From: a virus
Taxonomy: Duplodnaviria > Heunggongvirae > Uroviricota > Caudoviricetes
DNA: 10,866 bases
Strand: one strand, 5' to 3'
IMG/VR virus record: IMGVR_UViG_2579778899_000010
Coordinates: 1 to 10,866 of that record
In this document: piece by piece, positions 1 to 10,866 of the stretch
Layout of the letters: the number at the start of each line of letters is the position of its first letter
How positions within the stretch are numbered: the first letter of the stretch is position 1
The notes under the pieces: generated by a model
The model's database searches: none
What the model was told of the DNA's origin: nothing
Seen by the model: the letters and a program-made list of their open reading frames with translations, nothing else
Translations under genes and position numbers: made by a program

Positions 1-115
1 CACGTTCTAAGTTTTGGACGCCTGCTATAGAGATATCGACAGCCTCAGCAACTTCTCGCAACGTCAGCTTCATCTCTAAACGGCGTGCTTTCAGTCGTTC
101 GCCTCGTGTTTTCAT
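1..115 (-). CDS. Phage repressor-like HTH (XRE/cI family) regulator, N-terminal part only; gene continues beyond the window start
   Basis: Reverse complement of 115..1 reads ATG AAA ACA CGA GGC... = MKTRGERLKARRLEMKLTLREVAEAVDISIAGVQNLER, a typical XRE helix-turn-helix. It is divergent from the cro-like gene across operator repeats. A TATGAT hexamer lies 6 nt upstream of the ATG on the minus strand. The C-terminal domain is not visible. Confidence 0.75.
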   Translation of the reverse strand, partial: MKTRGERLKARRLEMKLTLREVAEAVDISIAGVQNLER

Positions 116-138
116 ACTGTAATCATAAATGATCTTCT

Positions 139-178
139 TATAGCTGGCTATAAAATTTATTTATTATAGCTGGCTTTA
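139..178. promoter_or_regulatory. Operator/divergent promoter region: two copies of TATAGCTGGCT(A/T)TA at 139-152 and 165-178 (imperfect 6-2-6 palindromes)
   Basis: Direct reading: TATAGC-TG-GCTATA at 139-152 and TATAGC-TG-GCTTTA at 165-178, centres 26 bp apart, between the divergently transcribed repressor-like and cro-like genes. The layout is that of lambdoid OR-type operators. Confidence 0.5.
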
Positions 179-206
179 ATTGTTGTTTATTGTTTATAAT
201 AACAAC

Positions 207-428
207 ATGAAACCAGAAGAACTTATTCGCCATTTTGGCAGTGTAGAAAAAGCAGCGGCAGGGGTAGGTGTAACACCCGGAGCTGTTTACCAATGGTTAA
301 CCGCTGGAGAGATTCCTTCATTGCGGCAAAGCGATATTGAAGTTCGTACTGCTTATAAGCTGAAGAGTGACTTTACAACTCGGCGGGTAAAGCAGTCGAT
401 TAAGGAGAGTCGTAAGCGTGGAGCTTGA
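207..428 (+). CDS. Cro-like small DNA-binding regulator (73 aa)
   Basis: ATG at 207 gives MKPEELIRHFGSVEKAAAGVGVTPGAVYQWLTAGEIPS..., with an HTH-like GSVEKAAAGVGVTPGAVYQW segment. It is first in the rightward operon, opposite the repressor. There is no SD; TATAAT at 195-200 sits 6 nt upstream of the ATG. The ORF track's 180 start is a TTG inside the operator. Confidence 0.65.
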   Translation: MKPEELIRHFGSVEKAAAGVGVTPGAVYQWLTAGEIPSLRQSDIEVRTAYKLKSDFTTRRVKQSIKESRKRGA

Positions 429-1128
429 GTATATACGCAGCTGCGTCTCTACGGCATTGGCTGATGTTCATTATCGCCAGCGTGGCATTCTGGAGGTCCA
501 GCTTGAGCAGATGCGTCTCGGTAGATCAGGACGGTTTAACAATAAACCAGTCCGGTCAATCAGTGTGGGGGATGATAACTCATACGAAGTGTCCGTTCCT
601 GCTGAGCCGGTTAGATTCCACCAGGGGAAAACATTTAAACAATCATCAATGTTGCTCACTGATATTGATTTTCAGAGCGCCAGCTGGCGCAGGGCTATTG
701 GTCAGTTGAATAACGAGGAATCAGCCTGGCTTTATTATTGCTACGGATGCAAGCCTGATTACAACAATGATGTGATTGTTTGTCAGTGGTTATGGCTTGA
801 TTTTCTGGTTGCTCATTCGGGGGGCGGCTTTAAAAAAATGAAGGCCTCCACGAAAAAAGCCATGCGGAAATTGATTTATTACGCGGCACAACAGGTTAAA
901 TCAGAACTTACGTGTGCTGAGGCAGTTGATGAGAGAGAACAGGACAGGCATCTGAGTTTTCTACTGAATATATCTATTGATAGCTGGAGACAAGATTATA
1001 AAGAACGCTGGCTTTTAATTAAGTCGCGATGTCTGAGCTTAAATCGAACTGCATTATTAAATGCGGCGGAGAAGCGCAGTGAAATCATCAAACGCCATCG
1101 GGCAGGAAGTGCCATTCTGTCTTTGTAA
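418..1128 (+). CDS. Hypothetical early-operon protein (236 aa); function not recognised (position is that of a cII-like or replication-type gene)
   Basis: GTG at 418 is preceded by the strong SD AAGGAGAG (401-408) and overlaps the cro-like stop. It is a long uninterrupted ORF in the operon frame. I cannot assign a family from the sequence alone. Confidence 0.6.
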   Translation: MELEYIRSCVSTALADVHYRQRGILEVQLEQMRLGRSGRFNNKPVRSISVGDDNSYEVSVPAEPVRFHQGKTFKQSSMLLTDIDFQSASWRRAIGQLNNEESAWLYYCYGCKPDYNNDVIVCQWLWLDFLVAHSGGGFKKMKASTKKAMRKLIYYAAQQVKSELTCAEAVDEREQDRHLSFLLNISIDSWRQDYKERWLLIKSRCLSLNRTALLNAAEKRSEIIKRHRAGSAILSL

Positions 1129-1135
1129 ACAAGTT

Positions 1136-1381
1136 ATGTTCAGGAAACCGTCGAAGCCAGAATTAAGGTATTCGGGGGTAAGAAATGAATATGTTATCTG
1201 GTGTCCAACTTGTGGTTACAGGACACGACCAGATAGTAATAAGCAGTCTGTAATTGCCGATTGGTATTTATCAAATCAGCCAGGTAATAAGCATATAGAA
1301 AATCTTTGGATTAAGCGTTACTTGGAAATCAGAGAGGGTGCGACCGTGGTCGCACAAGAAAATGAAAATAACGCCATTTAA
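1136..1381 (+). CDS. Small Cys-containing protein, putative zinc ribbon; start uncertain (1061 or 1136)
   Basis: The ORF contains WCPTCGY, and upstream FCLC if started at 1061. There is no clear SD. Its C-terminal codons (GATVVAQ) read straight through palindrome copy 1. Confidence 0.4.
   Translation: MFRKPSKPELRYSGVRNEYVIWCPTCGYRTRPDSNKQSVIADWYLSNQPGNKHIENLWIKRYLEIREGATVVAQENENNAI
1338..1355. repeat. Palindrome copy 1: GTGCGACC-GT-GGTCGCAC
   Basis: Read directly; 8-bp inverted arms around a central GT. Lies at the 1136/1362 gene junction, 6 nt before ATG 1362. Confidence 0.9.
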
Positions 1382-1565
1382 GCAGGGGCCGATGACGCAT
1401 GATGAAGCAGAGCGTCTTTCAGATACTTATCGGCGGCGTGGTAAGAAAGTTCTGGTTGTTCGTTCTGATTTTTTAGGTGATGGATATTGCGTTTATGTTC
1501 ATTTACCTGAATCAGAAAGAACGCCAAAACCATCCAGAACATATCAACAGAAAATTTGGGTATAG
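1362..1565 (+). CDS. Hypothetical small protein (67 aa); start uncertain (1362 or 1392)
   Basis: ATG at 1362 lies 6 nt after palindrome copy 1 and gives MKITPFKQGPMTHDEAERLSDTYRRRGKKVLVVRSDFLGDGYCVYVHLPESE.... The track's longer 1338 start is a GTG inside the palindrome. Confidence 0.4.
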   Translation: MKITPFKQGPMTHDEAERLSDTYRRRGKKVLVVRSDFLGDGYCVYVHLPESERTPKPSRTYQQKIWV

Positions 1566-1588
1566 ATAAACGTTGAGGAGAATTATTC

Positions 1589-2188
1589 GTGACTAATCAG
1601 ATTATTTACGACAGGAAACGGTCTGATGTAATGATTGACCTTGAAACAATGGGTACTAACACATGTGCTCCAATTGTTTCTATCGGGGCAGTGTTTTTTT
1701 CTCCAGAAAGTGAGGAATTAGGTCCTACTTTTTATGTGCCAGTGAATCTCAGAAGCTCGATGTTGAATGGTGGTATCGCCGATGGTGATACCATTTTATG
1801 GTGGTTGAAACAGAGCAAGGAAGCCAGAGCCGCTATTTGTACTAATGATGCCCTTGATATTAAGGATGCACTTTTTGAATTATCACACTTTATTACTTGC
1901 CATGCATGTAATTTAAAAAAATTGAAAGTATGGGGAAATGGAGCAACGTTCGATAATGTAATTTTACGCGGTGCTTATGAGCGCGTTGGCTTAGCCTGTC
2001 CGTGGGAATATTTTAATGATCAGGATGTTCGAACAATCGTTAATCTTGGTCAGTTTATTGGTTTTAATCCTAAAAAAGATATGCTATTTGATGGCGAACG
2101 ACACAATGCCCTGGCTGATGCTATTCATCAGGCTAAATATGTATCCGCAATTTTCTCCCGTCTTGTAAAAGGGCAAGGAGAATCGTAA
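1589..2188 (+). CDS. DEDDh-type 3'-5' exonuclease (DnaQ-like fold, phage Rv2179c-like family)
   Basis: GTG at 1589 with SD GAGGAG upstream. Motifs: D-x-E in MIDLETMG, a second Asp in GATFDNVIL, and H-x4-D in ERHNALADAIH. The size (199 aa) is typical. Confidence 0.8.
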   Translation: MTNQIIYDRKRSDVMIDLETMGTNTCAPIVSIGAVFFSPESEELGPTFYVPVNLRSSMLNGGIADGDTILWWLKQSKEARAAICTNDALDIKDALFELSHFITCHACNLKKLKVWGNGATFDNVILRGAYERVGLACPWEYFNDQDVRTIVNLGQFIGFNPKKDMLFDGERHNALADAIHQAKYVSAIFSRLVKGQGES

Positions 2189-2607
2189 TGGCAAAGGCTT
2201 TTACACCAGAACAGAGGGAAGAACTGAATAAACAAATTGTGGAACTCGTGCGCCTGAATGGACGAGGAACGGTTAGGCAACTTGCGGATGAAACTGGTAT
2301 TAGCCGGTGTGCTGTTAGTCGTTTATCAAGAGAGCTTGCTGCCAGTGGTGATTTGTATATCTCTGGCTCCGGGATATTTCTGTCTGCACAAGCACGCAAG
2401 GACTGGCAAAACGCCCGTAAAAAACTATCAAGAGTAAAGCCGAAGAAATCGGTAGTGGTTGATCCAGACCTTATCTGGTCATTACCTGACGGAGAAATAC
2501 GTCGTTACGACAGGCGCTTGAACATGATTTGTCACGATTGTCGGAAGAGCGAAGTTATGCAGCGTGTGTTGGCGTTTTATCAGGGAAATTTTCAGGAGGT
2601 GGCGTAG
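2188..2607 (+). CDS. Hypothetical protein with probable winged-helix/HTH segment (139 aa)
   Basis: SD AAGGAGA before ATG 2188, with TAATG overlap with the exonuclease stop. Candidate HTH in GTVRQLADETGISRCAVSRLSRELAASG. Confidence 0.65.
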   Translation: MAKAFTPEQREELNKQIVELVRLNGRGTVRQLADETGISRCAVSRLSRELAASGDLYISGSGIFLSAQARKDWQNARKKLSRVKPKKSVVVDPDLIWSLPDGEIRRYDRRLNMICHDCRKSEVMQRVLAFYQGNFQEVA

Positions 2608-2897
2608 TGAATATCGACACCACGATAACGATCGATACGGCCCTAAATACCGGTCTGGCACTTCTCGGTTGGTTTTACATCATGTTCAGTGCGGGGAAGT
2701 GGGCGGCCTCTGTTTTTCTAAAGCAGTGGGGAAAGCGCCGCAAACAGGAAAAACGCCAGAAAGCGTTGGAGGCGTTCTATGACGCATTTGAACTTAGCCG
2801 CATTGAGCCAGGCACAACAGCCAAGATAGCGACAAAAGGCGACCTGATGATAGTGATGTTCCGACAGGAGAGAGCAGAGAAAGGTGAATCAGCATGA
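2607..2897 (+). CDS. Small membrane protein (96 aa), one hydrophobic helix
   Basis: GTG at 2607 with SD AGGAGG at 2595-2600. Hydrophobic segment LALLGWFYIMFSAGKWAASVF is followed by a basic stretch KQWGKRRKQEKRQK. The track's 2529 start has no SD. Confidence 0.5.
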   Translation: MNIDTTITIDTALNTGLALLGWFYIMFSAGKWAASVFLKQWGKRRKQEKRQKALEAFYDAFELSRIEPGTTAKIATKGDLMIVMFRQERAEKGESA

Positions 2898-3643
2898 AAT
2901 TTTCTAAATTTTCTGAGTTGGTGAATCGTATTTTGTTGAATCGTATTTTGTCCAACAACCACAGCCATCGTCGCGATATGGATGTAACAATCGTTGTTCA
3001 TTCGCCTGGCAGCATTGGTTCAACACCTTCAGTTGAGGTTCAGTCAATTCACGCTGGTTTTGATTGGGATTCCGGGAAAGTGCTTATTTTCCCATCACAG
3101 CCACTGACCACGCTAACACCAGAACAGATTACTGATATCACTGATAGTGTGCGCAAAGGTCAGTCCTGGCACGCATATCAGGAATATAAAAATCATAAAG
3201 AGCAGTTGGAAAAATTGTCGATTGAGTTGGAATCAGCCAAAAATCACATAGCAGAACTGGAAGCCAAACCTGTAAGCCAAACTTACAAGTTAACTTTTGA
3301 GCAATGGCTGGAACAGCAGCATGACAAAATTGATGTTGATTGTGGATGTGTAAGTACTGAAATGCTTATGCACTGGATAAGGGTCGCGTATGAGGCTGGC
3401 AACTATCCGGTAACTCCGGATGGTTGGATAAGCTGTAGTGATCGAATGCCTGAAAAGGGCCAGAACGTGCTTATTTCGGTGAATTTCGATAGCTCTCTGG
3501 TTGAACCGCTAATATGCTCCGCACGCTATACCGGAAGCACCTTTCGGAGCGGAGATGCAACGATTAAGCCGGGTAATGGTATTGAGCAAGCAACTCACTG
3601 GATGCCACTACCAGAACCGCCGCAGGAGTCGAAGAGTGAATAA
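2894..3643 (+). CDS. DUF551-like phage protein (249 aa)
   Basis: ATG at 2894 after AAAGGTGA. The C-terminal portion GWISCSDRMPEKGQNVLIS...HWMPLPEPP matches what I recall of DUF551. An in-frame 15-bp tandem duplication lies near the 5' end. Confidence 0.65.
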   Translation: MKFSKFSELVNRILLNRILSNNHSHRRDMDVTIVVHSPGSIGSTPSVEVQSIHAGFDWDSGKVLIFPSQPLTTLTPEQITDITDSVRKGQSWHAYQEYKNHKEQLEKLSIELESAKNHIAELEAKPVSQTYKLTFEQWLEQQHDKIDVDCGCVSTEMLMHWIRVAYEAGNYPVTPDGWISCSDRMPEKGQNVLISVNFDSSLVEPLICSARYTGSTFRSGDATIKPGNGIEQATHWMPLPEPPQESKSE

Positions 3644-3857
3644 AGCAGAGTTATTTCAGAAAATATCGGCTCTCGCGACTGAATGCCACGCTATAGCATC
3701 TGAGCTTGATGTTGGTGATGAACGAACCGAGATGTTCGAAATATACAGTGTGCTGCGCAATCTCTGTCGGCGTGGCTACGCCACTCAAGTAGGGCGAATG
3801 ACTAACCCACTACTCTCATCCTGTGATGAGGATGACTCAGATGAGGATGACGAATGA
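3636..3857 (+). CDS. Small acidic protein (73 aa)
   Basis: GTG at 3636 with GGAG upstream, overlapping the preceding stop. The product ends in the acidic tail DEDDSDEDDE. The track's longer 3555 start overlaps the previous gene. Confidence 0.45.
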   Translation: MNKAELFQKISALATECHAIASELDVGDERTEMFEIYSVLRNLCRRGYATQVGRMTNPLLSSCDEDDSDEDDE

Positions 3858-4384
3858 TGCATAAATCAGTAGCCGGTGAGTTTCAGAAGGAAGTCGATAA
3901 TACTACCGTTCTATTGGACGATATTTTAAGCATTCTCGCGCTGCTTGAGGCTGGCGATTGGTCAGAACATTGCACTAAAACAGAGCTAGGCGGTCGGCTT
4001 GAAAGAGAGATTACACGACTTATTGGTGATGCGCAGGAAGCCACTGTCACTGGCTATGAGTTAATCGCTGAAGCTTGGCGTTTGATGGATGGACAAGACC
4101 CTAAAACCAGCGATTGGCATAGCAAGGCTTCGAAGTATTTAAATTCCAATATTGTAGAAAAAGTTGATGATGACCGTATTGAGGCCGTTAAGGCTGTGTT
4201 GCGTAGACTGGCTGGCAACTCTCCGGTAACTCCGGATGGTCATATTCAGTTTTCTGTTTCACTTCCTGCAGCGTTTGGTGGAGATAAATATTTTATTGAT
4301 GGTGTATTTCAACCTTTGAGATATGAGCGTGACTGTGAAAGGGCGGTTGTGGCCGCTGGCGGTGTAGTTAATTGGGTTAAGTAA
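3854..4384 (+). CDS. Hypothetical protein (176 aa)
   Basis: ATGA overlap with the upstream gene. It shares the peptide AGN(S/Y)PVTPDG with the DUF551-like protein, encoded by a 29/30-nt identical DNA segment. Confidence 0.65.
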   Translation: MMHKSVAGEFQKEVDNTTVLLDDILSILALLEAGDWSEHCTKTELGGRLEREITRLIGDAQEATVTGYELIAEAWRLMDGQDPKTSDWHSKASKYLNSNIVEKVDDDRIEAVKAVLRRLAGNSPVTPDGHIQFSVSLPAAFGGDKYFIDGVFQPLRYERDCERAVVAAGGVVNWVK

Positions 4385-4399
4385 TTTTCAGGAGGATTT

Positions 4400-4726
4400 A
4401 TGGCGCTGACACCGGCAGAACGGCAAAGGAGACGCAGGGAACGGTTGAAGAAGGAAGGCACATCAAGACGGGACTGGATTCTAGAACCTGACGAGTTACG
4501 TATGTTGGGGGAAATTTGTGTATTGCGTAGACCAGGGCGAGTTCCATATTCGGAGAACGAAGTCATTGGTTTGCTGATCAGGAAAAACTATAAGGAGCTG
4601 CAGAAGCAGCTATCTACTACTTGCCCGCGATGTGGTCAAAAAATGCCTGTTTCAGAATGCATTTTTGATGGCGAAGGGTCATGCCACCTTACAACCACGA
4701 GGCTGAAACTTGCGCTCAAAGCGTGA
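4400..4726 (+). CDS. Arginine-rich-motif protein with C-terminal Cys cluster (108 aa); candidate RNA-binding protein
   Basis: Strong SD CAGGAGG before ATG 4400. N-terminus MALTPAERQRRRRERLKKEG is an ARM-like basic stretch. C-terminus carries CPRCG...C...C. Confidence 0.7.
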   Translation: MALTPAERQRRRRERLKKEGTSRRDWILEPDELRMLGEICVLRRPGRVPYSENEVIGLLIRKNYKELQKQLSTTCPRCGQKMPVSECIFDGEGSCHLTTTRLKLALKA

Positions 4727-4744
4727 CTGGTCACGGAGGGATAA

Positions 4745-4987
4745 ATGGATAAAAAGGCATTGCTTTTTGAAATGATACGAAAACGGAGCGAAAAGAGCTT
4801 TTCTGATGGTGGTGATGGTTTTGTTTTCGCTTCGATGCTTTCTTTTGATGTTGGGTTAAATAGCAGAATTGTTAAAAGGATGCTTGATTCTGCTGTCCGT
4901 ACTGGACTTCTTGAGAAAGTTGATCGTGGCATAGGGAGAGAGCATAAGTATCGGGTCACACAGCAGTTTACGCAGTTAATTCATTGA
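4745..4987 (+). CDS. Hypothetical small protein, possible winged helix (80 aa)
   Basis: SD GGAGGG before ATG 4745. Last gene of the rightward early operon before the AT-rich SOS promoter region. Confidence 0.6.
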   Translation: MDKKALLFEMIRKRSEKSFSDGGDGFVFASMLSFDVGLNSRIVKRMLDSAVRTGLLEKVDRGIGREHKYRVTQQFTQLIH

Positions 4988-5008
4988 AAATTGACCGTAA
5001 AGTTTGAG

Positions 5009-5036
5009 TTTTACCCTGTAATTTTATACAGTATAA
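5009..5036 (+). promoter_or_regulatory. SOS-type promoter: -35 TTTACC (5009-5014), LexA box CTGTAATTTTATACAG (5015-5030), -10 TATAAA (5031-5036)
   Basis: CTGT-N8-ACAG with an AT-rich spacer is the E. coli LexA operator pattern. It exactly fills the 16-bp spacer between the -35-like and -10-like hexamers, 40 bp upstream of ATG 5070. Confidence 0.6.
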
Positions 5037-5069
5037 ATAACCTTTTTTAGTTAAATGGTATGAGATTTA

Positions 5070-5273
5070 ATGTCTGAAGCAGCCGTATCAACTCTTGAAC
5101 AACTCGATTCAAATTTAAGAGATATTGACGCCGTTCTGGATCTGGTTAGCGTCACCCTGGCTTCTCCAGAAGCCAGCCTACATATTGGTGAGGTTTCACG
5201 ACTCATCAACATGTCGCGAGAGATTGCCCAGCATTGTCAGCAAACTATCGCTGTTGAGCGTTCACATCATTGA
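5070..5273 (+). CDS. Small protein (67 aa) under putative LexA control; candidate SOS-induced antirepressor or induction factor
   Basis: ATG at 5070 downstream of the LexA-box promoter gives MSEAAVSTLEQLDSNLRDIDAVLDLVSVTLASPEASLHIGEVSRLINMSREIAQHCQQTIAVERSHH. SD is weak. Function is inferred from context only. Confidence 0.55.
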   Translation: MSEAAVSTLEQLDSNLRDIDAVLDLVSVTLASPEASLHIGEVSRLINMSREIAQHCQQTIAVERSHH

Positions 5274-5315
5274 TGCACACCCCGCCCTTCTGGACGGGGT
5301 AGTAAAAGAGTCTAA

Positions 5316-5603
5316 TTAATAAACAGCGCGAATATCGATGGTTGCGCCGCAGGCATGAGCATATTTAGCCAAAGTTTTCATACTTGCCCCTAAAGGATTG
5401 CTTTCCAGGCGGCTGATGGCTGACGGTCGCAACCCCATTCGTTCAGCCAGAGCTGATTTCGTTAAACCTGCTCTTTCCCTCATTTCGTATAACATTTCGA
5501 CCATCTCCAGCTCTTTGTCGGCCTCTTCATATCCTTTGACGGCTTCTGGAGTGTTGAGGAGTTTTTCTTTTACTTCGTTAAACGGGATGCCTTTCGCTTT
5601 CAT
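5316..5603 (-). CDS. HTH (XRE-family) antitoxin of a HigA-like type II TA pair (95 aa)
   Basis: Minus-strand ATG at 5603-5601 with SD AAGGAGA 7 nt upstream, overlapping the toxin stop by 1 nt. HTH segment LTKSALAERMGLRPSAISRLESN. Confidence 0.8.
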   Translation of the reverse strand: MKAKGIPFNEVKEKLLNTPEAVKGYEEADKELEMVEMLYEMRERAGLTKSALAERMGLRPSAISRLESNPLGASMKTLAKYAHACGATIDIRAVY

Positions 5604-5914
5604 CAGTTCATCTCCTTCAGGCGAGTTCTGGCGATTTCGATAGCCTTCACCGGTGTTTTCTGTGTCTTTTTTACAAATGCATGCAATAGATAAATTTCGT
5701 TACCAGTCGCGTAGGCGTACAGCGTTCTTGCGATGTTTTTATCCCCTACTCGTAGTTCAAAAAGCCCTCCACCTATTACACGGCTATGGGGCATCTTCAG
5801 TTTGTTGCCTTCCTTCTCCAGTCGCTCAATTAATCTGGTCATGCGACCTCGCAAATCATCTGGTAGTTCAAGCAGTTCATCCAGTGCTGCAGGGTGGGTT
5901 ATCACGTTAAACAT
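5603..5914 (-). CDS. RelE/ParE-superfamily toxin, HigB/Gp49-like (103 aa)
   Basis: Minus-strand ATG at 5914-5912 with GGAGG 7 nt upstream. Product MFNVITHPAALDELLELPDDLRGRMTRLIERL...GGLFELRVGDKNIARTLYAYATGNEIYLLHAFVKKTQKTP matches the RelE-fold Gp49/HigB pattern. Toxin-first order with a coupled HTH antitoxin. Confidence 0.8.
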   Translation of the reverse strand: MFNVITHPAALDELLELPDDLRGRMTRLIERLEKEGNKLKMPHSRVIGGGLFELRVGDKNIARTLYAYATGNEIYLLHAFVKKTQKTPVKAIEIARTRLKEMN

Positions 5915-6079
5915 ATTATAGCCTCCATAGCCATAAAATACACCAAAACAAGAAAAAAGCGCAAATTAAAAATTTCACTAAAAAGTTAAAAATAACACTG
6001 GATGTGTTCGTTTGGCAGAGTTACAGTTCGTGTCATTGAGGGGCAATAACCCACTAACTATATGAATTTGGAGGATATT

Positions 6080-6301
6080 ATGAATTATCAAGGTAACGAA
6101 AAAATGCGCGACGACGTTGCGGAGATAGCTAACGAACTGTATGAGTTGTGGCAGAAGGTTGAACGTTTCGAAAAGGAATATGGTTTCAACAGTACCAACC
6201 TGGCAGAACGACTGGCTGGTCGCTTAGTTGGGACTATGGGGCCAAAACTGGCTGAGTTGAACCGCTTTATGGCTGATGTTGATTTCCAGTTTCAAGATTG
6301 A
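6080..6301 (+). CDS. Hypothetical small protein (73 aa)
   Basis: Strong SD GGAGG (6069-6073) 6 nt before ATG 6080. The track's longer 6062 start has no SD. Confidence 0.55.
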   Translation: MNYQGNEKMRDDVAEIANELYELWQKVERFEKEYGFNSTNLAERLAGRLVGTMGPKLAELNRFMADVDFQFQD

Positions 6302-6314
6302 TTAGAGAGGCGTT

Positions 6315-6542
6315 ATGAATATTAATGAAATTCGTGGAAATATGACTGAAGCGGCCCTGAGTGTGGAATGTGTTATGCGTGGATACCCACGCATTTCCCT
6401 GAAAGAGTTAAGCGAAGCCTGTTTTTTGAGTCAAGCTGCCGTTGAATTTATCATCGAACAGATGATCTGTTTTGGGGTTGCAAAGCGTAGCGGGTCTGGT
6501 CGATATTCTTTGACCGATGAATATAAGCAGGCAACTTTCTAA
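6315..6542 (+). CDS. Hypothetical small protein with possible winged-helix DNA-binding fold (75 aa)
   Basis: SD GAGAGG before ATG 6315. Segment RISLKELSEACFLSQAAVEFIIEQMICFGVAKRSGSGRYSLT is wHTH-like. The stop lies 5 nt before palindrome copy 2. Confidence 0.5.
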   Translation: MNINEIRGNMTEAALSVECVMRGYPRISLKELSEACFLSQAAVEFIIEQMICFGVAKRSGSGRYSLTDEYKQATF

Positions 6543-6547
6543 AAACT

Positions 6548-6565
6548 GTGCGACCACGGTCGCAC
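6548..6565. repeat. Palindrome copy 2: GTGCGACC-AC-GGTCGCAC (central dinucleotide inverted relative to the other three; flanking T/A extend it to 20 bp, 6547-6566)
   Basis: Read directly. Immediately after the stop of the 6315..6542 gene and about 85 bp upstream of the intrinsic terminator. Confidence 0.9.
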
Positions 6566-6650
6566 AGCACAAAAACGAAAAAGCTTGGCAAAATTACGGT
6601 TTTTAGTTATTGTTTTGTTAAGTTGGGTTTTTTGTACCCAACATCCAACA

Positions 6651-6676
6651 AGCCGCCTTTATGGCGGTTTTTTTGT
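6651..6676 (+). terminator. Rho-independent terminator (hairpin AGCCGCC / GGCGGTT with 5-nt loop, then a T7 run)
   Basis: Sequence AGCCGCCTTTATGGCGGTTTTTTTGT: GC-rich stem plus a run of seven T, located between the small-gene pair and the methyltransferase. Confidence 0.6.
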
Positions 6677-6764
6677 GCCTGAAAAGTGGGCGCAGGACAA
6701 GTTGCAGCTTGTCCTGCGGTCAACCCATGCCAGAGCTATAGGCTGAACCTAAAGCCCACCCGCG

Positions 6765-7886
6765 ATGCGCATCGCCGGGTTAGCTTACCCAGGCAAAAAA
6801 ATAATAGCTATGTTCAAAACCACTAATATTCATGGCGCGCAACTCGTTTGCGCAGATTCTCTGCAATTTATCAAAACCATCCCTGATAACTCGGTCAATT
6901 TGATTGCAACAGACCCACCATACTTCGGCGTAAAGGCTAACGCATGGGATAACCAGTGGGATAGCGATGCTGACTTTTTGGGGTGGATTGATGAATTTTT
7001 GGCAGAATTTTGGCGGATATTGGCCCCTAATGGCAGCCTGTATATGTTTACCGGCTCTCGCCTTGCGTCAAAAATTGAATTATTAACTCGCGACCGTTTC
7101 AATGTTCTGAACCATATCATTTGGGCTAAACCCAGTGGTATGTGGCGCGGTTGTCATAAAGAAAGTTTAAGGGCTTATTTTCCTGCCACTGAAAGAATAT
7201 TATTTGCAGAGCATTACGGCGCGTCAGGTTATGCTAAAGGTCAGTCAGGTTATGCTTCAAAATGTGCAGATTTAAGAAAAAATATTTTTTCTCCACTAAT
7301 TGATGCTTTTTCGCTGGCTCGCCGTCAGTTAGATATATCAGCCGCAGACATTAATTCAGCAACAGGAAAGCAGATGTGTTCGCACTGGTTTTCTTATTCG
7401 CAGTGGCGGCTTCCATCATTAAGTGATTTTAATAAACTATGCGAATTATTTCGCAGGAAGGCAGATTCACTCGGTGTCCCGTGTCCATATCCTTTTAATG
7501 TTGATTATTCAGAACATGAAAAGCGTTATAGCGATCTGAAATTGCGTTATGAGGAAGTAAAGAAGCAGTATGATGATTTGAAGGCTCAGTATGAAAATTT
7601 GCGCCGCCCATTTCATGTTACTGCTGATGTACCTTATACCGATGTATGGGAGTTTCCTCCTGTGCAATATTATCCTGGCAAGCACCCATGTGAAAAACCT
7701 GCAGCGATGATGGAACATATTATAAAAAGTAGTTCCCGCCCCGGAGATATCGTTGCCGATTTCTTTATGGGATCAGGCTCTACTATTAAAGCCGCGCTGA
7801 AGTTAGGTCGTCAGGCAATCGGTATTGAGATTGAGGGTGAACGTTATCTTCAGACAGTTGATGAAGTGAAAAAGTTATTTGAGTAA
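6765..7886 (+). CDS. Orphan DNA methyltransferase, beta-class N6-adenine/N4-cytosine type (373 aa as drawn; alternative start ATG 6810)
   Basis: Motif IV DPPY in LIATDPPYFG near the N-terminus and motif I FFMGSGST near the C-terminus; this order is the beta-class permutation. A heptad-like insert YSEHEKRYSDLKLRYEEVKKQYDDLKAQYENL lies between them. Neither candidate start has an SD. No restriction endonuclease gene is adjacent. Confidence 0.85.
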   Translation: MRIAGLAYPGKKIIAMFKTTNIHGAQLVCADSLQFIKTIPDNSVNLIATDPPYFGVKANAWDNQWDSDADFLGWIDEFLAEFWRILAPNGSLYMFTGSRLASKIELLTRDRFNVLNHIIWAKPSGMWRGCHKESLRAYFPATERILFAEHYGASGYAKGQSGYASKCADLRKNIFSPLIDAFSLARRQLDISAADINSATGKQMCSHWFSYSQWRLPSLSDFNKLCELFRRKADSLGVPCPYPFNVDYSEHEKRYSDLKLRYEEVKKQYDDLKAQYENLRRPFHVTADVPYTDVWEFPPVQYYPGKHPCEKPAAMMEHIIKSSSRPGDIVADFFMGSGSTIKAALKLGRQAIGIEIEGERYLQTVDEVKKLFE

Positions 7887-7981
7887 CTGAAGAATATATT
7901 CCCCTGCCGTTTTTGATGGGGTTATTTCTCGCCGTATAGTTTCCAAGCCGAAACCTCAGCAACTATTGCGAGGTAAGAGAT

Positions 7982-8254
7982 ATGAAGATGGATGAACGAT
8001 ACAGCAGCGCATCTTATGGTAGTGCTGGTCTTACTGCGTTCTTTGCCAGCCTGTCATTGCAGGATTGGGGCTTCATTATCGGTGTCGCGTTCAGCATTAT
8101 CCTCGGTGTACTTACATACCGGCTCAATAAACGCGAGCAGATGAAGCGCACGAAGATATTGCAGGACATATTGGATAAAACTGATGCCAATAATATTTCC
8201 GCCACGGCGATGGTTATTGGTGAATTGGGAAAGAGAGCACCGAAGGAAATATGA
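7982..8254 (+). CDS. Holin, pinholin-like with two TMDs (90 aa), possible dual-start motif MKM
   Basis: ATG at 7982 and again at 7988. Two hydrophobic segments, [13 protein letters not shown] and [18 protein letters not shown], then a charged tail. Sits immediately upstream of, and overlapping, a SAR endolysin gene. Confidence 0.65.
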
Positions 8255-8817
8255 TGCAGTCATCATTACGCAAAGCTGTCGCAACTGCTATTGGTGGCGG
8301 GGCTATTGCCATAGCATCTGTGCTCATCTCTGGTCCGAGCGGCAACGATGGTCTGGAAGGTGTGAGACATAACCCCTACAAAGACATCGTTGGTGTATGG
8401 ACTGTATGTTACGGGCATACAGGAAAAGACATTATGCTCGGTAAAACGTATACCGAAGCAGAATGCAAAGCTCTCCTGAATAAAGACCTTGCTACTGTCG
8501 CCAGACAAATTAACCCGTACATCAAAGTCGATATACCGGAAACAACGCGTGGTGCTCTTTACTCGTTCGTTTACAACGTGGGTGCAGGCAATTTCAGAAC
8601 ATCGACACTTCTTCGCAAAATCAACCAGGGCGATATCAAAGGTGCATGTGATCAACTACGTCGCTGGACATATGCTGGCGGCAAGCAATGGAAAGGGCTG
8701 ATGACTCGCCGTGAGATTGAGCGTGAAGTCTGTTTGTGGGGCAGCAATGAGCAGAGTAACCGCAATTATCTCCGCACTGGTTATCTGCATCATCGTCTGC
8801 CTGTCGTGGGCTGTTAA
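8251..8817 (+). CDS. SAR-type endolysin (T4-lysozyme-like muramidase, GH24), with an apparently extended C-terminus (188 aa)
   Basis: N-terminal signal-anchor-release segment [26 protein letters not shown]. Catalytic region [25 protein letters not shown] carries the Glu/Asp/Thr arrangement. SD GAAGGAAAT precedes ATG 8251. The last 24 aa are the Rz leader read in another frame. Confidence 0.85.
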
Positions 8818-9208
8818 TCATTACCGTGATAACGCCATCGCCTACAAGGAGCAGCGCGACAAAAACGCCAGAGAGCTGAAGCTGGCGAACGCCACTATCA
8901 AAGACTTGCAGATCCGCCAGCGTGATGCAGCGGCGCTGGATGCCAAATACACGAAGGACTTAGCTGATGCCAAAAAGCAGCTTGATGATTTGCAGCGTTG
9001 TGTTCGCACTGGCAAGTGTGGGCTGCACCTCAACGCCAGATGTTCCGCGAACGGAGCGACCAGCACCGGCGGCCTGGGCGATGTTACCGGCCCCCGACTT
9101 ACTGACTCCGCTGAACGGGATTATTTCACCCTCAGAGAGCGAATCGTCACAGTGACGAAACAGGTTGGATATTTGCAGGAGTACATCAGGACGCAATGCC
9201 TGAATTAA
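8747..9208 (+). CDS. Rz: Rz i-spanin (153 aa)
   Basis: [49 protein letters not shown]... closely matches phage lambda Rz as I recall it: N-terminal TMD then a coiled-coil periplasmic domain, C-terminus ...YIRTQCLN. Confidence 0.85.
8967..9155 (+). CDS. Rz1: Rz1 o-spanin lipoprotein, nested within Rz in the +1 frame (62 aa)
   Basis: SD AAGGA 8 nt before ATG 8967. Signal peptide with lipobox-like ...ALASVGC, then a proline-rich mature part ending ...[11 protein letters not shown], as in lambda Rz1. Confidence 0.75.
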
Positions 9209-9249
9209 TCCATCTGCATCAAAAACGAACTCAATTTGTTGGATAGTGA

Positions 9250-9561
9250 ATGAAAATTTATATTTCCGGGCCAATGACGGGATATGAGAACTCTAATCGT
9301 GACGCCTTTAATAAAGAGGCAGATCGTTTGTCACGACATGGTCACTCTGTCTTGAATCCAGCCACTTTGCCTAATGGTCTGACACAACGTGAATACATGG
9401 ATATTTGCTTTGCAATGCTTCGTTGTGCTGATGCTATTTTGATGCTTCCTGGCTGGAAAGCGTCTGCTGGAGCAACTGCTGAGTATCATTACGCATACAA
9501 GATGGAGATGCCGGTATTCACTACGCTGAATTACCCGCCAGCTTGTTCCTCTGTAGCATAA
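9250..9561 (+). CDS. Small protein with nucleoside 2-deoxyribosyltransferase-like N-terminus (DUF4406-like), 103 aa
   Basis: MKIYISGPMTGYENSNRDAFNKEADRL... resembles the N-terminal signature of NDT-like/DUF4406 proteins. The family assignment is from memory and unverified. First gene after Rz. Confidence 0.55.
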   Translation: MKIYISGPMTGYENSNRDAFNKEADRLSRHGHSVLNPATLPNGLTQREYMDICFAMLRCADAILMLPGWKASAGATAEYHYAYKMEMPVFTTLNYPPACSSVA

Positions 9562-9580
9562 AAATCTCTTTGTTTCTCGT

Positions 9581-9598
9581 GTGCGACCGTGGTCGCAC
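9581..9598. repeat. Palindrome copy 3: GTGCGACC-GT-GGTCGCAC
   Basis: Read directly. 19 nt after the stop of the 9250..9561 gene, preceded by the boxA-like string TCTCTTTG (9564-9571). Confidence 0.9.
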
Positions 9599-9800
9599 AT
9601 TAAATACCGCGCTGCATCGTCGCCGTATTTCCGCATTAACCATGACCGTAGCCCGACGGGGAACTCCTCTGCGCGAGTGTGCGGAAATAATCAAAAACGA
9701 TGCACACCGGGTTTTTACCGCGCTAATGATTCGCGGGTTTGTCCCTCATGCTCGCCAGTCCTGTGCGAGGGTGGAAGAAACAGGGCATGTATTCAGGAGC

Positions 9801-9818
9801 GTGCGACCGTGGTCGCAC
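9801..9818. repeat. Palindrome copy 4: GTGCGACC-GT-GGTCGCAC
   Basis: Read directly. Exactly 220 bp from copy 3 (start to start), 23 nt upstream of ATG 9842. Confidence 0.9.
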
Positions 9819-9841
9819 GGTATCTTTGTCAGGAGGTTTTG

Positions 9842-10702
9842 ATGAAAGAGTTGCAAAAAATTAATTCAATAATGGAAAGATTAAGTGCTCTTGAGCGTAA
9901 GCTGGACGATTGTGGAAAGCTGTGTGTTGAAAAGCAAAATGAGCTTTACCGGGAATTTTTTACAATCGTAAGTGAGCTGATGCCAATTGTTAATAACTGC
10001 CTGATGACATCCAGATTTTTTAATGTCGATGCTACTACATCCAGAAAATTTTCTGTGAAAATTCAAGAAAGAGTTTCTGGTAGTGTGACAAGAGAGATGG
10101 CTGAACAGTTGGTGGCAATGAGCAATAAAACAAAAAGAAAAAAGGCATTGCTTGTAACAGCAAATCAGCTTTCAGGGCGCGTTGACTTTCAGGTCAGACA
10201 GGGTGGGCGTGTACTGGTAAATGATGCGTTCGTTGGACGTAGCTTTAGTCCTTACTCGATAAAATATGATGTTGATGCAGATGATCAGGATATCAGCATT
10301 TCCTGGAAATCTGAGACAGCAGGAATTGTATTAACAGCAGAGTTGTTGAGTGATGATAAAAATGATGTCCAGCATCATTTGGACGAAAAGAATCATATTT
10401 CTGAAATTTGTATGAAGCCACGCAGCGGAATGACTTTATTGTCACGCACTCTTGCTGCTGGCTTTTCTGCACCGGAAAAACGTGTGCTTCTGGTAGTGCC
10501 TGAAGATGCAGATATTCGACCACTGAATGGCTGTGATGTTATTAGTGCAAAAACATTGCATACCCGCGTCATTCCTGTACCGGATGTGGTCATTATTGAT
10601 GATGTTGAGAAATGCAAGTCTGTTTCCTCAACTGCCACAATCAAGCGAATTTTACGTTGTAGCACGTCGGCTGTTGTATTCCGGAAGCAGTTACATAACT
10701 AA
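9842..10702 (+). CDS. Hypothetical protein, 286 aa, AT-rich moron gene of unknown function
   Basis: Strong SD AGGAGG (9831-9836) before ATG 9842. Long clean ORF with no hydrophobic helices noticed and no recognisable motifs. The track's 9581 start is a GTG inside palindrome copy 3. Confidence 0.7.
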   Translation: MKELQKINSIMERLSALERKLDDCGKLCVEKQNELYREFFTIVSELMPIVNNCLMTSRFFNVDATTSRKFSVKIQERVSGSVTREMAEQLVAMSNKTKRKKALLVTANQLSGRVDFQVRQGGRVLVNDAFVGRSFSPYSIKYDVDADDQDISISWKSETAGIVLTAELLSDDKNDVQHHLDEKNHISEICMKPRSGMTLLSRTLAAGFSAPEKRVLLVVPEDADIRPLNGCDVISAKTLHTRVIPVPDVVIIDDVEKCKSVSSTATIKRILRCSTSAVVFRKQLHN

Positions 10703-10825
10703 CCAGTTTTGTTTTGCAGAACATCCTCAACTAAAAGCTTATAGAAAGAGAGCCTGAGATATTTTTTCTGTCTCTCGTAGTTGTTTATTTTTCTCGAACA
10801 GGCTTACAACTTACAGGATATAAAC

Positions 10826-10866
10826 ATGCAAGAAGAAGCAAATAAAATTCTTGTTGATTTATTGAA
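10826..10866 (+). CDS. 5' end of an unknown gene (MQEEANKILVDLL...), truncated by the window end
   Basis: ATG at 10826 preceded by ACAGGATA. Only 13 codons are visible. Confidence 0.3.
   Translation, partial: MQEEANKILVDLL

Follow-up and report, generated by a model that had tools for sequence, protein, structure and literature searches.

The stretch of DNA analysed here (10,866 nucleotides; hereafter the window) begins with a pair of divergent regulatory genes. Specifically, positions 104-209 span the 91-nt intergenic region (77% A+T) that separates a leftward from a rightward gene, together with the beginnings of both genes, each of which opens with ATG AAA. The genes at this end of the window are:

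1-115, minus strand: 5' part of cB, the prophage repressor gene; N-terminus MKTRGERLKARRLEMKLTLREV..., XRE-type HTH; the rest of the gene lies beyond the left end of the window
207-428, plus strand: cro, 73 aa, P22_Cro family (Pfam P22_Cro, 1.7e-22); a leaderless cro-Q mRNA is proposed to start at the A at 207
418-1128, plus strand: Q antiterminator gene (Pfam Phage_antiter_Q, 4e-84); GTG start; overlaps the end of cro

The full-length cB protein (198 aa, taken from Escherichia phage YDC107_1) contains the Pfam domains HTH_3 and Peptidase_S24, with the S24 match lying just below the cut-off. Cro is 87% identical to N15 Cro and matches structure 2HIN at 2e-32. The locus therefore carries the gene content of an immB region, namely an XRE HTH + S24 repressor divergent from an all-alpha Cro, with Q directly after cro. 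The first 1.2 kb of the window is 99.7% identical to YDC107_1, a Ravinvirus, 100% identical to several E. coli plasmids, and 74% identical at the DNA level to N15 and phiKO2. Near-identical records come from Ravinvirus phages and from E. coli plasmids, one of the latter deposited as linear, and all 21 places at which E. coli genomes match are on plasmids, with 0 on chromosomes. Judged by sequence, the start of the window is the immB lysis/lysogeny switch (cB, OR operators, cro and Q) of an N15-like telomere phage, and the host form would be an E. coli linear plasmid prophage; protelomerase and telRL do not lie within the window.

To assess conservation, we drew on phage records, IMG/VR and genomes for a set of 34 distinct cB-cro intergenic sequences, to which a contig scan of genomes contributed three loci only. 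The start codons used by the earlier note on this DNA, at 115 and 207, are the same ATGs that PGAP picks on the identical E. coli plasmids. The window contains no in-frame alternative cB start upstream of 115, and in-frame upstream cro starts are absent in 10 of the 34 relatives and inconsistent in the others. A cro start at TTG 180, as in the YDC107_1 and PhiR46_1 records, was rejected: it is not conserved, has no Shine-Dalgarno (SD) sequence and falls inside the operator/promoter, and MKPEEL forms the beginning of the Pfam model as well as of the crystallised N15 Cro chain (2HIN, 6ON0; residue 1 onward). A cB start at ATG 126-124 was likewise rejected, as it is out of frame in the window and reaches a stop after four codons.

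The N15, phiKO2, PY54 and P840 records place the start of cB (or cI) at the ATG that lies inside a TATGAT hexamer, giving proteins that begin MIxxMKTRG. This ATG is in frame only where the hexamer is separated from the downstream ATG by 7 nt; in the window clade and three other relatives (L060, L062 and L066) it is not. Furthermore, the tripeptide encoded between the two ATGs takes several forms (IKG, IDR, INR, INS, INT and IST). The restriction to the 7-nt spacer and the variability of the intervening residues together indicate that the conserved cB start is the MKT ATG, and the annotated starts of N15, phiKO2, PY54 and P840 are thus probably four codons too far upstream.

Flanking the two start codons, the intergenic region carries the following candidate promoter elements:

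113-115, minus strand: cB start codon ATG, with the A at 115 as proposed leaderless +1; ATG in 34/34 relatives, at the conserved MK(T/K)RG
116-121, minus strand: 6-nt spacer TACAGT between -10 and cB ATG; length 6 or 7 nt in every relative; 14 sequence variants
122-127, minus strand: -10 TATGAT of the putative cB promoter (PRM equivalent); sigma-70 scan 9/12; TATGAT, TATCAT or TATTAT in 33/34 relatives
145-150, minus strand: -35 TAGCCA of the putative cB promoter; 17-bp spacer, inside OR3; hexamer and spacing common to N15, phiKO2 and PY54
171-176, plus strand: weak -35-like TGGCTT of the putative cro promoter; 18-bp spacer; positional homologue of the N15 PR2 -35 TAGCTT
195-200, plus strand: -10 TATAAT of the putative cro promoter (PR equivalent); TATAAT in 28/34 relatives, TATTGT, TATCAT or TATTAT in four more
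201-206, plus strand: 6-nt spacer AACAAC between -10 and cro ATG; length 6 or 7 nt in 32/34 relatives; 18 sequence variants

The geometry described in the earlier note is exact on both strands: TATAAT (195-200), AACAAC (201-206) and the cro ATG (207-209) on the plus strand, and TATGAT (127-122, read as ATCATA at 122-127 on the plus strand), TACAGT (121-116) and the repressor ATG (115-113) on the minus strand. The mirror arrangement is likewise real, with positions 107-129 and 193-215 forming a 23-nt imperfect inverted repeat that is 78% complementary. Both hexamers have A at position 2 and T at position 6 and match the -10 consensus in at least five of six positions (TATAAT 6/6, TATGAT 5/6). 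A 6-nt spacer makes the A of the start codon the seventh base after the -10, which is the usual position of transcription start. In a scan of positions 1-1200, TAGCCA-17 bp-TATGAT is the sole sigma-70-like site detected, its -35 matching the consensus at 4/6 positions, while the cro -35 TGGCTT matches TTGACA at only 2/6 and falls under the scan threshold. An extended -10 (TGn) was sought at both promoters and is absent from the sequence of either. Other -10-like hexamers occur on the plus strand (TAAAAT 151-156 and TATTAT 162-167) and on the minus strand (TATAAT 168-163 and TATTAT 201-196). Among the minus-strand hexamers of the window, TATGAT alone has a usable -35 partner.

Consistent with the earlier claim that neither gene has an SD, pairing of the 20 nt upstream of the start codon with the 16S 3' end is unfavourable for both cB (+0.4 kcal/mol) and cro (+1.5 kcal/mol). 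The corresponding values for 16 other mapped genes of the window range from -2.5 to -11.6 kcal/mol, with a median of about -7, in a comparison that omits the last four PGAP genes of NZ_CP145143, a record with which the window is not collinear past ~8.7 kb. In particular, Q has a strong SD, AAGGAG, with a pairing energy of -9.2 kcal/mol. A match of at least 5/6 to TATAAT positioned 5-8 nt before the start is found at cB and cro only, among the gene starts of the window. When the 91-nt intergenic region was shuffled 20,000 times with dinucleotide composition preserved, a hexamer of this quality 6-7 nt from the end arose in 5.4% and 5.9% of shuffles for the two sides taken singly, and on both sides at once in 0.3%. 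The proposed mRNA 5' ends fold worse than shuffled sequences (z = +1.6 and +0.95), with the first 22 nt of the cro mRNA and the first 8 nt of the cB mRNA unpaired in the minimum-energy fold. A cro RNA begun upstream is predicted to bury its AUG in a hairpin.

The arrangement is conserved. A -10 hexamer stands 6-7 nt before the ATG in 34/34 relatives on the cB side and in 32/34 on the cro side. On the cB side, 30/34 have TATGAT and the others TATCAT, TATTAT or TAATAT; in 33/34, positions 1, 2, 3, 5 and 6 are T, A, T, A and T, and position 4 alone varies. Positions 4 and 5 are the least constrained of a -10 hexamer. The hexamer-to-ATG spacers drift, with 14 variants for cB and 18 for cro, and the base preceding the ATG is a pyrimidine in 33/34 sequences on each side. 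The start codon itself is invariably ATG for both cB and cro (34/34 each), while Q and other genes of the window use GTG. Variation at positions 4 and 5, together with the exclusive use of ATG, is the pattern expected if the hexamers act as -10 elements and set transcription to begin at the A of the AUG. Even relatives with a Cro identity as low as about 40-50% keep the geometry, although the adjoining bases have changed.

Three operators lie between the two genes, none of them assigned to a strand:

138-153: OR3, TTATAGCTGGCTATAA, identical to N15 OR3; -23 to -38 from the cB start and -54 to -69 from the cro start
164-179: OR2, TTATAGCTGGCTTTAA, 15/16 match to OR3; -49 to -64 from the cB start and -28 to -43 from the cro start
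187-202: OR1, TTATTGTTTATAATAA, degenerate; -72 to -87 from the cB start and -5 to -20 from the cro start

The 16-bp palindromic OR consensus, TTATAGCTAGCTATAA, is matched exactly by OR3 and with one mismatch by OR2, and OR1 (TTATTGTTTATAATAA) is one base off N15 OR1 (TTATTGATTATAATAA). The start-to-start spacings, 26 bp from OR3 to OR2 and 23 bp from OR2 to OR1, are those of N15. The earlier note had each operator copy overlapping a -35 region, which holds for OR3 over the cB -35 and for OR2 over the position of the cro -35; the picture was incomplete, as there is also a third operator, OR1, which overlies the cro -10. The location of this -10 within OR1 means that operator function could account for part of its conservation. 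Cro of N15 and phiKO2 binds OR3 only, and CB also binds OR3 (PMC6649833, PMC4997575). From these binding data and the operator positions, CB on OR1 and OR2 would turn cro off, and Cro on OR3, or excess CB, would turn cB off.

Experimental data that bear on the transcript ends come from the related phage PY54. For cI and for cro of PY54, 5' RACE detected one mRNA species apiece, leaderless and beginning at the AUG (Hammerl et al. 2015, Viruses 7:2771, PMC4488713), with a RACE kit that leaves primary and processed 5' ends indistinguishable. For cI, the mapped end could be either of two in-frame AUGs, between which the text of the paper does not choose (PMC4488713). On the cro side, the hexamer CATAAT is followed by 6 nt and the ATG; cloned fragments repeatedly gained mutations in this -10 hexamer, and a 21-bp fragment with the cro -10 region only was still highly active (PMC4488713). 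On the cI side, PY54 has TAGCCA-17 bp-TATGAT followed by 7 nt and the ATG. PY54 shares this TAGCCA-17 bp-TATGAT module, at 6-7 nt from the ATG, with P840, N15, phiKO2 and the window.

The source promoter of the leaderless cI mRNA could not be named by the PY54 authors: fragments upstream of the annotated cI ATG had almost no promoter activity, and the strongest promoter in the cI direction was located at the 5' end of cro (PMC4488713). Comparison of coordinates would account for this result. The promoter-probe fragments start at 32,525 in PY54 (PMC4488713) and at 39,146 or 39,148 in phiKO2 (PMC4997575), and ATCATA, the complement of TATGAT, occupies 32,520-32,525 in PY54 and 39,141-39,146 in phiKO2. 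TATGAT is thus cut off and the promoter is absent from all published probe fragments, which would explain why the source promoter could not be named. The PY54 RACE construct, in contrast to the probe fragments, took in part of the cI gene (PMC4488713), which fits TATGAT as the missing cI promoter. In phiKO2, reporter fusions revealed promoters deeper within the OR region: two for cB, of moderate activity, and three for cro (PMC4997575). Mapped transcript 5' ends for this phage, N15 or phiKO2 were not found in the searchable literature, and PMC4997575 (phiKO2), PMC6649833 (N15 Cro structure), PMC10612081 (P840) and PMC12042878 (2025 Klebsiella telomere phages) hold no transcription-start data. 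A literature search for other leaderless cro switches returned PY54 only.

Taken together, the PY54 RACE data, the layout of lambda PRM and conservation in the 34 relatives support the leaderless transcripts that the earlier note had suggested, and we assign a probability of about 0.65 to the picture as a whole, namely two back-to-back sigma-70 promoters at 113-209 with both mRNAs leaderless. Leftward, RNA polymerase would use TAGCCA (150-145), a 17-bp spacer and TATGAT (127-122) to start at the A at 115 of the cB AUG. Rightward, the perfect -10 TATAAT (195-200), with a poor -35, would direct a start at the A at 207 and yield a cro-Q transcript. The first cistrons, cB and cro, would then be translated by ribosomes that bind a 5'-terminal AUG without an SD. 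Both the start sites and this mode of translation are extrapolated from PY54 RACE and lambda PRM; on that basis a leaderless cro mRNA is quite likely, and a leaderless cB mRNA is probable, to a slightly lesser degree. Leadered transcripts from additional upstream promoters may coexist with the leaderless ones, because the phiKO2 reporters show such additional promoters.

Those reporters also provide the main argument for an unlikely alternative, in which most cB and cro mRNA comes from promoters deeper in the OR region, carries AU-rich leaders of ~35-90 nt and is translated by SD-less initiation, e.g. aided by ribosomal protein S1, the ATG-adjacent hexamers being minor or inactive. In phiKO2, fragments that lack TATGAT still drive the reporter (P1 near the cro start and P2 adjoining OR3), and the three cro promoters overlap operators; the position of the strongest PY54 promoter in the cI direction, at the 5' end of cro, points the same way, as do the several putative promoters annotated in the N15 record and the extra -10-like hexamers on both strands of the window. 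However, PY54 RACE gave one species per gene, and that species was leaderless. In the window, moreover, the extra minus-strand hexamers lack the usable -35 that TATGAT has, the -10 of N15 PR1 is not conserved, no SD is available to a leader, and folding predictions place the AUG of a leadered cro RNA in a hairpin. Leadered mRNAs would also leave unexplained the fixed 6-7 nt distance between hexamer and ATG amid the drift of the spacers.

It is very improbable that TATGAT is conserved as the true start codon of cB, with an mRNA that begins at or upstream of its ATG (126-124 here). The GenBank records of N15, phiKO2, PY54 and P840 do start there, and in the window this ATG opens a 4-codon mini-ORF (ATG ATT ACA GTA TGA) whose stop overlaps the cB ATG, so that it could couple to cB via the overlapping ATGA. 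The frame and the residues between the two ATGs are, however, not conserved, as described above, and PGAP picks the MKT start. In addition, the best hexamer 5-8 nt before the upstream ATG matches at no more than 3/6 positions in the N15 and phiKO2 clades (by eye, the window is alike), and PY54 fragments upstream of the annotated ATG were almost without promoter activity. That the geometry is a functionless coincidence is hardly credible: an intergenic region of 77% A+T does yield one side alone in about 5% of shuffles, but it yields both in only 0.3%, and chance accounts neither for persistence of the geometry in relatives whose adjoining bases have changed nor for the experimental support from PY54.

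A leaderless switch layout has already been published for PY54 (2015); the window adds a probable further case, and the gain is incremental. E. coli and its phages make few leaderless mRNAs. If both arms of the switch are leaderless, it would differ from that of lambda, in which this applies to cI only, and conditions that favour or disfavour leaderless translation would act on both arms together. We regard as an even bet the broader proposal that TAGCCA-17 bp-TATGAT serves every enterobacterial telomere phage as its true PRM equivalent, that it lies partly inside the cB/cI coding sequence annotated for N15, phiKO2, PY54 and P840, whose starts would be four codons too far upstream, and that a switch with both arms leaderless is a hallmark of the group. 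For the telomere phages, this proposal would mean corrected cB/cI starts, a repressor promoter that was left out of the published reporters and a clearer operator-to-promoter map; N15-based linear vectors would gain from a correct map of the switch.

The immB regions of N15 (U45242) and phiKO2 (Hammerl et al. 2016, PMC4997575) have the same genes as the window, an identical OR3, the 26/23-bp operator spacing and the same -10 and -35 hexamers on both sides, except that the cro-side -35 is TAGCTT in N15 and TGGCTT in the window. The N15 record U45242, which corresponds to the N15 immB study as cited in PMC4488713, already annotates homologues of both -10 hexamers of the window. The -10 hexamer and the cB ATG are 7 nt apart in N15 and phiKO2, against 6 nt in the window; at cro the interval is 7 nt in N15, against 6 nt in both phiKO2 and the window. 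The window further differs in that its OR2 nearly copies OR3 (15/16), and in that the N15 and phiKO2 records start cB at the ATG inside TATGAT.

The immB region of PY54 resembles the window in its homologous cI/cB and cro genes, with Q further downstream, in a 16-bp OR3-type operator upstream of the repressor gene, in TAGCCA-17 bp-TATGAT by the repressor ATG and in a -10 hexamer 6 nt before the cro ATG. Unlike the window, PY54 has a Cro that is only about 35% identical, one recognisable operator instead of three, an intergenic region of 116 nt (counted from the conserved MKK ATG) instead of 91, an extra ORF between cro and Q, CATAAT as cro -10, and a cI spacer of 7 nt instead of 6.

Lambda shares with the window a divergent repressor/cro switch with three operators, of which OR1 and OR2 lie over the -10 and -35 of PR. 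At lambda PRM/cI, TAGATT is followed by 6 nt (TAACGT) and the ATG, and the lambda cI mRNA, as is well established (cited in PMC4488713), is leaderless and starts at the AUG. In contrast, the 18-nt leader of lambda cro carries a strong SD, AAGGAGG, whereas cro of the window is proposed to be leaderless, and neither the proteins nor the operators of the two switches are related in sequence. Lambda has 100 nt between the two genes and the window 91 nt; at 91 nt, OR2 would be centred at about -56 from the cB start and could not take the position from which CI activates PRM. The proposed arrangement is thus lambda-like for the repressor and PY54-like for both genes.

In the window clade, OR2 (164-179) reads TTATAGCTGGCTTTAA and matches OR3 at 15 of 16 positions. 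This sequence differs from OR2 of N15, TTATACCTAGCTTTAA, in that the left half-site is back to the consensus. OR3 is the only site bound by Cro of N15 and phiKO2 (PMC6649833, PMC4997575), and the surroundings of the Cro helix-turn-helix (TPGAVYQWL) are unchanged in the window clade. Because OR2 is a near-copy of OR3 with a consensus left half-site, and because the helix-turn-helix surroundings are conserved, the sequence comparison suggests that window-clade Cro might bind OR2 as well, a further binding site through which it might repress its own promoter.

OR1 and the cro −10 element are bracketed by an inverted repeat at 181-207 (TGTTGTT, 181-187, versus AACAACA, 201-207), and the right arm finishes with the first base (A) of the cro start codon. 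The corresponding arms of the sister type (L003, the PhiR46_1 locus) are TGCGATT and AACCGCA; specifically, the pairs 183/205 and 184/204 differ between the two types in both arms, with complementarity kept. One pair is broken in each of two other relatives (L018 and L021), and N15 and phiKO2 have no counterpart of the repeat. An RNA hairpin could form only in transcripts begun upstream, in which case the cro AUG would be occluded; alternatively, the repeat could act at the DNA level.

On the cB side, a perfect 5-2-5 palindrome, ATCATAAATGAT (122-133), takes in the −10 element; it is also present in N15 and is imperfect in phiKO2 and others. A minus-strand mini-ORF (112-126; ATG ATT ACA GTA TGA) has its first codon within TATGAT, and its stop shares bases with the cB ATG (ATGA). 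The mini-ORF would be relevant only if transcription starts at or upstream of 126.

Several start codons in database records look wrong. The cB/cI start of N15 (L001 873-875), phiKO2 (L006 818-820), PY54 (L069 490-492), and P840 (L009 794-796) is annotated at the ATG within the TATGAT −10 element, which precedes the conserved MK(T/K)RG by four codons, and cro of YDC107_1 (L002 2180) and PhiR46_1 (L003 874) is annotated from a TTG within the operator region.

Several IMG/VR contigs carry the locus in two copies of opposite orientation (locus pairs L014/L015, L027/L034, L031/L037, L035/L040, and L046/L047), and one contig with such a pair is 92,470 nt long, about two genome lengths. Inverted pairs would be expected if a linear plasmid prophage were assembled across a hairpin telomere or were present as a head-to-head dimer. 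In Klebsiella phage Kpn74 (L008 212-880), the segment with cB has the opposite orientation with respect to cro. The breakpoint is immediately left of OR3, and the operators are therefore separated from both the TATGAT promoter and the 5′ end of cB; this inversion may have arisen in assembly or reflect a genuine rearrangement. A contig labelled Limoniibacter endophyticus (L064) has a phiKO2-type cro with the TATAAT, 6 nt, ATG module, and neither OR3, OR2 nor the conserved cB N-terminus was found upstream of this cro. Contamination is suspected here, or else a prophage remnant that has been rearranged.

Further along the window, three features were assigned through the PGAP annotation of a near-identical plasmid:

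5316-5914, minus strand: RelE/ParE toxin and HTH antitoxin
6810-7886, plus strand: DNA methyltransferase
7982-9185, plus strand: lysis cassette, lysozyme RrrD and lysis protein

Just left of the window, the repA-cB spacer of YDC107_1 (L002 1274-1518) contains no operator copy within three mismatches of OR3, whereas N15 and phiKO2 have OL1 and OL2 between repA and cB. Control of replication by CB may differ in the window clade, or the sites there may be more degenerate.

Follow-up and report, generated by a model that had tools for sequence, protein, structure and literature searches.

Temperate phages that persist as linear plasmids (telomere phages) are represented by Ravinvirus N15, by phiKO2 of Klebsiella and by PY54 of Yersinia. 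For replication of the linear plasmid, repA together with telN and telRL is sufficient, and the operators bound by the repressor CB include some upstream of repA (PMC10612081, PMC4488713). [quoted passage not shown] The annotation of N15 places a promoter and a terminator between genes 51 and 52. Besides their function in partition, the SopB sites of N15 reportedly aid late expression, and antitermination activity has reportedly been found for N15 Q.

Here we describe a stretch of viral DNA of 10,866 nucleotides (IMGVR_UViG_2579778899_000010:1-10866), termed the window, which in our estimate represents, with a probability of roughly 94%, the early-right and lysis arm of an N15-like linear plasmid prophage rather than part of a prophage of lambda order. 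Judged by sequence, the element is an E. coli prophage related to N15. Escherichia phage PhiR46_1 is 98.4% identical across 91% of the window and plasmid pCAVP367-48 (NZ_CP145143), which is annotated as linear, 98.9% across 97%. Together with YDC107_1 (CP025712), these two (PhiR46_1 as PV340565) form a group that matches the window at 98-99% identity over 87-97% of its length and differs from it by indels in the accessory block (3854..4384 region). The members of this group are complete elements and carry telL, protelomerase, RepA, cB, cro, Q and lambda-like virion genes. Of 5426 complete E. coli genomes, 16 contain at least 80% of the window, and the best 12 of these 16 records have sizes of 36-75 kb each, most of them 46-51 kb. 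N15 and phiKO2 show 74% identity to the window over the cB-cro-Q block; for N15, nucleotide identity is only ~74% and is confined to parts of the window.

The ORFs of the tiled gene map in 1..9208, plus those up to 10702, were scanned against Pfam, PHROGs and NCBIfam. The window starts with the N-terminus of cB, the OR operators, cro, Q and an accessory block of ~5 kb that contains a toxin-antitoxin pair; these are followed by a SopB site, the late promoter and terminator, a leader, and the genes for methylase, holin, endolysin and Rz/Rz1:

1..115, minus strand: cB prophage repressor (CI analogue), N-terminal 38 codons (HTH_3 match)
125..206, unstranded: OR operator and early-promoter region between cB and cro, containing TTATAGCTGGCTATAA-type palindromes
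207..428, plus strand: cro, lytic repressor (PF14549 P22_Cro, E=2.5e-22; PGAP start in pCAVP367-48)
418..1128, plus strand: predicted Q, late-gene antiterminator of phage-82 type (PF06323, E=4e-84; phrog_304, E=2e-72)
1136..1381, plus strand: Lar-like restriction-alleviation gene, N15 'orf QD1' (phrog_6795, E=1.5e-45; weak PF14354 match)
1338..1355, unstranded: SopB centromere palindrome GTGCGACCGTGGTCGCAC of N15 type, downstream of Q
1589..2188, plus strand: 3'-5' exonuclease (PF16473, E=2.8e-67; phrog_255)
2188..5273, plus strand: run of small accessory early genes (Pfam, PHROGs, NCBIfam; starts from PGAP on pCAVP367-48), namely DUF977/Ren-like 2188..2607, DUF4752 2607..2897, DUF551 2894..3643, and further genes at 3636..3857, 3854..4384, 4400..4726, 4745..4987 and 5070..5273
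5316..5914, minus strand: toxin-antitoxin pair (PF05973, E=2.5e-29, and HTH_3), with the toxin of Gp49/RelE-ParE type at 5603..5914 and the HTH antitoxin at 5316..5603
6062..6542, plus strand: two small genes, 6062..6301 and 6315..6542 (phrog_4830, phrog_331; synteny)
6548..6565, unstranded: SopB centromere palindrome GTGCGACCACGGTCGCAC, IR3 equivalent (N15 IR3 with identical flanks, PMC7205306)
6585..6613, plus strand: late promoter, TTGGCA, 17-nt spacer, TATTGT (promoter scan)
6650..6676, plus strand: intrinsic terminator, analogue of lambda tR' (terminator scan, 8 pairs then T7 run)
6677..6809, plus strand: conserved structured leader RNA, ~130 nt (covariance model match, 57.6 bits, E about 1e-13)
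6810..7886, plus strand: DNA N6/N4 methyltransferase, first late gene (PF01555, E=1.3e-46; PGAP start)
7982..8254, plus strand: holin (weak holin family matches; holin annotation in PhiR46_1)
8251..8817, plus strand: endolysin (PF00959, E=7.7e-48)
8747..9208, plus strand: Rz spanin (PF03245, E=3e-38)
8967..9155, plus strand: Rz1 lipoprotein gene, embedded in Rz (PF06085, E=7e-16)
9250..9561: DUF4406 gene
9581..9598 and 9801..9818, unstranded: two SopB palindromes, one on either side of ~200 bp of non-coding DNA that follows the DUF4406 gene

Synteny with N15 extends over its genes 38-59, and there too the toxin-antitoxin pair (N15 genes 49 and 48) is encoded on the opposite strand. The order common to both comprises cB-cro-Q, exonuclease, small genes, the toxin-antitoxin pair, gp50/gp51 (equivalent to 6062..6301 and 6315..6542, the latter pair being winged-helix-like), the SopB inverted repeat, late promoter, terminator, methylase, holin, lysozyme, a spanin gene (gene 55 in N15) and DUF4406. 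The two elements differ in the accessory genes of the 1.1-5.3 kb block, in the exonuclease analogue (N15 gene 41), which is larger in N15, and in the methylase, which in the window is a different and longer one; moreover, the Rz/Rz1 genes of the window are of lambda type whereas N15 has the DUF2514 protein gp55 instead, and the window is devoid of the N15 cytosine methylase gene 58. The preliminary description of this DNA had measured the interval against the canonical lambdoid order (cI-cro-cII-O-P-nin-Q), which is the wrong frame of reference. The genes that seemed to be missing reflect the way in which a known phage type is normally organised, the genes present here have already been named by the NCBI annotation pipeline (PGAP), and the finding as such is ordinary.

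In the immunity region, the window ends 115 nt into cB and the remainder of the gene lies to the left; it corresponds to the cI/XRE genes of PhiR46_1 (8555..9151) and pCAVP367-48 (8495..9091) and to N15 gene 38. The interval 125..206 aligns almost base for base with the annotated CB operator interval of N15 (34729..34793), the OR operators being near-identical, and Cro is 87% identical to N15 gp39. The immB module cB-OR-cro-Q is present with cro and Q in one predicted operon, in agreement with its description in the literature, and its logic (CI/CB, Cro, Q) is common to phiKO2 and PY54. Q and the end of cro overlap, as they do in N15, phiKO2 and PY54; in the window the two genes share 11 nt.

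A recognisable Q had been thought to be absent, with the 236-aa product of 418..1128 named as a candidate for the missing functions. By sequence this product is a clear Q antiterminator, and profile searches identify it with ease: the Pfam family PF06323 'Phage antitermination protein Q' is matched with 282 bits (cut-off 25) in a full-length alignment of Q residues 2-229 with model positions 2-219 of 220, and phrog_304 is annotated as 'anti-termination protein Q-like'. The protein is 67% identical to N15 gp40, but only ~31% identical to Q of PY54. In 70 phage records homologues bear the annotation Q, among them Gifsy-1, where the protein is described as similar to phage 82 Q; PGAP assigned the name 'bacteriophage antitermination protein Q' in pCAVP367-48, whereas the PhiR46_1 annotation reads 'hypothetical protein'. 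A search of the PDB by sequence yielded no relative of Q. A Q-family protein is shared with lambda-type phages and phage 82, the present one belonging to the PF06323 branch that includes the phage-82-like Q of Gifsy-1, and the late regions 3' of Q in Gifsy-1 and PhiR47_2 bear no evident sequence resemblance to that of the window. Lambda Q adjoins PR' and depends on N, whereas Q of the window, 5.5 kb upstream of the late promoter, is predicted to be co-transcribed with cro, and N, cII, O, P and nin genes are lacking from the window.

With respect to replication, the reported absence of lambda O/P-type genes holds in all three libraries: no O/P, DnaC-like loader, primase, helicase or other initiator family was matched by any ORF up to 10702, so that among the O, P, DnaC-like, primase and Q families only Q was found and the 236-aa product is no candidate for replication. 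This absence is expected, because the relatives replicate by one large RepA encoded left of cB. In PhiR46_1 and pCAVP367-48, a RepA of 1331 aa is encoded immediately left of the repressor gene, in a region whose counterpart lies outside the window; that of PhiR46_1 (4314..8309) shares 76% identity with N15 gp37 across 1319 aa and matches NCBIfam CyRepA1 (E=1.2e-76). The protelomerase gene of the relatives, likewise outside the corresponding region, is located left of RepA at the end of the record (PhiR46_1 203..2104, with protelomerase (TelK/ResT) domains, E down to 1.6e-50), a telL site is annotated at PhiR46_1 1..22, and the relatives are linear records. For the present element, repA, telN and telomeres would be expected by analogy with these relatives, which are 98-99% identical over the window. 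As seen in the relatives, a multidomain RepA of ~1330 aa (primase/helicase-like), encoded leftward from the far side of cB, would replace O/P and serve both plasmid and lytic replication, and the protelomerase would make the hairpin ends.

The preliminary description had offered proteins not recognised as replicative as one explanation of the gap. A replication module of a new kind, located between Q and the lysis genes and with an initiator such as the DUF977, DUF551 or winged-helix-like product acting with the exonuclease, could draw on about a dozen products without assigned function and on DNA-binding-like motifs (DUF977 with weak winged-helix matches, phrog_536 'transcriptional regulator'). 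We consider it highly improbable: no product in the interval, including the small accessory genes of 2188..5273, reaches a replication family in the three libraries, repA alone replicates in N15 and PY54 and suffices with telN and telRL for the linear form (PMC10612081), and all relatives that share the accessory genes have RepA. Furthermore, the accessory block is variable, the 3854..4384 gene being missing or truncated in PhiR46_1 and pCAVP367-48, which is not expected of an essential replication gene.

Slightly less probable still is a defective lambdoid chromosomal prophage in which the O/P module and Q were deleted and the immunity region was fused to accessory and lysis genes, as the lack of any O/P-type match, the terminal frameshift in the endolysin gene and the ~86% identity of the lysis genes to lambda-type R/Rz/bor regions might suggest, but Q is present and intact, the gene order matches that of N15 gene for gene, the whole 10.9 kb are collinear with complete linear phage/plasmid records of ~46-48 kb that carry RepA, protelomerase and full lambda-like virion modules, and dispersed SopB sites make sense on a partitioned plasmid only. 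The earlier suggestion of a defective prophage is not supported: the layout is the complete, normal one of N15, and the only flaw observed is the loss of 1 nt from the G-run 8738..8741 at the very end of the endolysin gene, which in an alignment with two relatives abolishes the normal stop of the endolysin gene and yields 187-188 instead of 165 aa; the PhiR46_1/YDC107_1/pCAVP367-48 group has the normal stop. Owing to this frameshift, full lytic competence of the present copy is not guaranteed. Among the other assignments made earlier, the exonuclease (1589..2188, PF16473) and the toxin-antitoxin module (5316..5914, minus strand) were borne out, the methyltransferase was correctly named but starts at 6810, an ATG conserved across telomere phages, and not at 6765, and as to the 'SOS gene', no product matches an SOS-related family in Pfam, PHROGs or NCBIfam.

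The N15-like reading also accounts for the different control logic suspected earlier, which is indeed found, but as the known logic of N15: a cB-cro-Q immunity operon, RepA on the far side of the repressor gene, and 5.5 kb between Q and the late promoter. The presumed cognate promoter of Q and the terminator close behind it (6585..6676) are located ahead of the methylase, lysis and virion genes. The -35 and -10 elements align column for column with those annotated in N15 and phiKO2, and the terminator, ~30-55 nt into the late transcript, is aligned with the terminators annotated there. The arrangement resembles lambda PR'/tR', where a strong promoter and an intrinsic terminator within ~50 nt precede the lysis genes, and the terminator is presumed to be the target of Q antitermination. 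Candidate signals for Q loading or pausing are an invariant TAAGTTGG after the promoter and a hairpin in the initial transcript (6622..6642) that shows covariation. From family membership and published work on N15 we infer that, once CB repression is lifted, the early promoter would transcribe cro and Q as one operon and Q would act in trans at the late promoter. Q would load onto RNA polymerase paused just after initiation, a mechanism extrapolated from the Q-lambda and Q21 families because the PDB contains no sequence relative of this Q, and the modified polymerase would pass the terminator to transcribe the methylase, lysis and then virion genes.

Four 18-bp palindromes of N15 type, at 1338, 6548, 9581 and 9801, constitute the dispersed SopB-binding centromere sites known from this phage type. 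The four sites give 8 strand matches (0.42 expected; none of 200 shuffles reached 8) and are dispersed inverted repeats (GTGCGACCNNGGTCGCAC) rather than a clustered sopC. Presumably, the site at 1338..1355 occupies the IR2 position. The 18-bp palindrome is the same in N15 and the window, the sites being identical to the published IR1 and IR4, and to IR3 save two central bases (IR1-4 sequences in Table 4 of PMC7205306), whereas PY54-like elements have an F-type palindrome (TGGGACC..GGTCCCA). Two repeats follow DUF4406 here, compared to one match to the same pattern in the N15 right arm examined. The sites at 1338 and 6548 adjoin Q and the late promoter, respectively, the latter being centred ~63 bp ahead of the inferred start of late transcription, and phiKO2 is annotated with a 'putative plasmid partitioning site' at this position.

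The leader (6677..6809), which separates the late terminator from the first late gene, folds into a three-way junction P0/P1/P2 followed by the hairpins P3 and P4. UGGGCGC and GCCCA are invariant, CCCAUGCC and UGCGCA near-invariant, the latter forming the P3 loop and deviating in one divergent sequence (L008) only. Paired cells amount to 88% (72% in shuffles), compensatory changes occur in 17 of 30 pairs, and the folding z-score is -4.8. The late control regions of phiKO2 and PY54 have the same composition, with partition site, -35/-10, terminator, structured leader and methylase. In a search of Rfam 15, the leader matched no described RNA family; two sub-threshold, chance-level matches, AgrB (28 bits, gathering 40) and ctRNA_pGA1 (23 bits, gathering 45), are due to the terminator hairpin, and no tRNA or tmRNA was found. 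As an RNA that is supported by covariation and absent from Rfam, the leader may be new.

It is possible, although we hold this tentatively and with more doubt than conviction, that the leader is a cis-acting structured RNA not described before, which would be specific to the telomere phages of enterobacteria and have a role in late-gene control. If so, it could stabilise or process the Q-modified late transcript, provide a second checkpoint for antitermination or pausing, or gate translation of the methylase. Partition site, promoter, hairpin, terminator and RNA would then form one regulatory unit, which would tie the plasmid partition proteins to late transcription.

Sequence and gene order identify the window as the right arm of a telomere phage of the N15 type. 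In a megablast comparison of the whole window with GenBank phages, the best matches were Escherichia phage PhiR46_1 (PV340565; 98.4% identity, 91% of the window covered) and YDC107_1 (98.6% identity, 87% covered), and lower matches, with about 74% identity, covered the cB-cro-Q block in N15 and phiKO2 as well as in several N15-like phages of Klebsiella and Enterobacter. The top match among complete E. coli genomes was the linear 47.6-kb plasmid pCAVP367-48 (NZ_CP145143), to which 97% of the window aligns with 98.9% identity; 16 of 5426 such genomes contain 80% or more of the window, and the best 12 of these matches lie on records of 36-75 kb, mostly 46-51 kb. The gene order is that of the N15 RefSeq annotation, in which the prophage repressor gene cB (gene 38) with the CB operators, cro (39), an "anti-termination protein Q-like" gene (40) and an exonuclease (41) are followed by small genes, a toxin-antitoxin pair on the opposite strand (48/49) and genes 50 and 51, then by a -35/-10 pair, a stem-loop terminator, a methylase (52), a holin (53) and a lysozyme (54), and finally by gene 55, a DUF2514 protein in the spanin position, and a DUF4406 gene (57). 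The lambda order against which the preliminary description had measured the region is the wrong reference, and the architecture that it reported is the normal, published and already known layout of N15-like phage-plasmids.

The preliminary description had found no recognisable Q gene and had proposed the 236-aa product of 418..1128 as a candidate for a missing function. The second statement was borne out for Q and the first thereby overturned, since this product gives a full-length match to Pfam PF06323 (Phage antitermination protein Q; E=4e-84, 282 bits, cut-off 25), also matches PHROG 304 (anti-termination protein Q-like; E=2e-72) and shares 67% identity with N15 gp40 along the entire protein. 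Homologues were detected by tblastn in 70 phage records, and most of the annotated ones are named Q or antiterminator, including PY54 ORF43 and the Q protein of Gifsy-1, whose record remarks on a likeness to phage 82 Q; the gene on pCAVP367-48 carries the PGAP name "bacteriophage antitermination protein Q". As in N15, the Q gene starts 11 nt ahead of the cro stop codon, and cro and q of N15, phiKO2 and PY54 form one operon within the primary immunity region immB (PMC10612081, PMC4488713). A PDB sequence search with Q yielded no relative at E<=0.01, and therefore no structural mechanism is directly transferable. Likewise, the late regions downstream of same-family Q genes in Gifsy-1 and PhiR47_2 have no evident similarity to 6540..6810, so that no shared Q-utilisation motif can be derived.

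The reported absence of lambda O/P-type replication genes is real: no O, P, DnaC-like, primase or helicase match was obtained in Pfam, PHROGs or NCBIfam for any product of the tiled gene map. This is expected for an element classed by its sequence as N15-type, the replication gene of which would be of a different, known kind and lie just outside the window. In PhiR46_1 and pCAVP367-48, a leftward gene about 250 bp past the far end of cB encodes a 1331-aa protein that is 76% identical to N15 gp37 RepA and matches the NCBIfam family "plasmid replication protein, CyRepA1 family" (E=1.2e-76). Beyond it to the left, these relatives carry immA-like genes and a protelomerase in which all four TelK/ResT domains are present, and then the telL end. 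The repA gene alone is a functional circular replicon, and repA, telN and telRL are enough for linear replication; by binding operators upstream of repA, CB controls copy number (PMC10612081, PMC4488713). The window ends 115 nt into cB (HTH_3 match, minus strand), and RepA and TelN of this copy are therefore inferred from the relatives. Both the replication strategy and Q are of the textbook N15 type and have already been named by automatic annotation. The deposited annotation of PhiR46_1 is open to correction: it has "hypothetical protein" for the protelomerase (203-2104), Q (9454-10164) and others, and "exodeoxyribonuclease VIII" for the exonuclease.

An SOS gene listed previously is not identifiable, as no SOS-related family was found among the products in Pfam, PHROGs or NCBIfam; the SOS-controlled antirepressor of N15 is reported from another locus. 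PADLOC returned generic HTH, toxin and methylase matches alone for the larger unknown products and no defence system. The closest relatives lack the 176-aa product of 3854-4384 or have it truncated, which marks a variable accessory slot. The 286-aa product of 9842-10702, which had no match in Pfam, NCBIfam or PADLOC, belongs to phrog_2571 (E=7e-164) and is conserved in phages. The endolysin reading frame encodes 187-188 aa instead of 165, since one G is missing from the run 8738..8741 in comparison with PhiR46_1 and pCAVP367-48; the usual stop (W-G-Q-Q-stop) is thereby lost, and the protein gains 24 residues (two being lost) that overlap Rz, with the catalytic domain intact. The missing base may reflect a true mutation, or else an error in sequencing the homopolymer.

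The 18-bp palindrome GTGCGACC(GT/AC)GGTCGCAC gives eight strand matches in the window (0.42 expected; none of 200 shuffles reached eight). Its copies correspond to the published SopB-binding centromere sites of N15, being identical to IR1/IR4, with IR3 differing at the two central bases; the flanks of IR3 agree between the published site and our N15 alignment.

Palindrome copies
1338-1355: shortly after Q, within the 3' end of a Lar-like ORF
6548-6565: about 63 bp ahead of the inferred start of late transcription
9581-9598 and 9801-9818: on either side of 200 bp of non-coding DNA that follow the DUF4406 gene

The position of the second copy is annotated in phiKO2 as "putative plasmid partitioning site", whereas PY54-like elements have an F-plasmid-type TGGGACC..GGTCCCA in place of the N15-type palindrome at the promoter. 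In an alignment with N15 and phiKO2, the intergenic region 6543..6809 corresponds column by column to their annotated late promoter and terminator.

Late control region
6548..6565: 18-bp palindrome
6585..6613: late promoter, TTGGCA, 17-nt spacer, TATTGT (alignment and promoter scan)
after TATTGT: invariant TAAGTTGG (alignment)
6622..6642: initial-transcript hairpin, covarying between phages
6650..6676: intrinsic terminator, eight pairs followed by T7 (terminator scan)

Most likely, Q would be made from the early cro-Q transcript, act in trans at the promoter 6585..6613 and modify RNA polymerase paused soon after initiation, so that the terminator would be read through and transcription would reach the methylase (start at 6810), holin, endolysin, Rz/Rz1 and then the lambda-like virion genes seen in relatives. 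The Q-protein steps are extrapolated from what is established for the Q proteins of lambda, 21 and 82 and from work on N15, in which some 6 kb reportedly separate the Q gene from the late promoter p52, where Q is said to antiterminate. SopAB bound at IR2 and IR3 is also said to raise late expression in N15; the tuning of late transcription in telomere phages, including this reported help beside the late promoter, is only partly understood. In several IMG/VR contigs (L079/L096, L023/L035, L037/L057 and others), the late control region occurs twice on opposite strands, and one of these contigs measures 83 kb, about twice the phage genome length; the pattern suggests that linear plasmids with hairpin ends were assembled head to head as palindromes.

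The stretch between terminator and methylase, 6677..6809, encodes a conserved structured leader RNA, supported by covariation, that telomere phages of the N15, phiKO2 and PY54 types have in common. Its identity to N15 is about 97%, the window overall reaching about 74% over parts only. A terminator-anchored pattern search of IMG/VR gave 63 loci with 39 distinct leaders (50 with longer flanks), of which 21 were kept after those at least 97% identical had been collapsed. In a plain MAFFT alignment the helices were out of register between clades, so that RNAalifold recovered the structure incompletely; a structure derived by hand and an alignment to a covariance model were used instead. As read by hand from phiKO2/PY54-type sequences, helix P0 closes a three-way junction with two hairpins inside it, the long P1 and the short P2, and is followed by hairpins P3 and P4. 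P0 pairs UGGGC with GCCCA, its outermost pair alternating between G-C and A-U, although UGGG could instead pair with the conserved CCCAU immediately 3' of P1. P3 has the loop UGCGCA in every sequence except the divergent L008; there is no variation in UGGGCGC and GCCCA, and next to none in CCCAUGCC and UGCGCA.

A covariance model built solely from 13 phiKO2/PY54-type sequences detects every N15-type sequence (42-58 bits) and scores the window with 57.6 bits (E about 1e-13). In the model-fitted alignment of 30 distinct sequences, which was itself fitted to the structure, standard pairs occupy 88.3% of cells versus 71.8% in shuffles, a value reached by 0 of 500 shuffles; with partners slid by 1-3 columns as a control, 28-41% of cells were paired. 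The covariation score is 0.423 versus 0.160 in shuffles, and 17 of the 30 pairs changed on both sides, most of the swaps separating just two clades. The window RNA folds with -55.4 kcal/mol (z-score -4.8). Scanning with an RNA-only pattern and the covariance model added just three further copies; in L096, the one inspected, the RNA again follows a partition site, promoter and terminator and precedes a methylase, and partition site, promoter, terminator and RNA occurred together at every copy whose surroundings were viewed. Neither Rfam at a permissive threshold, which holds no family for the leader, nor ARAGORN gave anything meaningful across the window.

Two ORF calls overlapping this region were rejected. 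The ORF 6585..6746 (53 aa), which PhiR46_1 has as a CDS, extends across the promoter, the terminator and the leader RNA, has no family match and is almost certainly not a gene; the ATG at 6765 of the longest methylase ORF sits within P3, the conserved start being 6810.

With the window, a lineage of N15-like linear plasmids in E. coli is documented, and lambda gene order proves a misleading template for such phage-plasmids. Of the elements in the window, the leader RNA alone may be undescribed. Transcript processing or stabilisation, a second checkpoint for the Q-modified polymerase and translational control of the methylase are candidate roles; the RNA is placed exactly where the Q-modified polymerase would enter the late operon and could merit a short experimental follow-up.

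Follow-up and report, generated by a model that had tools for sequence, protein, structure and literature searches.

Palindromic sites and neighbouring features

The window, that is, the whole stretch of 10,866 nucleotides analysed here, contains exactly four exact matches to GTGCGACC-NN-GGTCGCAC, at 1338-1355, 6548-6565, 9581-9598 and 9801-9818, and no fifth match to the 18-mer was found in it even with 3 mismatches allowed. With 0.03 copies expected by chance and 0 of 200 shuffles reaching four, the motif is non-random, as had been concluded from the sequence-only reading. The same reading had described identical arms and an inverted second copy, and both hold: the arms are the same in all four copies, and copies 1, 3 and 4 have GT at the centre, whereas copy 2 has AC and is thus the reverse complement of the others. 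Each site is a 16-bp inverted repeat with the core TGCGACC-RY-GGTCGCA. The sites and the features around them are the following.

418..1128, plus strand: Q-type late antiterminator gene (Pfam Phage_antiter_Q, E = 4e-84; labelled Q in relatives)
1061..1381, plus strand: conserved 106-aa CxxC...CxxC ORF with copy 1 (third-codon-position bias; unannotated in RefSeq relatives)
1338..1355, unstranded: copy 1, positional homologue of N15 IR2, predicted SopB-binding centromere site (exact match, flank alignment)
6548..6565, unstranded: copy 2, positional homologue of N15 IR3, putative centromere site (exact match, alignment)
6585..6613, plus strand: late promoter, homologue of N15 p52 (promoter scan; -35 TTGGCA, 17-nt spacer, -10 TATTGT)
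6621..6677, plus strand: two conserved hairpins past the late promoter (terminator scan; N15/phiKO2 alignment)
9250..9561, plus strand: DUF4406 gene, homologue of N15 gp57 and phiKO2 gp58 (Pfam DUF4406, E = 2.7e-34)
9581..9598, unstranded: copy 3, positional homologue of the fourth site, IR4 class (exact match, phiKO2 synteny)
9609..9790, unstranded: 182-bp lambdoid intergenic patch between copies 3 and 4 (ylcI-bor/iss spacer of lambda-like prophages)
9801..9818, unstranded: copy 4, additional IR4-class site (exact match; on an exact mosaic junction)

Copy 1 lies 210 bp past the stop codon of Q, inside ORF 1061-1381 and 8 codons before its stop, where it encodes ..EGATVVAQ... Judged by its substitutions, which fall mostly in third codon positions (16/7/38 and 18/11/47 by codon position against N15 and phiKO2, respectively), this ORF is a genuine conserved coding frame; it has a weak Lar_restr_allev match (E = 3.6e-4) under the Pfam cut-off. 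Copy 2 begins 5 nt past the stop of ORF 6315-6542 and is separated by 19 bp from the -35 hexamer of the late promoter downstream of it, copy 3 follows the stop of the DUF4406 gene by 19 nt, an arrangement also seen in phiKO2, and copy 4 ends 23 nt ahead of the ATG at 9842 (gene 9842-10702). The placement of the motif at gene boundaries therefore applies to copies 2, 3 and 4 and fails for copy 1, which is within a conserved coding frame. The GTG starts read inside the motif (1338.., 6548.. and 9581..) are mechanical ORF artefacts, with the real genes beginning at 1392 and 9842.

Aligned with N15 IR2 and phiKO2 site 2, the flanks of copy 1 show a mean column identity of 88%, and the region of copy 2 aligns with N15 IR3/p52 and phiKO2 site 3 with conservation of the -35, -10 and terminator elements. 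The late promoter itself aligns with the annotated -35/-10 elements of N15 (41162/41185) and phiKO2. The second of the hairpins past it (6650-6670), together with a T-run, forms an intrinsic terminator that is conserved and labelled as a terminator in the N15 and phiKO2 records, and is the presumed target of Q antitermination.

Correspondence with N15 centromere sites and putative phiKO2 partition sites

By its sequence, the window is part of an N15/phiKO2-type linear plasmid-prophage of E. coli, being 98-99% identical to linear E. coli plasmids/phages of ~46-48 kb. The full-length relatives carry a protelomerase, telL/telR, RepA (CyRepA1 replication protein) and sopA together with ParB/SopB; sopAB lies ~27 kb off at the other replicon end, outside the window, and its presence in the element is deduced from these relatives. 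They also carry a fifth copy of the motif, inside repA (the IR1 equivalent, beyond the window). In N15 (4 copies), phiKO2 (4) and two full-length relatives (5 each), GACC-NN-GGTC occurs only as part of the TGCGACC-NN-GGTCGCA core, and the arm sequence is invariant across N15, phiKO2 and the present lineage, with flanks that differ by ~12-25%. At a given position both orientations of the motif are found among relatives; the central dinucleotide, earlier taken to give polarity, is not kept there.

The 16-bp core is identical to that of N15 IR1-IR4, reportedly described as centromere sites by Ravin and Lane in 1999 and by Grigoriev and Lobocka in 2001, and to that of four 18-mers of phiKO2. As in N15, the sites are dispersed rather than tandem, lie within repA, past Q, ahead of the late promoter and beyond the lysis/accessory genes, and belong to a telomere-bearing linear replicon with a cognate SopAB. 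The two differ in that the present lineage has five sites versus four, with the IR4-class site doubled, 220 bp apart, around the lambdoid patch; the central dinucleotides are AC/TC/AT/AC in N15 and GT/AC in the window, and the fourth N15 site is surrounded by a cytosine methylase and gp59, whereas other genes take this place in the present lineage. In phiKO2 (NC_005857), the same 18-mer, GTGCGACCACGGTCGCAC, occurs at the same four positions, and the RefSeq record labels all four, at syntenic positions, as 'putative plasmid partitioning site'; that at 48618-48635, just after the gp58 nucleoside deoxyribosyltransferase/DUF4406-like gene, matches copy 3. Unlike the window, phiKO2 is devoid of an equivalent of copy 4, and phiKO2-like Klebsiella contigs often have one more site, past the major capsid gene, that is absent from the present lineage. 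The motif, previously not recognised as a known element, is thus the published N15 IR centromere with an annotated counterpart in phiKO2. The feature is real and already well described, and is no new operator, nut site or REP element.

In N15, SopB binds IR1-4, for which oligonucleotides with the same arms are listed, the arms of copy 1 being those of the IR2 oligonucleotide, and N15 SopB foci form on a 4xIR array (PMC7205306). Plasmids with the N15 centromere site within repA are stabilised by sopAB (PMC2847241), and N15 has been cited as an example of dispersed centromere-like sites (PMC3235114). The SopB experiments thus concern N15, whereas the present lineage is known from its sequence. 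The SopB proteins of the relatives are 72-74% identical to that of N15, contain the Pfam SoPB_HTH domain and match crystal structures of F SopB (3MKY/3MKW). Of the residues through which F SopB contacts DNA, R190, R195 and R219 are retained in them, and K191 is replaced by N in all N15-type SopB proteins, so that details of recognition differ from F.

The F sopC site (TGGGACCACGGTCCCA) is served by a protein of the same family, with an HTH domain homologous to PDB 3MKY, and shares the 7-2-7 architecture. Six of 7 arm positions are identical, including all five essential for F SopB; the exception, position 3 (C in the window, G in F), is the arm position that matters least to F SopB, and the purine-pyrimidine centre, which F SopB needs, is common to both. 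In contrast, F sopC consists of 10-12 tandem copies (43-bp repeats) at one locus rather than single copies over ~10 kb, and the N15 sites are not used by F SopB. The arrangement in turn resembles that of chromosomal parS (Spo0J/ParB) sites, 16-bp inverted repeats dispersed singly in an origin-proximal domain near a replication gene, some of them intragenic, that act as ParB nucleation sites; they differ in consensus (TGTTNCACGTGAAACA) and belong to another ParB subfamily.

The four palindromes are very probably N15-type IR centromere sites (dispersed, sopC/parS-like) bound by SopB. The direct evidence consists of core identity, three-position synteny, SopAB in near-identical relatives, restriction of the motif to the family and the purine-pyrimidine centre; SopB binding, partition activity and a late-gene effect are what we infer for the present element. 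A SopB dimer (helix-turn-helix, ParB family, type Ia) would bind each site, nucleate there and then spread, and the SopA ATPase, encoded beside SopB, would move the partition complexes apart on the nucleoid, such that the low-copy linear prophage passes to both daughter cells. The earlier view of the motif as functional agrees with its core being that of the N15 SopB centromere sites. The suggestion of an operator for a dimeric regulator encoded nearby is retained in so far as a dimeric DNA-binding protein would bind the site, but the protein would be SopB rather than the small proteins nearby, and the role primarily that of a centromere. By analogy with N15, copies 1 and 2 probably also help late transcription in lytic growth, copy 1 lying just past the Q gene and copy 2 just ahead of the Q-dependent late promoter ~5.4 kb away; a late-transcription role of the N15 centromere sites was reportedly described by Ravin, Rech and Lane in 2008.

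Distribution of the motif and alternative explanations

Of the 153 exact matches in viral contigs, N15/phiKO2-like DNA accounts for 151, and each of these 151 sites has a purine-pyrimidine centre, versus 32 of 119 chance matches from unrelated genomes (among the matches listed). Matches in bacterial genomes (596 Gb) are close in number to the chance expectation; those listed are single and scattered, with random centres, in unrelated high-GC taxa (mean GC 0.66), only three sites, on two enterobacterial contigs, being in N15-like DNA, and the matches in unrelated genomes look like chance. The test for a host-wide repeat, a possibility that the sequence-only reading had allowed for, was negative in this search. 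The idea that a generic REP/BIME-like host repeat found its way into the prophage by chance could appeal to copies in lambdoid prophages of E. coli chromosomes, but these are only single and all confined to one prophage junction rather than dispersed, and we regard it as the least credible of the alternatives.

A role of the motif as RNA hairpins in the early and late transcripts, be it as terminators, in RNase processing, as stabilising stems or as nut/boxB-like sites of antitermination, is very unlikely. All four copies do fold into stems of 7-9 bp with a 4-nt loop (-12.6 to -16.3 kcal/mol), the terminator scan lists copy 4 with a T-rich tail, and the N15 RefSeq record calls IR4 (45560-45584) a 'putative rho-independent terminator'. 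However, any perfect palindrome folds, and even a weak T tail is present only at copy 4. The arms are strictly kept, with no compensatory changes among the variants found save a symmetric, stem-preserving double change in one chromosomal variant, and the IR1 variants are asymmetric (GAGCGACC...GGTCGCAC in N15, ...GGTCGCAT in the present lineage). Two sites are within coding sequences (repA and ORF 1061-1381), the same position shows both orientations, and the purine-pyrimidine rule reads the same after reverse complementation, as is characteristic of duplex DNA. Moreover, the capsid-proximal site of phiKO2-like phages adjoins a separate, genuine terminator, there is no Rfam match, and antitermination in this phage is of the Q type rather than the N/nut type; the earlier proposal of a nut/boxB or processing hairpin accordingly finds no support. 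Still lower is the probability of an operator through which an adjacent small regulator (the winged-helix product of 6315-6542, or those of 4400-4726 or 4745-4987) controls adjacent promoters. Copy 2 is centred ~30 bp upstream of the late-promoter -35, and the adjacent ORF 6315-6542 has weak winged-helix matches under the Pfam cut-off, yet experiments in N15 identify this very sequence as a SopB site, a recognisable promoter stands beside only one of the four window copies, and sites occur inside repA and ORF 1061-1381. The motif tracks SopB-type elements and no single gene beside it, and copy 4 has freely varying neighbours on its right-hand side.

Lambdoid phages have short conserved boundary or linker sequences at module junctions, as held by the modular theory of phage evolution, and the palindromes could be primarily such linkers, serving module exchange without any part in partition. 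This explanation, which we place between the RNA and the operator readings in probability, draws on copies 3 and 4, where homology to relatives breaks off at the very edge of the palindrome, the types of left and right flank are reassorted in a network, and the palindrome is the only sequence common to the alternative flanking modules. Copies 1 and 2 behave otherwise: in 33 of 33 cases the IR2 flanks show no reassortment, and at IR3 the left flanks form three clusters that seem to reflect divergence within one homologous sequence, not exchange. Unlike a linker, the palindrome is known to serve a function of its own, the identical sequence being documented to act in N15 partition, and its integrity correlates with an N15-like context, being intact at 14/14 loci with N15-like markers only versus 12/46 loci with lambdoid markers. 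Exchange is better seen as a by-product of a selected, identical sequence of 18-20 bp in diverged genomes, and the proposed recombination boundary is kept for copies 3 and 4 as a property secondary to the centromere role and dropped for copies 1 and 2.

Mosaic junctions at copies 3 and 4

The sites of the copy 3 and copy 4 classes sit exactly on mosaic junctions and are less ordinary in this respect than the rest. On the left of copy 4, 71-120 bp of flank are preserved in the relatives, against 0 bp on the right, where at least three alternative modules occur. The patch bracketed by copies 3 and 4 is 85% identical to phage 1H12, which is without the palindromes, and is found at 4,891 chromosomal places in E. 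coli genomes. Lambdoid prophages in chromosomes also share the left flank of copy 4 together with the palindrome. An intact copy-4-type palindrome is present in some integrated lambdoid prophages for which no Sop is known, so that presence of the sequence alone is no proof of its use as a centromere. The copy-4-type site in integrated lambdoid prophages is often mutated or deleted.

Palindromes of the window and their N15-type counterparts

A pattern search of the window for GTGCGACC-NN-GGTCGCAC retrieved matches at 1338, 6548, 9581 and 9801, and no further match even when three mismatches were allowed. Chance would supply 0.03 matches, and four were reached in none of 200 dinucleotide-preserving shuffles, confirming the claim of an earlier sequence-only reading that the fourfold recurrence of this 18-mer exceeds chance. 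All copies are exact 16-bp inverted repeats (TGCGACC-NN-GGTCGCA), separated by 220 bp to 5.2 kb, with the same arms and a purine-pyrimidine centre (GT in copies 1, 3 and 4, AC in copy 2). Their positions, together with that of an equivalent to the left of the window, are as follows.

IR1 equivalent, left of the window: GTGCGACCACGGTCGCAT, within the repA gene of relatives, with the copy-1 position ~2.4 kb downstream
1338-1355, copy 1: ~200 bp 3' of Q; the site and its flanks align with N15 IR2 and phiKO2 site 2
6548-6565, copy 2: followed after 19 bp by a conserved TTGGCA -35 hexamer; aligned with N15 IR3 and phiKO2 site 3
9581-9598, copy 3: directly after a DUF4406 gene, as phiKO2 site 4 follows the homologous gene
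9801-9818, copy 4: 220 bp beyond copy 3, without counterpart in N15 or phiKO2

By megablast, Escherichia phage PhiR46_1 covers 90-97% of the window at 98-99% identity, and ~16 E. coli plasmid records (46-75 kb) match equally well; phages N15 and phiKO2 reach 73-75% identity over parts of the window. The full-length relatives, used in place of the remainder of the element, are linear records with telL/telR ends, a protelomerase and a 4-kb RepA-type (CyRepA1) replication gene, and so have the protelomerase and hairpin-telomere organization of a linear plasmid-prophage; they also carry cI, cro and Q and a virion module of the lambda kind, and their far end bears sopA together with a gene for ParB/SopB. 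Because of this gene content, the window is assigned to the Q-to-lysis region of a predicted N15-type linear plasmid-prophage.

Whole-genome searches of N15, phiKO2 and two full-length relatives show GACC-NN-GGTC solely as part of TGCGACC-NN-GGTCGCA (four copies in N15, four in phiKO2 and five in each relative), and each of the four 18-mers in phiKO2 bears the RefSeq annotation 'putative plasmid partitioning site'. The sites occupy conserved positions: within repA, downstream of Q, upstream of the late promoter and downstream of the lysis/accessory genes. PMC7205306 gives the four IR1-IR4 oligonucleotides, the arms of which are the same as in the window core, and describes N15 SopB as functional with IR1-4, F SopB as not, and N15 SopB foci on a 4xIR array; PMC2847241 describes stabilization by sopAB of plasmids bearing the N15 centromere site within repA, and PMC3235114 counts N15 among replicons with dispersed centromere-like sites. 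The palindromes are thus predicted, from sequence and position, to be SopB-bound centromere sites of the N15 type in a new E. coli lineage, with one extra site; the motif would accordingly be functional but ordinary for the N15-type family, and of a kind already known.

The window ends short of the region that, in PV340565 and NZ_CP145143 (relatives 98-99% identical to it), encodes SopA together with a SopB bearing an SoPB_HTH domain. This SopB is 72-74% identical to N15 SopB, contains Pfam SoPB_HTH and has structural matches in 3MKY, 3MKW and 3MKZ, crystal structures of the DNA-binding domain of F SopB. Of the four residues proposed to read sopC in F SopB (R190, K191, R195 and R219), the three arginines are conserved in N15-type proteins, and K191 is replaced by N in all of them. 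Compared with the F sopC site TGGGACCACGGTCCCA, the window site is unlike at arm position 3 only (C here, G in F), the least conserved position of the F site and needed just for optimal binding; positions 2, 4, 5, 6 and 7 are essential, and F SopB requires a purine-pyrimidine centre. Whereas F sopC is a tandem array of ~43-bp repeats each containing TGGGACCACGGTCCCA, the window copies are dispersed and form no such array, and both this spacing and the C at arm position 3 rule out that they are F-plasmid sopC itself.

The best-supported account is that SopB dimers would nucleate on each palindrome and then spread, and that the SopB-loaded sites would form partition complexes segregated by SopA. 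In work attributed to Ravin, Rech and Lane (2008), N15 mutants in IR2 or IR3 reportedly lyse late after induction, and IR3, Q, IR2 and SopAB are said to raise late-promoter expression jointly. Since Q and copy 1 lie 5.2 kb from copy 2 and the late promoter, in a geometry identical to that of N15, we infer that copies 1 and 2 likely have the same dual role as in N15, in partition and in late-gene expression. The conservation of the N15 layout in a lineage with lambda-like virion genes, with sites scattered through the regulatory region and two of them bracketing the interval between Q and the late promoter, supports the view that the scattered arrangement itself is under selection.

Beyond the -35 hexamer 3' of copy 2 come a -10 element and a pair of conserved hairpins, of which the second is an intrinsic terminator; the N15 and phiKO2 records annotate the elements after IR3 and site 3 as late promoter and terminator. 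The features of the window noted beside the palindromes are these.

1061-1381 (+): ORF for a 106-aa CxxC...CxxC protein, conserved in both N15 and phiKO2; Q overlaps it by its 3' end, and copy 1 lies within
5316-5914 (-): leftward ORF pair, 95 and 103 aa, in the sole stretch with reversed GC skew
6621-6641 (+): first conserved hairpin between the late promoter and the methylase gene
6650-6677 (+): second conserved hairpin, the only one of the two with a T-run

The ORF at 1061-1381 displays a clear third-codon-position substitution bias relative to N15 and phiKO2 and a weak Lar (restriction alleviation)-like Pfam match, and carries no annotation in the RefSeq relatives. The leftward pair corresponds to an HTH antitoxin and a RelE/ParE toxin annotated in relatives and in N15 (genes 48/49), and would be a second plasmid-maintenance module within the window. 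The first hairpin, GTTGGGT-7 nt-ACCCAAC, is kept in N15 and phiKO2 and may be part of the Q-utilisation region.

Family distribution and competing explanations

Scanning IMG/VR for the exact motif yielded at least 153 sites in at least 119 loci. Among the matches listed, 151 of 153 lie in N15/phiKO2-like DNA, every one of them with a purine-pyrimidine centre (AC 79, GT 64, AT 5, GC 3), and the two unrelated matches are the sole ones with AA or CC. In 596 Gb of bacterial genomes, the matches listed were mostly single occurrences in unrelated high-GC taxa with random centres (purine-pyrimidine in 32/119), about as many as chance predicts for 16 specified bases; three sites lay in N15-like enterobacterial DNA. 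The listed viral matches being nearly all N15/phiKO2-like with purine-pyrimidine centres and the listed bacterial ones mostly chance-like, the motif is specific to the N15/phiKO2-like phage-plasmid family and is no host repeat, so that the objection foreseen in the sequence-only reading, a similar density throughout the host chromosome, does not apply. A REP/BIME-type element is likewise ruled out, as the listed matches are single and the E. coli chromosomal copies, sought in the genome collection by flank-anchored queries rather than by the 18-mer itself, sit at one lambdoid prophage junction. Among the matches listed, just one unrelated locus matches exactly twice, L182 of a Stellaceae MAG (3315-3332 and 6040-6057); there a gene end carrying an ordinary terminator (GGGG-GTGCGACCTCGGTCGCAC-CCCC and a T-run) has been duplicated, and the match is coincidental.

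Several details of the initial description had to be revised. The polarity assigned to the central dinucleotide, with copy 2 inverted, is not conserved: among distinct relatives the centre at the IR2 position is AC, GC, GT, AT or TC, and GT and AC both occur at the copy-4 position. Because orientation varies at a single position, the inversion of copy 2 is not meaningful, and polarity is ruled out as a functional signal. Copy 1, placed at a junction of small ORFs, sits within the real gene at 1061-1381. The 'MRPWSH' ORFs do have a GTG start inside the motif but are artefacts of mechanical ORF calling, with the genes annotated in near-identical relatives beginning at 1392 and 9842.

The palindromes fold well as RNA, as any perfect palindrome inevitably does. 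The remaining evidence points against the proposal that they act as RNA hairpins or processing sites: the arms are conserved in sequence and not via compensatory change, IR1 variants are asymmetric, sites lie within genes and in both orientations, the rule for the centre is symmetric on duplex DNA, a scan of the window matched no Rfam family, and the capsid-proximal site of phiKO2-like contigs stands beside a distinct, genuine terminator. An intrinsic terminator is ruled out, as a lenient scan passes only copy 4 (tail GTATCTTTGT), the + strand T-run is absent from copies 1-3, and two family members lie inside genes. The lambda nut site combines boxA with a 15-nt boxB hairpin that has a GNRA-like pentaloop and is used by an N-type antiterminator; the stem of 7-9 bp with a 4-nt loop, the lack of boxA and of an Rfam match, and an antiterminator of the Q type (Pfam Phage_antiter_Q) exclude this identity here. 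Inspection also dismisses a LexA box (CTG-N10-CAG), copy 2 and its flanks giving CTG-N16-CAG.

For annotation, the 18-mers in many E. coli N15-like plasmid-prophage records, where they are now unannotated, would be labelled SopB centromere (partition) sites. For N15 (NC_001901), RefSeq labels IR4, at 45560-45584, a 'putative rho-independent transcription terminator' stem-loop; as IR4 is the fourth SopB centromere site, this label is probably wrong or incomplete.

Additional exact sites were seen in related contigs. About 28 phiKO2-like Klebsiella contigs among the matches listed have one 18 bp after the stop codon of the major capsid gene (for example, L019 4071-4088 and L023 5307-5324), where the motif forms the middle of a longer palindrome, ACTCT-site-AGAGT, and an intrinsic terminator distinct from it comes next; phiKO2 is without this site. 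In nine contigs among the matches listed (such as L006 7220-7237 and L007 6382-6399), an exact site lies inside a gp7-like head gene, where it ends a run of ~27-bp tandem repeats with a unit beginning GTGCGAC, and may therefore derive from this repeat.

Fourth-position sites at mosaic junctions

Homology to other phages breaks at copies 3 and 4. The lambda-like phage 1H12 has window segments 8261-9139 (lysis genes) and 9609-9790 in common with the window but is without the palindrome, and its homology across the 182-bp patch between the two copies stops ~10 bp short of each. This patch is the ylcI-bor/iss intergenic spacer of lambdoid prophages; of 5,426 complete E. coli genomes, 3,181 contain it, at 4,891 chromosomal places in all.

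Window 9609-9790: ylcI-bor/iss spacer
Locus L122, 2955-3133: ylcI-bor/iss spacer
Locus L246, 1501-1686: ylcI-bor/iss spacer

In the window, the DUF4406 gene and copy 3 stand in place of bor. At copy 4, seven distinct relatives keep the left flank for 71-120 bp and the right flank for 0 bp, with at least three alternative right-hand modules among them, and one relative breaks in the same manner at copy 3. Clustering of 40-bp flanks showed that left and right types reassort reticulately around IR4-class sites, and that IR2 flanks do not reassort (33/33). The earlier suggestion of a recombination boundary is supported for copies 3 and 4 only, where homology ends at the palindrome edge and flanks reassort, and there as a secondary property.

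A literature search found no published link between IR sites and mosaic junctions. One tentative and, on our assessment, rather unlikely reading is that the IR4-class palindromes are the actual crossover points for module exchange among N15-like phage-plasmids and with integrated lambdoid prophages, because selection for SopB binding would keep them identical in otherwise diverged genomes; without Sop, the site would mutate or be deleted. Crossover at these sites would explain the homology breaks exactly at the palindrome edge, the reassortment of flank types across it and the presence of a copy-4-type site in hundreds of E. coli chromosomal prophages. What goes beyond known biology is confined to the fourth-position sites, which lie on mosaic junctions to the base pair, have leaked into chromosomal lambdoid prophages and are decaying there; this junction-and-decay pattern might be the sole aspect worth further work. 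If confirmed, it would make a functional protein-binding site a recombination linker between phage-plasmids and integrated phages.

Chromosomal copies and their probable decay

In 303 complete E. coli genomes the copy-4-type left flank occurs together with the palindrome, nearly always on the chromosome. The setting is that of integrated lambdoid prophages, with the lysis region on one side and the terminase genes on the other, and most of the alignments end at the right edge of the palindrome. Chromosomal palindromes of this type include those at the following loci.

L247, 4044-4061
L245, 6193-6210
L248, L249 and L250, ~2544-2561

With the copy-4-type left flank as bait, IMG/VR copies at the N15-type junction ('agc') were intact in 28 of 29 cases, and those at the lambdoid-type junction ('tct') comprised 8 intact, 34 mutated and 10 deleted between GGTCT direct repeats. 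Sorted by marker genes, sites were intact in 14/14 loci with N15-like markers only and in 12/46 loci with lambdoid markers, a contrast between loci that are not phylogenetically independent and that is descriptive, without a formal test, because marker sorting of short viral loci is imprecise (8 intact 'agc'-flank sites have lambdoid markers only). These counts fit a history in which exchange took place at the palindrome and the site then decayed wherever it lacked a Sop system to maintain it. A still more speculative consequence of the crossover reading is that chromosomal sites left intact might titrate SopB and so disturb N15-like plasmids entering the cell.

The 10 deleted loci have the junction ...TTCAGGTCT|GTCAGATATTGAATTCAT, with the palindrome and ~10 next bases absent and the boundaries on the GGTCT direct repeat, which suggests deletion via slippage or short-homology recombination. 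Among E. coli strains, the chromosomal 18-mer is intact in M18, has one mismatch in the essential GGTC (GGCC) in Rb-50 and CFSAN018748, and carries three changes in CE10. The symmetric double change in A25, GTGCAACC-GT-GGTTGCAC, could reflect hairpin selection or template-switch correction of a quasi-palindrome.

Follow-up and report, generated by a model that had tools for sequence, protein, structure and literature searches.

Organization of the locus

The window, i.e. the whole stretch of 10,866 nt that was analysed (IMG/VR record IMGVR_UViG_2579778899_000010, positions 1 to 10,866), carries two neighbouring genes with a short ORF and a direct repeat, and both genes are set in an N15-like plasmid prophage. 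The features of the locus are as follows.

2894..3643, plus strand: gene 1, an ORF of 249 aa, composed of an N-terminal module, a coiled-coil-like helix, the PVSQTYKL motif, a 35-aa module, the linker and DUF551
3269..3292, plus strand: PVSQTYKL motif, another short conserved segment that recurs in many left-hand contexts
3394..3424, plus strand: copy 1 of the linker repeat, GGCTGGCAACTATCCGGTAACTCCGGATGGT, encoding (E)AGNYPVTPDG (residues 168-177 of gene 1)
3425..4209, plus strand: segment between the repeats, which together with one repeat copy makes an 816-bp unit comprising the DUF551 module, the 73-aa ORF and the N-terminal part of gene 2
3636..3857, plus strand: 73-aa ORF (phrog_4220), between the linker copies and within the 816-bp unit
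3854..4384, plus strand: gene 2, an ORF of 176 aa, composed of an N-terminal module (residues 1-48), a widely shared middle module (residues 49-119), the linker and a 47-aa C-terminal module without DUF551
4210..4240, plus strand: copy 2 of the linker repeat, GGCTGGCAACTCTCCGGTAACTCCGGATGGT, encoding (L)AGNSPVTPDG (residues 120-129 of gene 2)

Gene 1 is a patchwork of PHROG matches. The Pfam domain DUF551 (PF04448) was detected at its residues 177-244 with 84.7 bits (gathering score of the family, 22 bits) and an E value of 8.5e-24, covering profile positions 1-68 of 68, and the counterpart of gene 1 in pG749_3 is annotated as a DUF551 domain-containing protein. The domain begins at the last linker residue (177), which confirms that the linker lies directly before DUF551 in gene 1, as proposed in the initial annotation. 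For gene 2, no Pfam family, DUF551 included, was matched at E ≤ 0.1; its match to phrog_20174 is confined to residues 1-117, the relatives aligned with it are mosaic, and public assemblies contain an identical protein in 1233 indexed blocks. The C-terminal module of gene 2 was also considered as a cryptic DUF551 and this was rejected, the score being 0.3 bits with a local HMM built from 70 DUF551 modules. With DUF551 and any other Pfam match lacking in gene 2, no single conserved domain runs along both proteins. Outside the linker, the best local alignments between the products of gene 1 and gene 2 contain 7/29 and 3/9 identical residues, respectively, and are not significant, so that the two proteins are indeed otherwise unrelated; the DNA flanks of the two repeat copies were found by base-level alignment to be unrelated as well. 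The Ead/Ea22-like family (PF13935/IPR025153) was absent among the matches of gene 1 and gene 2 at E ≤ 0.1. The names 'Ea22' and 'EaA' are used below as annotations of the respective records, and some relatives (P0234, P0236) do have both PF13935 and PF04448.

The direct repeat

Two 30-nt segments differing at one base and coding for AGNYPVTPDG and AGNSPVTPDG had been described before. Both were recovered at 3395-3424 and 4211-4240, in frame in the ORFs 2894..3643 and 3854..4384, with A at 3405 versus C at 4221 (TAT/Tyr versus TCT/Ser) as the single difference, and one extra matching base to the left extends them to a repeat of 31 nt (30/31 identical; 3394-3424 and 4210-4240) with a start-to-start distance of 816 nt. 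The copies are direct, not inverted. The Rfam scan of the whole window matched no family, and the promoter and terminator consensus scan of 2700-4600 placed none at either repeat, with counts at the level of shuffled sequences.

Chance similarity, or the remnant of a tandem gene duplication followed by divergence, has nothing in its favour except that the two genes lie next to each other on one strand. It is refuted by 200 dinucleotide-preserving shuffles, which gave 0 matches with up to 3 mismatches (2 matches in the real sequence against 0 expected), by the unrelated flanks of the copies at both DNA and protein level, and by the occurrence of the sequence at 3657 places and in dozens of contexts; its probability is practically negligible.

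Site-specific recombination sites (shufflon sfx, integron attC and invertase sites) were rejected on the grounds that no recombinase is linked and the repeats are direct: no recombinase was identified in the window, and neither the products annotated over the 15.5 kb surrounding the locus in pG749_3 nor the L134-L136 gene calls include an integrase, invertase or resolvase. A diversity-generating retroelement, considered in view of a DUF551 core that is hypervariable while its edges are conserved, was likewise rejected, with no second copy of the DUF551 region in the window and no reverse transcriptase annotated in the pG749_3 context.

Natural recombinants at the repeat

PhiR46_1 shares the same backbone, carries one repeat copy and lacks exactly the 816 bp between the copies. 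Its homology to window 1300-3424 (97.2% identity) continues straight into 4210-6000 (99.4%) through the single copy; by base-level alignment, the gene-1 part ends at 3424 and homology resumes at 4210, with identity switching exactly at the repeat edges. The same two window segments are contiguous in L001, where the common repeat copy is located at 2080-2110. The 'Ea22' hybrid of PhiR46_1 consists of gene-1 residues 1-167 (153/162 identical), the linker and gene-2 residues 130-176 (45/47 identical). This type of hybrid is without DUF551, yet it is named 'DUF551 domain-containing' by NCBI. The reciprocal combination was found in EaA of HF4s, which is composed of gene-2 residues 49-119 (69/71 identical), the linker and DUF551; in this phage, homology on the gene-2 side ends at 4240 and, as in many E. 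coli genomes, that on the gene-1 side begins at ~3394-3406. In phage CMS-2020a the left flank is unrelated and homology begins within the linker at 3405, the identity over window 3405-4172 being 97.3%. Thus, all four combinations (the N-terminal part of gene 1 or gene 2 with DUF551 or the C-terminal module of gene 2) are seen in sequenced phages or plasmids.

Within the same N15-like plasmid-prophage lineage, some members have the 816-bp unit and others lack it precisely. On either side of the unit, identity to PhiR46_1 is 97-100%, and the two arrangements are each common among public assemblies. The NCBIfam scan of gene 1, gene 2, the 73-aa ORF and the PhiR46_1-type hybrid gave no meaningful match. 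The PADLOC scan found no match for either gene or for the hybrid, hence no indication of a toxin or immunity function for these three, and only a 14.8-bit match for the 73-aa ORF.

Surveys of genomes and viral contigs

Among complete E. coli records, the arrangement of the window was found in 7 and the hybrid junction of the PhiR46_1 type in 8. In the E. coli BLAST, query starts at 500-513 correspond to window 3393-3406, and partial matches stop or start exactly at the repeat; they also stop or begin exactly at the single repeat copy of PhiR46_1. A 61-nt query (3394-3454) matched in 2089 of the 5426 complete E. coli genomes (~38%) at 3657 places, up to 9 of them in some genomes. In IMG/VR, the exact 17-mer core of the linker was present on at least 119 contigs, and at least 47 left and 33 right flank clusters were joined by it in 85 combinations, including 13 complete 2x2 sets. 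The reading frame was open and the same in 122 of the 123 linker instances in IMG/VR, and homology to the context of copy 2 was lost 0 nt past 4240 in 108 of the 109 unique contexts. These counts come from a sample in which E. coli and its relatives, closely related to one another and heavily sequenced, predominate.

It had been suggested that homologous prophages be compared for alternative domains joined at the linker and for a sharp drop of identity on either side of the 30-mer. The former is found in the PhiR46_1 hybrid, in EaA of HF4s and in the flank combinations of IMG/VR, and the latter in the base alignments, the end-points of the E. coli BLAST and the IMG/VR contexts. A three-locus test on 240 protein cluster representatives showed that 7 of the 8 combinations of left module, Ser/Tyr and right module exist, which requires crossovers on both sides of the polymorphic linker base or to recurrent mutation of that base.

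When one genome per species was scanned with the 17-mer core, for information on host range only, 76 matches were obtained, about the number estimated by chance for 596 Gb, and ~10 of them are real. The real ones belong to Escherichia, Citrobacter and Kluyvera, together with two short contigs binned to a Segatella MAG, probably by misbinning.

Conservation of the linker DNA

The profile over the unique contexts and the fold of the linker added the following features.

3397..3451, plus strand: conserved DNA island of ~55 nt, comprising the linker and the N-terminal edge of DUF551 (GN[SY]PVTPDGWISCSERMP), from the profile over 109 unique contexts
3400..3426, plus strand: imperfect palindrome of 27 nt within the linker, CAACTATCCGG-TAACT-CCGGATGGTTG, with an 11-bp stem including one G-U pair and a 5-nt loop
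3585..3628, plus strand: C-terminal edge of DUF551 (THWMPLPEPPQE), a second mosaic boundary

Relative to the first Pro codon, the island covers about -10 to +44 nt, with flanks at the level of random identity, and its third codon positions are as conserved as the first and second ones (109 unique contexts). Two sequences have the same codon with a probability of 0.8-1.0 in the linker and N-terminal edge, against 0.5-0.77 in the equally conserved peptide of the C-terminal edge, where the peptide is conserved and the codons vary. The rare codons ATA, CGA, GTA and ACT are kept in the linker and N-terminal edge. Among the contigs encoding PVTPDGW, ~109 of 119 (~92%) carry the same 17-mer, and the observed variants each differ from it by one or two synonymous bases. 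Citrobacter and Kluyvera have an unaltered linker DNA next to a DUF551 edge that differs.

These data bear on the reading that only the peptide is conserved, as a hinge, docking or processing motif, that chimeras arose by illegitimate recombination anywhere and in-frame products keeping the motif survived, and that DNA identity is a by-product. It is consistent with the retention of GN[SY]PVTPDG(W) in very different proteins and with the estimate of De Paepe et al. that ~70% of phage mosaics are without homology traces (PMC3945230). The AlphaFold2 models of the gene 1 and gene 2 products, with low mean pLDDT values of 55.7 and 45.1, respectively, also lean slightly this way, placing the linker in a non-regular, coil-like segment after a helix and ahead of the predicted beta-rich DUF551; models of this quality are too poor to establish the linker as a flexible inter-domain hinge. 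However, the boundaries in independent relatives meet the identical DNA patch to the base, and protein-level selection alone predicts neither synonymous sites far more uniform in the linker than in the C-terminal edge, nor the retention of rare codons, nor one DNA sequence behind ~92% of the PVTPDGW occurrences. Conservation of the peptide alone is considered unlikely.

The low synonymous diversity, together with the hairpin, could mean a function at the DNA or RNA level instead of or besides passive homology. The RNA fold of 3380-3460 (81 nt, copy 1) gave z = -4.7, and the linker hairpin is more stable than 99.5% of the synonymous recodings of the same peptide, for the TCT and TAT variants alike (P ~0.005). 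As the linker sequence is invariant, it offers no covariation to test. The PVSQTYKL motif has a 6-5-6 hairpin of its own (TGTAAG-CCAAA-CTTACA, P = 0.011). These P values are suggestive only, once corrected for the ~8 motifs tested.

On this basis, a dedicated element was considered, in which the nucleic acid itself would be selected and the 27-nt hairpin would be the target of a nuclease or recombinase, a replication-stalling trigger of template switching, or an mRNA pause at the domain boundary. The stem in copy 1, the hairpin of PVSQTYKL as the other highly promiscuous motif, the exceptionally low synonymous diversity and the unchanged linker DNA in Citrobacter and Kluyvera argue for it. Against it, 15 kb of annotated context contain no linked recombinase or nuclease gene, TCT (the commonest variant) puts an internal mismatch into the stem, copy 2 folds no better than shuffles (z = -1.1), the other joints (the DUF551 C-terminal edge, CRAAMLQ and the N-terminal edge) have no hairpin excess, the corrected P values are suggestive only, and the Rfam scan gave no match. 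Such an element is judged improbable, somewhat more so than conservation of the peptide alone. It is likewise unlikely that the linker goes beyond passive homology and is a selected nucleic-acid element whose hairpin would stall replication or be recognised by an enzyme and so make a hot spot for template switching and cassette exchange. In that case, the fast-evolving accessory proteins of phages would have a site for domain shuffling built in. In phages of Escherichia, Citrobacter and Kluyvera, the synonymous sites of the palindrome hardly vary, an observation that belongs with this possibility.

A probable mosaic recombination joint

The natural recombinants support the initial annotation of the repeat as a likely mosaic recombination joint and a crossover point for domain shuffling, the pathway and direction of the events being what we infer. 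On the comparisons above, the 31-nt repeat is very probably such a joint. It is a short in-frame patch coding for the linker (A)GN[S/Y]PVTPDG and occurs in many accessory genes of temperate enterobacterial phages that are not otherwise related to each other (annotated as Ea22, EaA or DUF551), and crossing-over inside it would yield intact chimeric genes because its DNA is near-identical and read in the same frame. The exchange could occur between co-resident phages or prophages, between two copies of one genome, or by replication slippage between the repeat copies, with host RecA, phage single-strand-annealing recombinases and RecA-independent slippage as candidate pathways. Homologous recombination or replication slippage at the short patch is the most likely route as far as the sequences indicate, and illegitimate joining followed by selection is the alternative origin of the chimeras. 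Since the common core with partners other than DUF551 is only ~20-31 nt, which is at the lower end of what RecA or Red can recombine efficiently, the events should be rare.

The minimum quoted for Red-beta recombination is ~30 bp, and ~30% of phage mosaics are reported to have traces of homology at their flanks (PMC3945230). Relaxed short-homology recombination by Red-beta/Rad52-like proteins lets temperate phages and prophages exchange sequence where their homology is short or diverged (PMC3945230, PMC2327257) and is likely the enzymology of the present joint. The mosaics described there are of kb scale with flanking partial homology, whereas here a single patch of ~31-55 nt is reused in dozens of contexts.

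Comparison with known systems

Intragenic joints have reportedly been discussed for lambdoid phages such as HK620/HK97. Linker or boundary sequences belong to the modular theory of phage evolution (Botstein 1980, as cited in PMC3945230). Like these, the present patch is short and conserved, lies at a module boundary in non-homologous surroundings with different modules on either side across phages, and has natural recombinants consistent with crossing-over inside it. Unlike these, it is intragenic, at a domain boundary and in a fixed frame, so that protein domains and not whole genes or operons are shuffled; in addition, one genome has two copies at a distance of 816 bp, and the two reciprocal combinations have both been observed.

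The ea22 genes of lambda and Stx phages are mosaic, and DUF551 has been called a 'portable domain' (Sci Rep 2024, PMC10834534). The passages searched in that paper describe block-wise mosaicism and a 16-aa segment common to two otherwise different C-terminal regions, and contain neither the word 'linker' nor a discussion of reciprocal recombinants, of conservation at synonymous sites or of a DNA joint as the place of recombination. The present genes resemble ea22 in the early accessory gene neighbourhood and in the DUF551 module appended to alternative N-terminal parts, but their products fall below the Pfam and NCBIfam Ead/Ea22 models, and they lie in an N15-like plasmid prophage versus the exo-xis region of lambda.

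Polymorphic toxins have demarcation motifs (VENN in CdiA, PxxxxDPxGL in Rhs) that divide an N-terminal part, conserved or variable, from exchangeable C-terminal modules and probably provide homology for C-terminal replacement. By analogy, a short conserved peptide and DNA motif would set off interchangeable C-terminal modules here too; the families and the biology are different, and both sides are variable at the present linker.

The kind of joint is thus already known from modular phage evolution and mosaic ea22 genes, and the locus is a well-documented new example; no prior description of the linker was found in the literature searched, coverage of which was incomplete. It represents an unusually clean natural case of intragenic module exchange in temperate phages, and four module combinations at the same 31-nt patch give concrete support for the linker version of the modular-evolution model. 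It might serve as an assay for short-homology recombination, in which 31 nt of homology include one marker base in the middle and the gain or loss of 816 bp is read out. Annotation by partial similarity errs near the island: besides the misnamed hybrid without DUF551, an intact and widespread gene is called a pseudogene fragment.

Other mosaic boundaries in gene 1

The C-terminal edge of DUF551 was recognised as a boundary from the homology of HF4s over 3585-3628, the beginning of L136 homology at 3585 and the beginning of the phage Cyrano match at 3581. On the left-hand side, upstream of the PVSQTYKL motif, the matches of several relatives to gene 1 stop at 3225-3261.

The linker repeat and its two host genes

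Both 30-mers of the initial annotation were confirmed at their coordinates, and the repeat was found to be one base longer (31 nt). It is hereafter termed the linker. The respective features were as follows:

3394-3424, + strand, linker repeat copy 1, 31 nt, 30/31 identical to copy 2
4210-4240, + strand, linker repeat copy 2, 31 nt, starting 816 nt from copy 1
2894..3643, gene 1, 249 aa, linker at residues 168-177
3636-3857, 73-aa ORF between gene 1 and gene 2, phrog_4220
3854..4384, gene 2, 176 aa, linker at residues 120-129

No further copy was detected in the window at up to 3 mismatches, and none arose at that tolerance in 200 dinucleotide-preserving shuffles. Both copies are read in the same frame, encoding (A)GN[Y/S]PVTPDG. 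Outside the linker, no similarity was detectable between the two proteins, in agreement with their description as otherwise unrelated. The Pfam DUF551 match on gene 1 spans residues 177-244 and therefore begins at the last linker residue, so that the shared peptide does lie directly N-terminal of the DUF551 part; no Pfam family was matched by gene 2, and the motif is not part of one domain spanning both proteins. The PHROG matches of the two genes formed a patchwork, in which phrog_24004 was the sole family common to both and covered the linker region only. Neither gene matched the Ead/Ea22 family models. Of the two, only gene 1 is a DUF551 protein. In AlphaFold2 models of low confidence, the linker was a non-regular stretch after a helix, followed in gene 1 by the beta-rich DUF551 domain, which is compatible with a hinge. 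Gene 1 also carries a 15-nt in-frame tandem duplication (2922-2936 and 2937-2951, TGAATCGTATTTTGT twice) encoding NRILLNRIL; a single NRIL is present in phage PhiR46_1 and in the consensus of the aligned homologues.

Natural recombinants at the linker

PhiR46_1 (46 kb) has the same backbone as the window. Its sequence passes from window 1300-3424 (97.2% identity) directly to window 4210-6000 (99.4%), with one repeat copy at the junction and the 816-bp unit missing exactly. Its annotated 'Ea22' protein (219 aa) consists of gene-1 residues 1-167 (153/162 identical), the linker and gene-2 residues 130-176 (45/47), and contains no DUF551. If the 816-bp unit was lost by intramolecular deletion, RecA-independent slippage between the direct repeats could have acted in place of homologous recombination. 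The reciprocal of the PhiR46_1 combination is found in EaA of the P22-like phage HF4s, in which gene-2 residues 49-119 (69/71 identical) are followed by the linker and a DUF551 domain. In CMS-2020a, the gene-1 DUF551 module stands behind an unrelated left flank, and homology begins within the linker at 3405. Alternative domains are thus joined at the linker in these relatives, and in base-by-base alignments of all three (3/3) the repeat edges marked exactly where identity fell from close to 100% to random, the sharp drop that the initial annotation proposed to look for.

In complete E. coli genomes, the window arrangement was found in 7 records and the hybrid junction in 8; partial matches to the hybrid-junction query ended or began precisely at the repeat (query 1-231 or 201-431), and most matches to the two-gene-region query started at window 3393-3406. 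The window arrangement is also common in public assemblies, as is the exact 176-aa gene-2 protein (1233 index blocks), and so is the 219-aa hybrid, of which one form (P0192) alone occurred on 713 contigs. The repeat is a real feature, and the exact absence of the 816-bp unit, the reciprocal recombinants and the edge-precise loss of identity support its reading as a mosaic recombination joint. The joint has exact boundaries, is reused in frame and occurs in reciprocal natural recombinants, with the 816-bp unit present or absent in one backbone.

Distribution and flanking contexts

The 17-nt linker core CCGGTAACTCCGGATGG was found on at least 119 IMG/VR contigs. Clustering of 150 nt on each side of the core gave, among the matches listed, at least 47 left clusters, 33 right clusters and 85 combinations; 19 left clusters had more than one right partner, 15 right clusters had more than one left partner, and at least 13 complete 2x2 sets were present. 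Among the same matches, the same frame was open in 122/123 instances of the core, and the right-hand modules were mostly DUF551 domains, the rest being WVMVPK-type or gene-2 C-modules. The DUF551 modules have conserved edges (WISCSERMP ... THWMPLPEPPQE) with a hypervariable core of 37-54 aa between them. In 108/109 unique contexts among the matches listed, upstream homology to the window was gone within 19 nt before the first Pro codon of PVTPDG, and downstream of copy 2 it was lost at once, again in 108/109.

The same bead-on-a-string pattern was seen in a protein alignment of gene-2 mosaic relatives, some of which (P0069) have two linkers, and one IMG/VR locus (L015) carries three core copies within about 700 nt. 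Among 240 cluster representatives, 7/8 combinations of left module (AYEA or RRLA), Ser/Tyr and right module (WISC or H[IV]QF) were present, so that exchanges, or recurrent mutation, have taken place to the left as well as to the right of the one polymorphic linker base. The 61-nt stretch 3394-3454 occurred at 3657 places in 2089/5426 complete E. coli genomes, with up to 9 per genome. A one-genome-per-species scan for the linker core gave 76 matches, of which only about 10 were real, namely those in Escherichia, Citrobacter and Kluyvera and on two contigs that are probably misbinned; the remainder were at the level estimated for chance. These two contigs (JAJXBQ010000292.1 and JAJXBQ010000315.1; loci L148 and L153; 2.7-3.3 kb) are binned to a Segatella copri MAG. 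The enterobacterial linker and DUF551 edge are present on both with E. coli-like DNA, and the contigs are probably misbinned enterobacterial phage fragments.

DNA-level uniformity of the linker

With PVTPDGW back-translated at full degeneracy as the query, 119 contigs were retrieved, about 109 with the identical 17-mer, and each variant seen was one or two synonymous bases away. The position profile showed a conserved island some 55 nt long (window 3397-3451) between flanks at background level, in which third codon positions were conserved equally to first and second ones. With 47 unique DUF551 contexts as an internal control, the probability of two sequences sharing a codon was 0.8-1.0 in the linker and N-edge, the rare codons ATA and CGA among them, but only 0.5-0.77 in the C-edge peptide THWMPLPEPP, which is just as conserved. 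In Citrobacter and Kluyvera, in contexts ascertained on the 17-mer itself, the linker DNA was the same while the adjoining DUF551 edge differed in DNA and protein. Selection on the protein is not enough by itself to account for these results, which would be explained if exchange or gene conversion often ran through the patch or if the nucleic acid itself were under selection.

A possible nucleic acid structure lies within the linker:

3400-3426, 27-nt imperfect palindrome, CAACTATCCGG-TAACT-CCGGATGGTTG

The RNA fold of 3380-3460, around copy 1, had z = -4.7, whereas copy 2 folded no better than its shuffles (z = -1.1). Compared with 2000 synonymous recodings of its peptide, the linker hairpin ranked in the top 0.5% (TCT variant) and top 0.4% (TAT variant). 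The PVSQTYKL motif (3269-3292) contains a 6-5-6 hairpin, TGTAAG-CCAAA-CTTACA (P = 0.011 against synonymous recodings), and no excess was found at six other recurrent motifs. After correction for multiple testing, the hairpin excess is suggestive only.

Other joints in gene 1 and the probable route of exchange

Both HF4s and locus L136 become homologous from the DUF551 C-edge (3585-3628), and the phage Cyrano match begins at 3581. In several relatives, homology to gene 1 ends at 3225-3261, just upstream of the PVSQTYKL-coding motif, which is another promiscuous joint, occurring in many unrelated IMG/VR left-hand contexts with only two main DNA variants. Among several short conserved patches, the linker is therefore the one used most, a pattern in better accord with general homologous recombination than with a single dedicated site. 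Exchange would then proceed by homologous recombination at a patch of 31-55 nt; the Red-beta minimum is quoted as about 30 bp (PMC3945230), and relaxed recombination by phage recombinases has been described (PMC2327257).

In these phages, the DUF551 core (3455-3584) is hypervariable between near-invariant edges (3425-3454 and 3585-3628), a layout resembling an exchangeable cassette. In some relatives, DUF551 is fused to an Rv2179c-like exonuclease or a dATP/dGTP pyrophosphohydrolase.

The mosaicism of ea22 genes and a 'portable' DUF551 domain are already published (PMC10834534), and modular exchange via linkers is a classical concept (Botstein 1980, cited in PMC3945230). No description of this linker, its DNA-level uniformity or its reciprocal recombinants was found in the incomplete library searched. 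The general phenomenon is known, and the linker joint is a new, well-documented case of it.

Genomic setting

Plasmid pG749_3 of E. coli G749 was 97.7% identical to the window overall and 99.8% identical in the two-gene region (2894-4384). Upstream of the gene pair it carries a CyRepA1-family replication gene, an XRE repressor, cro and an antiterminator Q gene, and downstream a RelE/antitoxin pair, a DNA methyltransferase and lysis genes. The element is an N15-like plasmid prophage. Gene 2 of pG749_3 (window 3998-4384) is labelled by RefSeq as a pseudogene fragment 'missing N-terminus', and the 219-aa hybrid of PhiR46_1-type plasmids bears the name 'DUF551 domain-containing protein' despite having no DUF551 detected by Pfam; the mosaic structure misleads automatic annotation of both genes.

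An 18-nt perfect palindrome, GTGCGACC-NN-GGTCGCAC, has four intergenic copies in the window, where none is expected by chance:

1338-1355, intergenic, 18-nt palindrome
6548-6565, intergenic, 18-nt palindrome
9581-9598, intergenic, 18-nt palindrome
9801-9818, intergenic, 18-nt palindrome

A T-run was absent after all four copies, and PhiR46_1 (locus L001) has one such palindrome at 39-57. These palindromes may serve as operator sites or as RNA stem-loops of the late or early-right operons.

What the first reader, a model, noticed from the sequence alone, without database searches (positions are those of the whole stretch)
5009..5273. Canonical LexA box embedded in the promoter of a 67-aa gene: candidate SOS-triggered induction factor
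CTGTAATTTTATACAG (5015-5030) fits CTGT-N8-ACAG with an AT-rich centre and occupies exactly the spacer between -35-like TTTACC and -10-like TATAAA. Prophages whose repressors do not self-cleave use LexA-controlled small antirepressors (reported for Gifsy-type prophages and phage 186 Tum). The repressor here is truncated by the window edge, so whether it has an autocleavage domain is unknown. The 67-aa product has no motif I can name.
Basis: partly seen in the sequence, partly recalled or inferred. Interest (0 to 1): 0.6.

Follow-up and report, generated by a model that had tools for sequence, protein, structure and literature searches.

The report
SOS-controlled antirepressor of N15-like phage-plasmid

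Summary
A perfect CTGT-N8-ACAG LexA box lies at 5016-5031, one base right of the stated coordinates. It sits in the promoter of a real 67-aa gene (5070-5273).

The window is not a Gifsy-type integrated prophage. It is an N15-like telomere phage-plasmid of the genus Ravinvirus, 99% identical to Escherichia phage YDC107_1.

The 67-aa protein is 55.6% identical to an unannotated N15 ORF in the same slot, between genes 47 and 48. That ORF follows one of only two strong LexA boxes in N15. This fits antC, the LexA-repressed antirepressor that inactivates the CB repressor (Mardanov & Ravin 2007, known here only through citing papers).

The box is kept 20-40 nt upstream of the start codon in 33 of 35 distinct upstream regions (64 in all), while the protein drifts to about 33% identity.

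The full-length CB repressor, read from a 99%-identical genome, has a degenerate S24 domain: Ser is replaced by Thr/Ile/Val/Ala and Lys by Gln. The N15 repressor is experimentally non-cleavable.

Verdict: a correct inference, an ordinary unannotated member of a known system, and low interest. No experiment on this allele exists.

The parts
1..115 (-). 5' end (38 codons) of the cB prophage repressor gene, the presumed target of the antirepressor. It is cut by the window edge.
   Evidence: The translation is identical to residues 1-38 of the 198-aa repressor of phage YDC107_1. That protein is 78% identical to N15 CB.
138..179 (.). Two CB operator-like 16-mers between cB and cro: TTATAGCTGGCTATAA at 138-153 and a one-mismatch copy at 164-179.
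   Evidence: No such site occurs near antC, so antC is not under CB control. Operators of this type are described for N15 and phiKO2 in PMC4997575.
5004..5009 (+). Probable -35 hexamer TTGAGT of the antC promoter.
   Evidence: TTG sits at exactly this distance, 17 nt before TACAGT, in 32 of 35 distinct upstream regions, including relatives only about 33-40% identical. This is an inference; no transcript mapping exists.
5014..5033 (.). LexA (SOS) box CCCTGTAATTTTATACAGTA, with core CTGT-N8-ACAG at 5016-5031.
   Evidence: 18.4 bits. A box is conserved 20-40 nt upstream of the start codon at 17.8-26.1 bits in 33 of 35 distinct upstream regions. N15 has the equivalent box at 39562.
5027..5032 (+). 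Probable -10 hexamer TACAGT, lying inside the right half of the LexA box.
5057..5064 (+). Ribosome-binding region GGTATGAG. The upstream ATG at 5056 is closed at once by TGA.
   Evidence: GGTA is invariant in the alignment of five phages. The ATG at 5070 is the only start shared by all relatives.
5070..5273 (+). antC-like gene: a 67-aa antirepressor candidate predicted to fold as a two-helix hairpin.
   Evidence: tblastn gives 55.6% identity to the unannotated N15 ORF at 39619-39807. It matches phrog_6301 at 1.8e-35 and phrog_10889 'anti-repressor' at 6.9e-8. Substitutions follow a coding pattern, 13/4/22 by codon position. AlphaFold2 gives pLDDT 89 with helices 3-29 and 33-66.
5277..5303 (.). 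GC-rich hairpin between the convergent antC and higA-like genes. It is a weak candidate terminator with no T-run.
   Evidence: The fold is -14.6 kcal/mol with z = -2.0. The terminator scan does not call it. N15 has a stronger hairpin at the same place.

Best explanation
The 67-aa gene is the ortholog of antC of the linear plasmid-prophage N15. In an undamaged lysogen, host LexA sits on the box at 5014-5033. That box covers the spacer and -10 region of the gene's own promoter, so the gene stays silent. After DNA damage, RecA-stimulated LexA self-cleavage frees the promoter. The small helical-hairpin protein is then made, binds the CB prophage repressor and stops it from holding the cB/cro operators. 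CB has only a dead remnant of the S24 self-cleavage domain, so it cannot respond to RecA by itself. With CB inactive, Cro, Q and the lytic genes come on. What is shown here: the box, its conservation, homology and synteny with N15, and the degenerate repressor domain. What is inferred from the N15 literature: LexA binding, the AntC-CB contact and induction.
For: The window is a Ravinvirus with N15 gene order: cB-cro-Q...gp46-gp47-[gene]-higA/higB-gp50-gp51-methylase-lysis. The protein is 55.6% identical (E 7e-16) to an unannotated ORF in the same N15 slot, and phiKO2 Gp47 is also a homolog. Both the window and N15 proteins hit phrog_6301 and phrog_10889 'anti-repressor'. A whole-genome N15 scan finds only two strong LexA boxes. 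One precedes the umuD-like gene 26 and the other (21.2 bits, at 39562) precedes this ORF. That matches published statements that N15 antC is LexA-repressed and acts on CB (PMC4488713, PMC3121763, PMC11652158). The box scores 18.4 bits and is unique in the window. In 52 related loci it is always 36-40 nt from the ATG and is the top-scoring site in 50 of them. It is also present in 5 of 7 distant syntenic relatives, about 33-40% identical, at 20-37 nt. The repressor's S24 match is sub-threshold at 21.3 bits. The catalytic Ser is T/I/V/A and the Lys is Gln in 18 CB variants, and no Ala-Gly site aligns. The same absence was reported for N15 and phiKO2 CB (PMC4997575). The N15 repressor was shown not to be cleaved after SOS induction (PMC10432266). 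No CB operator lies near the gene. Codon-position bias of substitutions shows a real coding gene.
Against: No experiment exists for this allele. I could not read the primary N15 paper, so equating N15 antC with the ORF at 39619-39831 is my inference from the LexA-box scan, synteny and recollection. Identity to the N15 protein is only 52-56% while CB is 78% identical, so specificity or strength may differ. Only 38 residues of the repressor are in the window; the full-length analysis uses a 99%-identical phage. The promoter fails a strict consensus scan. The position weight matrix rests on sites I recalled from memory. No database names any family member an antirepressor except one PHROG.
Confidence: 0.85

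Rival explanations
1. The gene is truly LexA-controlled, but its product does another SOS-linked job rather than inactivating CB. Examples would be modulating RecA or LexA as DinI does, blocking cell division, or countering a host defence.
For: No domain is recognised by Pfam or NCBIfam. The fold is a generic helical hairpin with no significant structural match. The best PHROG hit, phrog_6301, has unknown function. The AntC-CB contact was not tested here.
Against: The protein is homologous and syntenic to the N15 ORF behind the only N15 LexA box other than the one preceding the umuD-like gene, and the literature assigns a LexA-controlled anti-CB antirepressor to N15. The gene always accompanies a CB repressor that lacks the catalytic dyad. 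It has no DinI domain and no similarity to Tum.
Confidence: 0.07
2. The main role of the SOS-inducible promoter is to drive transcription into the convergent higA/higB-like toxin-antitoxin genes (5316-5914, minus strand), giving antisense control of the module after DNA damage. On this reading the small ORF is secondary.
For: The genes converge 43 nt apart. The hairpin between them has no T-run and is not called a terminator.
Against: The toxin-antitoxin slot varies among relatives: HigBA, HicAB or nothing. The small gene and its LexA box persist throughout. The ORF is under purifying selection and has an invariant ASPEASLH motif.
Confidence: 0.03
3. Induction goes through RecA-stimulated self-cleavage of the repressor as in lambda, so the small gene is dispensable.
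For: The repressor's C-terminal half has a weak S24-like match, and RefSeq labels N15 gene 38 a 'LexA family transcriptional regulator'.
Against: The Ser/Lys dyad and the Ala-Gly site are absent in all 18 CB variants examined. Hammerl et al. report the same. Silpe et al. show the N15 repressor is non-proteolytic.
Confidence: 0.03
4. The palindrome is a chance match in AT-rich promoter DNA and LexA plays no part.
For: 24 of 200 shuffles contain at least one CTGT-N8-ACAG.
Against: The site scores 18.4 bits, within the range of real sites. A box is present 20-40 nt upstream in 33 of 35 distinct upstream regions even though the flanking DNA and the protein diverge strongly.
Confidence: 0.02

Closest known systems
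AntC of linear plasmid-prophage N15 (Mardanov & Ravin 2007, J Bacteriol 189:6333), the LexA-repressed antirepressor of CB
   Same: Same phage genus, same slot between gene 47 and the gene 48/49 toxin-antitoxin pair, and 55.6% protein identity. The LexA box sits 36-37 nt from the ATG in both. Both share the TTGNNN-17-TACAGT promoter frame and a CB repressor type that lacks the catalytic dyad.
   Different: It is a diverged allele, 52-56% identical, while its CB is 78% identical to N15 CB. It is shorter (67 aa against 70-75 aa) because the upstream in-frame ATG is closed by TGA. The downstream hairpin is weaker. This allele is untested.
Gp47 of Klebsiella phage phiKO2 and the unannotated ORFs of Klebsiella N15-like phage-plasmids
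   Same: Same family (55-57% identity), same slot, and a conserved LexA box.
   Different: The phiKO2 box has one core mismatch (ATGT for CTGT). The Klebsiella relatives other than phiKO2 carry a second LexA-like box over the methylase start codon, which the window lacks.
Tum of coliphage 186
   Same: Same logic: a LexA box overlaps the -10 of a dedicated promoter (p95), and the product is an antirepressor that blocks CI DNA binding (record annotation; sequence).
   Different: There is no sequence similarity. Tum is 146 aa with a DinI-like half, whereas this protein has no Pfam domain. In 186 the -10 lies in the left half of the box; here it probably lies in the right half.
GfoA/GftA antirepressors of Salmonella Gifsy prophages (Lemire et al. 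2011, PMC3121763)
   Same: They are small LexA-controlled antirepressors encoded outside the immunity region that act on non-cleavable repressors.
   Different: They belong to integrated lambdoid prophages. tblastn of this protein against the phage collection at E up to 10 returned no Salmonella or Gifsy record. I did not compare the proteins directly.

Membership tests
N15 AntC family (LexA-controlled antirepressor of N15-like telomere phage-plasmids) | Sequence homology to the N15 protein | tested here: met
   55.6% identity over 63 of 67 residues, E 7e-16. Both proteins hit phrog_6301 and phrog_10889. Twenty-two invariant columns include ASPEASLH.
N15 AntC family (LexA-controlled antirepressor of N15-like telomere phage-plasmids) | The N15 ORF used as reference is really the published antC | tested here: inconclusive
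   The primary paper is not held. Supporting points: N15 has only two strong LexA boxes, and the one not preceding the umuD-like gene precedes this ORF. Citing papers say antC is a separate LexA-controlled locus outside immA and immB. I also recall its map position.
N15 AntC family (LexA-controlled antirepressor of N15-like telomere phage-plasmids) | Conserved genomic slot in an N15-like genome | tested here: met
   It lies between the gp47 homolog and the higA/higB-like pair, as in N15, phiKO2 and YDC107_1. The same slot holds it in distant relatives.
N15 AntC family (LexA-controlled antirepressor of N15-like telomere phage-plasmids) | LexA operator overlapping the gene's promoter | tested here: met
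   The box at 5014-5033 scores 18.4 bits and is conserved in 33 of 35 distinct upstream regions. Actual LexA binding was not tested.
N15 AntC family (LexA-controlled antirepressor of N15-like telomere phage-plasmids) | Partner repressor of CB type without self-cleavage residues | tested here: met
   CB from a 99%-identical phage is 78% identical to N15 CB, with Ser replaced by Thr, Lys by Gln, and no Ala-Gly. The window itself holds only 38 residues.
N15 AntC family (LexA-controlled antirepressor of N15-like telomere phage-plasmids) | The protein binds CB and induces the prophage after SOS | not testable with these tools
   This needs pull-down or two-hybrid assays and induction assays.
186 Tum / DinI-fusion antirepressors | Sequence similarity to Tum, including a DinI-like C-terminal half | tested here: not met
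   BLASTP finds no alignment at E up to 100, and there is no Pfam hit.
Gifsy GfoA/GftA antirepressors | Sequence similarity to GfoA or GftA | tested here: inconclusive
   tblastn against 50,697 phage records at E up to 10 returned no Salmonella or Gifsy record. I did not verify that Gifsy records are in the collection, and I did not compare the proteins directly.
Self-cleaving S24 repressors (lambda CI / LexA type), for the partner repressor | Ala-Gly cleavage site plus catalytic Ser and Lys | tested here: not met
   The literature agrees.

The most novel reading that the evidence does not exclude
AntC alleles may form specificity groups. This allele is only 52-56% identical to N15 AntC although the repressors are 78% identical, and one and the same CB (99.5-100%) is found with AntC alleles that are only 79% identical. 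So AntC may evolve fast either to avoid or to exploit cross-induction between co-resident N15-like phage-plasmids. The dead S24 domain of CB may be retained as the docking site for the helical hairpin, a pseudo-protease turned antirepressor receptor.
Probability: 0.25. Interest if true: 0.45.

Novelty: new member of a known kind. Interest (0 to 1): 0.2.

Why it matters
The biology is not new: SOS induction through a LexA-repressed antirepressor was shown for N15 in 2007. The practical value is in annotation. The family has no Pfam or NCBIfam model, every database name found is 'hypothetical protein', and the gene is often not called at all in Klebsiella phage-plasmids (213 PLSDB plasmids carry it). 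Yet it is probably the switch that decides whether these widespread phage-plasmids of E. coli, Klebsiella and Enterobacter enter lytic growth under DNA-damaging antibiotics. The alignment and the conserved box-to-ATG architecture found here would allow a simple annotation rule.

Tried and rejected
- The primary paper (Mardanov & Ravin 2007) could not be opened by DOI or PMC id. Only two library papers mention antC together with N15, and neither gives coordinates.
- Pfam and NCBIfam gave nothing for the 67-aa protein.
- Two word-indexed protein searches and a cluster look-up gave no informative names.
- A profile search of 1.84 billion representatives found only 12 clusters, so the family is narrow.
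- Foldseek against the PDB gave only generic helical hairpins with E above 1, so no structural inference was drawn.
- The strict promoter and terminator scan found nothing at the locus.
- Rfam found nothing in the window.
- The scan of species-representative genomes yielded only 2 loci; IMG/VR gave 50.
- tblastn with a distant relative (P0026) found no further phage records.
- The correlation between AntC and CB identity (Spearman 0.91) is not taken as evidence of co-evolution, because both genes share the same genome phylogeny.

Full report
**1. What is in the sequence**

- The stretch 4980-5040 reads ...GTTTGAGTTTTACC CTGTAATTTTATACAG TATAAATAACC....
- The bare pattern is only mildly improbable: shuffles give a mean of 0.14 matches, and 24 of 200 contain at least one.
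- I built a 20-position weight matrix from 29 E. coli LexA sites. The sites were recalled from memory, so the scale is approximate.
- With that matrix, 5014-5033 (CCCTGTAATTTTATACAGTA) scores 18.4 bits. That is higher than 12 of the 29 genuine sites and 10 bits above the next best site in the window, and 2 of 200 shuffles reach it.
- The ORF at 5070-5273 encodes 67 aa.
- Window 1-115 on the minus strand encodes the first 38 residues of a repressor.

**2. What the element is**

- The region is 99% identical to Escherichia phage YDC107_1 and PhiR46_1. YDC107_1 is classified in the genus Ravinvirus, the N15 group.
- The gene order is that of N15: cB, cro (P22_Cro), Q antiterminator, exonuclease, gp46-like, gp47-like, the 67-aa gene, a convergent HigA/HigB-like pair (HTH_3 / Gp49), gp50/gp51-like, an N6 methylase and lysis genes.
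- In 5,426 complete E. coli genomes the locus occurs in 16, always on a plasmid and never on a chromosome.
- It is also found on 213 PLSDB plasmids, mostly from Klebsiella.
- So this is a linear plasmid-prophage of the N15 type, not a Gifsy-like integrated prophage.

**3. Homology to N15**

- tblastn of the 67-aa protein finds N15 at 39619-39807 with 55.6% identity and E 7e-16. That stretch carries no annotation and lies between gene 47 and gene 48.
- The same search also finds phiKO2 Gp47 and several Klebsiella and Enterobacter phages.
- N15 has CTGTGTTTATATACAG at the equivalent upstream position.
- The window protein and the N15 ORF both match phrog_6301 (1.8e-35 and 1.5e-25) and phrog_10889, annotated 'anti-repressor' (6.9e-8 and 1.4e-8).
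- Scanning the whole N15 genome with the matrix gives only two strong sites. One is at 21658 (24.7 bits), just upstream of the umuD-like gene 26. The other is at 39562 (21.2 bits), upstream of this ORF. The next best site scores 9.2 bits.
[quoted passage not shown] They also state that antC is a separate locus outside immA and immB and that it is LexA-controlled (PMC4488713; PMC3121763; PMC11652158).
- I could not open the primary paper. Equating antC with the ORF at 39619-39831 is therefore an inference, though a strong one.

**4. Conservation of the operator**

- Five phages aligned over the upstream region share an invariant TATACAGTAT and CTGT/ATGT, while the flanks diverge.
- In 52 loci from IMG/VR and GTDB there are 22 distinct box/protein combinations. 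The best matrix hit upstream is always 36-40 nt from the ATG and scores 17.8-26.1 bits. It is the top-scoring site in 50 of the 52 loci; in the other two it is 0.3 bits behind a second box.
- A profile search of 1.84 billion representative proteins found only 12 clusters, so the family is narrow.
- The seven distant clusters (about 25-40% identical) all sit in the same slot of N15-like genomes.
- Six of those seven have a 20.6-26.1-bit box upstream of the gene. In five it lies 20-37 nt from the ATG and in one it lies 71 nt away. The seventh (L063/L064) has none.
- Counting distinct upstream regions, 33 of 35 have the box 20-40 nt upstream, and 32 of 35 also fit the TTGNNN-17-TACAGT frame.

**5. 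The gene is real and starts at 5070**

- Substitutions against the 79%-identical allele fall 13/4/22 on codon positions 1/2/3, and the other comparisons show the same bias.
- The family alignment has 22 invariant columns, including D-x-D-A and A-S-P-E-A-S-L-H.
- Many relatives have an in-frame ATG five codons upstream (MVYDSM...). In the window that ATG (5056) is followed at once by TGA, and the Klebsiella relatives lack it. The ATG aligned with 5070 is therefore the shared start.
- The invariant GGTA upstream of it is probably part of the ribosome-binding region.

**6. The promoter**

- The strict consensus scan finds no promoter here.
Other clades have AAACGC, ATTTCC and similar hexamers at that position.
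- By contrast, TTGNNN followed by 17 nt and TACAGT is present in 32 of 35 distinct upstream regions, including distant relatives.
- TACAGT is part of the LexA box, so its conservation is not independent evidence. The TTG at a fixed distance is independent evidence.
- I therefore prefer -35 at 5004-5009 and -10 at 5027-5032.
- Under either reading the LexA box covers the spacer and/or the -10, which is the classical occlusion geometry. It is also seen at p95 of phage 186, where the annotated LexA site overlaps the -10.

**7. The repressor**

- The full-length CB of YDC107_1 (198 aa) has the same first 38 residues as the window and is 78% identical to N15 CB.
- Its S24 match is partial and below threshold: 21.3 bits against a cut-off of 23.3.
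- I aligned it with LexA, lambda CI and UmuD. The position of the catalytic Ser is Thr in this allele and Ile, Val or Ala in the others. The catalytic Lys is Gln in all 18 variants, and no Ala-Gly site aligns.
- Hammerl et al. 2016 report the same absence for N15 and phiKO2 CB.
- Silpe et al. 2023 show experimentally that the N15 repressor is not proteolysed after SOS induction.
- CB operator-like sites occur only at 138-153 and 164-179, not near the small gene.

**8. The protein**

- AlphaFold2 with a 13-sequence alignment gives a confident two-helix hairpin: pLDDT 89, helices 3-29 and 33-66. The invariant SPEASLH motif lies at and just after the turn.
- Foldseek against the PDB gives only generic hairpins with E above 1, so nothing follows from it.
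- The protein has no similarity to 186 Tum and no Pfam or NCBIfam model.
- AntC diverges faster than CB. CB pairs that are 75-85% identical have AntC pairs with a median of 52% identity, and one CB (99.5-100%) occurs with AntC alleles that are only 79% identical.
- The overall correlation (Spearman 0.91) may simply reflect shared ancestry.

**9. Mechanism**

- Best explanation (confidence about 0.85): LexA occludes the promoter in the lysogen. DNA damage removes LexA, and the hairpin protein is made. It inactivates CB without proteolysis, so Cro, Q and the lytic genes are expressed.
- Shown here: the operator, its conservation, homology and synteny, and the dead protease domain.
- Inferred from N15: LexA binding, AntC-CB binding and induction.
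- The rivals are each unlikely for the reasons given in their entries. They are another SOS function, antisense control of the convergent toxin-antitoxin pair, repressor self-cleavage, and a chance palindrome.

**10. Novelty and verdict**

This is an uncharacterised and unannotated member of the N15 AntC family.
- Interest is low (0.2).
- The residual open questions are the allele specificity of AntC for CB and where the hairpin docks on CB.

Noticed in passing
window 1338-1355, 6548-6565, 9581-9598, 9801-9818: There are four copies of an 18-bp palindrome, GTGCGACC(G/A)(T/C)GGTCGCAC, scattered over the window. The copy after the gp51-like gene is syntenic with the phiKO2 feature 'putative plasmid partitioning site'. 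These look like the dispersed centromere sites of N15-type plasmid prophages.
   Followed up: partly
window 138-153 and 164-179: Two CB operator-like 16-mers (TTATAGCTGGCTATAA and a one-mismatch copy) lie between cB and cro. No other copies occur in the window.
   Followed up: yes
window 5316-5914 (minus strand): A HigA-like (HTH_3) and HigB-like (Gp49/RelE-ParE) toxin-antitoxin pair converges on the antC-like gene. In distant relatives the same slot holds HicA/HicB or nothing, so it is a swappable cargo position.
   Followed up: partly
L008 9801-9820 (Klebsiella-type relatives; also L038-L053): A second LexA-like box, ACACTGTGAAAATAAACAGTG (17.8-20.3 bits), lies across the start codon of the N6 DNA methylase gene, about 1.8 kb downstream of antC. 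It is absent from the window and from N15.
   Followed up: partly
L063/L064 7890-8000; L068/L069 7900-8000: One distant relative (P0029) has no E. coli-type LexA box upstream. In another (P0032) the box lies 71 nt upstream. Both share a GGGGTGATT...TTACATTTGTTC stretch, which may indicate a different or additional control.
   Followed up: no
window 3394-3424 and 4210-4240: A 31-nt direct repeat, 97% identical, lies inside two different ORFs (2894-3643 and 3854-4384) and encodes AGN(Y/S)PVTPDG in both. YDC107_1 has a shorter region here, so this segment is mosaic.
   Followed up: no
window 5056-5064: The upstream in-frame ATG that gene callers use for the N15-type protein (MVYDSM...) is closed by TGA in the window (ATG GTA TGA). 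This gives 67 aa instead of 72-75 aa.
   Followed up: yes
whole family (databases): Every source name found for this family is 'hypothetical' or 'Gp47'. The gene is frequently not annotated at all in PLSDB Klebsiella plasmids or in the N15 RefSeq record, and no Pfam or NCBIfam model exists.
   Followed up: yes
L066 11955-12413: A distant N15-like relative carries a gene with an AcrIF11-type ADP-ribosyltransferase domain (PF26151) near its lysis region. It is a possible anti-CRISPR cargo.
   Followed up: no

Follow-up and report, generated by a model that had tools for sequence, protein, structure and literature searches.

A conserved stem-loop lacking A- and T-runs between a putative LexA-controlled antirepressor gene and a convergent toxin-antitoxin operon in N15-like phage-plasmids of Escherichia

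In the passages of PMC3121763 and PMC4488713 that deal with phage N15, induction of the prophage is described as depending on AntC, an antirepressor under direct control of LexA, the gene of which lies outside the immunity regions; the primary source cited there is Mardanov and Ravin (2007, J Bacteriol 189:6333). Tum of coliphage 186 and GfoA/GftA of Gifsy are comparable systems, in which a LexA box is likewise found on a small antirepressor gene outside the immunity region (PMC3121763). N15 carries in addition the gene pair gp49/gp48, to which a role in plasmid stabilisation has been ascribed (Dziewit 2007, as cited in PMC5906591). Two kinds of transcript 3′ end are relevant where such units converge. 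In bidirectional intrinsic terminators, one stem-loop is common to two convergent 3′ ends and is defined as a class by its A-tract and U-tract; intrinsic termination in E. coli normally needs a U-tract (PMC6061677). Rho-dependent transcripts of E. coli, as mapped by Term-seq, end just past stable stem-loops that show no uridine tail and no upstream A-tract but an enrichment of C over G downstream, and these stem-loops act as a protective barrier to 3′ exonucleases (Dar and Sorek 2018, PMC6061677).

The locus described here lies in a stretch of 10,866 nucleotides (IMG/VR record IMGVR_UViG_2579778899_000010, hereafter the window), which is part of an N15-like linear telomere phage-plasmid (Ravinvirus) of Escherichia. 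Positions 4900–6000 are 99.3–99.5% identical to the Escherichia phages YDC107_1 and PhiR46_1 (genus Ravinvirus) and 72% identical to positions 39550–40576 of phage N15. E. coli, E. albertii, E. fergusonii, and Shigella harbour identical or near-identical copies, which are located on non-mobilizable “plasmids” of ∼46 kb and never on a chromosome. The genes of the window are arranged in the order cro, Q, early genes, gp46, gp47, the junction under study, gp50, gp51, a late promoter/terminator, a methylase gene, and the lysis genes. At the junction, a plus-strand open reading frame (ORF) of 67 amino acids (5070–5273) is convergent with two minus-strand ORFs of 95 (5316–5603) and 103 amino acids (5603–5914). 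A scan of the window against Rfam matched no family.

Upstream of the plus-strand gene, we read from the sequence a predicted promoter at 5004–5032, composed of a –35 hexamer TTGAGT (5004–5009), a 17-nt spacer, and a –10 hexamer TACAGT (5027–5032). Its score in our consensus scan is 8/12, which is under the threshold of 9/12. The predicted –10 hexamer is overlapped by a LexA (SOS) box, CTGTAATTTTATACAG, on the plus strand at 5016–5031, the sole occurrence of CTGT-N8-ACAG in the window, where 0.14 would be expected by chance. N15 contains three such sites: one inside the tape-measure gene, one before the umuD-like gene 26, and one at 39564 (CTGTGTTTATATACAG). Of the three, the site at 39564 alone is followed by a small ORF with no other assignment (39619–39831), which is without annotation in both AF064539 and NC_001901. 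The product of this ORF and the 67-amino-acid protein of the window share 56% identity (E 5e-25), the promoter geometry is the same (TTGCGG-17-TACAGT in N15, matching TTGnnn-17-TACAGT), and both genes occupy the same slot between gp47 and the gp48/gp49 module.

Profile searches of the 67-amino-acid protein gave matches to phrog_6301 (E 1.8e-35) and to phrog_10889, an “anti-repressor” family (E 6.9e-8). No Pfam or NCBIfam family was matched, and a large protein search for source names returned “hypothetical protein” only. We assume that antC of N15 is located between genes 47 and 48, and based on this position, the LexA-box argument, and the PHROG “anti-repressor” match we take ORF 39619–39831 to be antC. 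Judged by homology, LexA box, and PHROG matches, the gene at 5070–5273 is an SOS-box gene and a homologue of this presumed N15 antC, encoding a putative LexA-controlled antirepressor, and we refer to it as antC in the following. The window protein differs from its N15 counterpart in being 3 amino acids shorter and in having a different C-terminus, and its repressor specificity probably differs from that of N15 AntC. Unlike the N15 protein, Tum and GfoA/GftA have no detectable sequence similarity to the window protein. Because the LexA box covers the –10 hexamer of its promoter, DNA damage would be expected to derepress antC, and AntC would then, by analogy with N15, inactivate the CB prophage repressor.

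The two minus-strand genes are orthologous to N15 gp49/gp48, a Tad-Ata-like type II pair of the Gp49/HigB type. The toxin (5603–5914), a Gp49/HigB-type member of the RelE/ParE superfamily (PF05973, E 2.5e-29), shares 92% of its amino acids with N15 gp49 and matches the HigB toxin of PDB entry 6af3 (E 5.5e-5). The antitoxin (5316–5603) is an Xre/HTH_3 protein (E 2.8e-12) with 85% amino acid identity to gp48. As in N15, the toxin gene comes first and is followed on the same strand by the Xre-HTH antitoxin gene with a 1-nt overlap, the toxin stop overlapping the antitoxin start at ATGA. A putative promoter/operator of this toxin-antitoxin (TA) operon was assigned to 5915–6060 on the minus strand, where direct repeats are located at 5963–5979 and 5983–5999. 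In contrast to the directly SOS-regulated TA loci tisB, symE, and yafNO, this region (5915–6060) contains no CTGT-N8-ACAG. In a PADLOC scan, the TA proteins gave weak domain-level matches and no complete defence system. We regard the TA module as cargo inserted in inverted orientation on the minus strand, which would be expressed in the lysogen and act as a plasmid addiction system.

A first-pass annotation of this DNA had described the junction as an SOS-driven gene facing a TA operon across a GC hairpin, with no strong terminator in between. This description is borne out: the gene at 5070–5273 carries the sole LexA box of the window and is homologous to the presumed N15 antC, the opposite strand encodes Gp49 and HTH_3 domain proteins orthologous to N15 gp49/gp48, and the hairpin, CCCCGCCCTTCTGGACGGGG, is located exactly at 5280–5299. 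The distance of 43 bp given between the two stops is correct as a difference of stop-codon coordinates, whereas the gap itself (5274–5315) measures 42 nt. On the plus strand, the hairpin RNA folds with –14.6 kcal/mol (z –2.3) and its stem is broken by a C·A mismatch. The minus-strand RNA reaches –19.2 kcal/mol (z –3.9) with nine contiguous pairs including a G·U pair, a value not attained by any of 200 shuffled sequences. No T-run is present in the tails behind the stem, which read TAGTAAAAGAG on the plus and TGTGCATCAATG on the minus strand. The T-tail scores, calculated with a recurrence after d'Aubenton-Carafa 1990, are 1.20 (plus) and 1.50 (minus), while the late terminator of the window itself, at 6650–6670, reaches 3.52. 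The consensus scan detected no terminator between 5273 and 5316. The junction resembles a bidirectional intrinsic terminator in that a single GC-rich stem-loop is shared by two convergent 3′ ends, but it lacks the class-defining A-tract and the U-tract on each strand.

We compared the junction with 63 related loci from public phage and plasmid records, 2 GTDB genomes, and 51 IMG/VR contigs, a redundant sample in which N15 is present three times. The layout gp46-gp47-antC on the plus strand, cargo on the minus strand, and gp50-gp51 on the plus strand is found in all 63. The cargo is usually gp49/gp48; loci of the Citrobacter type carry an unrelated HicA/HicB-like pair instead, and a TnpB gene is inserted in two cases. 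The LexA box upstream of the antC homologue is kept in all loci except those of phiKO2, where the box has one mismatch, and L062, which was not parsed by our script. A canonical bidirectional terminator consisting of A-run, stem, and T-run separates antC from the cargo in 37 of the 63 loci, namely those of the N15, Enterobacter, Klebsiella, and Citrobacter types; examples are AAAAAAGGGAAAGGCGAG-ATAC-CTCGCCTTTCCCTTGTTACTT and AAAAAGGTGAGG-TCTC-CCTCACCTTTTT. At these homologous sites, T-tail scores range from 2.8 to 5.1 on both strands. The family norm is therefore an antC gene insulated from the cargo and not coupled to it. The T-less hairpin occurs in 20 loci, all of the Escherichia lineage and falling into two sub-groups that are ∼85% identical to each other, while the remaining six loci show an intermediate or rearranged spacer between antC and cargo. 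Judged from this distribution, the missing T-run is a derived, lineage-specific state: in the Escherichia lineage, a conserved GC stem-loop devoid of A- and T-runs would have taken the place of the bidirectional terminator of the relatives. The difference is evident in the 3′ flank of the TA genes, which in N15 consists of a 14-bp stem followed by UUUUUUAUU and in the window of a 9-bp GC stem followed by GUGUGCAU.

Among nine distinct haplotypes of the Escherichia lineage, none of the 20 hairpin positions is variable, compared to 8 of 22 flanking intergenic positions (Fisher p = 0.004) and 45 of 204 positions in antC. Since the hairpin is invariant while its flanks vary, it is under constraint. 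A degenerate copy of the hairpin, CCCCGTCCAGTAGGGCGGCG, is located on the IncK2/Z plasmid pEA26_3 just past the antitoxin stop of a related TA cassette that is not accompanied by antC. Homology to the window extends there as far as the hairpin's distal edge, beyond which a canonical terminator is found. This plasmid is the only one among about 115 plasmids with this TA family in which the hairpin accompanies the cassette outside N15-like elements; the others show homology only from the antitoxin stop inward. We considered whether the hairpin is part of a mobile TA cassette; pEA26_3, as a single case, provides only moderate evidence for such an association of hairpin and cassette. A scan of IMG/VR for the pattern CCCCGYCCNNNNGGRCGGGG matched at least 119 unrelated contigs; this pattern is a generic GC palindrome and the scan therefore uninformative with respect to hairpin mobility. 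Based on its stability on the minus strand and the pEA26_3 copy, the hairpin looks like a 3′ stem-loop of the TA mRNA, likely with a protective role for this transcript and for the antC mRNA as well. Its origin may be sought in the ancestral terminator: in the phiKO2 terminator, right arm and T-tract (CCCCGCCTTTCTGG) align in register with the sequence that forms left arm and loop in the window hairpin (CCCCGCCCTTCTGG). This short match suggests that the hairpin is a remodelled remnant of the terminator, from which the left arm and the A-run were lost.

With no intrinsic terminator at the junction, RNA polymerase that has transcribed antC very probably continues into the antitoxin gene in antisense orientation. 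On the plus strand, the C/G ratio rises from about 1 behind the hairpin to 2.0–3.25 (78-nt windows) in a C-rich, G-poor tract at 5419–5560, antisense to the antitoxin gene. This rut-like tract is a candidate Rho loading region. Its peak window (5457–5534; 33% C, 10% G, C/G 3.25) lies at the 99.7th percentile when every window of the 10.9-kb sequence is counted on both strands, and is the most C-rich and G-poor stretch, but it is also a by-product of the purine-rich coding sequence of the antitoxin. Like the Rho-dependent 3′ ends of E. coli (PMC6061677), the antC strand shows a stable stem-loop with neither a uridine tail nor an upstream A-tract and an excess of C over G downstream. Unlike these, the C-rich tract begins about 120 nt past the hairpin and not immediately, and the TA strand is G-rich behind the hairpin (C/G 0.7–0.9, antisense to antC), so that C does not exceed G there. 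A weak terminator-like site on the plus strand at 5443–5456 (5-bp stem with three GC pairs) was rejected, since it falls within the coding sequence of the antitoxin and is no better than chance, with one such site found compared to 1.7 expected.

Taking these features together, we propose that the stem-loop would not act as an intrinsic terminator for antC. Polymerase would transcribe 150–300 nt or more of the antitoxin gene in antisense and be released by Rho at the C-rich tract, about 150–280 nt further on, and the antC RNA would be trimmed back to the stem-loop at about 5299. The same stem-loop would also cap the TA mRNA. A certain amount of convergent transcription across the antitoxin gene would be expected in the SOS response and during lytic growth, and nothing indicates that selection has favoured it as a means of regulating the toxin. 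We hold this explanation as a whole with moderate confidence. It agrees in part with the first-pass annotation, which had transcription from the LexA-controlled promoter running antisense through both TA genes. Entry into the antitoxin gene is likely; because the rut-like tract stands in the path of read-through, transcription would stop within or just past the antitoxin gene, and passage across both genes is correspondingly weakened. The LexA-controlled promoter is a plausible source of such transcripts but not the sole one: no strong plus-strand terminator was found between the start of the window (cro/Q region) and 6650, and early lytic cro/Q transcription would therefore also converge on the TA module. 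Literature searches returned no transcriptome of N15-like elements and no SOS-driven antisense control of type II TA loci.

The first-pass annotation had further suggested that SOS-driven read-through from antC would tie TA expression, and with it growth arrest or abortive infection, to DNA damage. In such a model, polymerase collision or RNA duplex formation would lower the antitoxin relative to the toxin, and damage would trigger toxin-mediated arrest. The arrangement of the genes would suit such coupling, since the antitoxin gene is promoter-distal, nearest to antC, and met first by polymerases that encounter no intrinsic plus-strand terminator between 5273 and 6650. However, the transcript that would have to traverse the operon is an untranslated antisense RNA, the classical substrate of Rho, and its path leads over the strongest rut-like tract of the window. 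The preservation of the T-less hairpin throughout one lineage and the presence of a convergent TA module in this slot even in loci with another TA family (HicAB, Citrobacter type) would speak for the model, but the strong bidirectional terminators that insulate the two units in 37 of 63 relatives, including N15, contradict SOS-toxin coupling as a family-wide design, and activation of the toxin during induction would reduce phage yield. We regard this model as quite unlikely, and effects on toxin and antitoxin levels, growth arrest, or abortive infection are purely conjectural.

Interference could also act in the opposite direction, if weak constitutive transcription of the TA operon passed the T-poor hairpin and continued antisense over antC and its promoter, damping leaky antC expression and stabilising lysogeny. 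The G-rich sequence behind the hairpin on the minus strand makes read-through across the 204-nt antC gene conceivable, as its RNA would be a poor Rho substrate and the tail scores only 1.50. This is set against a strong minus-strand hairpin (–19.2 kcal/mol) with three U residues among the first eight tail positions, for which partial intrinsic termination is plausible, and a perfect U-tract on the TA strand of N15. In addition, promoters of type II TA systems are autorepressed and weak. Of the readings considered, we give this one the least credence and deem it very unlikely. The hairpin might, on the other hand, suffice as a terminator in both directions in vivo, perhaps with the help of NusA/NusG or of head-on polymerases, in which case the two units would be insulated as in N15. 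A stable, GC-rich, and strictly conserved stem-loop exactly at the position of the relatives' terminator speaks for this, but the U-tract normally required in E. coli is missing, the plus-strand stem carries the C·A mismatch, and with T-tail scores of 1.2 and 1.5 the hairpin falls far short of all relatives and also short of the phage's own late terminator. Sufficiency of the hairpin is therefore unlikely in our view. Read-through ended by Rho and trimming to the stem-loop remains the explanation we prefer.

The components of the locus are all of known kinds, namely N15 antC, the N15 gp49/gp48 TA pair, and a Rho-type 3′ stem-loop; what is new is solely that one lineage has replaced the bidirectional terminator, which is a modest variant. 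It is quite improbable that this replacement in the Escherichia lineage has truly tied the addiction module to the SOS antirepressor, be it by transcription antisense to the antitoxin or by a TA brake on antC. If it did, antisense transcription in the SOS response or early lytic growth would shift the toxin:antitoxin balance, or TA read-through would set the threshold for antC induction. If there is no effect on cross-talk, the locus would be nothing more than two convergent units of an ordinary kind that share a Rho-type 3′ end. The family offers a natural experiment in this respect, as the main difference among close relatives is the element between the SOS gene and the TA operon, either a canonical bidirectional terminator or a T-less stem-loop. 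Phage-plasmids of the N15 type are frequent in Escherichia, Klebsiella, and Enterobacter, and all records examined either leave antC without annotation or carry it under a wrong label (“putative gp47”, “hypothetical protein”); settling its identity would improve their annotation.

None of the sources among the public records examined gives the antirepressor name to the gene at 5070-5273 of the window, here called antC, or to its homologues. In both N15 records, the homologous gene is left without annotation, and elsewhere it is labeled “putative gp47”, “Gp47” or “hypothetical protein”. N15 (L068) also carries a second good LexA box, CTGTATAAAAAAACAG, at 21660-21675, with the umuD-like gene 26 (21692-22078) lying 17 nt downstream of it. 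Therefore, two genes of N15 are preceded by an SOS box.

Cargo genes accumulate in the slot that follows antC, a hot spot that is always filled on the opposite strand. Most elements harbor the gp49/gp48 toxin-antitoxin pair at this position, a HicA/HicB-like pair fills the slot in the Citrobacter type, and two Enterobacter-type elements show TnpB insertions, one of which has left behind a truncated remnant of the antitoxin gene. Cargo slots were noted in the related loci L005 (2003-3388), L008 (2116-2775), L009 (2119-2778), L045 (2796-5004) and L059-L061. In two Klebsiella-type relatives, L043 and L053, a degenerate terminator is separated from the antitoxin stop codon by an insert of 45 nt, ∼45-70 nt past the antC stop. 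This insert includes CCCCGTCC-TTCA-GGGCGGGG, whose stem is identical to that of the hairpin following antC in the window but has the opposite orientation and a different loop.

Upstream of the toxin gene, at 5963-5999, we identified a pair of direct repeats of 17 nt each, AAATTAAAAATTTCACT and AAGTTAAAAATAACACT, 20 nt apart, which are candidate operator sites for autoregulation of the toxin-antitoxin operon. Beyond this module, positions 6585-6613 resemble a late promoter (TTGGCA-17-TATTGT), and a canonical terminator, AAGCCGCC-TTTAT-GGCGGTTT plus TTTTGTG, comes after it at 6650-6670. This arrangement (6585-6670) is syntenic with the annotated late promoter and terminator of N15 (41162-41250), presumably the target of the antiterminator Q.

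An 18-bp near-palindrome, GTGCGACC(GT/AC)GGTCGCAC, occurs four times in the window (1338-1355, 6548-6565, 9581-9598 and 9801-9818), against a chance expectation of 0.01. One of these copies, at 6548, is situated between gp51, a gene downstream of the toxin-antitoxin module, and the late-promoter-like site. In phiKO2, a related phage, the syntenic feature is annotated as a “putative plasmid partitioning site”. The four near-palindromes are probably dispersed centromere sites of the sopC/parS type, as known from N15.

Follow-up and report, generated by a model that had tools for sequence, protein, structure and literature searches.

The gene pair at positions 5316-5914 of the window, by which we mean the whole stretch of viral DNA that was analysed (10,866 nucleotides), is very probably a gp49-gp48 type II toxin-antitoxin (TA) operon, of the kind also termed tad-ata or Gp49-type higBA, in which an RNase toxin is encoded and which serves as an addiction module of an N15-like plasmid-prophage. 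Gene structure, protein family, fold, conserved catalytic residues, orthology to N15 and synteny with it were all observed for the pair. The outcome is mainly a correct annotation, in that the pair can be assigned to the published addiction module of the N15-like family, together with a corrected context, namely a plasmid-prophage instead of an integrated prophage island.

Both genes are located on the minus strand, with plus-strand genes on either side, and the toxin gene comes first. The toxin gene (5603-5914) is an ORF of 103 amino acids with a match to Pfam Gp49 and corresponds to N15 gp49 (Tad, or Gp49-type HigB, of the RelE superfamily). The antitoxin gene (5316-5603) is an ORF of 95 amino acids that matches HTH_3 and corresponds to N15 gp48 (Ata/HigA-like). 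The two reading frames meet in the sequence TGATG (5601-5605, minus strand), where the toxin TGA occupies 5605-5603 and the antitoxin ATG 5603-5601, a single base being common to both. This 1-nt overlap probably couples the translation of toxin and antitoxin. Each gene is preceded by a Shine-Dalgarno sequence on the minus strand: GGAGG (5922-5926) lies 7 nt 5' of the toxin ATG and is invariant in an alignment of the upstream regions of six N15-family elements, and AAGGAG (5612-5617) lies 8 nt 5' of the antitoxin ATG, within the toxin coding sequence. Coordinates, toxin-first order, overlap and both Shine-Dalgarno sequences were thus all present where a preliminary description of this DNA had put them, and its account of a minus-strand unit between rightward genes agrees with the ORF layout and the neighbouring annotation. 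Chance reading frames can be dismissed, because the ORFs match Gp49 and HTH_3 and because each of the 16 matching E. coli plasmids has both of them intact and annotated.

Regarding the family of the toxin, the profile search gave a full-length match to Pfam PF05973 (Gp49), covering profile positions 1-90 of 90 (E 2.5e-29; 101.6 bits at a cut-off of 23.9), as expected from the earlier assignment to the Gp49 family. Apart from a chance match to PilZNR, nothing else was detected in the Pfam scan of the toxin up to an E-value of 0.1. In NCBIfam, the match to a RelE/ParE family model stayed below threshold (E 0.023), and PHROGs places the protein in phrog_2523, which is labelled as of unknown function. 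The toxin is 100% identical to RefSeq WP_001495871.1, named type II TA system RelE/ParE family toxin. One database search returned 835 homologues, and PF05973 was present in all of the 120 homologues listed among these except one fragment, a truncated protein of 65 amino acids (P0106) without a precomputed Pfam hit.

To describe the fold, an alignment of 53 homologues was used to build both an AF2 model and a sequence profile of the toxin. A single-sequence AF2 model had been unusable (pLDDT 45) and was superseded by the model from the alignment, which reached a pLDDT of 88 and a pTM of 0.83. In this model, strands are found at residues 3-6, 44-48, 51-58, 61-70 and 73-82 and helices at residues 8-15, 19-38 and 89-102, giving a beta-alpha-alpha-beta4-alpha topology with a long C-terminal helix. 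When compared to the PDB with Foldseek, the best matches were S. pneumoniae HigB structures (6AF4 and 6AF3, TMq 0.73-0.81, with 0.79-0.81 for 6AF4), followed by M. tuberculosis HigB1, both free (7AWK) and ribosome-bound with cspA mRNA (7NBU), at TMq 0.77-0.78. After these came RelE, YoeB, V. cholerae HigB2 and YafQ. The RelE fold anticipated for this protein was therefore recovered by structure prediction, with HigB structures ranking first. The profile also matched the sequences of solved HigB proteins (6AF3 at E 7.9e-11, HigB1 7NBU at E 4.8e-7). ParE chains were weaker in Foldseek, with E-values of 0.02-0.05 and TMq of 0.42-0.52 against about 1e-5 and about 0.8 for HigB. A ParE-type gyrase poison is accordingly unlikely, as the ParE matches were weaker than those to HigB in both E-value and TMq and residues of the RNase type are present. 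The canonical HigB family (Rts1 or E. coli K-12 type) was rejected, since Pfam gives Gp49 only and the fold match is distant.

The active site could be followed at the residue level. To the catalytic pocket of HigB1 belong K58, E66, R68, N73, R77, F93, K95, Q98 and K99 (PMC9098466). Residues were mapped by HMMER alignments, with the position of K95A as a check of the register, and HigB1 K95 aligns with toxin K82. The counterparts in the toxin are, in the same order, R45, E53, R55, N60, R63, F80, K82, Q85 and K86, with the reservation that R77 falls on R63 in the profile alignment only and on T64 in the pairwise alignment. Over the 53 homologues, E53, R55, R63 and K82 are invariant. Judged by its homology to ribosome-bound HigB1, the toxin is most probably a ribosome-dependent mRNA endonuclease. 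In M. tuberculosis, the Gp49-family proteins HigB2 and HigB3 are non-toxic (PMC9098466); in contrast to the toxin of the window, they do not have the residues that are kept here.

In the case of the antitoxin, Pfam HTH_3 and related XRE-type HTH models were matched (E 2.8e-12), with the XRE-type HTH at residues ~36-90 behind an N-terminal extension of ~35 residues. NCBIfam antitoxin models of the HipB, MqsA and Y4mF types were all matched below threshold, and weak sequence matches were found to the solved HigA2, HipB and S. pneumoniae HigA proteins. PHROGs assigns the antitoxin to phrog_1373, transcriptional regulator. The protein is 100% identical to RefSeq WP_001683870.1, which is named helix-turn-helix domain-containing protein.

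Upstream of the operon, the alignment of the six N15-family upstream regions suggests a candidate promoter at 5935-5964 (minus strand), with TTGCGC (5964-5959) as -35 element and either TGTATT (5942-5937) or TATTTT (5940-5935) as -10 element. This version is weaker than the corresponding hexamers of N15, TTGTGT-17-TATATT. A consensus promoter and terminator scan of 4900-6400 detected no minus-strand promoter in the gap 5' of the toxin ATG; its sole promoter-like call fell within the beginning of the gene-50 homologue, ~140 nt 5' of the toxin ATG. The same six upstream regions share an inverted repeat, TTTAACT-TTTT-AGTGAAA in the window (5973-5990, minus strand), which may serve the HTH antitoxin as its operator. 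In N15 the repeat is perfect, TTTCACT-TTTT-AGTGAAA with arms of 7 bp, whereas the copy in the window has one mismatch in the left arm. The N15 record labels the position of the repeat as a putative stem-loop terminator (L002 6552-6572). In tad-ata systems, the antitoxin is also served by an additional promoter inside the operon; the 3' end of the toxin gene held no convincing hexamers for such a promoter. Rfam, run over the entire window, returned no RNA family at the gathering threshold.

In a tblastn comparison, N15 gene 49 was matched by the toxin at 92.2% identity and N15 gene 48 by the antitoxin at 85.3%; in the pairwise alignments this amounts to 8 substitutions in the toxin and 14 in the antitoxin, with no gaps. 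N15 gp49-gp48 have the same lengths (103 and 95 amino acids), the same 1-nt overlap, orientation, upstream repeat and Shine-Dalgarno sequence, and they are likewise flanked by gene 47/antC and, at the opposite end, by genes 50-51. As a difference, N15 has a canonical terminator 3' of the pair, where the window has a GC-rich hairpin without a U-tract instead. On the basis of these sequence comparisons, the pair is the orthologue of N15 gp49-gp48. The preliminary assignment to the type II TA modules is upheld by the Gp49 and HTH_3 profiles, the RelE-fold model, the catalytic residues and the identities to N15 gp49 and gp48 (92% and 85%).

N15 gp49 is also the protein behind the name of the Pfam Gp49 family. 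The N15 pair reportedly stabilised a heterologous replicon, and its toxin is said to have been bactericidal in E. coli when overexpressed. According to its title, the 2007 paper of Dziewit et al. (J Bacteriol 189:1983; PMC1855756) describes a TA stabilising system of N15 that is homologous to tad-ata of pAMI2. The same work is cited in PMC2701414, PMC3581621 and PMC5906591 for N15 gp49-gp48 or for validated toxins of the Gp49 domain. Among the Tad (COG4679/DUF891) toxins, which are similar to RelE, N15 gp49 was cited as the example from a phage (PMC2701414), and a toxin gene in first position with a small gene for an XRE-family HTH antitoxin close behind is the rule in the family (PMC5906591, PMC2701414). 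Altogether the module is already known: the N15 counterpart is published, identical proteins are in RefSeq and the toxin is annotated there as a TA toxin. The finding is correct but ordinary, because the near-identical N15 gp49-gp48 module was described and tested in 2007.

The nature of the replicon was determined by comparison with related elements. A megablast search with positions 5100-6150 returned 16 E. coli records, all of them plasmids of ~36-75 kb (most ~46 kb) and none of them a chromosome. The whole window is 98% identical to the Escherichia phages PhiR46_1 and YDC107_1, with phiKO2 and N15 more distant. On the nearest plasmid, pEC21Z151-46K, a protelomerase, a replication protein of the CyRepA1 family, SopA and ParB are encoded, together with a CB-like repressor, Cro, Q and lambda-like head and tail genes; the two RefSeq proteins identical to toxin and antitoxin are also encoded on it. 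Given the protelomerase, CyRepA1 and SopA/ParB, the element of the window is therefore an N15-like linear plasmid-prophage and not an integrated prophage. The accessory island of an integrated prophage, in which the pair had been placed before, is thus contradicted by the gene content of a near-identical plasmid.

N15, phiKO2 and the Klebsiella phage KpLi5 all carry the pair in the same slot, with genes 48 and 49 between gene 47/antC and gene 50. In these three elements it is again a leftward pair; on one side it is bordered by the block of genes 46/47 together with a small convergent ORF, on the other by genes 50-51. Hence, of the moron-like insertion that had been proposed, the moron-like form stands, but a local insertion does not, as the slot is the same across N15, phiKO2 and Klebsiella relatives. 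The TA pair is a family trait of N15-like elements. In an Enterobacter Ravinvirus, hicAB occupies this slot beside a decaying gp48 remnant, and the antC-adjacent slot appears to be a site of TA exchange within Ravinvirus-like elements. Relatives of the toxin were found on 3,723 plasmid records, ~330 of them at an identity of at least 80%; the remaining ones are mostly ~42% identical and belong to plasmids of Klebsiella and other enterobacteria. The toxin family is common and routinely annotated.

The following mechanism is proposed for the addiction module. In the lysogen, the pair would be transcribed leftward from its own promoter. The antitoxin, through its N-terminal extension and XRE HTH, would bind and neutralise the toxin, and probably it would also repress the operon at the upstream inverted repeat. 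The RelE-fold toxin would cleave mRNA on the ribosome, with a catalytic pocket like that of HigB from the M. tuberculosis TAC system. When the low-copy plasmid-prophage is lost from a daughter cell, synthesis of the antitoxin would end there; with the antitoxin as the presumably shorter-lived partner, the toxin would be freed and translation would stop. Cured cells would in this way be removed by post-segregational killing, which may back up SopAB partition and stabilise the native replicon. Some care is needed at this last step: deletion of the homologous pair s044-s045 of SXT did not increase loss of SXT (PMC2654960), and stabilisation of a test plasmid is therefore no proof of a role in the native element.

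Several known systems resemble the pair to different degrees. M. tuberculosis HigB1 (HigB of the TAC system, Rv1955; 7AWK, 7NBU) shares with the toxin the Gp49-type RelE fold and the long C-terminal helix, and its catalytic pocket residues are conserved in the toxin at an overall identity of ~25-28%. The HigB1 locus is also toxin-first with an XRE-HTH antitoxin, as is the pair of the window (PMC3581621). The TAC system differs by a gene for a SecB-like chaperone, of which there is none among the ORFs of the window. HigB1 K113 corresponds to toxin K100, but R117 in helix alpha3 of HigB1 has no counterpart because the toxin ends at residue 103. S. pneumoniae HigBA (6AF3, 6AF4) is the best match among solved structures in both sequence and fold, at an identity of ~24%; its HigA aligns weakly with the antitoxin (E 0.009), and its HigB chain is longer at the N-terminus (141 amino acids deposited, with the match starting from its residue 57). 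Canonical HigBA (plasmid Rts1, P. vulgaris, E. coli K-12) is similarly toxin-first, with an HTH antitoxin and a toxin of the RelE superfamily, but canonical HigB constitutes a different toxin family, and the E. coli and Shigella HigB structures gave Foldseek E-values of 0.03-0.08 and TMq of 0.55-0.61. With regard to the biological role, phd-doc of the phage-plasmid P1 is the same, being an addiction module on a plasmid-prophage (PMC12977533); here the proteins are unrelated, the toxin being a Fic/Doc kinase, and the gene order is antitoxin-first.

We consider it unlikely that the pair is mainly an anti-phage module acting by abortive infection or exclusion, whereby an invader would stop host transcription, the antitoxin would decay and the toxin would block translation. 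It is general knowledge that TA modules of other families on prophages act against phages. The moron-like build of the pair, reversed relative to its neighbours and with a candidate promoter of its own, is consistent with such a role, and so is the exchangeable slot, since hicAB next to a gp48 remnant in the Enterobacter Ravinvirus is a pattern typical of accessory or defence cargo. A scan of PADLOC-DB 2.0 pointed in both directions: residues 43-95 of the toxin gave a weak domain-level match to the C-terminal part of NsnC (residues 229-282 of 293; E 2.6e-7), but no full-length match to any defence model was obtained for the toxin or for the antitoxin, which matched generic HTH models. As PADLOC gave no system-level match, a catalogued defence system was rejected and the pair was not filed as one. 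Furthermore, our literature search yielded no experimental test of a defence role for N15 gp49-gp48, and on this low-copy plasmid replicon the documented role of the module is addiction. As a side observation, addiction and anti-phage roles are not mutually exclusive.

A second set of alternatives concerns the neighbouring ORF at 5070-5273 (plus strand, 67 amino acids), which lies outside the TA module and had been described as an SOS gene. It shares 56% identity with an N15 ORF that is unannotated and lies between genes 47 and 48, and it matches phrog_10889, 'anti-repressor' (E 6.9e-8). N15 is induced via AntC, a LexA-controlled antirepressor (Mardanov and Ravin 2007, in the form in which PMC3121763 cites it). 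From its sequence and position, the ORF is likely the counterpart of this AntC, so that a 'hypothetical' gene can now be labelled as a likely LexA-controlled AntC antirepressor. In front of it, the one perfect LexA box of the window, CTGTAATTTTATACAG (5016-5031, plus strand), runs into a TATAAAT -10 element, the two lying 39 nt 5' of the ORF; the N15 LexA box at the aligned position is CTGTGTTTATATACAG. At up to one mismatch, 5 LexA boxes were counted in the window against 3.5 expected, which is not above chance. The weight of the box at 5016-5031 thus comes from its location and from the conserved box in N15, not from the count.

The antC-like ORF and the TA operon are convergent and separated by a gap of 42 bp. 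Past the antitoxin stop, this gap contains a GC-rich hairpin, CCCCGCCC-TTCT-GGACGGGG (5277-5303), with a folding energy of -19.4 kcal/mol on the minus strand (z -3.8) and -14.6 kcal/mol on the plus strand. A U-tract is absent from this hairpin on both strands, and the consensus scan of 4900-6400 called no terminator between the convergent genes. At the corresponding position, N15 and phiKO2 have a canonical hairpin followed by a U-run.

If this reflected a loss of the canonical terminator in this E. coli lineage, the SOS-induced antC transcript might run antisense through the antitoxin gene and the constitutive TA transcript through antC, a reading that we regard as very unlikely. Toxin release would then be linked to prophage induction, the lysogen would be buffered against spontaneous induction, and the adjacency of antC and the TA pair, kept even after the swap for hicAB, would be functional rather than historical. 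It is still more improbable that the pair as such is wired to induction through the convergent, LexA-controlled antC, either by antisense transcription into the antitoxin gene or by TA transcripts that damp leaky antC expression, in which case toxin activity and the lysis-lysogeny switch would affect each other. The convergent arrangement at 42 bp, an adjacency kept in N15, phiKO2, KpLi5 and the Enterobacter phage that bears hicAB, and the hairpin without a U-tract where N15 and phiKO2 have canonical terminators would all fit such a link. Against this, the support is positional, and termination or pausing at the 9-bp GC stem is still conceivable. In N15 there is moreover a strong bidirectional terminator (-28 kcal/mol), and because of it read-through cannot be a conserved ancestral design. 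The coupling to the SOS gene proposed in the preliminary description thus comes down to adjacency, as the antC-like ORF is convergent and has its own LexA box and promoter.

Finally, we regard it as very unlikely that the toxin, as a protein of the RelE/ParE superfamily, is inactive or not an RNase, e.g. that it poisons gyrase in the manner of ParE or is a partner without toxicity, and that the HTH protein is a phage regulator of transcription: the sub-threshold RelE/ParE match in NCBIfam, the presence of ParE among the weaker fold matches (TMq ~0.5), the non-toxicity of certain Gp49-family members (PMC9098466) and the PHROGs labels of both proteins would agree with it, but HigB-type RNases reach TMq values of 0.76-0.81 compared to ~0.5 for ParE, the residues of the RNase pocket are kept and invariant over the homologues, and a functional TA system has been published for the N15 orthologue, according to the title of Dziewit et al. 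2007.

On the other side of the addiction module, a coupling to the methyltransferase neighbourhood had also been suggested. Between the pair and this gene lie the homologues of genes 50 and 51, beyond them an 18-bp palindrome that is annotated as a putative partition site in phiKO2, then a late promoter, TTGGCA-17-TATTGT (6585-6613), and a terminator (6653-6674) between the late promoter and the methyltransferase. Because of these two genes, palindrome, promoter and terminator, the link was rejected; the methyltransferase is the first late gene.

The plus-strand neighbour that converges on the toxin-antitoxin pair is a 67-aa open reading frame (5070-5273, plus strand) for which RefSeq gives simply the label 'hypothetical'. 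This ORF matches a PHROG anti-repressor family and shares 56% identity with an ORF of phage N15 that is itself unannotated. Upstream of the 67-aa ORF lies a perfect LexA box (5016-5031), overlapping a -10-like TATAAAT, and the N15 counterpart also has its own LexA box. The 67-aa ORF is probably the AntC antirepressor, the trigger of SOS induction of the plasmid-prophage.

The gap between antC and gene 48, the antitoxin gene, differs between the related phages. In the N15 record (L002, 5835-5870) this gap holds a canonical bidirectional terminator of -28 kcal/mol with a U-run, whereas the E. coli lineage of the window has instead a GC hairpin (5277-5303) that is shorter and lacks a U-tract. In the Klebsiella phage KpLi5, both the N15-type terminator and the GC hairpin are present.

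In the Enterobacter phage MStein-2023a, a Ravinvirus (L009, CP115603.1; 524-1760), the gp49 toxin is missing and its place is occupied by a HicA-like ORF of 60 aa and a HicB-like ORF of 143 aa. These are followed by the gp48 antitoxin, reduced to a frameshifted remnant, and then by the convergent antC-like ORF. The slot adjoining antC looks like a site of toxin-antitoxin exchange.

To the right of the pair, on the plus strand, the late promoter (TTGGCA-17-TATTGT) is followed after about 40 nt by a terminator with a strong hairpin and a T7 run, CCGCC-TTTAT-GGCGG-TTTTTTT. This region (6585-6674) aligns with the annotated late promoter and terminator of N15 and phiKO2, located 5' of the methyltransferase gene, and it is here that the Q antiterminator, whose gene lies at 418-1128, is expected to act.

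An 18-bp palindrome, GTGCGACC-GT/AC-GGTCGCAC, occurs four times in the window (1338-1355, 6548-6565, 9581-9598 and 9801-9818), against 0.01 occurrences expected by chance. The copy at 6548 aligns with a site kept in N15 and phiKO2, and in the phiKO2 record this counterpart is labelled 'putative plasmid partitioning site'. The four palindromes most likely represent the SopB centromere sites that lie scattered along N15-type plasmids. Spurious ORF starts (MRPWSH...) arise from three of these copies.

Regarding topology, the 46-kb N15-like plasmids among the E. coli matches are mostly deposited as 'circular' (e.g. NZ_CP101200.1), although they encode a protelomerase; these labels are probably an assembly convention for linear replicons with hairpin ends. 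One plasmid among these matches, RL465 plasmid III, has a record that gives its topology as linear.

Follow-up and report, generated by a model that had tools for sequence, protein, structure and literature searches.

The closest described counterpart of the region considered here is the Q-pR'-tR' cassette of the lambdoid phages lambda, 21, and 82, whose published definition comprises the late promoter pR', a sigma-dependent pause element, and a terminator. In such cassettes, a Q protein of a recognised family is accompanied by a sigma70-type promoter whose initially transcribed region contains a -10-like element; an intrinsic terminator comes some 30-55 nt further on, and the late and lysis genes follow. 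In the textbook arrangement, Q adjoins pR'. In N15, phiKO2, and PY54, cro and q constitute a single operon. A second point of reference is M.EcoGII, a non-specific adenine methylase borne by a prophage, which is unexpressed in lysogens and harmful if constitutive; its published architecture consists of a Rossmann half, a four-helix recognition domain, a charged two-helix linker, and the other Rossmann half. Moreover, the AsxR/AgvB convergent pairs, located 3' of pR' in EHEC prophages, are short structured RNAs antisense to the late transcript and lie just downstream of pR'; lambda OOP and P22 sar are phage antisense small RNAs of a comparable kind.

The window, i.e., the whole stretch of 10,866 nucleotides that was analysed, shares 99.9% identity with the Ravinvirus (N15-like) phage-plasmids YDC107_1 and PhiR46_1, the latter harbouring ParA/ParB and telL/telR sites. 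The sequence is present in 16 of 5426 complete E. coli genomes and is plasmid-borne every time. The segment between positions 6543 and 7886 is the late-operon control region, together with the first late gene, of an N15-like linear plasmid-prophage. We consider it very probable that this segment joins a Q/pR'-tR' switch of the N15 type, a SopB site, a methylase of the M.EcoGII type, and a candidate antisense RNA; the gene identities and the conservation of every element were directly established.

The comparison with N15 (AF064539, gene 51-52 interval) and phiKO2 (AY374448, gene 52 region) revealed an identical order of elements, namely gp51, partition palindrome, -35/-10 hexamers, terminator, methylase gene, terminator, and holin. 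The nucleotide alignment is clear (74% identity with N15 and 68% with phiKO2), and the promoter, the terminator, and the partition site align with both phages and are conserved; however, the window represents a separate lineage, the Q and methylase proteins being only 66-84% identical. The features on which the late switch would depend are the following:

180-428, plus strand: cro, lytic repressor, first gene of the early rightward operon (PF14549 P22_Cro, E = 2.5e-22; annotated as cro in YDC107_1)
418-1128, plus strand: Q antiterminator of the Q82 family (PF06323, E = 4e-84; phrog_304 'anti-termination protein Q-like', E = 2e-72)
6585-6613, plus strand: late promoter pR', TTGGCA-17-TATTGT with an A-tract upstream (promoter scan, 9 of 12 positions matching)
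6619-6627, plus strand: -10-like element TAAGTTGGG followed by GGG, at about -1 to +8, a candidate sigma70-dependent pause element (conservation)
6622-6642, plus strand: first hairpin of the short pR' transcript, GTTGGGT...ACCCAAC (minimum-free-energy fold)
6650-6676, plus strand: intrinsic terminator tR' (scan; stem 6650-6670, T-run to 6676)

The window thus encodes a Q protein from one of the families (lambda, 21, and 82) that characterise Q-dependent late cassettes, PF06323 being the Q82 family (PMC9388147). It shares 66% identity with the Q proteins of N15 and phiKO2, and its gene directly follows cro, as in N15, phiKO2, and PY54. A solved structure for Q was looked for and none was found. 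The end of the Q gene (1128) and the start of the late promoter (6585) are 5.4 kb apart, differently from the textbook arrangement in which the two adjoin; the same separation occurs in N15, phiKO2, and PY54. Q is expected to be the factor acting at the late promoter 5.4 kb downstream.

The late promoter itself is recognisable in both reference phages: for the hexamers aligned with 6585-6613, the N15 record gives -35/-10 signals and the phiKO2 GenBank record a 'putative late promoter'. The -35 hexamer TTGGCA is invariant across the N15 and phiKO2 clades, and phages with Q proteins of about 66% identity share the spacer TTTTTAG(G/T)TAT. Five nucleotides past the -10 hexamer, the motif TA(A/T/C)GTTG(G/T)(G/C) was found in all 37 distinct relatives, belonging to three clades; its conservation and placement suggest that the TAAGTTGGG element (6619-6627) may be the pause site where Q would load. 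In this respect the locus looks more lambda-like than phage 82-like. The lambda pause element is AACGATGGG at +1, and phage 82 pauses near +25; since the -10-like element lies here at about +1, the details may differ from those of the founding member of the Q family. As for the hairpin at 6622-6642, its five outer pairs are retained among the relatives, with changes mostly to G-U on the plus strand, and the tR' stem is invariant with a variable loop; the hairpin and the terminator fold as predicted (z = -4.7), and the tR' site corresponds to an annotated terminator in both the N15 and the phiKO2 records. At the sequence level, the layout of 6585-6676 matches the published Q cassette.

If the locus works as its counterparts do, lifting of the repressor would allow Q (418-1128) to be produced from the early cro-Q operon, while RNA polymerase would initiate at pR', with a start near 6620, and pause at the -10-like TAAGTTGGG. 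Without Q, it would stop at tR' (6650-6676), yielding a two-hairpin transcript of about 55 nt; in the presence of Q, it would become terminator-resistant and transcribe the methylase, holin, endolysin, and Rz genes. The short terminated transcript would parallel lambda 6S RNA, which is also a short terminated transcript, as well as StxS.

The preliminary description, made from the sequence alone, had correctly recognised a pR'-tR'-type arrangement in TTGGCA-17-TATTGT and the terminator, which are annotated in N15/phiKO2 and conserved, and all the sequence features that it listed were found, displaced by at most 1 nt. On the other hand, it had assigned to the methylase the position of a missing Q and had regarded the switching on of the late genes as obscure. 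Neither view holds: a conventional Q82-family Q is present at 418-1128 beside cro, so that the late switch is not obscure, Q and the pR'-tR' cassette lying in the same window, and the phages cdtI and yong2 have both Q and the methylase. That description had itself named a conventional Q and a pR' elsewhere in the prophage as evidence against its view; Q does lie elsewhere, whereas there is no separate pR', since pR' is the promoter that had already been pointed out.

The genes surrounding the control region are:

6315-6542, plus strand: gp51-like protein of 75 aa, found together with the methylase module (phrog_331, E = 3e-32, a family that also includes cdtI orf55; weak HTH_24 match)
6810-7886, plus strand: orphan beta-class N6-adenine DNA methylase of the M.EcoGII family, 358 aa, first late gene (PF01555 N6_N4_Mtase, E = 1.3e-46)
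7982-8254, plus strand: holin (weak, sub-threshold matches to Phage_holin_2_3 and 2_1; holin in the PhiR46_1 annotation)
8251-8817, plus strand: endolysin (PF00959, E = 7.7e-48)
8711-9208, plus strand: Rz spanin (PF03245, E = 3e-38)

In principle, the methylase might stand in Q's place without any conventional Q-pR' switch, with the gp51-like protein (6315-6542) or the product of 4400-4726 providing read-through of the terminator. Genes like gp51 (phrog_331) accompany the methylase module every time and their products, aligned with the N15, phiKO2, PY54, cdtI, and yong2 homologues, give a weak winged-helix signal; the 4400-4726 product falls into phrog_536, a 'transcriptional regulator' family, and Q is not beside the promoter. 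Nevertheless, we judge this possibility extremely improbable, given that the window encodes a full-length Q82-family Q at 418-1128 and that promoter, pause element, and terminator are arranged as in a standard Q cassette. Moreover, the gp51-like gene of the lambdoid relatives comes after the terminator and thus cannot be needed for its own read-through. There is no call to postulate a new antiterminator.

The methylase corresponds to an open reading frame that can be extended from 6810 back to 6765, but the start conserved in all the relatives is ATG 6810. The ATG at 6765, a candidate start that was said to be overlapped by the palindrome at 6762-6775 and that lies inside it, was rejected; it is not conserved, indels occur upstream, and the homologues start at the equivalent of 6810. 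As already proposed in the preliminary description, the enzyme is an orphan methylase of the beta class: DPPY (6912-6923, residues 35-38) is N-terminal to FxGxG (7764-7778, FFMGSG, residues 318-323), the PF01555 domain is present, and the matches with solved structures (M.RsrI, DpnA, MboIIA, CcrM, and PvuII) are all beta-class, being split into N- and C-terminal halves around residues 112-248. No endonuclease adjoins the gene, whose neighbours are the 75-aa gp51-like gene and the holin gene, and the lysis genes (holin, endolysin, and Rz) follow immediately downstream, again as previously described.

The comparison with M.EcoGII of the E. coli O104:H4 prophage yielded 56% identity (BLASTP, residues 1-357 versus 1-348, E = 1e-143). 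The two proteins share the beta motif order, a central helical recognition domain, and a charged two-helix linker, and both are orphan and prophage-borne. They differ in that the enzyme of the window is nine residues longer in the linker region and is encoded by a linear plasmid-prophage, whereas M.EcoGII is located on a chromosomal lambdoid prophage. The heptad-like insert to which attention had been drawn does exist; it is no special feature, though, but the normal charged helical linker of the M.EcoGII family. Identity with the phiKO2, PY54, cdtI, and yong2 enzymes is 57-63%, with conserved N-terminus and start codon. The N15 gene 52 is annotated from an internal ATG although the full ORF is intact, and for this reason the annotated N15 protein lacks DPPY. 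In cdtI and in Hafnia yong2, which are lambdoid, the same methylase gene is placed downstream of Q/pR' and upstream of the holin; it is a common first late gene rather than a Q substitute.

Judging from this homology, the enzyme most likely methylates adenine with little or no sequence preference during lytic growth, bearing in mind that methylation in any context has been demonstrated for M.EcoGII itself and not for the 56%-identical enzyme of the window. Such lytic-phase methylation would shield the progeny DNA from restriction, and the enzyme would have to stay silent in the lysogen; we infer this silence from the position of the gene behind tR'. It might be argued, alternatively, that the methylase is sequence-specific (Dam/CcrM-like) and regulatory in the phage or in the host, rather than a means of non-specific restriction evasion. 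Indeed, 44% of the residues differ from M.EcoGII, the target-recognition region included, the records call the gene product 'DNA adenine methylase', and lysis and lysogeny persist in insertion mutants of the P840 homologue, which means that the gene is dispensable in the laboratory. This reading appears unlikely, however, since the homology with M.EcoGII is full-length with identical domain order and linker, and the location behind tR' in the late operon suits an enzyme that is kept off in lysogens.

The palindrome lying 20 bp upstream of the -35 hexamer is repeated in the window, in which the following copies were found:

1338-1355: N15-type SopB centromere palindrome GTGCGACCGTGGTCGCAC, equivalent to N15 IR2, 3' of Q (arm match)
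6548-6565: N15-type SopB centromere palindrome, equivalent to N15 IR3 (the copy in front of pR'; arm match)
9581-9598: N15-type SopB-binding palindrome (arm match)
9801-9818: N15-type SopB-binding palindrome (arm match)

By chance, 0.03 copies would be expected instead of four. All of them are 18-bp inverted repeats of the form GTGCGACC-NN-GGTCGCAC in which only the central dinucleotide varies, and their 8-bp arms are identical to those of N15 IR1-4, the sequences of which are reported in PMC7205306 (Table 4). The N15 counterpart of 6548-6565 (L003:1748-1765) coincides with the published IR3 oligonucleotide, flanks included, and the counterpart in the phiKO2 record is a 'putative plasmid partitioning site'. 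Hence, the second copy of the palindrome signalled in the preliminary description is real, but its nature as a partition site had been missed: judging from its arms, it is one of the dispersed SopB (ParB) centromere sites, corresponding to N15 IR3. ParA and ParB are annotated beside telR in the 99.9%-identical PhiR46_1, both outside the window. With respect to N15 IR1-IR4, the position 3' of Q (IR2) and the one in front of the late promoter (IR3) are kept, while two extra copies, 220 bp apart, occur at 9581 and 9801; the first 36 kb of PhiR46_1 contain five SopB-type sites, so that this phage has at least five, compared to four in N15.

The abutting of a plasmid partition site on the late promoter is another difference from the lambdoid cassette. 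In the PY54 clade, an F-type site (TTGGGACCATGGTCCCAA) is found where the N15-type phages have the N15-type site; the location has thus been kept and the specificity has changed. The swap supports a functional link between the partition proteins and late transcription. The N15 Sop proteins and late gene expression are reportedly the subject of an earlier paper.

Lastly, the interval between tR' and the methylase gene contains two further elements:

6679-6778, minus strand: conserved structured RNA element, candidate cis-antisense small RNA opposite the methylase 5' UTR (covariance model)
6782-6787, minus strand: -10-like hexamer TAAGCT, candidate promoter of the antisense RNA (suggested by conservation)

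The palindrome GCGATGCGCATCGC (6762-6775) and the 10-bp hairpin (6692-6717) turned out to be parts of a conserved structure of about 100 nt, which precedes this methylase family in both N15-like and lambdoid phages. On the minus strand, it consists of a 5' hairpin (the palindrome), a three-way junction including the hairpin 6692-6717, and a U-rich tail. The structured leader described previously therefore stands as far as the hairpins are concerned, which are indeed present; they do not belong to the pR' leader, however, but to a separate conserved RNA element. The N15 and phiKO2 records have no annotation of a structured element between the terminator and the methylase gene. The open reading frames 6548-6682, 6585-6746, and 6686-6826 were judged spurious as genes, since the leader alignment does not contain any conserved reading frame. 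The PhiR46_1 record lists the ORF 6585-6746 as a hypothetical protein.

RNAalifold on plain MAFFT alignments missed the helices of variable sequence, whose arms were out of register; the covariance models were built by hand. The minus-strand model (R2) gave 36.8 bits (E = 1e-6), and the two covariance models retrieved exactly one match per locus, each directly upstream of the methylase start. Covariation, directly observed like the strand bias, was far above both the shuffled and the slid controls. On the minus strand, 95.2% of the cells are paired versus 72.1% in the shuffles, and further pair types amount to 77 versus 63.5 (none of the 500 shuffles reached 77), counts that include inherited changes because the relatives form few clades; every measure exceeded all 500 shuffles, and the slid controls reached at most 0.139 versus 0.613. 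The minus-strand fold (z = -5.2) has the same architecture in distant members (three in all, including cdtI and L294). In the P1 helix, most of the covariation obtained with the plus-strand model was artefactual, the N15-type rows being shifted by one column; only L315 has a genuine C-G to G-C flip.

The hairpins and palindromes at 6692-6775 could also be conceived as double-stranded DNA operators for a dimeric regulator, such as the gp51-like winged-helix protein in a role comparable to that of a restriction-modification controller protein, rather than as RNA. GCGATGCGCATCGC is a perfect palindrome, its equivalents in the relatives are near-palindromes with a GCGC or GCAC centre, and the arms vary by clade along with the sequence of the gp51-like protein. 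We hold this to be very improbable, because the P2 and P3 loops are long, non-palindromic, and variable in length, the bulges and the strand-biased G-U/A-C substitutions would make no sense for a duplex, and the three helices make up a junction closed by a fourth conserved pairing.

The strand on which an RNA would function was examined on the same alignments. Read on the plus strand, they contain 135 A-C mismatches versus 41 G-U pairs; the consensus folding energy is -43.5 kcal/mol for the minus strand versus -28.9 for the plus strand, and 95% of the cells are paired on the former versus 87% on the latter. Since the structure fits the minus strand better, we consider the element a candidate cis-antisense small RNA. 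The opposite possibility, i.e., that the structure (6679-6806) works on the plus strand as a cis-regulatory 5' UTR of the methylase, either a translational switch or a leader sensing a ligand or a protein, seems to us rather unlikely, although several data speak for it. The element is located in the 5' UTR of a gene whose ATG is not preceded by a Shine-Dalgarno sequence; the plus-strand model, too, covaries above both controls; and the pairing of AAGG/AAAG with GCCU/GCUU counts nine A-U, 27 G-C, nine G-U, and no A-C. An alternative, mutually exclusive pairing of AUGGGCG with CGCCCGU would suggest two states, and G-U pairs occur in some P2 stems when these are read on the plus strand. Besides, other members of the methylase family have a different conserved leader, unrelated to this one, suggesting that leader-based regulation may be general for these genes. 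Against all this, in addition to the lower proportion of paired cells, P3 is 80% paired on the plus strand and reaches about 96% once mirrored onto the minus strand; the stricter measure ('further pair types') is not significant, being reached by 170 of 500 shuffles; the plus-strand minimum-free-energy fold of the window is ill-defined (ensemble frequency 0.06) and departs from the consensus; and no riboswitch of Rfam was matched. The G-U pairs that some helices carry on the plus strand as well (P2 in cdtI) suggest that the sense leader may fold too.

For the antisense RNA, 28 of the 32 leaders listed share a minus-strand TA(A/G)GCT, roughly 6 nt ahead of the first hairpin. In the 23 leaders of the lambdoid, phiKO2, and PY54 types, TGn stands in front of this hexamer (extended -10); the five N15-type leaders have GGG or GGT there. 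This candidate promoter has a weak -35 and, in the window, no extended -10 TG (GGGTAAGCT), and the scan of the window with a promoter consensus did not call TAAGCT (6782-6787). At its 3' end, the candidate RNA has a branched structure with just four U after it, which does not amount to a classical terminator.

The search of Rfam 15 retrieved no family for the element, the window giving just two chance-level matches, AgrB and ctRNA_pGA1 (E = 0.2 and 0.58), which were discarded as terminator-like hairpins, and no match at gathering score was obtained in 10 related loci. The loose pattern ACCCATGCC-N16-28-GCCCA-N5-GAT retrieved only chance matches from the genome contigs (nhmmer) and no further true members from the viral contigs. 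In the literature, no described small RNA beside this methylase was found. The lambdoid leader with the gene start is present in 1110 of 5426 complete E. coli genomes (about 20%), and 557 related methylase loci were confirmed in IMG/VR. E. coli 042 is among the strains with a module of the cdtI type. The candidate family of structured RNAs of about 100 nt, shared by N15-like plasmid-phages and lambdoid prophages, is undescribed and is the one new item of this analysis.

Concerning its role, the structure is best explained as a minus-strand RNA (from about 6776 to 6681) transcribed from a promoter of the extended -10 type; it would pair with the 5' UTR of any read-through late transcript and help to keep the toxic methylase off in lysogens. 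Accepted in full, this would make the family antisense to the 5' UTRs of M.EcoGII-family genes and similar to type I antitoxins, silencing the leakage through tR' in lysogens until Q-driven transcription overwhelms it; we propose this tentatively, as somewhat short of an even chance. Like AsxR/AgvB, the candidate would be convergent with a short plus-strand transcript. It has no sequence or Rfam relationship with OOP, sar, or AsxR/AgvB, and it differs from them in having about 100 nt and a three-way junction, compared to 51-60 nt and a single terminator hairpin; moreover, its association is with the methylase 5' UTR rather than with a moron insertion site.

In its main lines, then, the finding is an ordinary one: the N15-like arrangement of a known switch, with Q beside cro, a pR'-tR' pair at a long distance downstream, and a partition site adjoining the promoter, in which the first late gene encodes a methylase of the M.EcoGII type. 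M.EcoGII is in wide use for mapping chromatin and RNA. A strongly covarying RNA element, unannotated and outside Rfam, precedes this gene family in about one fifth of the complete E. coli genomes. If the element is an antisense regulator, it would offer a directly testable mechanism for the so far unexplained silence of M.EcoGII in its native strain and in lysogens, and it would represent one more widespread prophage small RNA.

The region 6300-8000 shares 99.9% identity with the Escherichia phages YDC107_1 (genus Ravinvirus) and PhiR46_1, versus 74% with N15 and 68% with phiKO2. PhiR46_1 has a linear genome of 46 kb with telL and telR sites, and it harbors a protelomerase-sized gene, a large primase (by size and position apparently the equivalent of N15 repA), cI, cro, head and tail genes resembling those of lambda, and ParA/ParB. 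Moreover, window-type sequence was retrieved from 16 out of 5426 complete E. coli genomes and is plasmid-borne in every one. These data indicate an N15-like linear plasmid-prophage, of which the window is the right arm.

As for the rest of this arm, a Gp49-like gene (PF05973, HigB-type) paired with an HTH_3 gene lies on the minus strand at 5316-5914; the two correspond to N15 genes 48 and 49, are oriented opposite to the surrounding genes and probably represent a toxin-antitoxin module. At ~8737, close to the 3' end of the endolysin gene, one nucleotide is deleted compared to PhiR46_1, and the ORF runs on to 8817 (188 aa versus the 165 aa annotated in PhiR46_1). The Rz region past ~8848 is strongly divergent from PhiR46_1, which indicates a mosaic junction.

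Features of the window considered in this section
180-428, cro, its 3' end overlapped by the Q ORF
418-1128, Q ORF (PF06323, E = 4e-84; phrog_304, "anti-termination protein Q-like")
1338, SopB-type palindrome, 3' of Q, matching IR2
6548-6565, SopB-type palindrome with 8-bp arms GTGCGACC/GGTCGCAC
6585-6613, plus strand, putative late promoter pR' (TTGGCA-17-TATTGT)
6622-6642, plus strand, hairpin whose pairs are kept in relatives
6650-6676, plus strand, intrinsic terminator tR' (scan and conservation)
6679-6778, minus strand, structured RNA element (36.8 bits with R2, the minus-strand covariance model)
6765-7886, plus strand, methylase ORF (PF01555, E = 1.3e-46)
9581-9598 and 9801-9818, SopB-type palindromes spaced by only 220 bp, both lying between the DUF4406 gene and the ORF that follows it

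The preliminary description had placed the methylase where lambdoid phages normally carry Q, and had named as counter-evidence a conventional Q gene and pR' at another site of the prophage; such a Q gene lies inside the same window (418-1128). Its product is 66% identical to both the N15 and phiKO2 Q proteins, and PF06323 represents the Q82 family; Q proteins fall into three families in all (PMC9388147). The cro and q genes of N15, phiKO2 and PY54 share one operon (PMC10612081). Furthermore, the lambdoid phages cdtI and yong2 carry the same methylase gene in the order Q, pR'/tR', gp51-like gene, methylase, holin; the gp51-like protein (75 aa, 6315-6542) and cdtI orf55 both belong to phrog_331. 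The methylase is a common first late gene rather than a substitute for Q.

The 220 bp preceding the methylase were aligned in two sets, i.e., the window with N15, MStein-2023a, phiKO2 and Klebsiella relatives, and 40 distinct IMG/VR sequences. Four conserved blocks emerge: a palindrome, a promoter, a pause element, and a short transcript with its terminator. The promoter block consists of an A-tract and TTGGCA-17-TAT(T/C)(G/T)T; exactly these hexamers are the -35/-10 signals of the N15 record, and the phiKO2 record labels them the putative late promoter. Five nucleotides past the -10 hexamer, all 37 distinct relatives carry TA(A/T/C)GTTG(G/T)(G/C), in which a -10-like hexamer precedes GGG at about +1. 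It has the form defined for Q cassettes, is a candidate sigma70-dependent pause element and resembles AACGATGGG of lambda. In the hairpin at 6622-6642 changes are mostly to G-U on the plus strand, and tR' (previously placed at 6651-6676) varies in its loop but not in its stem. The possible promoter, hairpin and terminator already noticed are present, and the likening of promoter plus terminator to a pR'-tR' short-transcript arrangement agrees with the conserved blocks and with the N15 and phiKO2 annotations. Promoter, pause element and terminator would form a cassette with a predicted Q-less transcript of ~55 nt, similar to the short RNAs that lambdoid phages make from pR', e.g., StxS.

One N15-like contig (L034, region 6349) has unrelated sequence replacing everything upstream of the tR' loop, so that it lacks partition site, promoter and pause element but retains the downstream RNA element and methylase; this looks like an insertion or a recombination breakpoint. 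A 53-aa "hypothetical protein" annotated in PhiR46_1 over the stretch matching window positions 6585-6746, spanning promoter, terminator and first hairpin, has no conserved frame and is probably an over-call.

The palindrome at 6548-6565, previously recorded as a second copy, has arms identical to those of all four N15 SopB-binding centromere sites IR1-IR4 (PMC7205306, Table 4). The N15 copy at the corresponding position matches the IR3 oligonucleotide, flanking bases included, and the phiKO2 record labels its counterpart a "putative plasmid partitioning site". In PhiR46_1, a fifth copy lies within the primase/repA gene (L001:7931). PY54-type phages (PY54 itself, L008, at 2440-2460, and the related loci L012 and L013) have TTGGGACCATGGTCCCAA exactly where N15-type phages have GTGCGACCNNGGTCGCAC, just upstream of the late promoter, suggesting that the location is conserved while the specificity changes between clades. 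Of the two, TTGGGACCATGGTCCCAA is an F-plasmid-type SopB site.

Regarding the methylase, the ORF from 6765 was confirmed, whereas the start codon proposed within the 6762-6775 palindrome was not: upstream of ATG 6810 indels interrupt the alignment in all relatives and no reading frame is kept, whereas from this ATG onwards they have the N-terminus M-x-(N/K)-T-(V/T)-(K/N)-(I/L) in common, so that 6810 is the conserved start. As described, DPPY precedes FxGxG, the beta-class permutation (the solved relatives M.RsrI, DpnA, MboIIA, CcrM and PvuII are all beta-class), and no endonuclease occurs among the adjacent genes. Identity of the protein is 57-63% with its counterparts in phiKO2, PY54, cdtI and Hafnia yong2, and 56% over its full length (E = 1e-143) with M.EcoGII (sequence from the supplement of PMC11551740). 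The latter methylates adenine in any context, is prophage-borne, is not expressed in its native lysogen and slows growth if constitutive (PMC5778455). In its modelled architecture the Rossmann domain is split, the recognition domain has four helices, and a long, charged linker is partly two-helical, which accounts for the "heptad-like insert" (residues ~235-265). In N15 (L003, 2011-3099), GenBank gene 52 is annotated from an internal ATG (284 aa, without DPPY); read from the conserved ATG, the ORF is open over all 362 codons.

The 10-bp hairpin (6692-6717) and the palindrome GCGATGCGCATCGC (6762-6775), both present as reported, are parts of one element conserved upstream of this methylase family, in N15-like and in lambdoid phages; in the latter, promoter and terminator lie further upstream, ahead of the gp51-like gene. 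Stem sequences vary by clade with pairing retained; the P2 helix, for instance, is GCAGGACAAG/CUUGUCCUGC in the window, GCUACAGCAUG/CAUGCUGUAGC in Kpn74 and GCUGGUGGGUG/CACCUGCCAGC in cdtI. The plus-strand covariance model (R1) has one match per locus, each ending at the methylase ATG, with 87% of cells paired versus 67% in shuffles and a covariation score of 0.46 versus 0.13; on this strand, "further pair types" did not reach significance. The element could be a sense-strand leader, as the ATG has no preceding Shine-Dalgarno sequence and mutually exclusive pairings exist, but the strand statistics favour an antisense reading. Mismatches in the plus-strand alignment are A-C (135) more than G-U (41), which points to a structure selected on the opposite strand. 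After mirroring the alignment, the consensus energy is -43.5 kcal/mol on the minus strand versus -28.9 on the plus strand, and of 46 sequences folded singly, 37 have the lower energy on the minus strand. R2 also has one match per locus, with 95.2% of cells paired (72.1% in shuffles), 26 pairs changed on both sides (21.0) and 77 further pair types (63.5), the last two above all 500 shuffles; in slid controls the maximum was 0.139 versus 0.613. The minus strands of three distant members (window, cdtI and L294) each fold alone into one architecture, i.e., a 5' hairpin, a three-way junction and a U-rich tail (z-scores -5.2, -3.7 and -3.3; two of these folds are well defined). The two strands may both fold. 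A DNA operator is unlikely, because the loops are non-palindromic and the wobble pairs strand-biased.

Just upstream of the candidate antisense element, ~6 nt before its first hairpin, TGnTA(A/G)GCT is conserved on the minus strand; as the window version is GGGTAAGCT with a poor -35, an extended -10 promoter for the minus-strand RNA is proposed hypothetically. Rfam returned no family match to the element, neither in the window (E up to 1) nor, at gathering score, in ten related loci, and RefSeq annotates only the methylase across the cdtI-type version. In two distant relatives (L289 2195-2298 and L297 2205-2308) a stretch of ~150-200 nt containing a small Cys-rich ORF separates the element from the methylase start downstream of it; thus, adjacency to the start codon is not obligatory.

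A second conserved leader, unrelated to this element, precedes other members of the methylase family (L280, L282, L284, L286, L290, L292, L307, L308, L310, L311, L314, L317 and L323) ~150 nt upstream of the start (2501 in those loci). It comprises, in this order, GCCTTGAGTACCTGAGACCCA...TGGAGAGGAAGCA, a GC-rich hairpin, a T-rich stretch, TATTCAAGGCTCT and a strong AAGGAG ribosome-binding site; its outer segments GCCTTGA/TCAAGGC are able to pair, and it had no Rfam match in three of its loci.

In principle, and according to family and layout, we can depict the following scenario: induction would lead to cro-Q transcription, and Q would load on polymerase paused just after pR' and carry it past tR' into the methylase and lysis genes, making a new antiterminator for tR' read-through unnecessary. 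By analogy with M.EcoGII, the methylase would then broadly modify replicating phage DNA. In the lysogen, pR' transcripts would be halted at tR', and the minus-strand RNA, judging by its position, structure and strand bias, might pair with the 5' UTR of leak-through transcripts as a second lock on a toxic enzyme. EHEC prophages encode convergent small-RNA pairs just downstream of pR' (PMC4104026), similarly placed but without similarity to the 6679-6778 element.

The region 6543-7886 was correctly observed and is already understood, being an N15-type late control region with an M.EcoGII-family methylase; what merits further attention is the RNA element at 6679-6778, which is conserved yet unannotated.

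Follow-up and report, generated by a model that had tools for sequence, protein, structure and literature searches.

A holin, a signal-anchor-release (SAR) endolysin and a two-component spanin make up the standard scheme of such phage lysis cassettes (PMC6139136). Among the described endolysins closest to the one studied here are R21 of phage 21 and RrrD of DLP12, which in their canonical form are 165 aa long and end in ...CLWGQQ, with a TGA stop codon placed on the ATG of the Rz gene. An earlier reading of the present DNA, made from its letters alone (the sequence-only reading), had taken an end of this kind, with the stop overlapping the Rz ATG, to be canonical, and we found it in phage 21, in DLP12 rrrD, in the proteins of PDB entries 4ZPU and 3HDE, and in linear plasmid III of E. 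coli RL465. Alignment to R21/RrrD-type endolysins, which had been proposed as a check, likewise showed that the canonical C-terminus is ...CLWGQQ at residue 165.

The gene described here lies in a window (the whole stretch of DNA that was analysed) of 10,866 nt. The window endolysin lacks the canonical 165-aa CLWGQQ end with its stop on the Rz ATG; in contrast to R21 and RrrD, it carries a 24-residue tail and overlaps Rz by 71 nt. This protein is an ordinary, rare variant allele that arose from an inherited one-base deletion, and it implies no new system or mechanism.

The phage-plasmid and its endolysin gene

The window constitutes the entire contig AYQT01000129.1 of GCA_000503455.1. Its identity to phages PhiR46_1 and YDC107_1, of which YDC107_1 is classed as a Ravinvirus, was 98.4-98.6%, and its repressor/Q region showed ~74% DNA identity to N15 and phiKO2. 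As in an N15-type backbone, a replication protein gene adjoins its cB/cro/Q region, and its late region is lambda-like. The nearest complete record, RL465 plasmid III, is linear, 61.5 kb in length, and carries a CyRepA1 replication gene. Judged by the backbone within its 10.9 kb, the window comes from a linear E. coli phage-plasmid that is N15-like (Ravinvirus-like).

Several other features of this element were observed. A 16-bp near-palindrome, TGCGACCGTGGTCGCA, occurs in four copies (1339-1354, 6549-6564, 9582-9597 and 9802-9817), mostly intergenic, as compared to 0.01 expected by chance; these repeats may be akin to the sopC-like centromere inverted repeats that are dispersed in N15. On the minus strand, positions 5316-5914 encode a toxin of the RelE/ParE family (Gp49-like) together with an HTH antitoxin, and this pair is kept in all of the related phage-plasmids. 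Relative to RL465 plasmid III and to the near relatives L035 and L036, the window also has a 15-nt in-frame insertion (2922-2936) at the start of a DUF551-type ORF (2894-3643).

Pfam and PDB matches identified the endolysin gene (8254..8817, plus strand) as a frameshifted allele of the R21/RrrD type of SAR endolysin. Its start codon, ATG 8254, shares one base with the stop codon of the upstream holin gene (7982..8254, plus strand; 90 aa), as it does in phage 21, in RrrD, and in the PGAP annotation of relatives. The holin itself gave weak Pfam matches to the HP1 and P21 S holin families, both under the gathering score, and its counterparts in relatives carry the annotation 'phage holin family protein'. 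The sequence-only reading had described the endolysin as a 188-aa protein, a length that is obtained when counting from ATG 8251; from the homologous, annotated start at ATG 8254 the protein has 187 aa, and it was this 187-aa form that was matched in the protein look-up, while the 188-aa form had no exact match there.

Pfam family PF00959 (Phage_lysozyme, GH24) matched residues 34-156 over profile positions 3-125 of 125 (E = 7.6e-48), which corresponds to a full-length domain, and PDB entries 4ZPU (RrrD) and 3HDE (R21) matched up to residue 163-165 with E-values of 1e-103 to 1e-104. Residues E35, D44 and T50, the catalytic Glu-Asp-Thr in R21 numbering, were invariant across a 22-sequence alignment that included the window protein. 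Residues 8-27 form a Gly/Ala-rich, weakly hydrophobic N-terminal segment, which aligned with RrrD (4ZPU) and R21 (3HDE); by this alignment it is a SAR segment, and its insertion into and release from the membrane are predicted. The PF00959 domain, the SAR segment and E35, D44 and T50 all lie upstream of the frameshift. The missing canonical end is a defect at the level of the allele, and the gene still belongs to the R21/RrrD family.

A missing G at the endolysin/Rz junction

Read directly from the window, the sequence from position 8731 is TGT TTG TGG GGC AGC AAT GAG, in which the GGGG run occupies positions 8738-8741 on the plus strand. Comparison with RL465 plasmid III indicated that this run (G4) is a five-G tract (G5) minus one G. 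The tract doubles as a Shine-Dalgarno-like element of Rz. The same site reads GGGGG in RL465 plasmid III and in an O25b:H4 prophage, and GGGGT in phage 21. Over 958 nt, the RL465 plasmid and the window differed solely in GGGGG vs GGGG; with a relative this close (99.9% identity) and one defined nucleotide missing, chance is not at issue. The sequence-only reading had proposed that the frame is shifted by the G4 run and that an extra G would give TGG GGG CAG CAA TGA, which is precisely the sequence of RL465 plasmid III. It had also placed the stop at 8817, 71 nt within Rz, in agreement with both the ORF translation and the Rz ATG at 8747.

ORF translation and alignment showed that an out-of-frame tail of 24 codons plus TAA (8743..8817, plus strand) stands in place of the QQ-stop. 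Only the terminal QQ was lost and 24 unrelated residues were gained, a net change of +22 residues, and the new stop codon (TAA, 8815-8817) lies 68 nt downstream of the canonical one. The deletion site is 6 nt upstream of the Rz start (ATG 8747-8749), and the missing G abolishes the conserved ATGA stop/start overlap and leaves the 71-nt overlap of endolysin and Rz. An AlphaFold model of the protein, weak overall (20-sequence alignment, mean pLDDT 60), gave pLDDT values <50 at residues 165-187, which suggests a tail without confident structure. The 187-aa enzyme is probably still active, because the deletion leaves its GH24 domain, catalytic residues and SAR segment as they were, and because the family tolerates natural C-terminal tails of ~25 residues.

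Another explanation for the deletion would be prophage decay, which the sequence-only reading had raised as an option: the element would then be degenerating, and the frameshift would have inactivated the endolysin and made it a pseudogene. This would agree with the break in the conserved stop/start overlap and with the rarity of the allele, and a Shigella copy of the four-G form (L008) also has a truncated N-terminus. However, the frameshift removes no more than two residues at the very end of the protein, beyond a Pfam domain that extends to residue 156; the neighbouring ORFs of the window are of the same length as in relatives, and the terminase-to-tail modules (terminase, portal, capsid and tail genes) are complete in the carriers. 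The allele also persists in clones that are a few SNPs apart, and natural homologues have tails of like length. Decay thus appears improbable, and the option was not borne out.

Occurrence and origins of the four-G allele

A search of the public protein collection returned the exact 187-aa protein, listed there with several NCBI accessions and one UniRef entry, and 23 contigs encoding it were recovered from NCBI (various submitters), from two Logan SRA-run assemblies and from one ENA metagenome. The corresponding G5 protein, WP_001555421.1, was found in 2,468 index blocks as compared to these 23 contigs, and the G4 allele makes up roughly 1% or less of the contigs with this endolysin.

A homopolymer sequencing or assembly error, in which one of five Gs present in the DNA is missing from the contig, would also account for such a rare form, and some of its distribution is what an error would give. 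The site is a homopolymer, and G4 was seen in draft or short-read assemblies only. It was found at none of the 2,805 places at which the junction occurs in 5,426 complete E. coli genomes, and it was absent from 36 PLSDB records and from 13 metagenome contigs with this junction. Among more than 119 matching contigs in IMG/VR, G4 was confined to three different prophages of a single genome, which would be odd for biology, and the G4 form of the DLP12 gene was seen only in Logan contigs. Against this, the identical protein came from 23 contigs of differing submitters and assemblers, and every member of two tight clones has G4. In clone A (L010, L011, L013, L018 and L019), whose members differ from one another at 0-4 positions over 10-20 kb and from every sampled G5 locus at no fewer than 26, G4 was present in all five; both members of clone B (L012 and L014) have G4 and are identical over 13.3 kb, and there are 6 other similar places. 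Furthermore, among the 70 runs of at least 5 nt in the window, no other homopolymer-length change was found relative to its near relatives L035 and L036. When G4 versions of six other rrrD alleles were constructed in silico, all were absent from a collection of 15 billion proteins, which makes it unlikely that errors arise at this site at a general rate of ~1%. Similarly, in L009, one of the three IMG/VR prophages, the rrrD/Rz G deletion was the only indel in 3,067 bp relative to a 99.4% identical reference, despite 11 other runs of at least 5 nt. Taken together, we consider an error to be very unlikely. The sequence-only reading had left the choice between a real -1 indel and a homopolymer error; the real indel, as a variant allele, is the part that stood. 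It had also named close homologues with the same long form as evidence against its proposal. Such homologues were found, but they count against an error only, and the frameshift stands because they are the same deletion allele.

A scan of genome contigs for the G4 junction, in a collection with one genome per species and so with little power for E. coli alleles, returned three matches (unrelated MAGs and Moritella); these were rejected as chance 20-mers with no similarity to the cassette.

The G4 deletion was not confined to one lineage. It occurred on 4 of the 5 endolysin SNP haplotypes seen, three of which are common to G5 loci, and it was linked to two Rz alleles that are 134 positions apart. 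One G4 locus, L016, differed from the G5 locus L032 at 8 positions in 10.9 kb and from other G4 loci at 125-256. In all, G4 was present on at least 5 different backbones, each having near-identical G5 relatives; thus, the G5 tract looks like a recurrent slippage site at which the loss of one G is tolerated. This distribution requires either several independent deletions or short-patch recombination. Recurrent replication slippage at the G5 run, followed by clonal inheritance, is the simplest reading, although a single original deletion could have been spread among backbones by recombination instead of recurrent mutation.

Two further sets of G4 forms were noted. In IMG/VR genome 2896595138, a Shigella genome, the same G5-to-G4 deletion is present in three prophages (L007 680-699, L008 5302-5321 and L009 4493-4512). 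The proteins encoded there match the Shigella boydii entry WP_284525311.1, and the presence of the deletion in all three could be due to gene conversion, to selection or to an artefact specific to the site. A 191-aa protein (P0137) that is the G4 version of K-12 DLP12 RrrD was found in five Logan contigs and in zero NCBI assemblies, and may represent rare lab-strain mutations or read-level errors.

Rz expression and relation to known endolysins

The Rz i-spanin gene (8747..9208, plus strand; 153 aa; Pfam PF03245, E = 2e-38) is unaffected in frame, and its first 71 nt are now also translated as part of the endolysin reading frame. The exact Rz protein is present in public collections, and its N-terminus is hydrophobic. 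The Rz1 o-spanin lipoprotein gene (8967..9155, plus strand; PF06085, E = 7e-16) lies within Rz and is likewise unaffected by the deletion. The pair has the organization of a two-component embedded spanin, in which the i-spanin has an N-terminal TMD and its gene contains, in another frame, that of the lipoprotein o-spanin. Variation within Rz was observed as a mosaic patch at ~8975-9175, which spans the embedded Rz1 and has flanks that are 99% identical on both sides; the Rz alleles are 153 aa in the window and RL465 and 155 aa in most relatives, with 134 differing positions. At four of the G4 loci (L010, L014, L015 and L016, around 10494-10961), the gene caller lists Rz1 alone and omits Rz, presumably because the longer endolysin ORF now covers the first 71 nt of Rz.

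In the curated phage 21 record, the ribosome-binding site of the i-spanin is annotated on this G run. Predicted pairing with the anti-SD sequence at the 16S 3' end was weaker in G4 (-4.7 kcal/mol) than in G5 (-8.4 kcal/mol), and the predicted local mRNA folding was nearly unchanged between the two. We infer that stop/start coupling of endolysin and Rz would be lost in G4, and that Rz would be made from an independent and probably weaker initiation.

The explanation that we favour, and consider likely, is a real, heritable and recurrent slippage deletion in the lysis cassette of an N15-like phage-plasmid, with an active endolysin and weaker Rz. Replication slippage would have removed one G from the G5 tract upstream of Rz in such an E. 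coli element. The deletion shifts the last endolysin codons, replacing QQ with 24 residues, and at the same time removes the ATGA overlap and shortens the G run of the Rz Shine-Dalgarno element. With its domain, catalytic residues and SAR segment intact, the endolysin would remain active, and with Rz initiated on its own, probably less strongly, the allele would be near-neutral or mildly deleterious for lysis and could persist at ~1%.

We also considered whether the deletion might be adaptive. In that case, the G5 tract would be a recurrent, possibly reversible slippage site, whose -1 state weakens or uncouples the i-spanin and adds a tail to the SAR endolysin, thereby adjusting lysis as a contingency-like switch; phage-plasmids and prophages would then possess a heritable variant with low lysis or altered timing. 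The event does recur on several backbones and in other rrrD paralogues, and the G tract is also the Rz ribosome-binding site. However, homopolymers are known to have a higher indel rate, and the recurrence fits this rate without selection. Contingency loci have long homopolymers, usually of at least 7 nt, and both states are common within a clone; here the tract is 5 nt, short for such a locus, G4 amounts to ~1% or less, and clones A and B are uniformly G4. There were no compensatory or linked changes, and Rz was identical in G4 and G5 twins. We therefore give a lysis switch very little credence. With one G more than G5 (G6, +1), the endolysin would be fused in frame to Rz; such a version had no exact match in the one background searched. 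Programmed ribosomal frameshifting and transcriptional slippage were both rejected on sequence: U UUG UGG GGC lacks a canonical X XXY YYZ heptamer, the run has only 4-5 Gs, and the G5 relatives reach their canonical stop in the zero frame.

The main value of the slippage deletion is practical, in that a one-base slip in a short homopolymer yields a longer 'lysozyme' database entry and, as an annotation side effect, leads some gene callers to omit Rz. The G run at this junction is a recurrent indel site that should be checked when lambdoid lysis cassettes are annotated. The G4 allele also offers a natural test of whether the conserved stop/start overlap of endolysin and i-spanin matters for lysis.

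Endolysins with naturally long C-termini provide one comparison. A subfamily of SAR endolysins of 188-190 aa occurs in prophages of Citrobacter, Kluyvera, Enterobacter and Pseudescherichia (P0064, P0077, P0085, P0089, P0099, P0112, P0125, P0131, and the locus L043 at 2001-2573). Like the window allele, these natural long forms have an extension of similar length right after ...CLWG. In contrast, their tail (EKPQK..GPLNPG..PGVF) is conserved, is encoded by extra DNA, and is unrelated in sequence to the window tail. At L043, the sole locus with an Rz-type spanin that was checked, the stop of the long form overlaps the Rz start as TGATG. The retention of this overlap despite the long tail suggests that selection maintains the overlap as such and that Rz expression suffers to some extent in the G4 allele.

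Another close counterpart is WP_001555421.1, the 165-aa RrrD of N15-like E. coli phage-plasmids (named carriers: RL465 plasmid III, p13TMH22-2, and phages PhiR46_1 and YDC107_1), which is the same protein as that of the window up to G163 and has G5 at the junction; its phage-plasmids share the window backbone and the flanking methyltransferase, holin, Rz and DUF4406 genes. As compared to phage 21 R21 and DLP12 RrrD (PDB 3HDE, 3HDF and 4ZPU), the window protein is ~92-93% identical over residues 1-163, and it has in common with them the SAR segment, the GH24 fold family, E35, D44 and T50, and the gene order holin-endolysin-Rz/Rz1.

Follow-up and report, generated by a model that had tools for sequence, protein, structure and literature searches.

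A DUF4406 protein encoded behind the lysis genes of an N15-type phage-plasmid is a candidate minimal 2'-deoxynucleoside 5'-monophosphate N-glycosidase

What does the small gene that directly follows the spanin genes in this viral DNA encode, and on what might its product act? The window, meaning the whole stretch of 10,866 nucleotides that was analysed, contains at 9250..9561 on the plus strand an open reading frame that starts with ATG and encodes a protein of 103 amino acids with the N-terminus MKIYISGPMTG. A preliminary description of the same DNA had placed a small DUF4406-type protein with a nucleoside 2-deoxyribosyltransferase (NDT)-like fold directly after the spanins, in what it called a post-lysis cargo slot, and had proposed that the protein modifies or sequesters nucleotides or signalling molecules in an anti-defence-like role.

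The placement of the gene was confirmed. Upstream lies a lysis cassette comprising a holin gene (7982-8254), an endolysin gene (8251-8817; Phage_lysozyme, E=8e-48), the gene for the i-spanin Rz (8747..9208, plus strand; Phage_lysis, E=3e-38) and, embedded in Rz, the gene for the o-spanin lipoprotein Rz1 (8967..9155, plus strand; Rz1, E=7e-16; PHROG 3198). The longest Rz reading frame begins with a GTG at 8711; the PHROG 13 match starts only at residue 13, and the likely start is the ATG at 8747. Between the Rz stop at 9208 and the ATG of the DUF4406 gene there is a gap of 41 nt, in which no promoter-like or terminator-like sites were found. The frame at 9250-9561 is a genuine gene, not one that arose by chance: it scores 117.9 bits against DUF4406, has thousands of homologues and, when compared with gp57 of phage N15, gives a dN of 0.11 with saturated synonymous sites (identity of 74.5% at the nucleotide level against 82% at the amino acid level).

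The window represents the right arm of a linear phage-plasmid of the N15 type, an assignment made because of its kinship with PhiR46_1, its plasmid-borne matches and the presence of SopB centromere palindromes identical to those of N15. Among phage records, Escherichia phages PhiR46_1 (99%) and YDC107_1 come closest, and PhiR46_1 is annotated with a telL end and with a primase gene of 4 kb. Of 41 E. coli matches, 16 are on "plasmids" of 36-75 kb. The 18-nt palindrome GTGCGACCGTGGTCGCAC is present in four exact copies in the window (at 1338, 6548, 9581 and 9801), where 0.01 would be expected by chance, and is identical to the published N15 centromere sites IR1/IR4 (PMC7205306, Table 4). Two of these copies are close to the DUF4406 gene, one at 9581..9598, 20 nt past its stop codon, and another at 9801..9818, 220 nt further on and 27 nt before the next gene. 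The IR3 and IR4 sites of N15 are at places equivalent to the palindromes of the window. A search of the window against Rfam gave no match.

Gp57 of N15 (NP_046953.1) is the orthologue, and the two proteins are 82% identical over 98 residues. N15 shares the replicon type, being likewise a linear phage-plasmid that has telL, a primase of 4 kb and SopB IR centromeres, and its gp57 occupies the same slot as in the window, after the lysis genes 53-55 and before cos/Nu1. The two arrangements differ on either side of the gene. In N15 a small gene, gp56, precedes gp57 and is absent from the window, and gp58, which encodes a C5-cytosine DNA methyltransferase, overlaps the 3' end of gp57; the window instead has the pair of centromere repeats and a gene for a 285-aa protein 3' of the DUF4406 gene. 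This downstream cargo gene (9845..10702, plus strand; PHROG 2571) takes the place held by gp58 in N15. It has a low GC content (40%, with a GC3 of 0.35), has only about 15 close relatives in E. coli and is confined to E. coli N15-like elements. Its product had no match in Pfam, NCBIfam, PADLOC or the PDB, and its AlphaFold2 model (pLDDT 56) was too poor for a fold search. Both N15 gp57 and the E. coli copies of the DUF4406 gene, which occur in 38 of 5,426 complete genomes, carry the RefSeq label 'DUF4406 domain-containing protein', and as a sequence feature the gene is therefore already known, being a publicly annotated member of a known domain family.

Profile searches confirmed the family that the preliminary description had named. 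Residues 1-90 of the protein aligned with positions 1-90 of the 91-position Pfam DUF4406 profile (PF14359) at E=2.7e-34, with a score far above the gathering score of 22, and the residues that are invariant in DUF4406 (G7, F20, S72, G74 and E78), together with the NPAxLPxGL loop, are all present. PHROG 355, labelled 'nucleoside 2-deoxyribosyltransferase', was matched at E=3.8e-44. The canonical NDT family, which had been suggested alongside DUF4406, did not hold up: Nuc_deoxyrib_tr (PF05014) reached 19.1 bits, under its gathering score of 28.8, and the protein is not a member of that family. DUF1937 reached 21.8 bits, also under its cut-off of 23. NCBIfam contained no model for the protein, and the single protein, run as a query against PDB sequences, gave no match; the NDT of Trypanosoma brucei (TbNDT) was reached by family profiles only. 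Nor did any family of PADLOC-DB, which includes NDT-like retron effectors, match at E<=0.01.

An AlphaFold2 model built from 53 homologues was of high confidence (pLDDT 94.5, pTM 0.88) and has a four-stranded core of the order beta1-alpha1-beta2-alpha2-beta3-alpha3-beta4, a flavodoxin-like beta/alpha fold. When this model was compared with the PDB using Foldseek, the top 38 matches all belonged to the N-(deoxy)ribosyltransferase-like superfamily (TMq 0.54-0.75, probability 0.97-1.0). They include the NDTs of T. brucei (2a0k), Bacillus and Chroococcidiopsis and the entries 6evs and 8pqp, as well as the DUF1937 protein 1t1j, DNPH1/Rcl (4kxm/4p5e), MilB (4jem) and BcmB (4jen). The NDT-like fold that had been read from the N-terminus is thus present, and the protein is a DUF4406 member that belongs by fold to the N-(deoxy)ribosyltransferase-like superfamily. 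LOG/PpnN phosphoribohydrolases carry the motif PGGxGTxxE; a protein of this type was considered and rejected, as there was no Pfam Lysine_decarbox match at E<=1 and P67 and E78 are 11 residues apart, not 8.

Conservation was measured on sets of 53 and 73 DUF4406 members, the latter drawn from about 20,000 clusters. Among the 73 diverse members only G7, F20, S72, G74 and E78 are invariant. Three stretches stand out in the alignments and in the family composition. The N-terminal strand-loop motif KIYISGPMTG (residues 2-11; 9253..9282, plus strand) contains G7 and a position 4 that is Tyr in 65 and Phe in 7 of the 73 members. The loop NPATLPNGL (residues 36-44; 9355..9381, plus strand) lies between beta2 and alpha2, with P37, P41 and G43 at least 90% conserved; it is specific to DUF4406 and may be a base-binding cap. 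The putative active-site motif PGWKASAGATAE (residues 67-78; 9448..9483, plus strand) holds Ser72 (codon 9463-9465, plus strand), Gly74 and the predicted nucleophile Glu78 (codon 9481-9483, plus strand).

These residues were then placed on enzymes of the superfamily. A diverse DUF4406 profile aligned with TbNDT over the whole domain (E=3e-6), with E78 on the catalytic Glu ('GTAFE') and S72 on the Asp six residues upstream. The S-x5-E spacing of S72 and E78 is shared by DNPH1 (S98/E104), BcmB (PGVPVSPGTHIE), BlsM (PGIPPSPGTHVE), 1T1J (PGWRDSAGIRRE) and DmtZ (SWGVPAE), whereas NDTs have D-x5-E. By alignment, Tyr4 is equivalent to Y24 of DNPH1, Y6 of DmtZ and F17 of MilB, the residue that closes beta1 and partners the Glu. 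In three independent alignments, to TbNDT, DNPH1 and DmtZ, the third residue of the catalytic triad, which in the N-glycosidases opens the helix before beta3, fell on Cys53 (codon 9406..9408, plus strand), eight residues before D61; its counterparts are Asp80 in DNPH1 and Asn in TbNDT and DmtZ. Position 53 is not conserved in the family (C41/D16/G6/T5/A4). D51, two residues upstream, is conserved in 31 of the 73 members and was considered as the triad Asp, but the same alignments favour position 53, and in 14 of the 73 there is no acidic residue at 48, 51 or 53. T10, a position that is Thr or Ser in 70 of 73 members, is found where MilB has R23 and DNPH1 has R30. The protein ends 25 residues past E78 and has no C-terminal extension. 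Single-sequence hhalign probabilities were low for DNPH1 and L. leichmannii NDT (LlNDT), with a spurious local match for the latter, and the residue mapping rests, at the level of sequence, on consistent motifs from several independent alignment targets. The DNPH1 and LlNDT sequences used were identical to those of the PDB entries.

Among the characterised relatives, DNPH1/Rcl (PDB 4p5e, 8qhr, 4fyh) has the same fold (TMq 0.64-0.69) and pairs with the DUF4406 protein at Y24/Y4, S98/S72 and E104/E78. In DNPH1, E104 forms a covalent glycosyl-enzyme intermediate within the triad Y24/D80/E104, and the phosphate is coordinated by S98 and by S128' of the partner subunit (PMC10603095). DNPH1 differs in that it is only about 20% identical, with no significant sequence match, and is larger (about 145 aa), its helical extension supplying S128' to the partner, and in having a shielding loop and E55/H56; its D80 corresponds to Cys53. 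MilB, BcmB and BlsM (PDB 4jem, 4jen, 5vto), which are CMP and hydroxymethyl-CMP N-glycosidases, also share the fold, and the motif PG-x3-S-x-G-x3-E of BcmB and BlsM is nearly identical to that of the DUF4406 protein, with profile E-values of only 0.2-1.6. They differ in having Phe at the position of Tyr4 (BlsM 'VFLAGP') and ribonucleotide substrates, and MilB has R23 for the phosphate where the DUF4406 protein has T10. S97 of MilB is the equivalent of DNPH1 S98, and F17 replaces Y24 and accepts ribose; the F17Y substitution shifts the preference of MilB toward deoxyribose, so that the Y24/F17 position sets the deoxy/ribo preference (PMC10603095). The Tyr at position 4 therefore suggests, by alignment, a 2'-deoxy substrate for the DUF4406 protein.

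A phage enzyme provides a further parallel. DmtZ, found in Gordonia phage Ghobes and as gp53 of Arthrobacter phage Wayne, is an NDT-fold enzyme with the Tyr and an S-x-G-x3-E motif, and has been shown experimentally to be a dAMP hydrolase and deoxyribose-5-phosphate transferase (PMC12884076). The Asp/Asn found in the 5'-OH pocket of NDTs is missing from DmtZ, 'like in hydrolases', and in the DmtZ-DutZ fusion a dNTP pyrophosphatase feeds the NDT-like domain, converting dNTP to dNMP and then to base and dR5P (PMC12884076). As with some DUF4406 proteins, a dNTP pyrophosphatase is found next to DmtZ or fused to it. Because Pfam DUF4406 does not match DmtZ, the enzyme belongs to a separate family; it further differs in its length of about 145 aa, a Trp lid contributed by the second monomer, an Asn as third triad residue and its linkage to PurZ0; no sign of a Z-genome pathway was seen within the 10,866-nt window. 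The NDTs of PF05014 (L. leichmannii 1f8x, T. brucei 2a0k) share the N-terminus IY(I/F)AGP and the catalytic Glu (E98 in LlNDT). They differ from the DUF4406 protein at Asp92 of LlNDT, which is replaced by Ser72, and in the C-terminal segment of about 50 residues that completes the neighbouring active site and is absent here. In NDTs this Asp/Asn holds the nucleoside 5'-OH (PMC12884076). The highest TM-scores (0.75/0.63) were obtained with DUF1937 (PDB 1t1j, Pseudomonas PA1492-like), a small protein of 125 aa with a nearly identical motif (LPGWRDSAGIRRE); this likeness adds no mechanism.

Taken on its residues, the DUF4406 pattern fits a dNMP N-glycosidase better than a nucleoside transferase, because a Ser occupies the phosphate position and Tyr4 and S-x5-E are arranged as in the literature on DNPH1, MilB and DmtZ. 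The DUF4406 protein is most likely a minimal 2'-deoxynucleoside 5'-monophosphate N-glycosidase, with a core of about 95 residues, that would act on the nucleotide pool, and a probability of about 0.5 is given to this reading. In the proposed reaction Glu78 would attack C1' of the (d)NMP, the base would leave and a covalent deoxyribosyl-5-phosphate-enzyme intermediate would be formed. The 5'-phosphate would be held by Ser72 and the GPMTG loop, Tyr4 would orient Glu78 and disfavour a 2'-OH, and water, or possibly another base, would resolve the glycosyl-enzyme intermediate. In phage DNA metabolism the outcome would be the loss of one particular dNMP from the pool, or its exchange.

Several observations argue against such an N-glycosidase. 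The third residue of the Tyr-Asp/Asn-Glu triad is not conserved in DUF4406, there is no C-terminal extension to give the second phosphate ligand (S128' of DNPH1) or the NDT active-site residues, and the predicted counterpart of MilB R23 and DNPH1 R30 is T10. The nearest sequence and structure matches are nominal transferases (TbNDT), and the gain from dNMP destruction for a temperate phage with canonical DNA is not obvious. The searchable literature holds passing mentions of DUF4406 proteins and no enzyme assay of any of them.

The genomic contexts of the family, which are regions of DNA metabolism, speak for the N-glycosidase. An exhaustive profile search found 20,513 clusters (at 50% identity) with E<=1e-3, of which 8,884 had E<=1e-10, and tblastn located the family in 611 phage records, mainly of Vibrio, Arthrobacter, Mycobacterium, Gordonia and Pseudomonas phages. 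The post-lysis position is kept in Enterobacter N15-like elements; lambdoid Enterobacter prophages have a 64%-identical copy in the early region, after a DnaB-like gene and before ninB. In a census of neighbours at 77 IMG/VR loci, which covers relatives at 55% identity or more, replication genes (O, P, DnaB, IstB-like, DUF1627) were directly upstream in 50, lysis genes in 13 and something else in 14. The gene downstream encoded a C5-cytosine methyltransferase, as in N15, at 5 of the 77 loci and a PHROG 2571 protein at 3, and no constant partner gene was found across them. In actinophages the DUF4406 gene is beside SSB, DnaQ or exonuclease genes. The description of a post-lysis cargo slot is accordingly true of this element and of the N15 lineage, to which the position is peculiar, but not of the family, whose members are in general associated with DNA replication and nucleotide metabolism.

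Fusions point in the same direction. Gp164 of Mycobacterium phage Minerva joins DUF4406 to a MazG/PRA-PH NTP pyrophosphohydrolase; the PHROGs 'MazG-like pyrophosphatase' and 'hydrolase' were matched by the window protein over part of their profiles only; and the structural relatives in BFVD include proteins named 'dATP/dGTP diphosphohydrolase N-terminal domain-containing'. The MazG-type fusions mirror that of DmtZ and DutZ and agree with the N-glycosidase model. In ten long metagenomic 'fusion' representatives (239-358 aa) Pfam gave no domain besides DUF4406; these are uninformative and may be over-extended gene calls. The label 'deoxycytidylate deaminase' on gp52 of Arthrobacter phage Orcanus was rejected as a misannotation, DUF4406 being its sole domain.

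Three other functions were weighed against the N-glycosidase. The label of PHROG 355, with which many phage annotations agree, implies a true nucleoside 2'-deoxyribosyltransferase, a salvage enzyme that exchanges bases between deoxynucleosides. In sequence and in structure it is indeed NDTs of T. brucei, Leishmania and bacteria that match best, equivalents of Tyr4 and Glu78 are both in place, and a phage PF05014 NDT from dZ phages has a measured transferase activity that prefers dA (bioRxiv 10.1101/2025.10.22.683976). It is nevertheless improbable that the DUF4406 protein works in this way: its PF05014 score falls short of the gathering score, the Asp that binds the 5'-OH is invariantly Ser in DUF4406, as in monophosphate hydrolases, and at 103 aa against about 150-160 aa (TMt about 0.5) it is without the C-terminal active-site segment; the fusion partners, moreover, are dNTP pyrophosphatases, which yield dNMPs rather than nucleosides. 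A protein that has kept the fold as a non-catalytic sponge or regulator, sequestering a nucleotide or signalling molecule, would be in keeping with the very small size, the minimal fold and the loss of the third triad residue; phage sponges are typically small, abundant proteins. Such a role is very unlikely when Glu78, Ser72 and Gly74 are absolutely invariant in the 73 sampled members, the pattern expected of an enzyme, and when relatives are fused to catalytic MazG domains, which suggests a role in metabolism.

A counter-defence enzyme would weaken host immunity by breaking the N-glycosidic bond in an immune nucleotide or in the precursor of one. Depletion of a dNMP is a proven means of counter-defence, with a precedent in T5 Dmp, which takes away dAMP and thereby blocks Kongming. 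The gene is in variable accessory regions of temperate phages, TIR NADases belong to the wider fold class (one TIR match was returned from BFVD, at rank 43), and the want of a conserved general acid might suit a good, for instance cationic, leaving group. Candidate targets would be NAD-derived or base-modified signals, toxic nucleotide analogues and a dNMP from which a signal is made. Anti-defence genes are usually early, and here the gene is in a late, lysis-linked position with no promoter of its own detected; there was no PADLOC-type match and no linkage to other anti-defence genes, the copies in lytic actinophages are among replication and nucleotide-metabolism genes, and Tyr4 speaks against ribonucleotide signals. 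A counter-defence function is for these reasons unlikely, and the anti-defence or sequestering role put forward in the preliminary description finds no support here, with 0 PADLOC matches and no constant partner gene. T5 Dmp was also considered as an NDT-like anti-Kongming factor and was set aside; it is a phosphatase and does not have the NDT fold.

For the family, the dNMP N-glycosidase reading offers a sharper and testable hypothesis for an abundant phage domain, with Glu78 as the predicted nucleophile and Ser72 as the predicted phosphate ligand. The label 'nucleoside 2-deoxyribosyltransferase' on phage DUF4406 proteins is probably inaccurate, because the invariant Ser-x5-Glu, the Tyr and the dNTP pyrophosphatases as fusion partners favour the chemistry of a dNMP N-glycosidase. 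That DUF4406 as a whole is a very large family of minimal, roughly 95-residue dNMP N-glycosidases, with which phages remove one deoxynucleotide, possibly modified or immune-relevant, is a doubtful extension; such removal could serve to sanitise the pool, or could act in counter-defence by depletion of a precursor, as T5 Dmp does against Kongming, and on this view the variable third catalytic position would indicate that the substrate or the leaving group is an unusual one. If the N-glycosidase reading is true, hundreds of phage annotations need correcting, and phages would gain another class of enzymes that reshape the nucleotide pool, in a field tied to DNA modification (DmtZ) and to immunity (Dmp/Kongming).

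An 18-nt palindrome, GTGCGACCGTGGTCGCAC, occurs four times in the window (1338-1355, 6548-6565, 9581-9598 and 9801-9818), compared with 0.01 occurrences expected by chance, and all four copies lie within 8.5 kb. The sequence is identical to that of the SopB centromere sites IR1 and IR4 of phage N15 (PMC7205306, Table 4), indicating that the window derives from an N15-type linear phage-plasmid. Two of the copies (9581-9598 and 9801-9818) flank a 202-nt spacer that separates the DUF4406 gene from its downstream neighbour. At 9800-9819 the palindrome copy also has a terminator-like score, and IR4 overlaps an annotated terminator stem-loop in N15.

Another copy is found approximately 200 nt upstream of an N6/N4 DNA methyltransferase gene (6765-7886, + strand; PF01555, E=1e-46; PADLOC MTase_II, E=8e-119), a placement similar to that of N15 IR3. 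This gene is located just upstream of the holin. No restriction partner was seen in the window, and the enzyme looks like an orphan phage methylase resembling N15 gp52. On the opposite strand, a toxin-antitoxin-like two-gene pair (5316-5914) comprises a 103-aa protein (5603-5914) and a 95-aa HTH protein (5316-5603). Its counterparts are genes 49/48 of N15, encoding a RelE/ParE-family toxin and a regulator, and a Gp49/HTH_3 pair in Enterobacter relatives.

Several actinophage genes overlying DUF4406 matches are labelled 'deoxycytidylate deaminase' or 'nucleotide pyrophosphohydrolase'. Gp52 of Arthrobacter phage Orcanus (124 aa; 2480-2854 of comparison record L003) contains DUF4406 as its only domain, so the deaminase label is wrong. 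In Minerva gp164, by contrast, DUF4406 is genuinely fused to MazG. In the P1-like phage-plasmid D6 of Escherichia, the N-terminal half of orf89 (203 aa; 3986-4597 of record L014) is DUF4406 (58% identity), and the C-terminal extension of approximately 110 residues is a possible further fusion partner.

The slot downstream of the DUF4406 gene is occupied in the window by a low-GC (40%) PHROG 2571 gene encoding 285 aa (9845-10702, + strand), whereas N15 carries the C5-cytosine DNA methyltransferase gp58 at this position. The PHROG 2571 gene is confined to N15-like phage-plasmids of E. coli (some 15 clusters, at least 71% identity) and is a lineage-restricted cargo gene. Its product had no match in Pfam, NCBIfam, PADLOC or PDB; an AF2 model (pLDDT 56) predicts a coiled-coil-like pair of helices at the N-terminus, followed by a beta-rich central part and a C-terminal alpha/beta part. 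In N15 (genes 57-58; 6234-7542 of record L013), the methyltransferase gene shares its first 20 nt with the DUF4406 gene, and a C5-methyltransferase lies downstream of DUF4406 in 5 of the 77 related viral loci. Because the substrates of the N-glycosidases DNPH1 and MilB are 5-substituted pyrimidine nucleotides, this adjacency hints at a possible link between DUF4406 and the handling of 5-methyl-dCMP or modified pyrimidines.

Follow-up and report, generated by a model that had tools for sequence, protein, structure and literature searches.

Two palindromes 220 bp apart in an N15-like plasmid-prophage are most likely SopB centromere sites

We analysed a stretch of viral DNA of 10,866 nt (the window), in which two identical palindromes bracket a short non-coding segment. 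We put the probability at roughly 85% that SopB binds these palindromes, IR4a and IR4b, as N15-type IR centromere sites of an N15-like linear plasmid-prophage. As copies of a known SopB docking site they are most likely centromere sites, which would help the inheritance of the prophage at cell division rather than serve as a gene switch or as part of a small-RNA locus. The first-pass annotation had noted the two identical palindromes, and this observation is confirmed: the 18-mer GTGCGACCGTGGTCGCAC is present without mismatch at both 9581-9598 and 9801-9818, at a start-to-start distance of 220 bp. The interpretation that it had offered is, on the other hand, largely replaced by a known explanation. 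The features of the window that are used in the following are listed here.

418-1128: Q antiterminator (PF06323)
1061-1381: Lar-like ORF (match to phrog_6795)
1338-1355, no strand: IR2-equivalent, a putative site downstream of Q and within the end of the Lar-like ORF
6548-6565, no strand: IR3-equivalent, a putative site 19 bp upstream of the late-promoter -35 element
6585-6613, plus strand: late promoter, assigned by homology to N15 (-35 TTGGCA at 6585-6590, -10 TATTGT at 6608-6613) and followed by terminator hairpins
9250-9561, plus strand: DUF4406 gene, counterpart of N15 gp57 (PF14359, E = 2.7e-34), the last conserved late-region gene before IR4a
9565-9572, plus strand: boxA-like TCTCTTTG, 8 nt before the third palindrome copy (IR4a), a chance resemblance
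9581-9598, no strand: IR4a, putative N15-type SopB site, GTGCGACC-GT-GGTCGCAC, exact, 19 bp past the DUF4406 stop codon
9609-9797, plus strand: non-coding copy of the pre-cos segment (from BLAST within locus L001)
9677-9716, plus strand: GTGTGC...GCACAC repeat followed by CGGGTTTTT, not credible as a terminator
9801-9818, no strand: IR4b, putative N15-type SopB site, exact, 23 bp 5' of the ATG at 9842
9842-10702, plus strand: AT-rich moron ORF of 286 aa, with an SD sequence AGGAGG at 9831-9836; phrog_2571 (unknown function)

The pattern GTGCGACC-NN-GGTCGCAC occurs four times in the window, starting at 1338, 6548, 9581 and 9801. In the copy at 6548-6565 the central dinucleotide is reversed, GT reading AC. 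The 16-bp core of the palindrome, TGCGACC-NN-GGTCGCA, lies inside an 18-bp inverted repeat. When up to 3 mismatches were allowed, 8 strand-matches were observed in the 10.9-kb window against 0.01 expected, and this number was equalled in 0 of 200 shuffles.

A full-text search for the palindrome half-sites led to a study in which the natural centromere sites of N15, IR1-IR4, were used to build an artificial N15 centromere (PMC7205306, Table 4). IR2 is given there as ..AAAGAGG GTGCGACCTCGGTCGCAC GAGATAATGAA, IR3 as ..CTGATATC GTGCGACCATGGTCGCAC GGAATAGAAA and IR4 as ..CCGCTTTC GTGCGACCACGGTCGCAC GCTTTTCC (PMC7205306, Table 4). The half-sites of the window, GTGCGACC and GGTCGCAC, are identical to those of all three. 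Binding of SopB to the N15 sites, and SopAB-dependent stabilisation or incompatibility, are established (PMC7205306 and references therein), and F SopB is non-functional with these sites (PMC7205306). The centromere repeats of N15 and F differ by 1 nucleotide per half-site, and the specificity of N15 SopB is carried by residues 179-200, in the HTH (PMC2910045).

The last 1.7 kb of the window (9202-10866) is 99.6% identical to Escherichia phage PhiR46_1 (PV340565), and positions 9540-9860 have a 100% match on an E. coli plasmid record. PhiR46_1 has annotated telL and telR ends, a 633-aa protein that is 76% identical to the N15 protelomerase TelN, a 1331-aa primase/RepA, a cI-type repressor, and ParA/ParB at 43667-45822, adjoining telR. 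Because of these features we class it, from its sequence, as an N15-like telomere phage-plasmid. Its ParB is 74% identical to N15 SopB, matches the structure of the DNA-binding domain of F SopB (3mky, E = 6e-39) and also matches NCBIfam PRK13698. Within the 22-residue HTH specificity region, the recognition helix of this ParB differs from that of N15 SopB at 5 positions, and its specificity is for this reason deduced from the co-occurring sites. The sopAB genes of the prophage under study lie outside the window and are taken from PhiR46_1 as its near-identical relative.

The gene order of the window parallels N15 genes 39 to 57: Q, a toxin-antitoxin pair, counterparts of gp50 and gp51, the late promoter with its terminators, a DNA methylase, holin, lysozyme, Rz and finally the DUF4406 gene, whose domain is also found in N15 gene 57. 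In N15, we located IR2 at 35930, after the Q-like gene 40, and IR3 at 41124, where gene 51 ends 5 bp earlier and the annotated late -35 follows 20 bp later. IR4, located at 45561 and flanked by genes 58 and 59, is entered in the record as a putative rho-independent terminator. The IR1 site of N15 is inside repA (1 mismatch), and the IR1-equivalent site of PhiR46_1 is likewise in repA. The flanks of the window copy at 1338 are homologous to the flanks of N15 IR2. The region around the copy at 6548 gives an 86% alignment to the N15 region of IR3, late promoter and terminator; late -35 and -10 elements are annotated in the N15 record at the homologous place, and Rfam at permissive thresholds returned two weak terminator-like hairpin matches in the window (6603-6734). 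The sites in repA (IR1), after Q (IR2) and ahead of the late promoter (IR3) are positionally homologous to their N15 counterparts. Copies 3 and 4 make up the IR4 region; like N15 IR4 they follow the lysis and DUF4406 genes, but their flanks differ from those of N15 IR4.

As the IR4 region is doubled and an IR1-equivalent is present in repA, this phage has five predicted sites (IR1, IR2, IR3, IR4a and IR4b) compared to four in N15. It shares with N15 the half-sites, the free central dinucleotide, the dispersal of the sites, their homologous positions and the presence of SopA/SopB, TelN and RepA in the same genome. However, N15 has a single IR4, whereas here the IR4-region site is doubled, 220 bp apart, around what appears to be a captured pre-cos fragment. 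In the F plasmid, sopC consists of 10-12 tandem repeats of 43 bp, each with a 16-bp inverted repeat, TGGGACC-NN-GGTCCCA. The likeness lies in the same ParB type Ia and in an inverted repeat that differs by 1 base per half-site (PMC2910045). The sites of sopC, however, form one array by sopAB with a 43-bp period, while in the present prophage they lie kilobases apart except for the 220-bp pair. With this reading, the unannotated repeats of this phage gain a known function; the phage record has no feature for them, and in the N15 record IR4 stands as a putative terminator. In place of the four sites of N15, this relative has five predicted ones, two of which form a close pair; the type of site itself is known from N15.

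Our view of the mechanism is drawn from the established Sop (type Ia ParABS) systems of N15 and F, and the present analysis contributes the sequence identity with experimentally defined SopB sites, the cognate sopAB and the positional homology. SopB dimers would recognise the two 8-bp half-sites through the helix-turn-helix, nucleate at the IRs and spread or bridge to form a partition complex, on which the SopA ATPase would work so that a prophage copy is secured for each daughter cell. CTP-dependent loading and spreading are among the properties described for ParB of the F plasmid. In the present prophage the loading points would be scattered, with IR1 in repA, IR2 after Q, IR3 upstream of the late promoter and IR4a/IR4b after the lysis cassette. 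In N15 a single IR is reportedly sufficient, and Sop is said to help late expression. IR4a and IR4b, 220 bp apart, would offer two adjacent loading points for which helical phasing is unnecessary. The doubling of IR4 would most simply be a by-product of recombination, by which a 220-bp piece (one IR plus the pre-cos fragment) entered the ancestral IR4; in that case selection probably acts on IR4b, with IR4a as a redundant, additional loading point.

Some transcriptional by-effects may also be expected. On the artificial N15 array, N15 SopB formed foci and a weak promoter ~50 bp away was silenced (PMC7205306). By analogy with this silencing, side effects of SopB occupancy on transcription are plausible here: SopB could silence weak promoters nearby or modulate late transcription crossing the sites, and late transcription from 6585-6613 would have to cross both IR4 sites to reach cos and the head genes.

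We scanned viral contigs for the motif and found it in at least 119 DNA stretches, with ~160 instances in ~40 flank contexts. The central NN was variable (GT, AC, AT, TC and GC). The half-sites were nearly always GTGCGACC / GGTCGCAC, an invariance tested at three degenerate positions only, since the pattern of the scan fixed 13 of the 16 half-site bases. A variable centre and variable flanks around fixed half-sites would fit recognition by a protein dimer. A scan of genome contigs for the 16 specified bases gave mostly single chance matches in GC-rich genomes, and the relevant-looking matches in it were limited to a 46-kb Pseudocitrobacter contig (two sites) and one Escherichia contig.

The first-pass annotation had proposed that a tetramerising regulator uses the two palindromes as operators and loops the 220 bp between them, so as to control the gene at 9842 or a small RNA. 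We consider this very improbable. It is true that symmetric palindromes suit a dimer, that IR4b lies 23 bp from the downstream ATG, and that 220 bp corresponds to 20.95 helical turns. Silencing by N15 SopB on the IR array, as described above, also makes some regulation conceivable (PMC7205306). However, the palindromes share their half-sites with known SopB centromere sites and form part of a set that is spread over the genome at positions homologous to those of N15. What lies between them is a duplicated piece of pre-cos DNA, which the related locus L120 lacks, and in 8 of 14 relatives IR4a has decayed. The near-integral spacing holds as a number, but by simple arithmetic ~29% of random spacings would lie no more than 1 bp from an integral number of turns, and a conserved phasing is contradicted by a spacing of 221 bp in the related locus L082 and by the lack of the whole unit in L120. 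We know of no requirement for helical phasing in ParB-type spreading and bridging.

The region 9562-9841 was also inspected for signals that such a control region would carry. A consensus scan, which weak promoters could escape, revealed no sigma-70-like promoter in 9562-9841, and Rfam at permissive thresholds gave no match there at E <= 1. Neither an own promoter nor a convincing terminator, as expected of a small-RNA locus, was found in 9562-9841 by the consensus scan and shuffled folds. With SopB-type sites, no promoter-like site and no Rfam match in this region, and a segment that is absent from L120, the description of it as a dedicated control region or small-RNA locus is not supported. 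Of the proposal that the palindromes are regulator sites, the part concerning protein-binding sites is retained on sequence grounds, and a protein of this kind can bridge DNA and silence promoters; the part concerning a tetramerising regulator dedicated to the 9842 gene is not. The arrangement resembles looping between lambda OL and OR in having symmetric sites on the same DNA and a bound protein able to bridge them. It differs in that there is no associated promoter, the sites are not by the immunity region, they match the site of a partition protein, and their spacing is not independently conserved. We take this as a warning that dispersed palindromes in lambdoid-looking DNA may be partition sites of a plasmid-prophage, not operators.

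The GC content between copies 3 and 4 is 0.51-0.54 compared to 0.375-0.43 in the downstream gene, in agreement with the earlier description of a GC-rich segment upstream of an AT-rich moron. The 286-aa moron ORF has no match in Pfam, PADLOC or NCBIfam, and the same three resources suggested no function for the downstream moron proteins.

The 190 bp between IR4a and IR4b proved, by sequence comparison, to be non-coding DNA that duplicates the pre-cos sequence of the same phage. BLAST within L001 placed the segment at 9908-10096 and its second copy at 11691-11862 of this locus. PhiR46_1 also has the segment twice, once between the IRs and once, without an IR, directly upstream of cosQ/cosN and Nu1; the second copy is 92% identical and lies ~40 bp upstream of cosQ/cosN. 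The segment is widespread: at 85-96% identity, 3181 of 5426 complete E. coli genomes and 261 phage records contain it, usually in the interval from the lysis cassette to cos, just upstream of cosQ/cosN. The distance from its end to the cohesive end is ~75-130 bp in mEp460 and 2B8, and in lambda 107 bp of it are left, between bor and p78, 1.5 kb from cos. The IR-flanked copy is 96-98% identical to the copies of other phages, against 92% to the pre-cos copy of the same genome.

We consider the segment to be non-coding because its homologues carry single-base indels, some have lost the ATG, and variable sites are evenly spread over the three codon positions (26/28/25). Its candidate peptides had no Pfam or PHROG match. 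On these grounds we do not regard the 99-aa, 66-aa and minus-strand ORFs as coding, and the earlier statement that no genuine ORF lies between the copies was supported. A link to YlcI/YnfO was also dismissed, as this annotation belongs to a neighbouring gene that merely abuts the segment end in DLP12-like prophages. A literature search with pieces of the segment sequence returned no match.

Could the 190-bp segment itself be a functional structured RNA or DNA element, acting in packaging near cos or in late-transcript processing, with the IRs merely flanking it? The wide occurrence of the segment just upstream of cosQ/cosN would be in line with this. In the plus-strand consensus fold, 98.9% of cells were paired compared to 97.1 +/- 0.2 in shuffles, three pairs changed on both sides and 19 cells had two-sided changes against 5.5 expected, although such measures are inflated by related sequences according to the tool's own warning. 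The alifold covariance term was, however, unfavourable (+1.6), and the count of double-change pairs was not above that of shuffles (284/500). The single-sequence fold was not significant (z = -1.6), and there was no Rfam match. The segment is also less conserved within genome pairs (83-95%) than the flanking pre-cos DNA and Nu1 (92-100%), and lambda keeps just the 107 bp distant from cos. We thus rate a function of this kind as improbable.

Next to be considered is how the doubling arose. Among 14 related loci, which were retrieved by an exact-IR pattern so that the counts are biased, IR4b is exact in all 14, while IR4a is intact in 6 of them and deviates at one position in another 6 and at two positions in the remaining 2. 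Locus L120 has DUF4406, a single IR, the 149-aa moron and downstream genes, without the 220-bp unit and without the 286-aa moron. The window type has DUF4406, IR4a, segment, IR4b, 286-aa moron, 149-aa moron, the pre-cos region with the second segment copy, and cos. In L095, L112 and L016 a third IR follows the second segment copy and precedes cos; in L008 the 286-aa moron is truncated. The 220-bp unit consists of IR4a, 10 bp and the segment. The right flank of IR4b, GGTATCTTTGTC, resembles that of the single IR of L120, GATATCGTTGTC, and from this resemblance we take the unit to be a likely insertion at an ancestral IR4, which in this lineage is probably represented by IR4b. The pre-cos segment was probably captured through recombination at an IR, so that the 220 bp would be the length of an insertion and not a designed phasing.

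The spacing itself had been put forward earlier as something to compare across homologues. The relatives that keep it at 220 bp are all near-identical (98-100% across the unit), and in L082 it is 221 bp. Since all of the two-site loci are 98-100% identical, the exact spacing receives no independent support.

These comparisons also bear on the view that the two sites serve no joint function, IR4a and the acquired segment being neutral passengers of a recombination event that are now decaying, and the IRs being short homologies used for module exchange between N15-like and lambdoid phages. We give this view somewhat less than an even chance; as an account of the doubling, a recombination scar is well supported by the sequence comparisons. 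The IRs coincide with homology breakpoints, and the homology of other phages to the window ends at or beside IRs. The flanks are joined to several partners (4 for the segment-side flank, 4 for the late-promoter-side flank of IR3 and 2 for the DUF4406-side flank), and the series from L120 through the window to L095/L112 differs by IR-bounded blocks. The 1-2 mismatches of IR4a in 8 of 14 relatives, beside an IR4b that is intact in all, and the closeness of the IR-flanked segment to the copies of other phages point in the same direction. On the other hand, IR4a is a perfect site in the window, the sampling by the exact-IR pattern biases the counts, and the scar is compatible with the partition reading rather than an alternative to it, as an intact IR4a would still bind SopB. 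Apart from this, IRs were seen to flank moron insertions and to sit at mosaic breakpoints.

We also examined the region for RNA-level signals. Each of the palindrome copies can form a GC-rich hairpin of 7-10 bp (-11.5 to -16.8 kcal/mol, z = -2.2 to -5.2), and the MFE structure of 9562-9841 pairs IR4a with IR4b (z = -2.7). The terminator scan flagged IR4b, which has the T-rich tail GTATCTTTGT. IR4a is followed by ATTAAATACC and so fails as a rho-independent terminator.

The palindromes might then also, or instead, act as hairpins in the late transcript, as weak terminators, 3'-end stabilisers or RNase III targets, and the two copies could pair into a duplex of 18-20 bp enclosing the segment. 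We regard this as unlikely. The stable stems, the pairing of the two copies and a symmetric double change in phage 2B8, GTGCAACC..GGTTGCAC, speak in its favour, and the terminator call for IR4 in the N15 record, together with the T-rich tail of IR4b, leaves room for an RNA-level role. However, IR4a, IR2 and IR3 have no T-run on the plus strand. Across many contexts the stem is essentially invariant and does not covary, a pattern that suits protein recognition better than a hairpin alone. In another IR context, changes in the extended stem were near-random (~17 perfect versus 9 mismatched, by hand count), and the single-sided variants L064 and L011 are present. Apparent covariation in the extended stems (acgct/agcgt versus actct/agagt) was discarded, as it looks like two flank haplotypes recombining at the IR. 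The partition reading remains the one we prefer for these sites.

Two further signals had been pointed out in the first-pass annotation. The GTGTGC...GCACAC repeat is present, with GTGTGC at 9677-9682, GCACAC at 9702-9707 and CGGGTTTTT at 9708-9716, all within the pre-cos segment. Its hairpin is no better than chance (z = -0.73 against shuffles) and received no call in the terminator scan, and it was rejected as a terminator. The boxA-like TCTCTTTG is also present, 8 nt upstream of copy 3, and is absent from the other three palindrome copies. It has 3 mismatches to YGCTCTTTA; 83 sites in the window have at most 2 mismatches (62.6 +/- 7.3 expected from shuffles), so that it is a weaker match than 83 others and no better than chance. 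A T-rich boxA-like octamer 8 nt upstream of a hairpin-forming palindrome does recall a lambdoid nut site, but here the hairpin lacks a GNRA-like boxB loop, and the phage has an antiterminator of the Q type, with no N gene seen. As 83 sites of the window match better and the antiterminator is Q-type, a boxA/nut reading was rejected.

A more speculative proposal, which we hold to be doubtful, is that the N15-type IR is also a portable junction element for the exchange of modules between N15-like and integrated lambdoid prophages and for the capture of morons. If so, the orphan cos-side IRs in chromosomal prophages, including the symmetric double variant of 2B8, would be kept for a reason of their own. 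They could form a late-transcript hairpin, or serve as a handle by which the SopB of a resident plasmid-prophage binds, silences or interferes with other prophages or incoming phage DNA. The doubled IR around the pre-cos fragment would then be a snapshot of the exchange process. The side observations of this study bear on the exchange of DNA between plasmid-prophages and integrated prophages, and on the action of partition proteins on foreign prophages.

The palindrome is also found beyond plasmid-prophages. Phage 2B8, which encodes an integrase, O/P, N and Q but lacks ParB, carries GTGCAACCGTGGTTGCAC ~75 bp before cosN. As the palindrome occurs in integrated lambdoid prophages that lack ParB, the sequence can persist without a partition role. 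The arrangement of segment, IR and proximal cos was present at >=80% coverage in 155 of 5426 E. coli genomes (~3% of complete genomes), and 1293 of the 1309 places matched by the segment-IR-cos query were chromosomal.

Several further observations concern the inverted repeats (IRs), the 18-bp palindromes carrying the half-sites of the N15 centromere and predicted to bind SopB, and other parts of the window and its relatives. The features are as follows.

Predicted SopB-binding repeats and associated features
1338-1355, window: IR2-equivalent site, within the 3' end of an ORF (1061-1381) for a Lar-like restriction-alleviation protein (phrog_6795)
5316-5914, window, minus strand: two overlapping ORFs of 95 and 103 aa
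6548-6613, window: IR3-equivalent predicted SopB site and late promoter
9609-9797, window, and 11691-11862, PhiR46_1 locus: two copies of the pre-cos segment, ~190 bp, non-coding
9842-10702, window: 286-aa moron protein (phrog_2571)
11125-11574, PhiR46_1 locus: 149-aa moron protein (phrog_3054)
11656-11832, PhiR46_1 locus, minus strand: 58-aa reverse ORF of the moron block
2693-2710, phage 2B8 locus (LR595859 48654-48671): orphan IR

Considering all IR instances in L001-L125, we observed that homology breakpoints fall at the IRs and that one flank type can pair across the repeat with up to four partner flanks (four for the segment side, four for the late-promoter side of IR3 and two for the DUF4406 side). 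These two observations together suggest that the 18-bp site is a recombination junction between phage modules.

The moron block, comprising the 286-, 149- and 58-aa ORFs, is AT-rich and is bracketed by the two copies of the pre-cos segment. Its genes are variably present, absent or truncated among close relatives; the 286-aa gene is absent from the related locus L120, and in L008 it is truncated and the 149-aa gene is absent. The block proteins had no match in Pfam, PADLOC or NCBIfam. The IR-flanked pre-cos copy is 96-98% identical to the copies of other phages, compared to 92% to the second copy in its own genome. In the plus-strand consensus fold of this segment a few pairs are changed on two sides, but the case for a structured RNA is weak.

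The ORF for a 75-aa winged-helix-like protein (phrog_331, 6315-6542) stops 5 bp before the IR3-equivalent site. The -35 element of the late promoter (TTGGCA, 6585-6590) follows 19 bp downstream of the site, as in N15, where IR3 is likewise just upstream of this element. This close coupling of a partition site to the Q-dependent late promoter is 86% conserved relative to N15. At the IR2-equivalent site the half-sites are unchanged in relatives, while the flanking codons are variable.

N15-type palindromes were also present as orphans in integrated lambdoid prophages without ParB (2B8, L005 and E. coli genome matches). The IR of phage 2B8 is a symmetric variant, GTGCAACCGTGGTTGCAC, ~75 bp upstream of cosN; this phage has integrase, O/P, N and Q genes, and ParB is absent. 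The order pre-cos segment, IR, cos-proximal was found in 155 of 5426 complete E. coli genomes, and 1293 of the 1309 places matching this query are chromosomal.

In the N15 reference record (NC_001901), the stem-loop at IR4 (45560-45584) carries the label 'putative rho-indep. transcription terminator' and no mention of SopB binding; the PhiR46_1 record has no annotated IR. The minus-strand 95- and 103-aa ORFs occupy the same position as the RelE/ParE-type toxin-antitoxin pair of N15 (genes 48/49), and would add another plasmid-maintenance module to the window.
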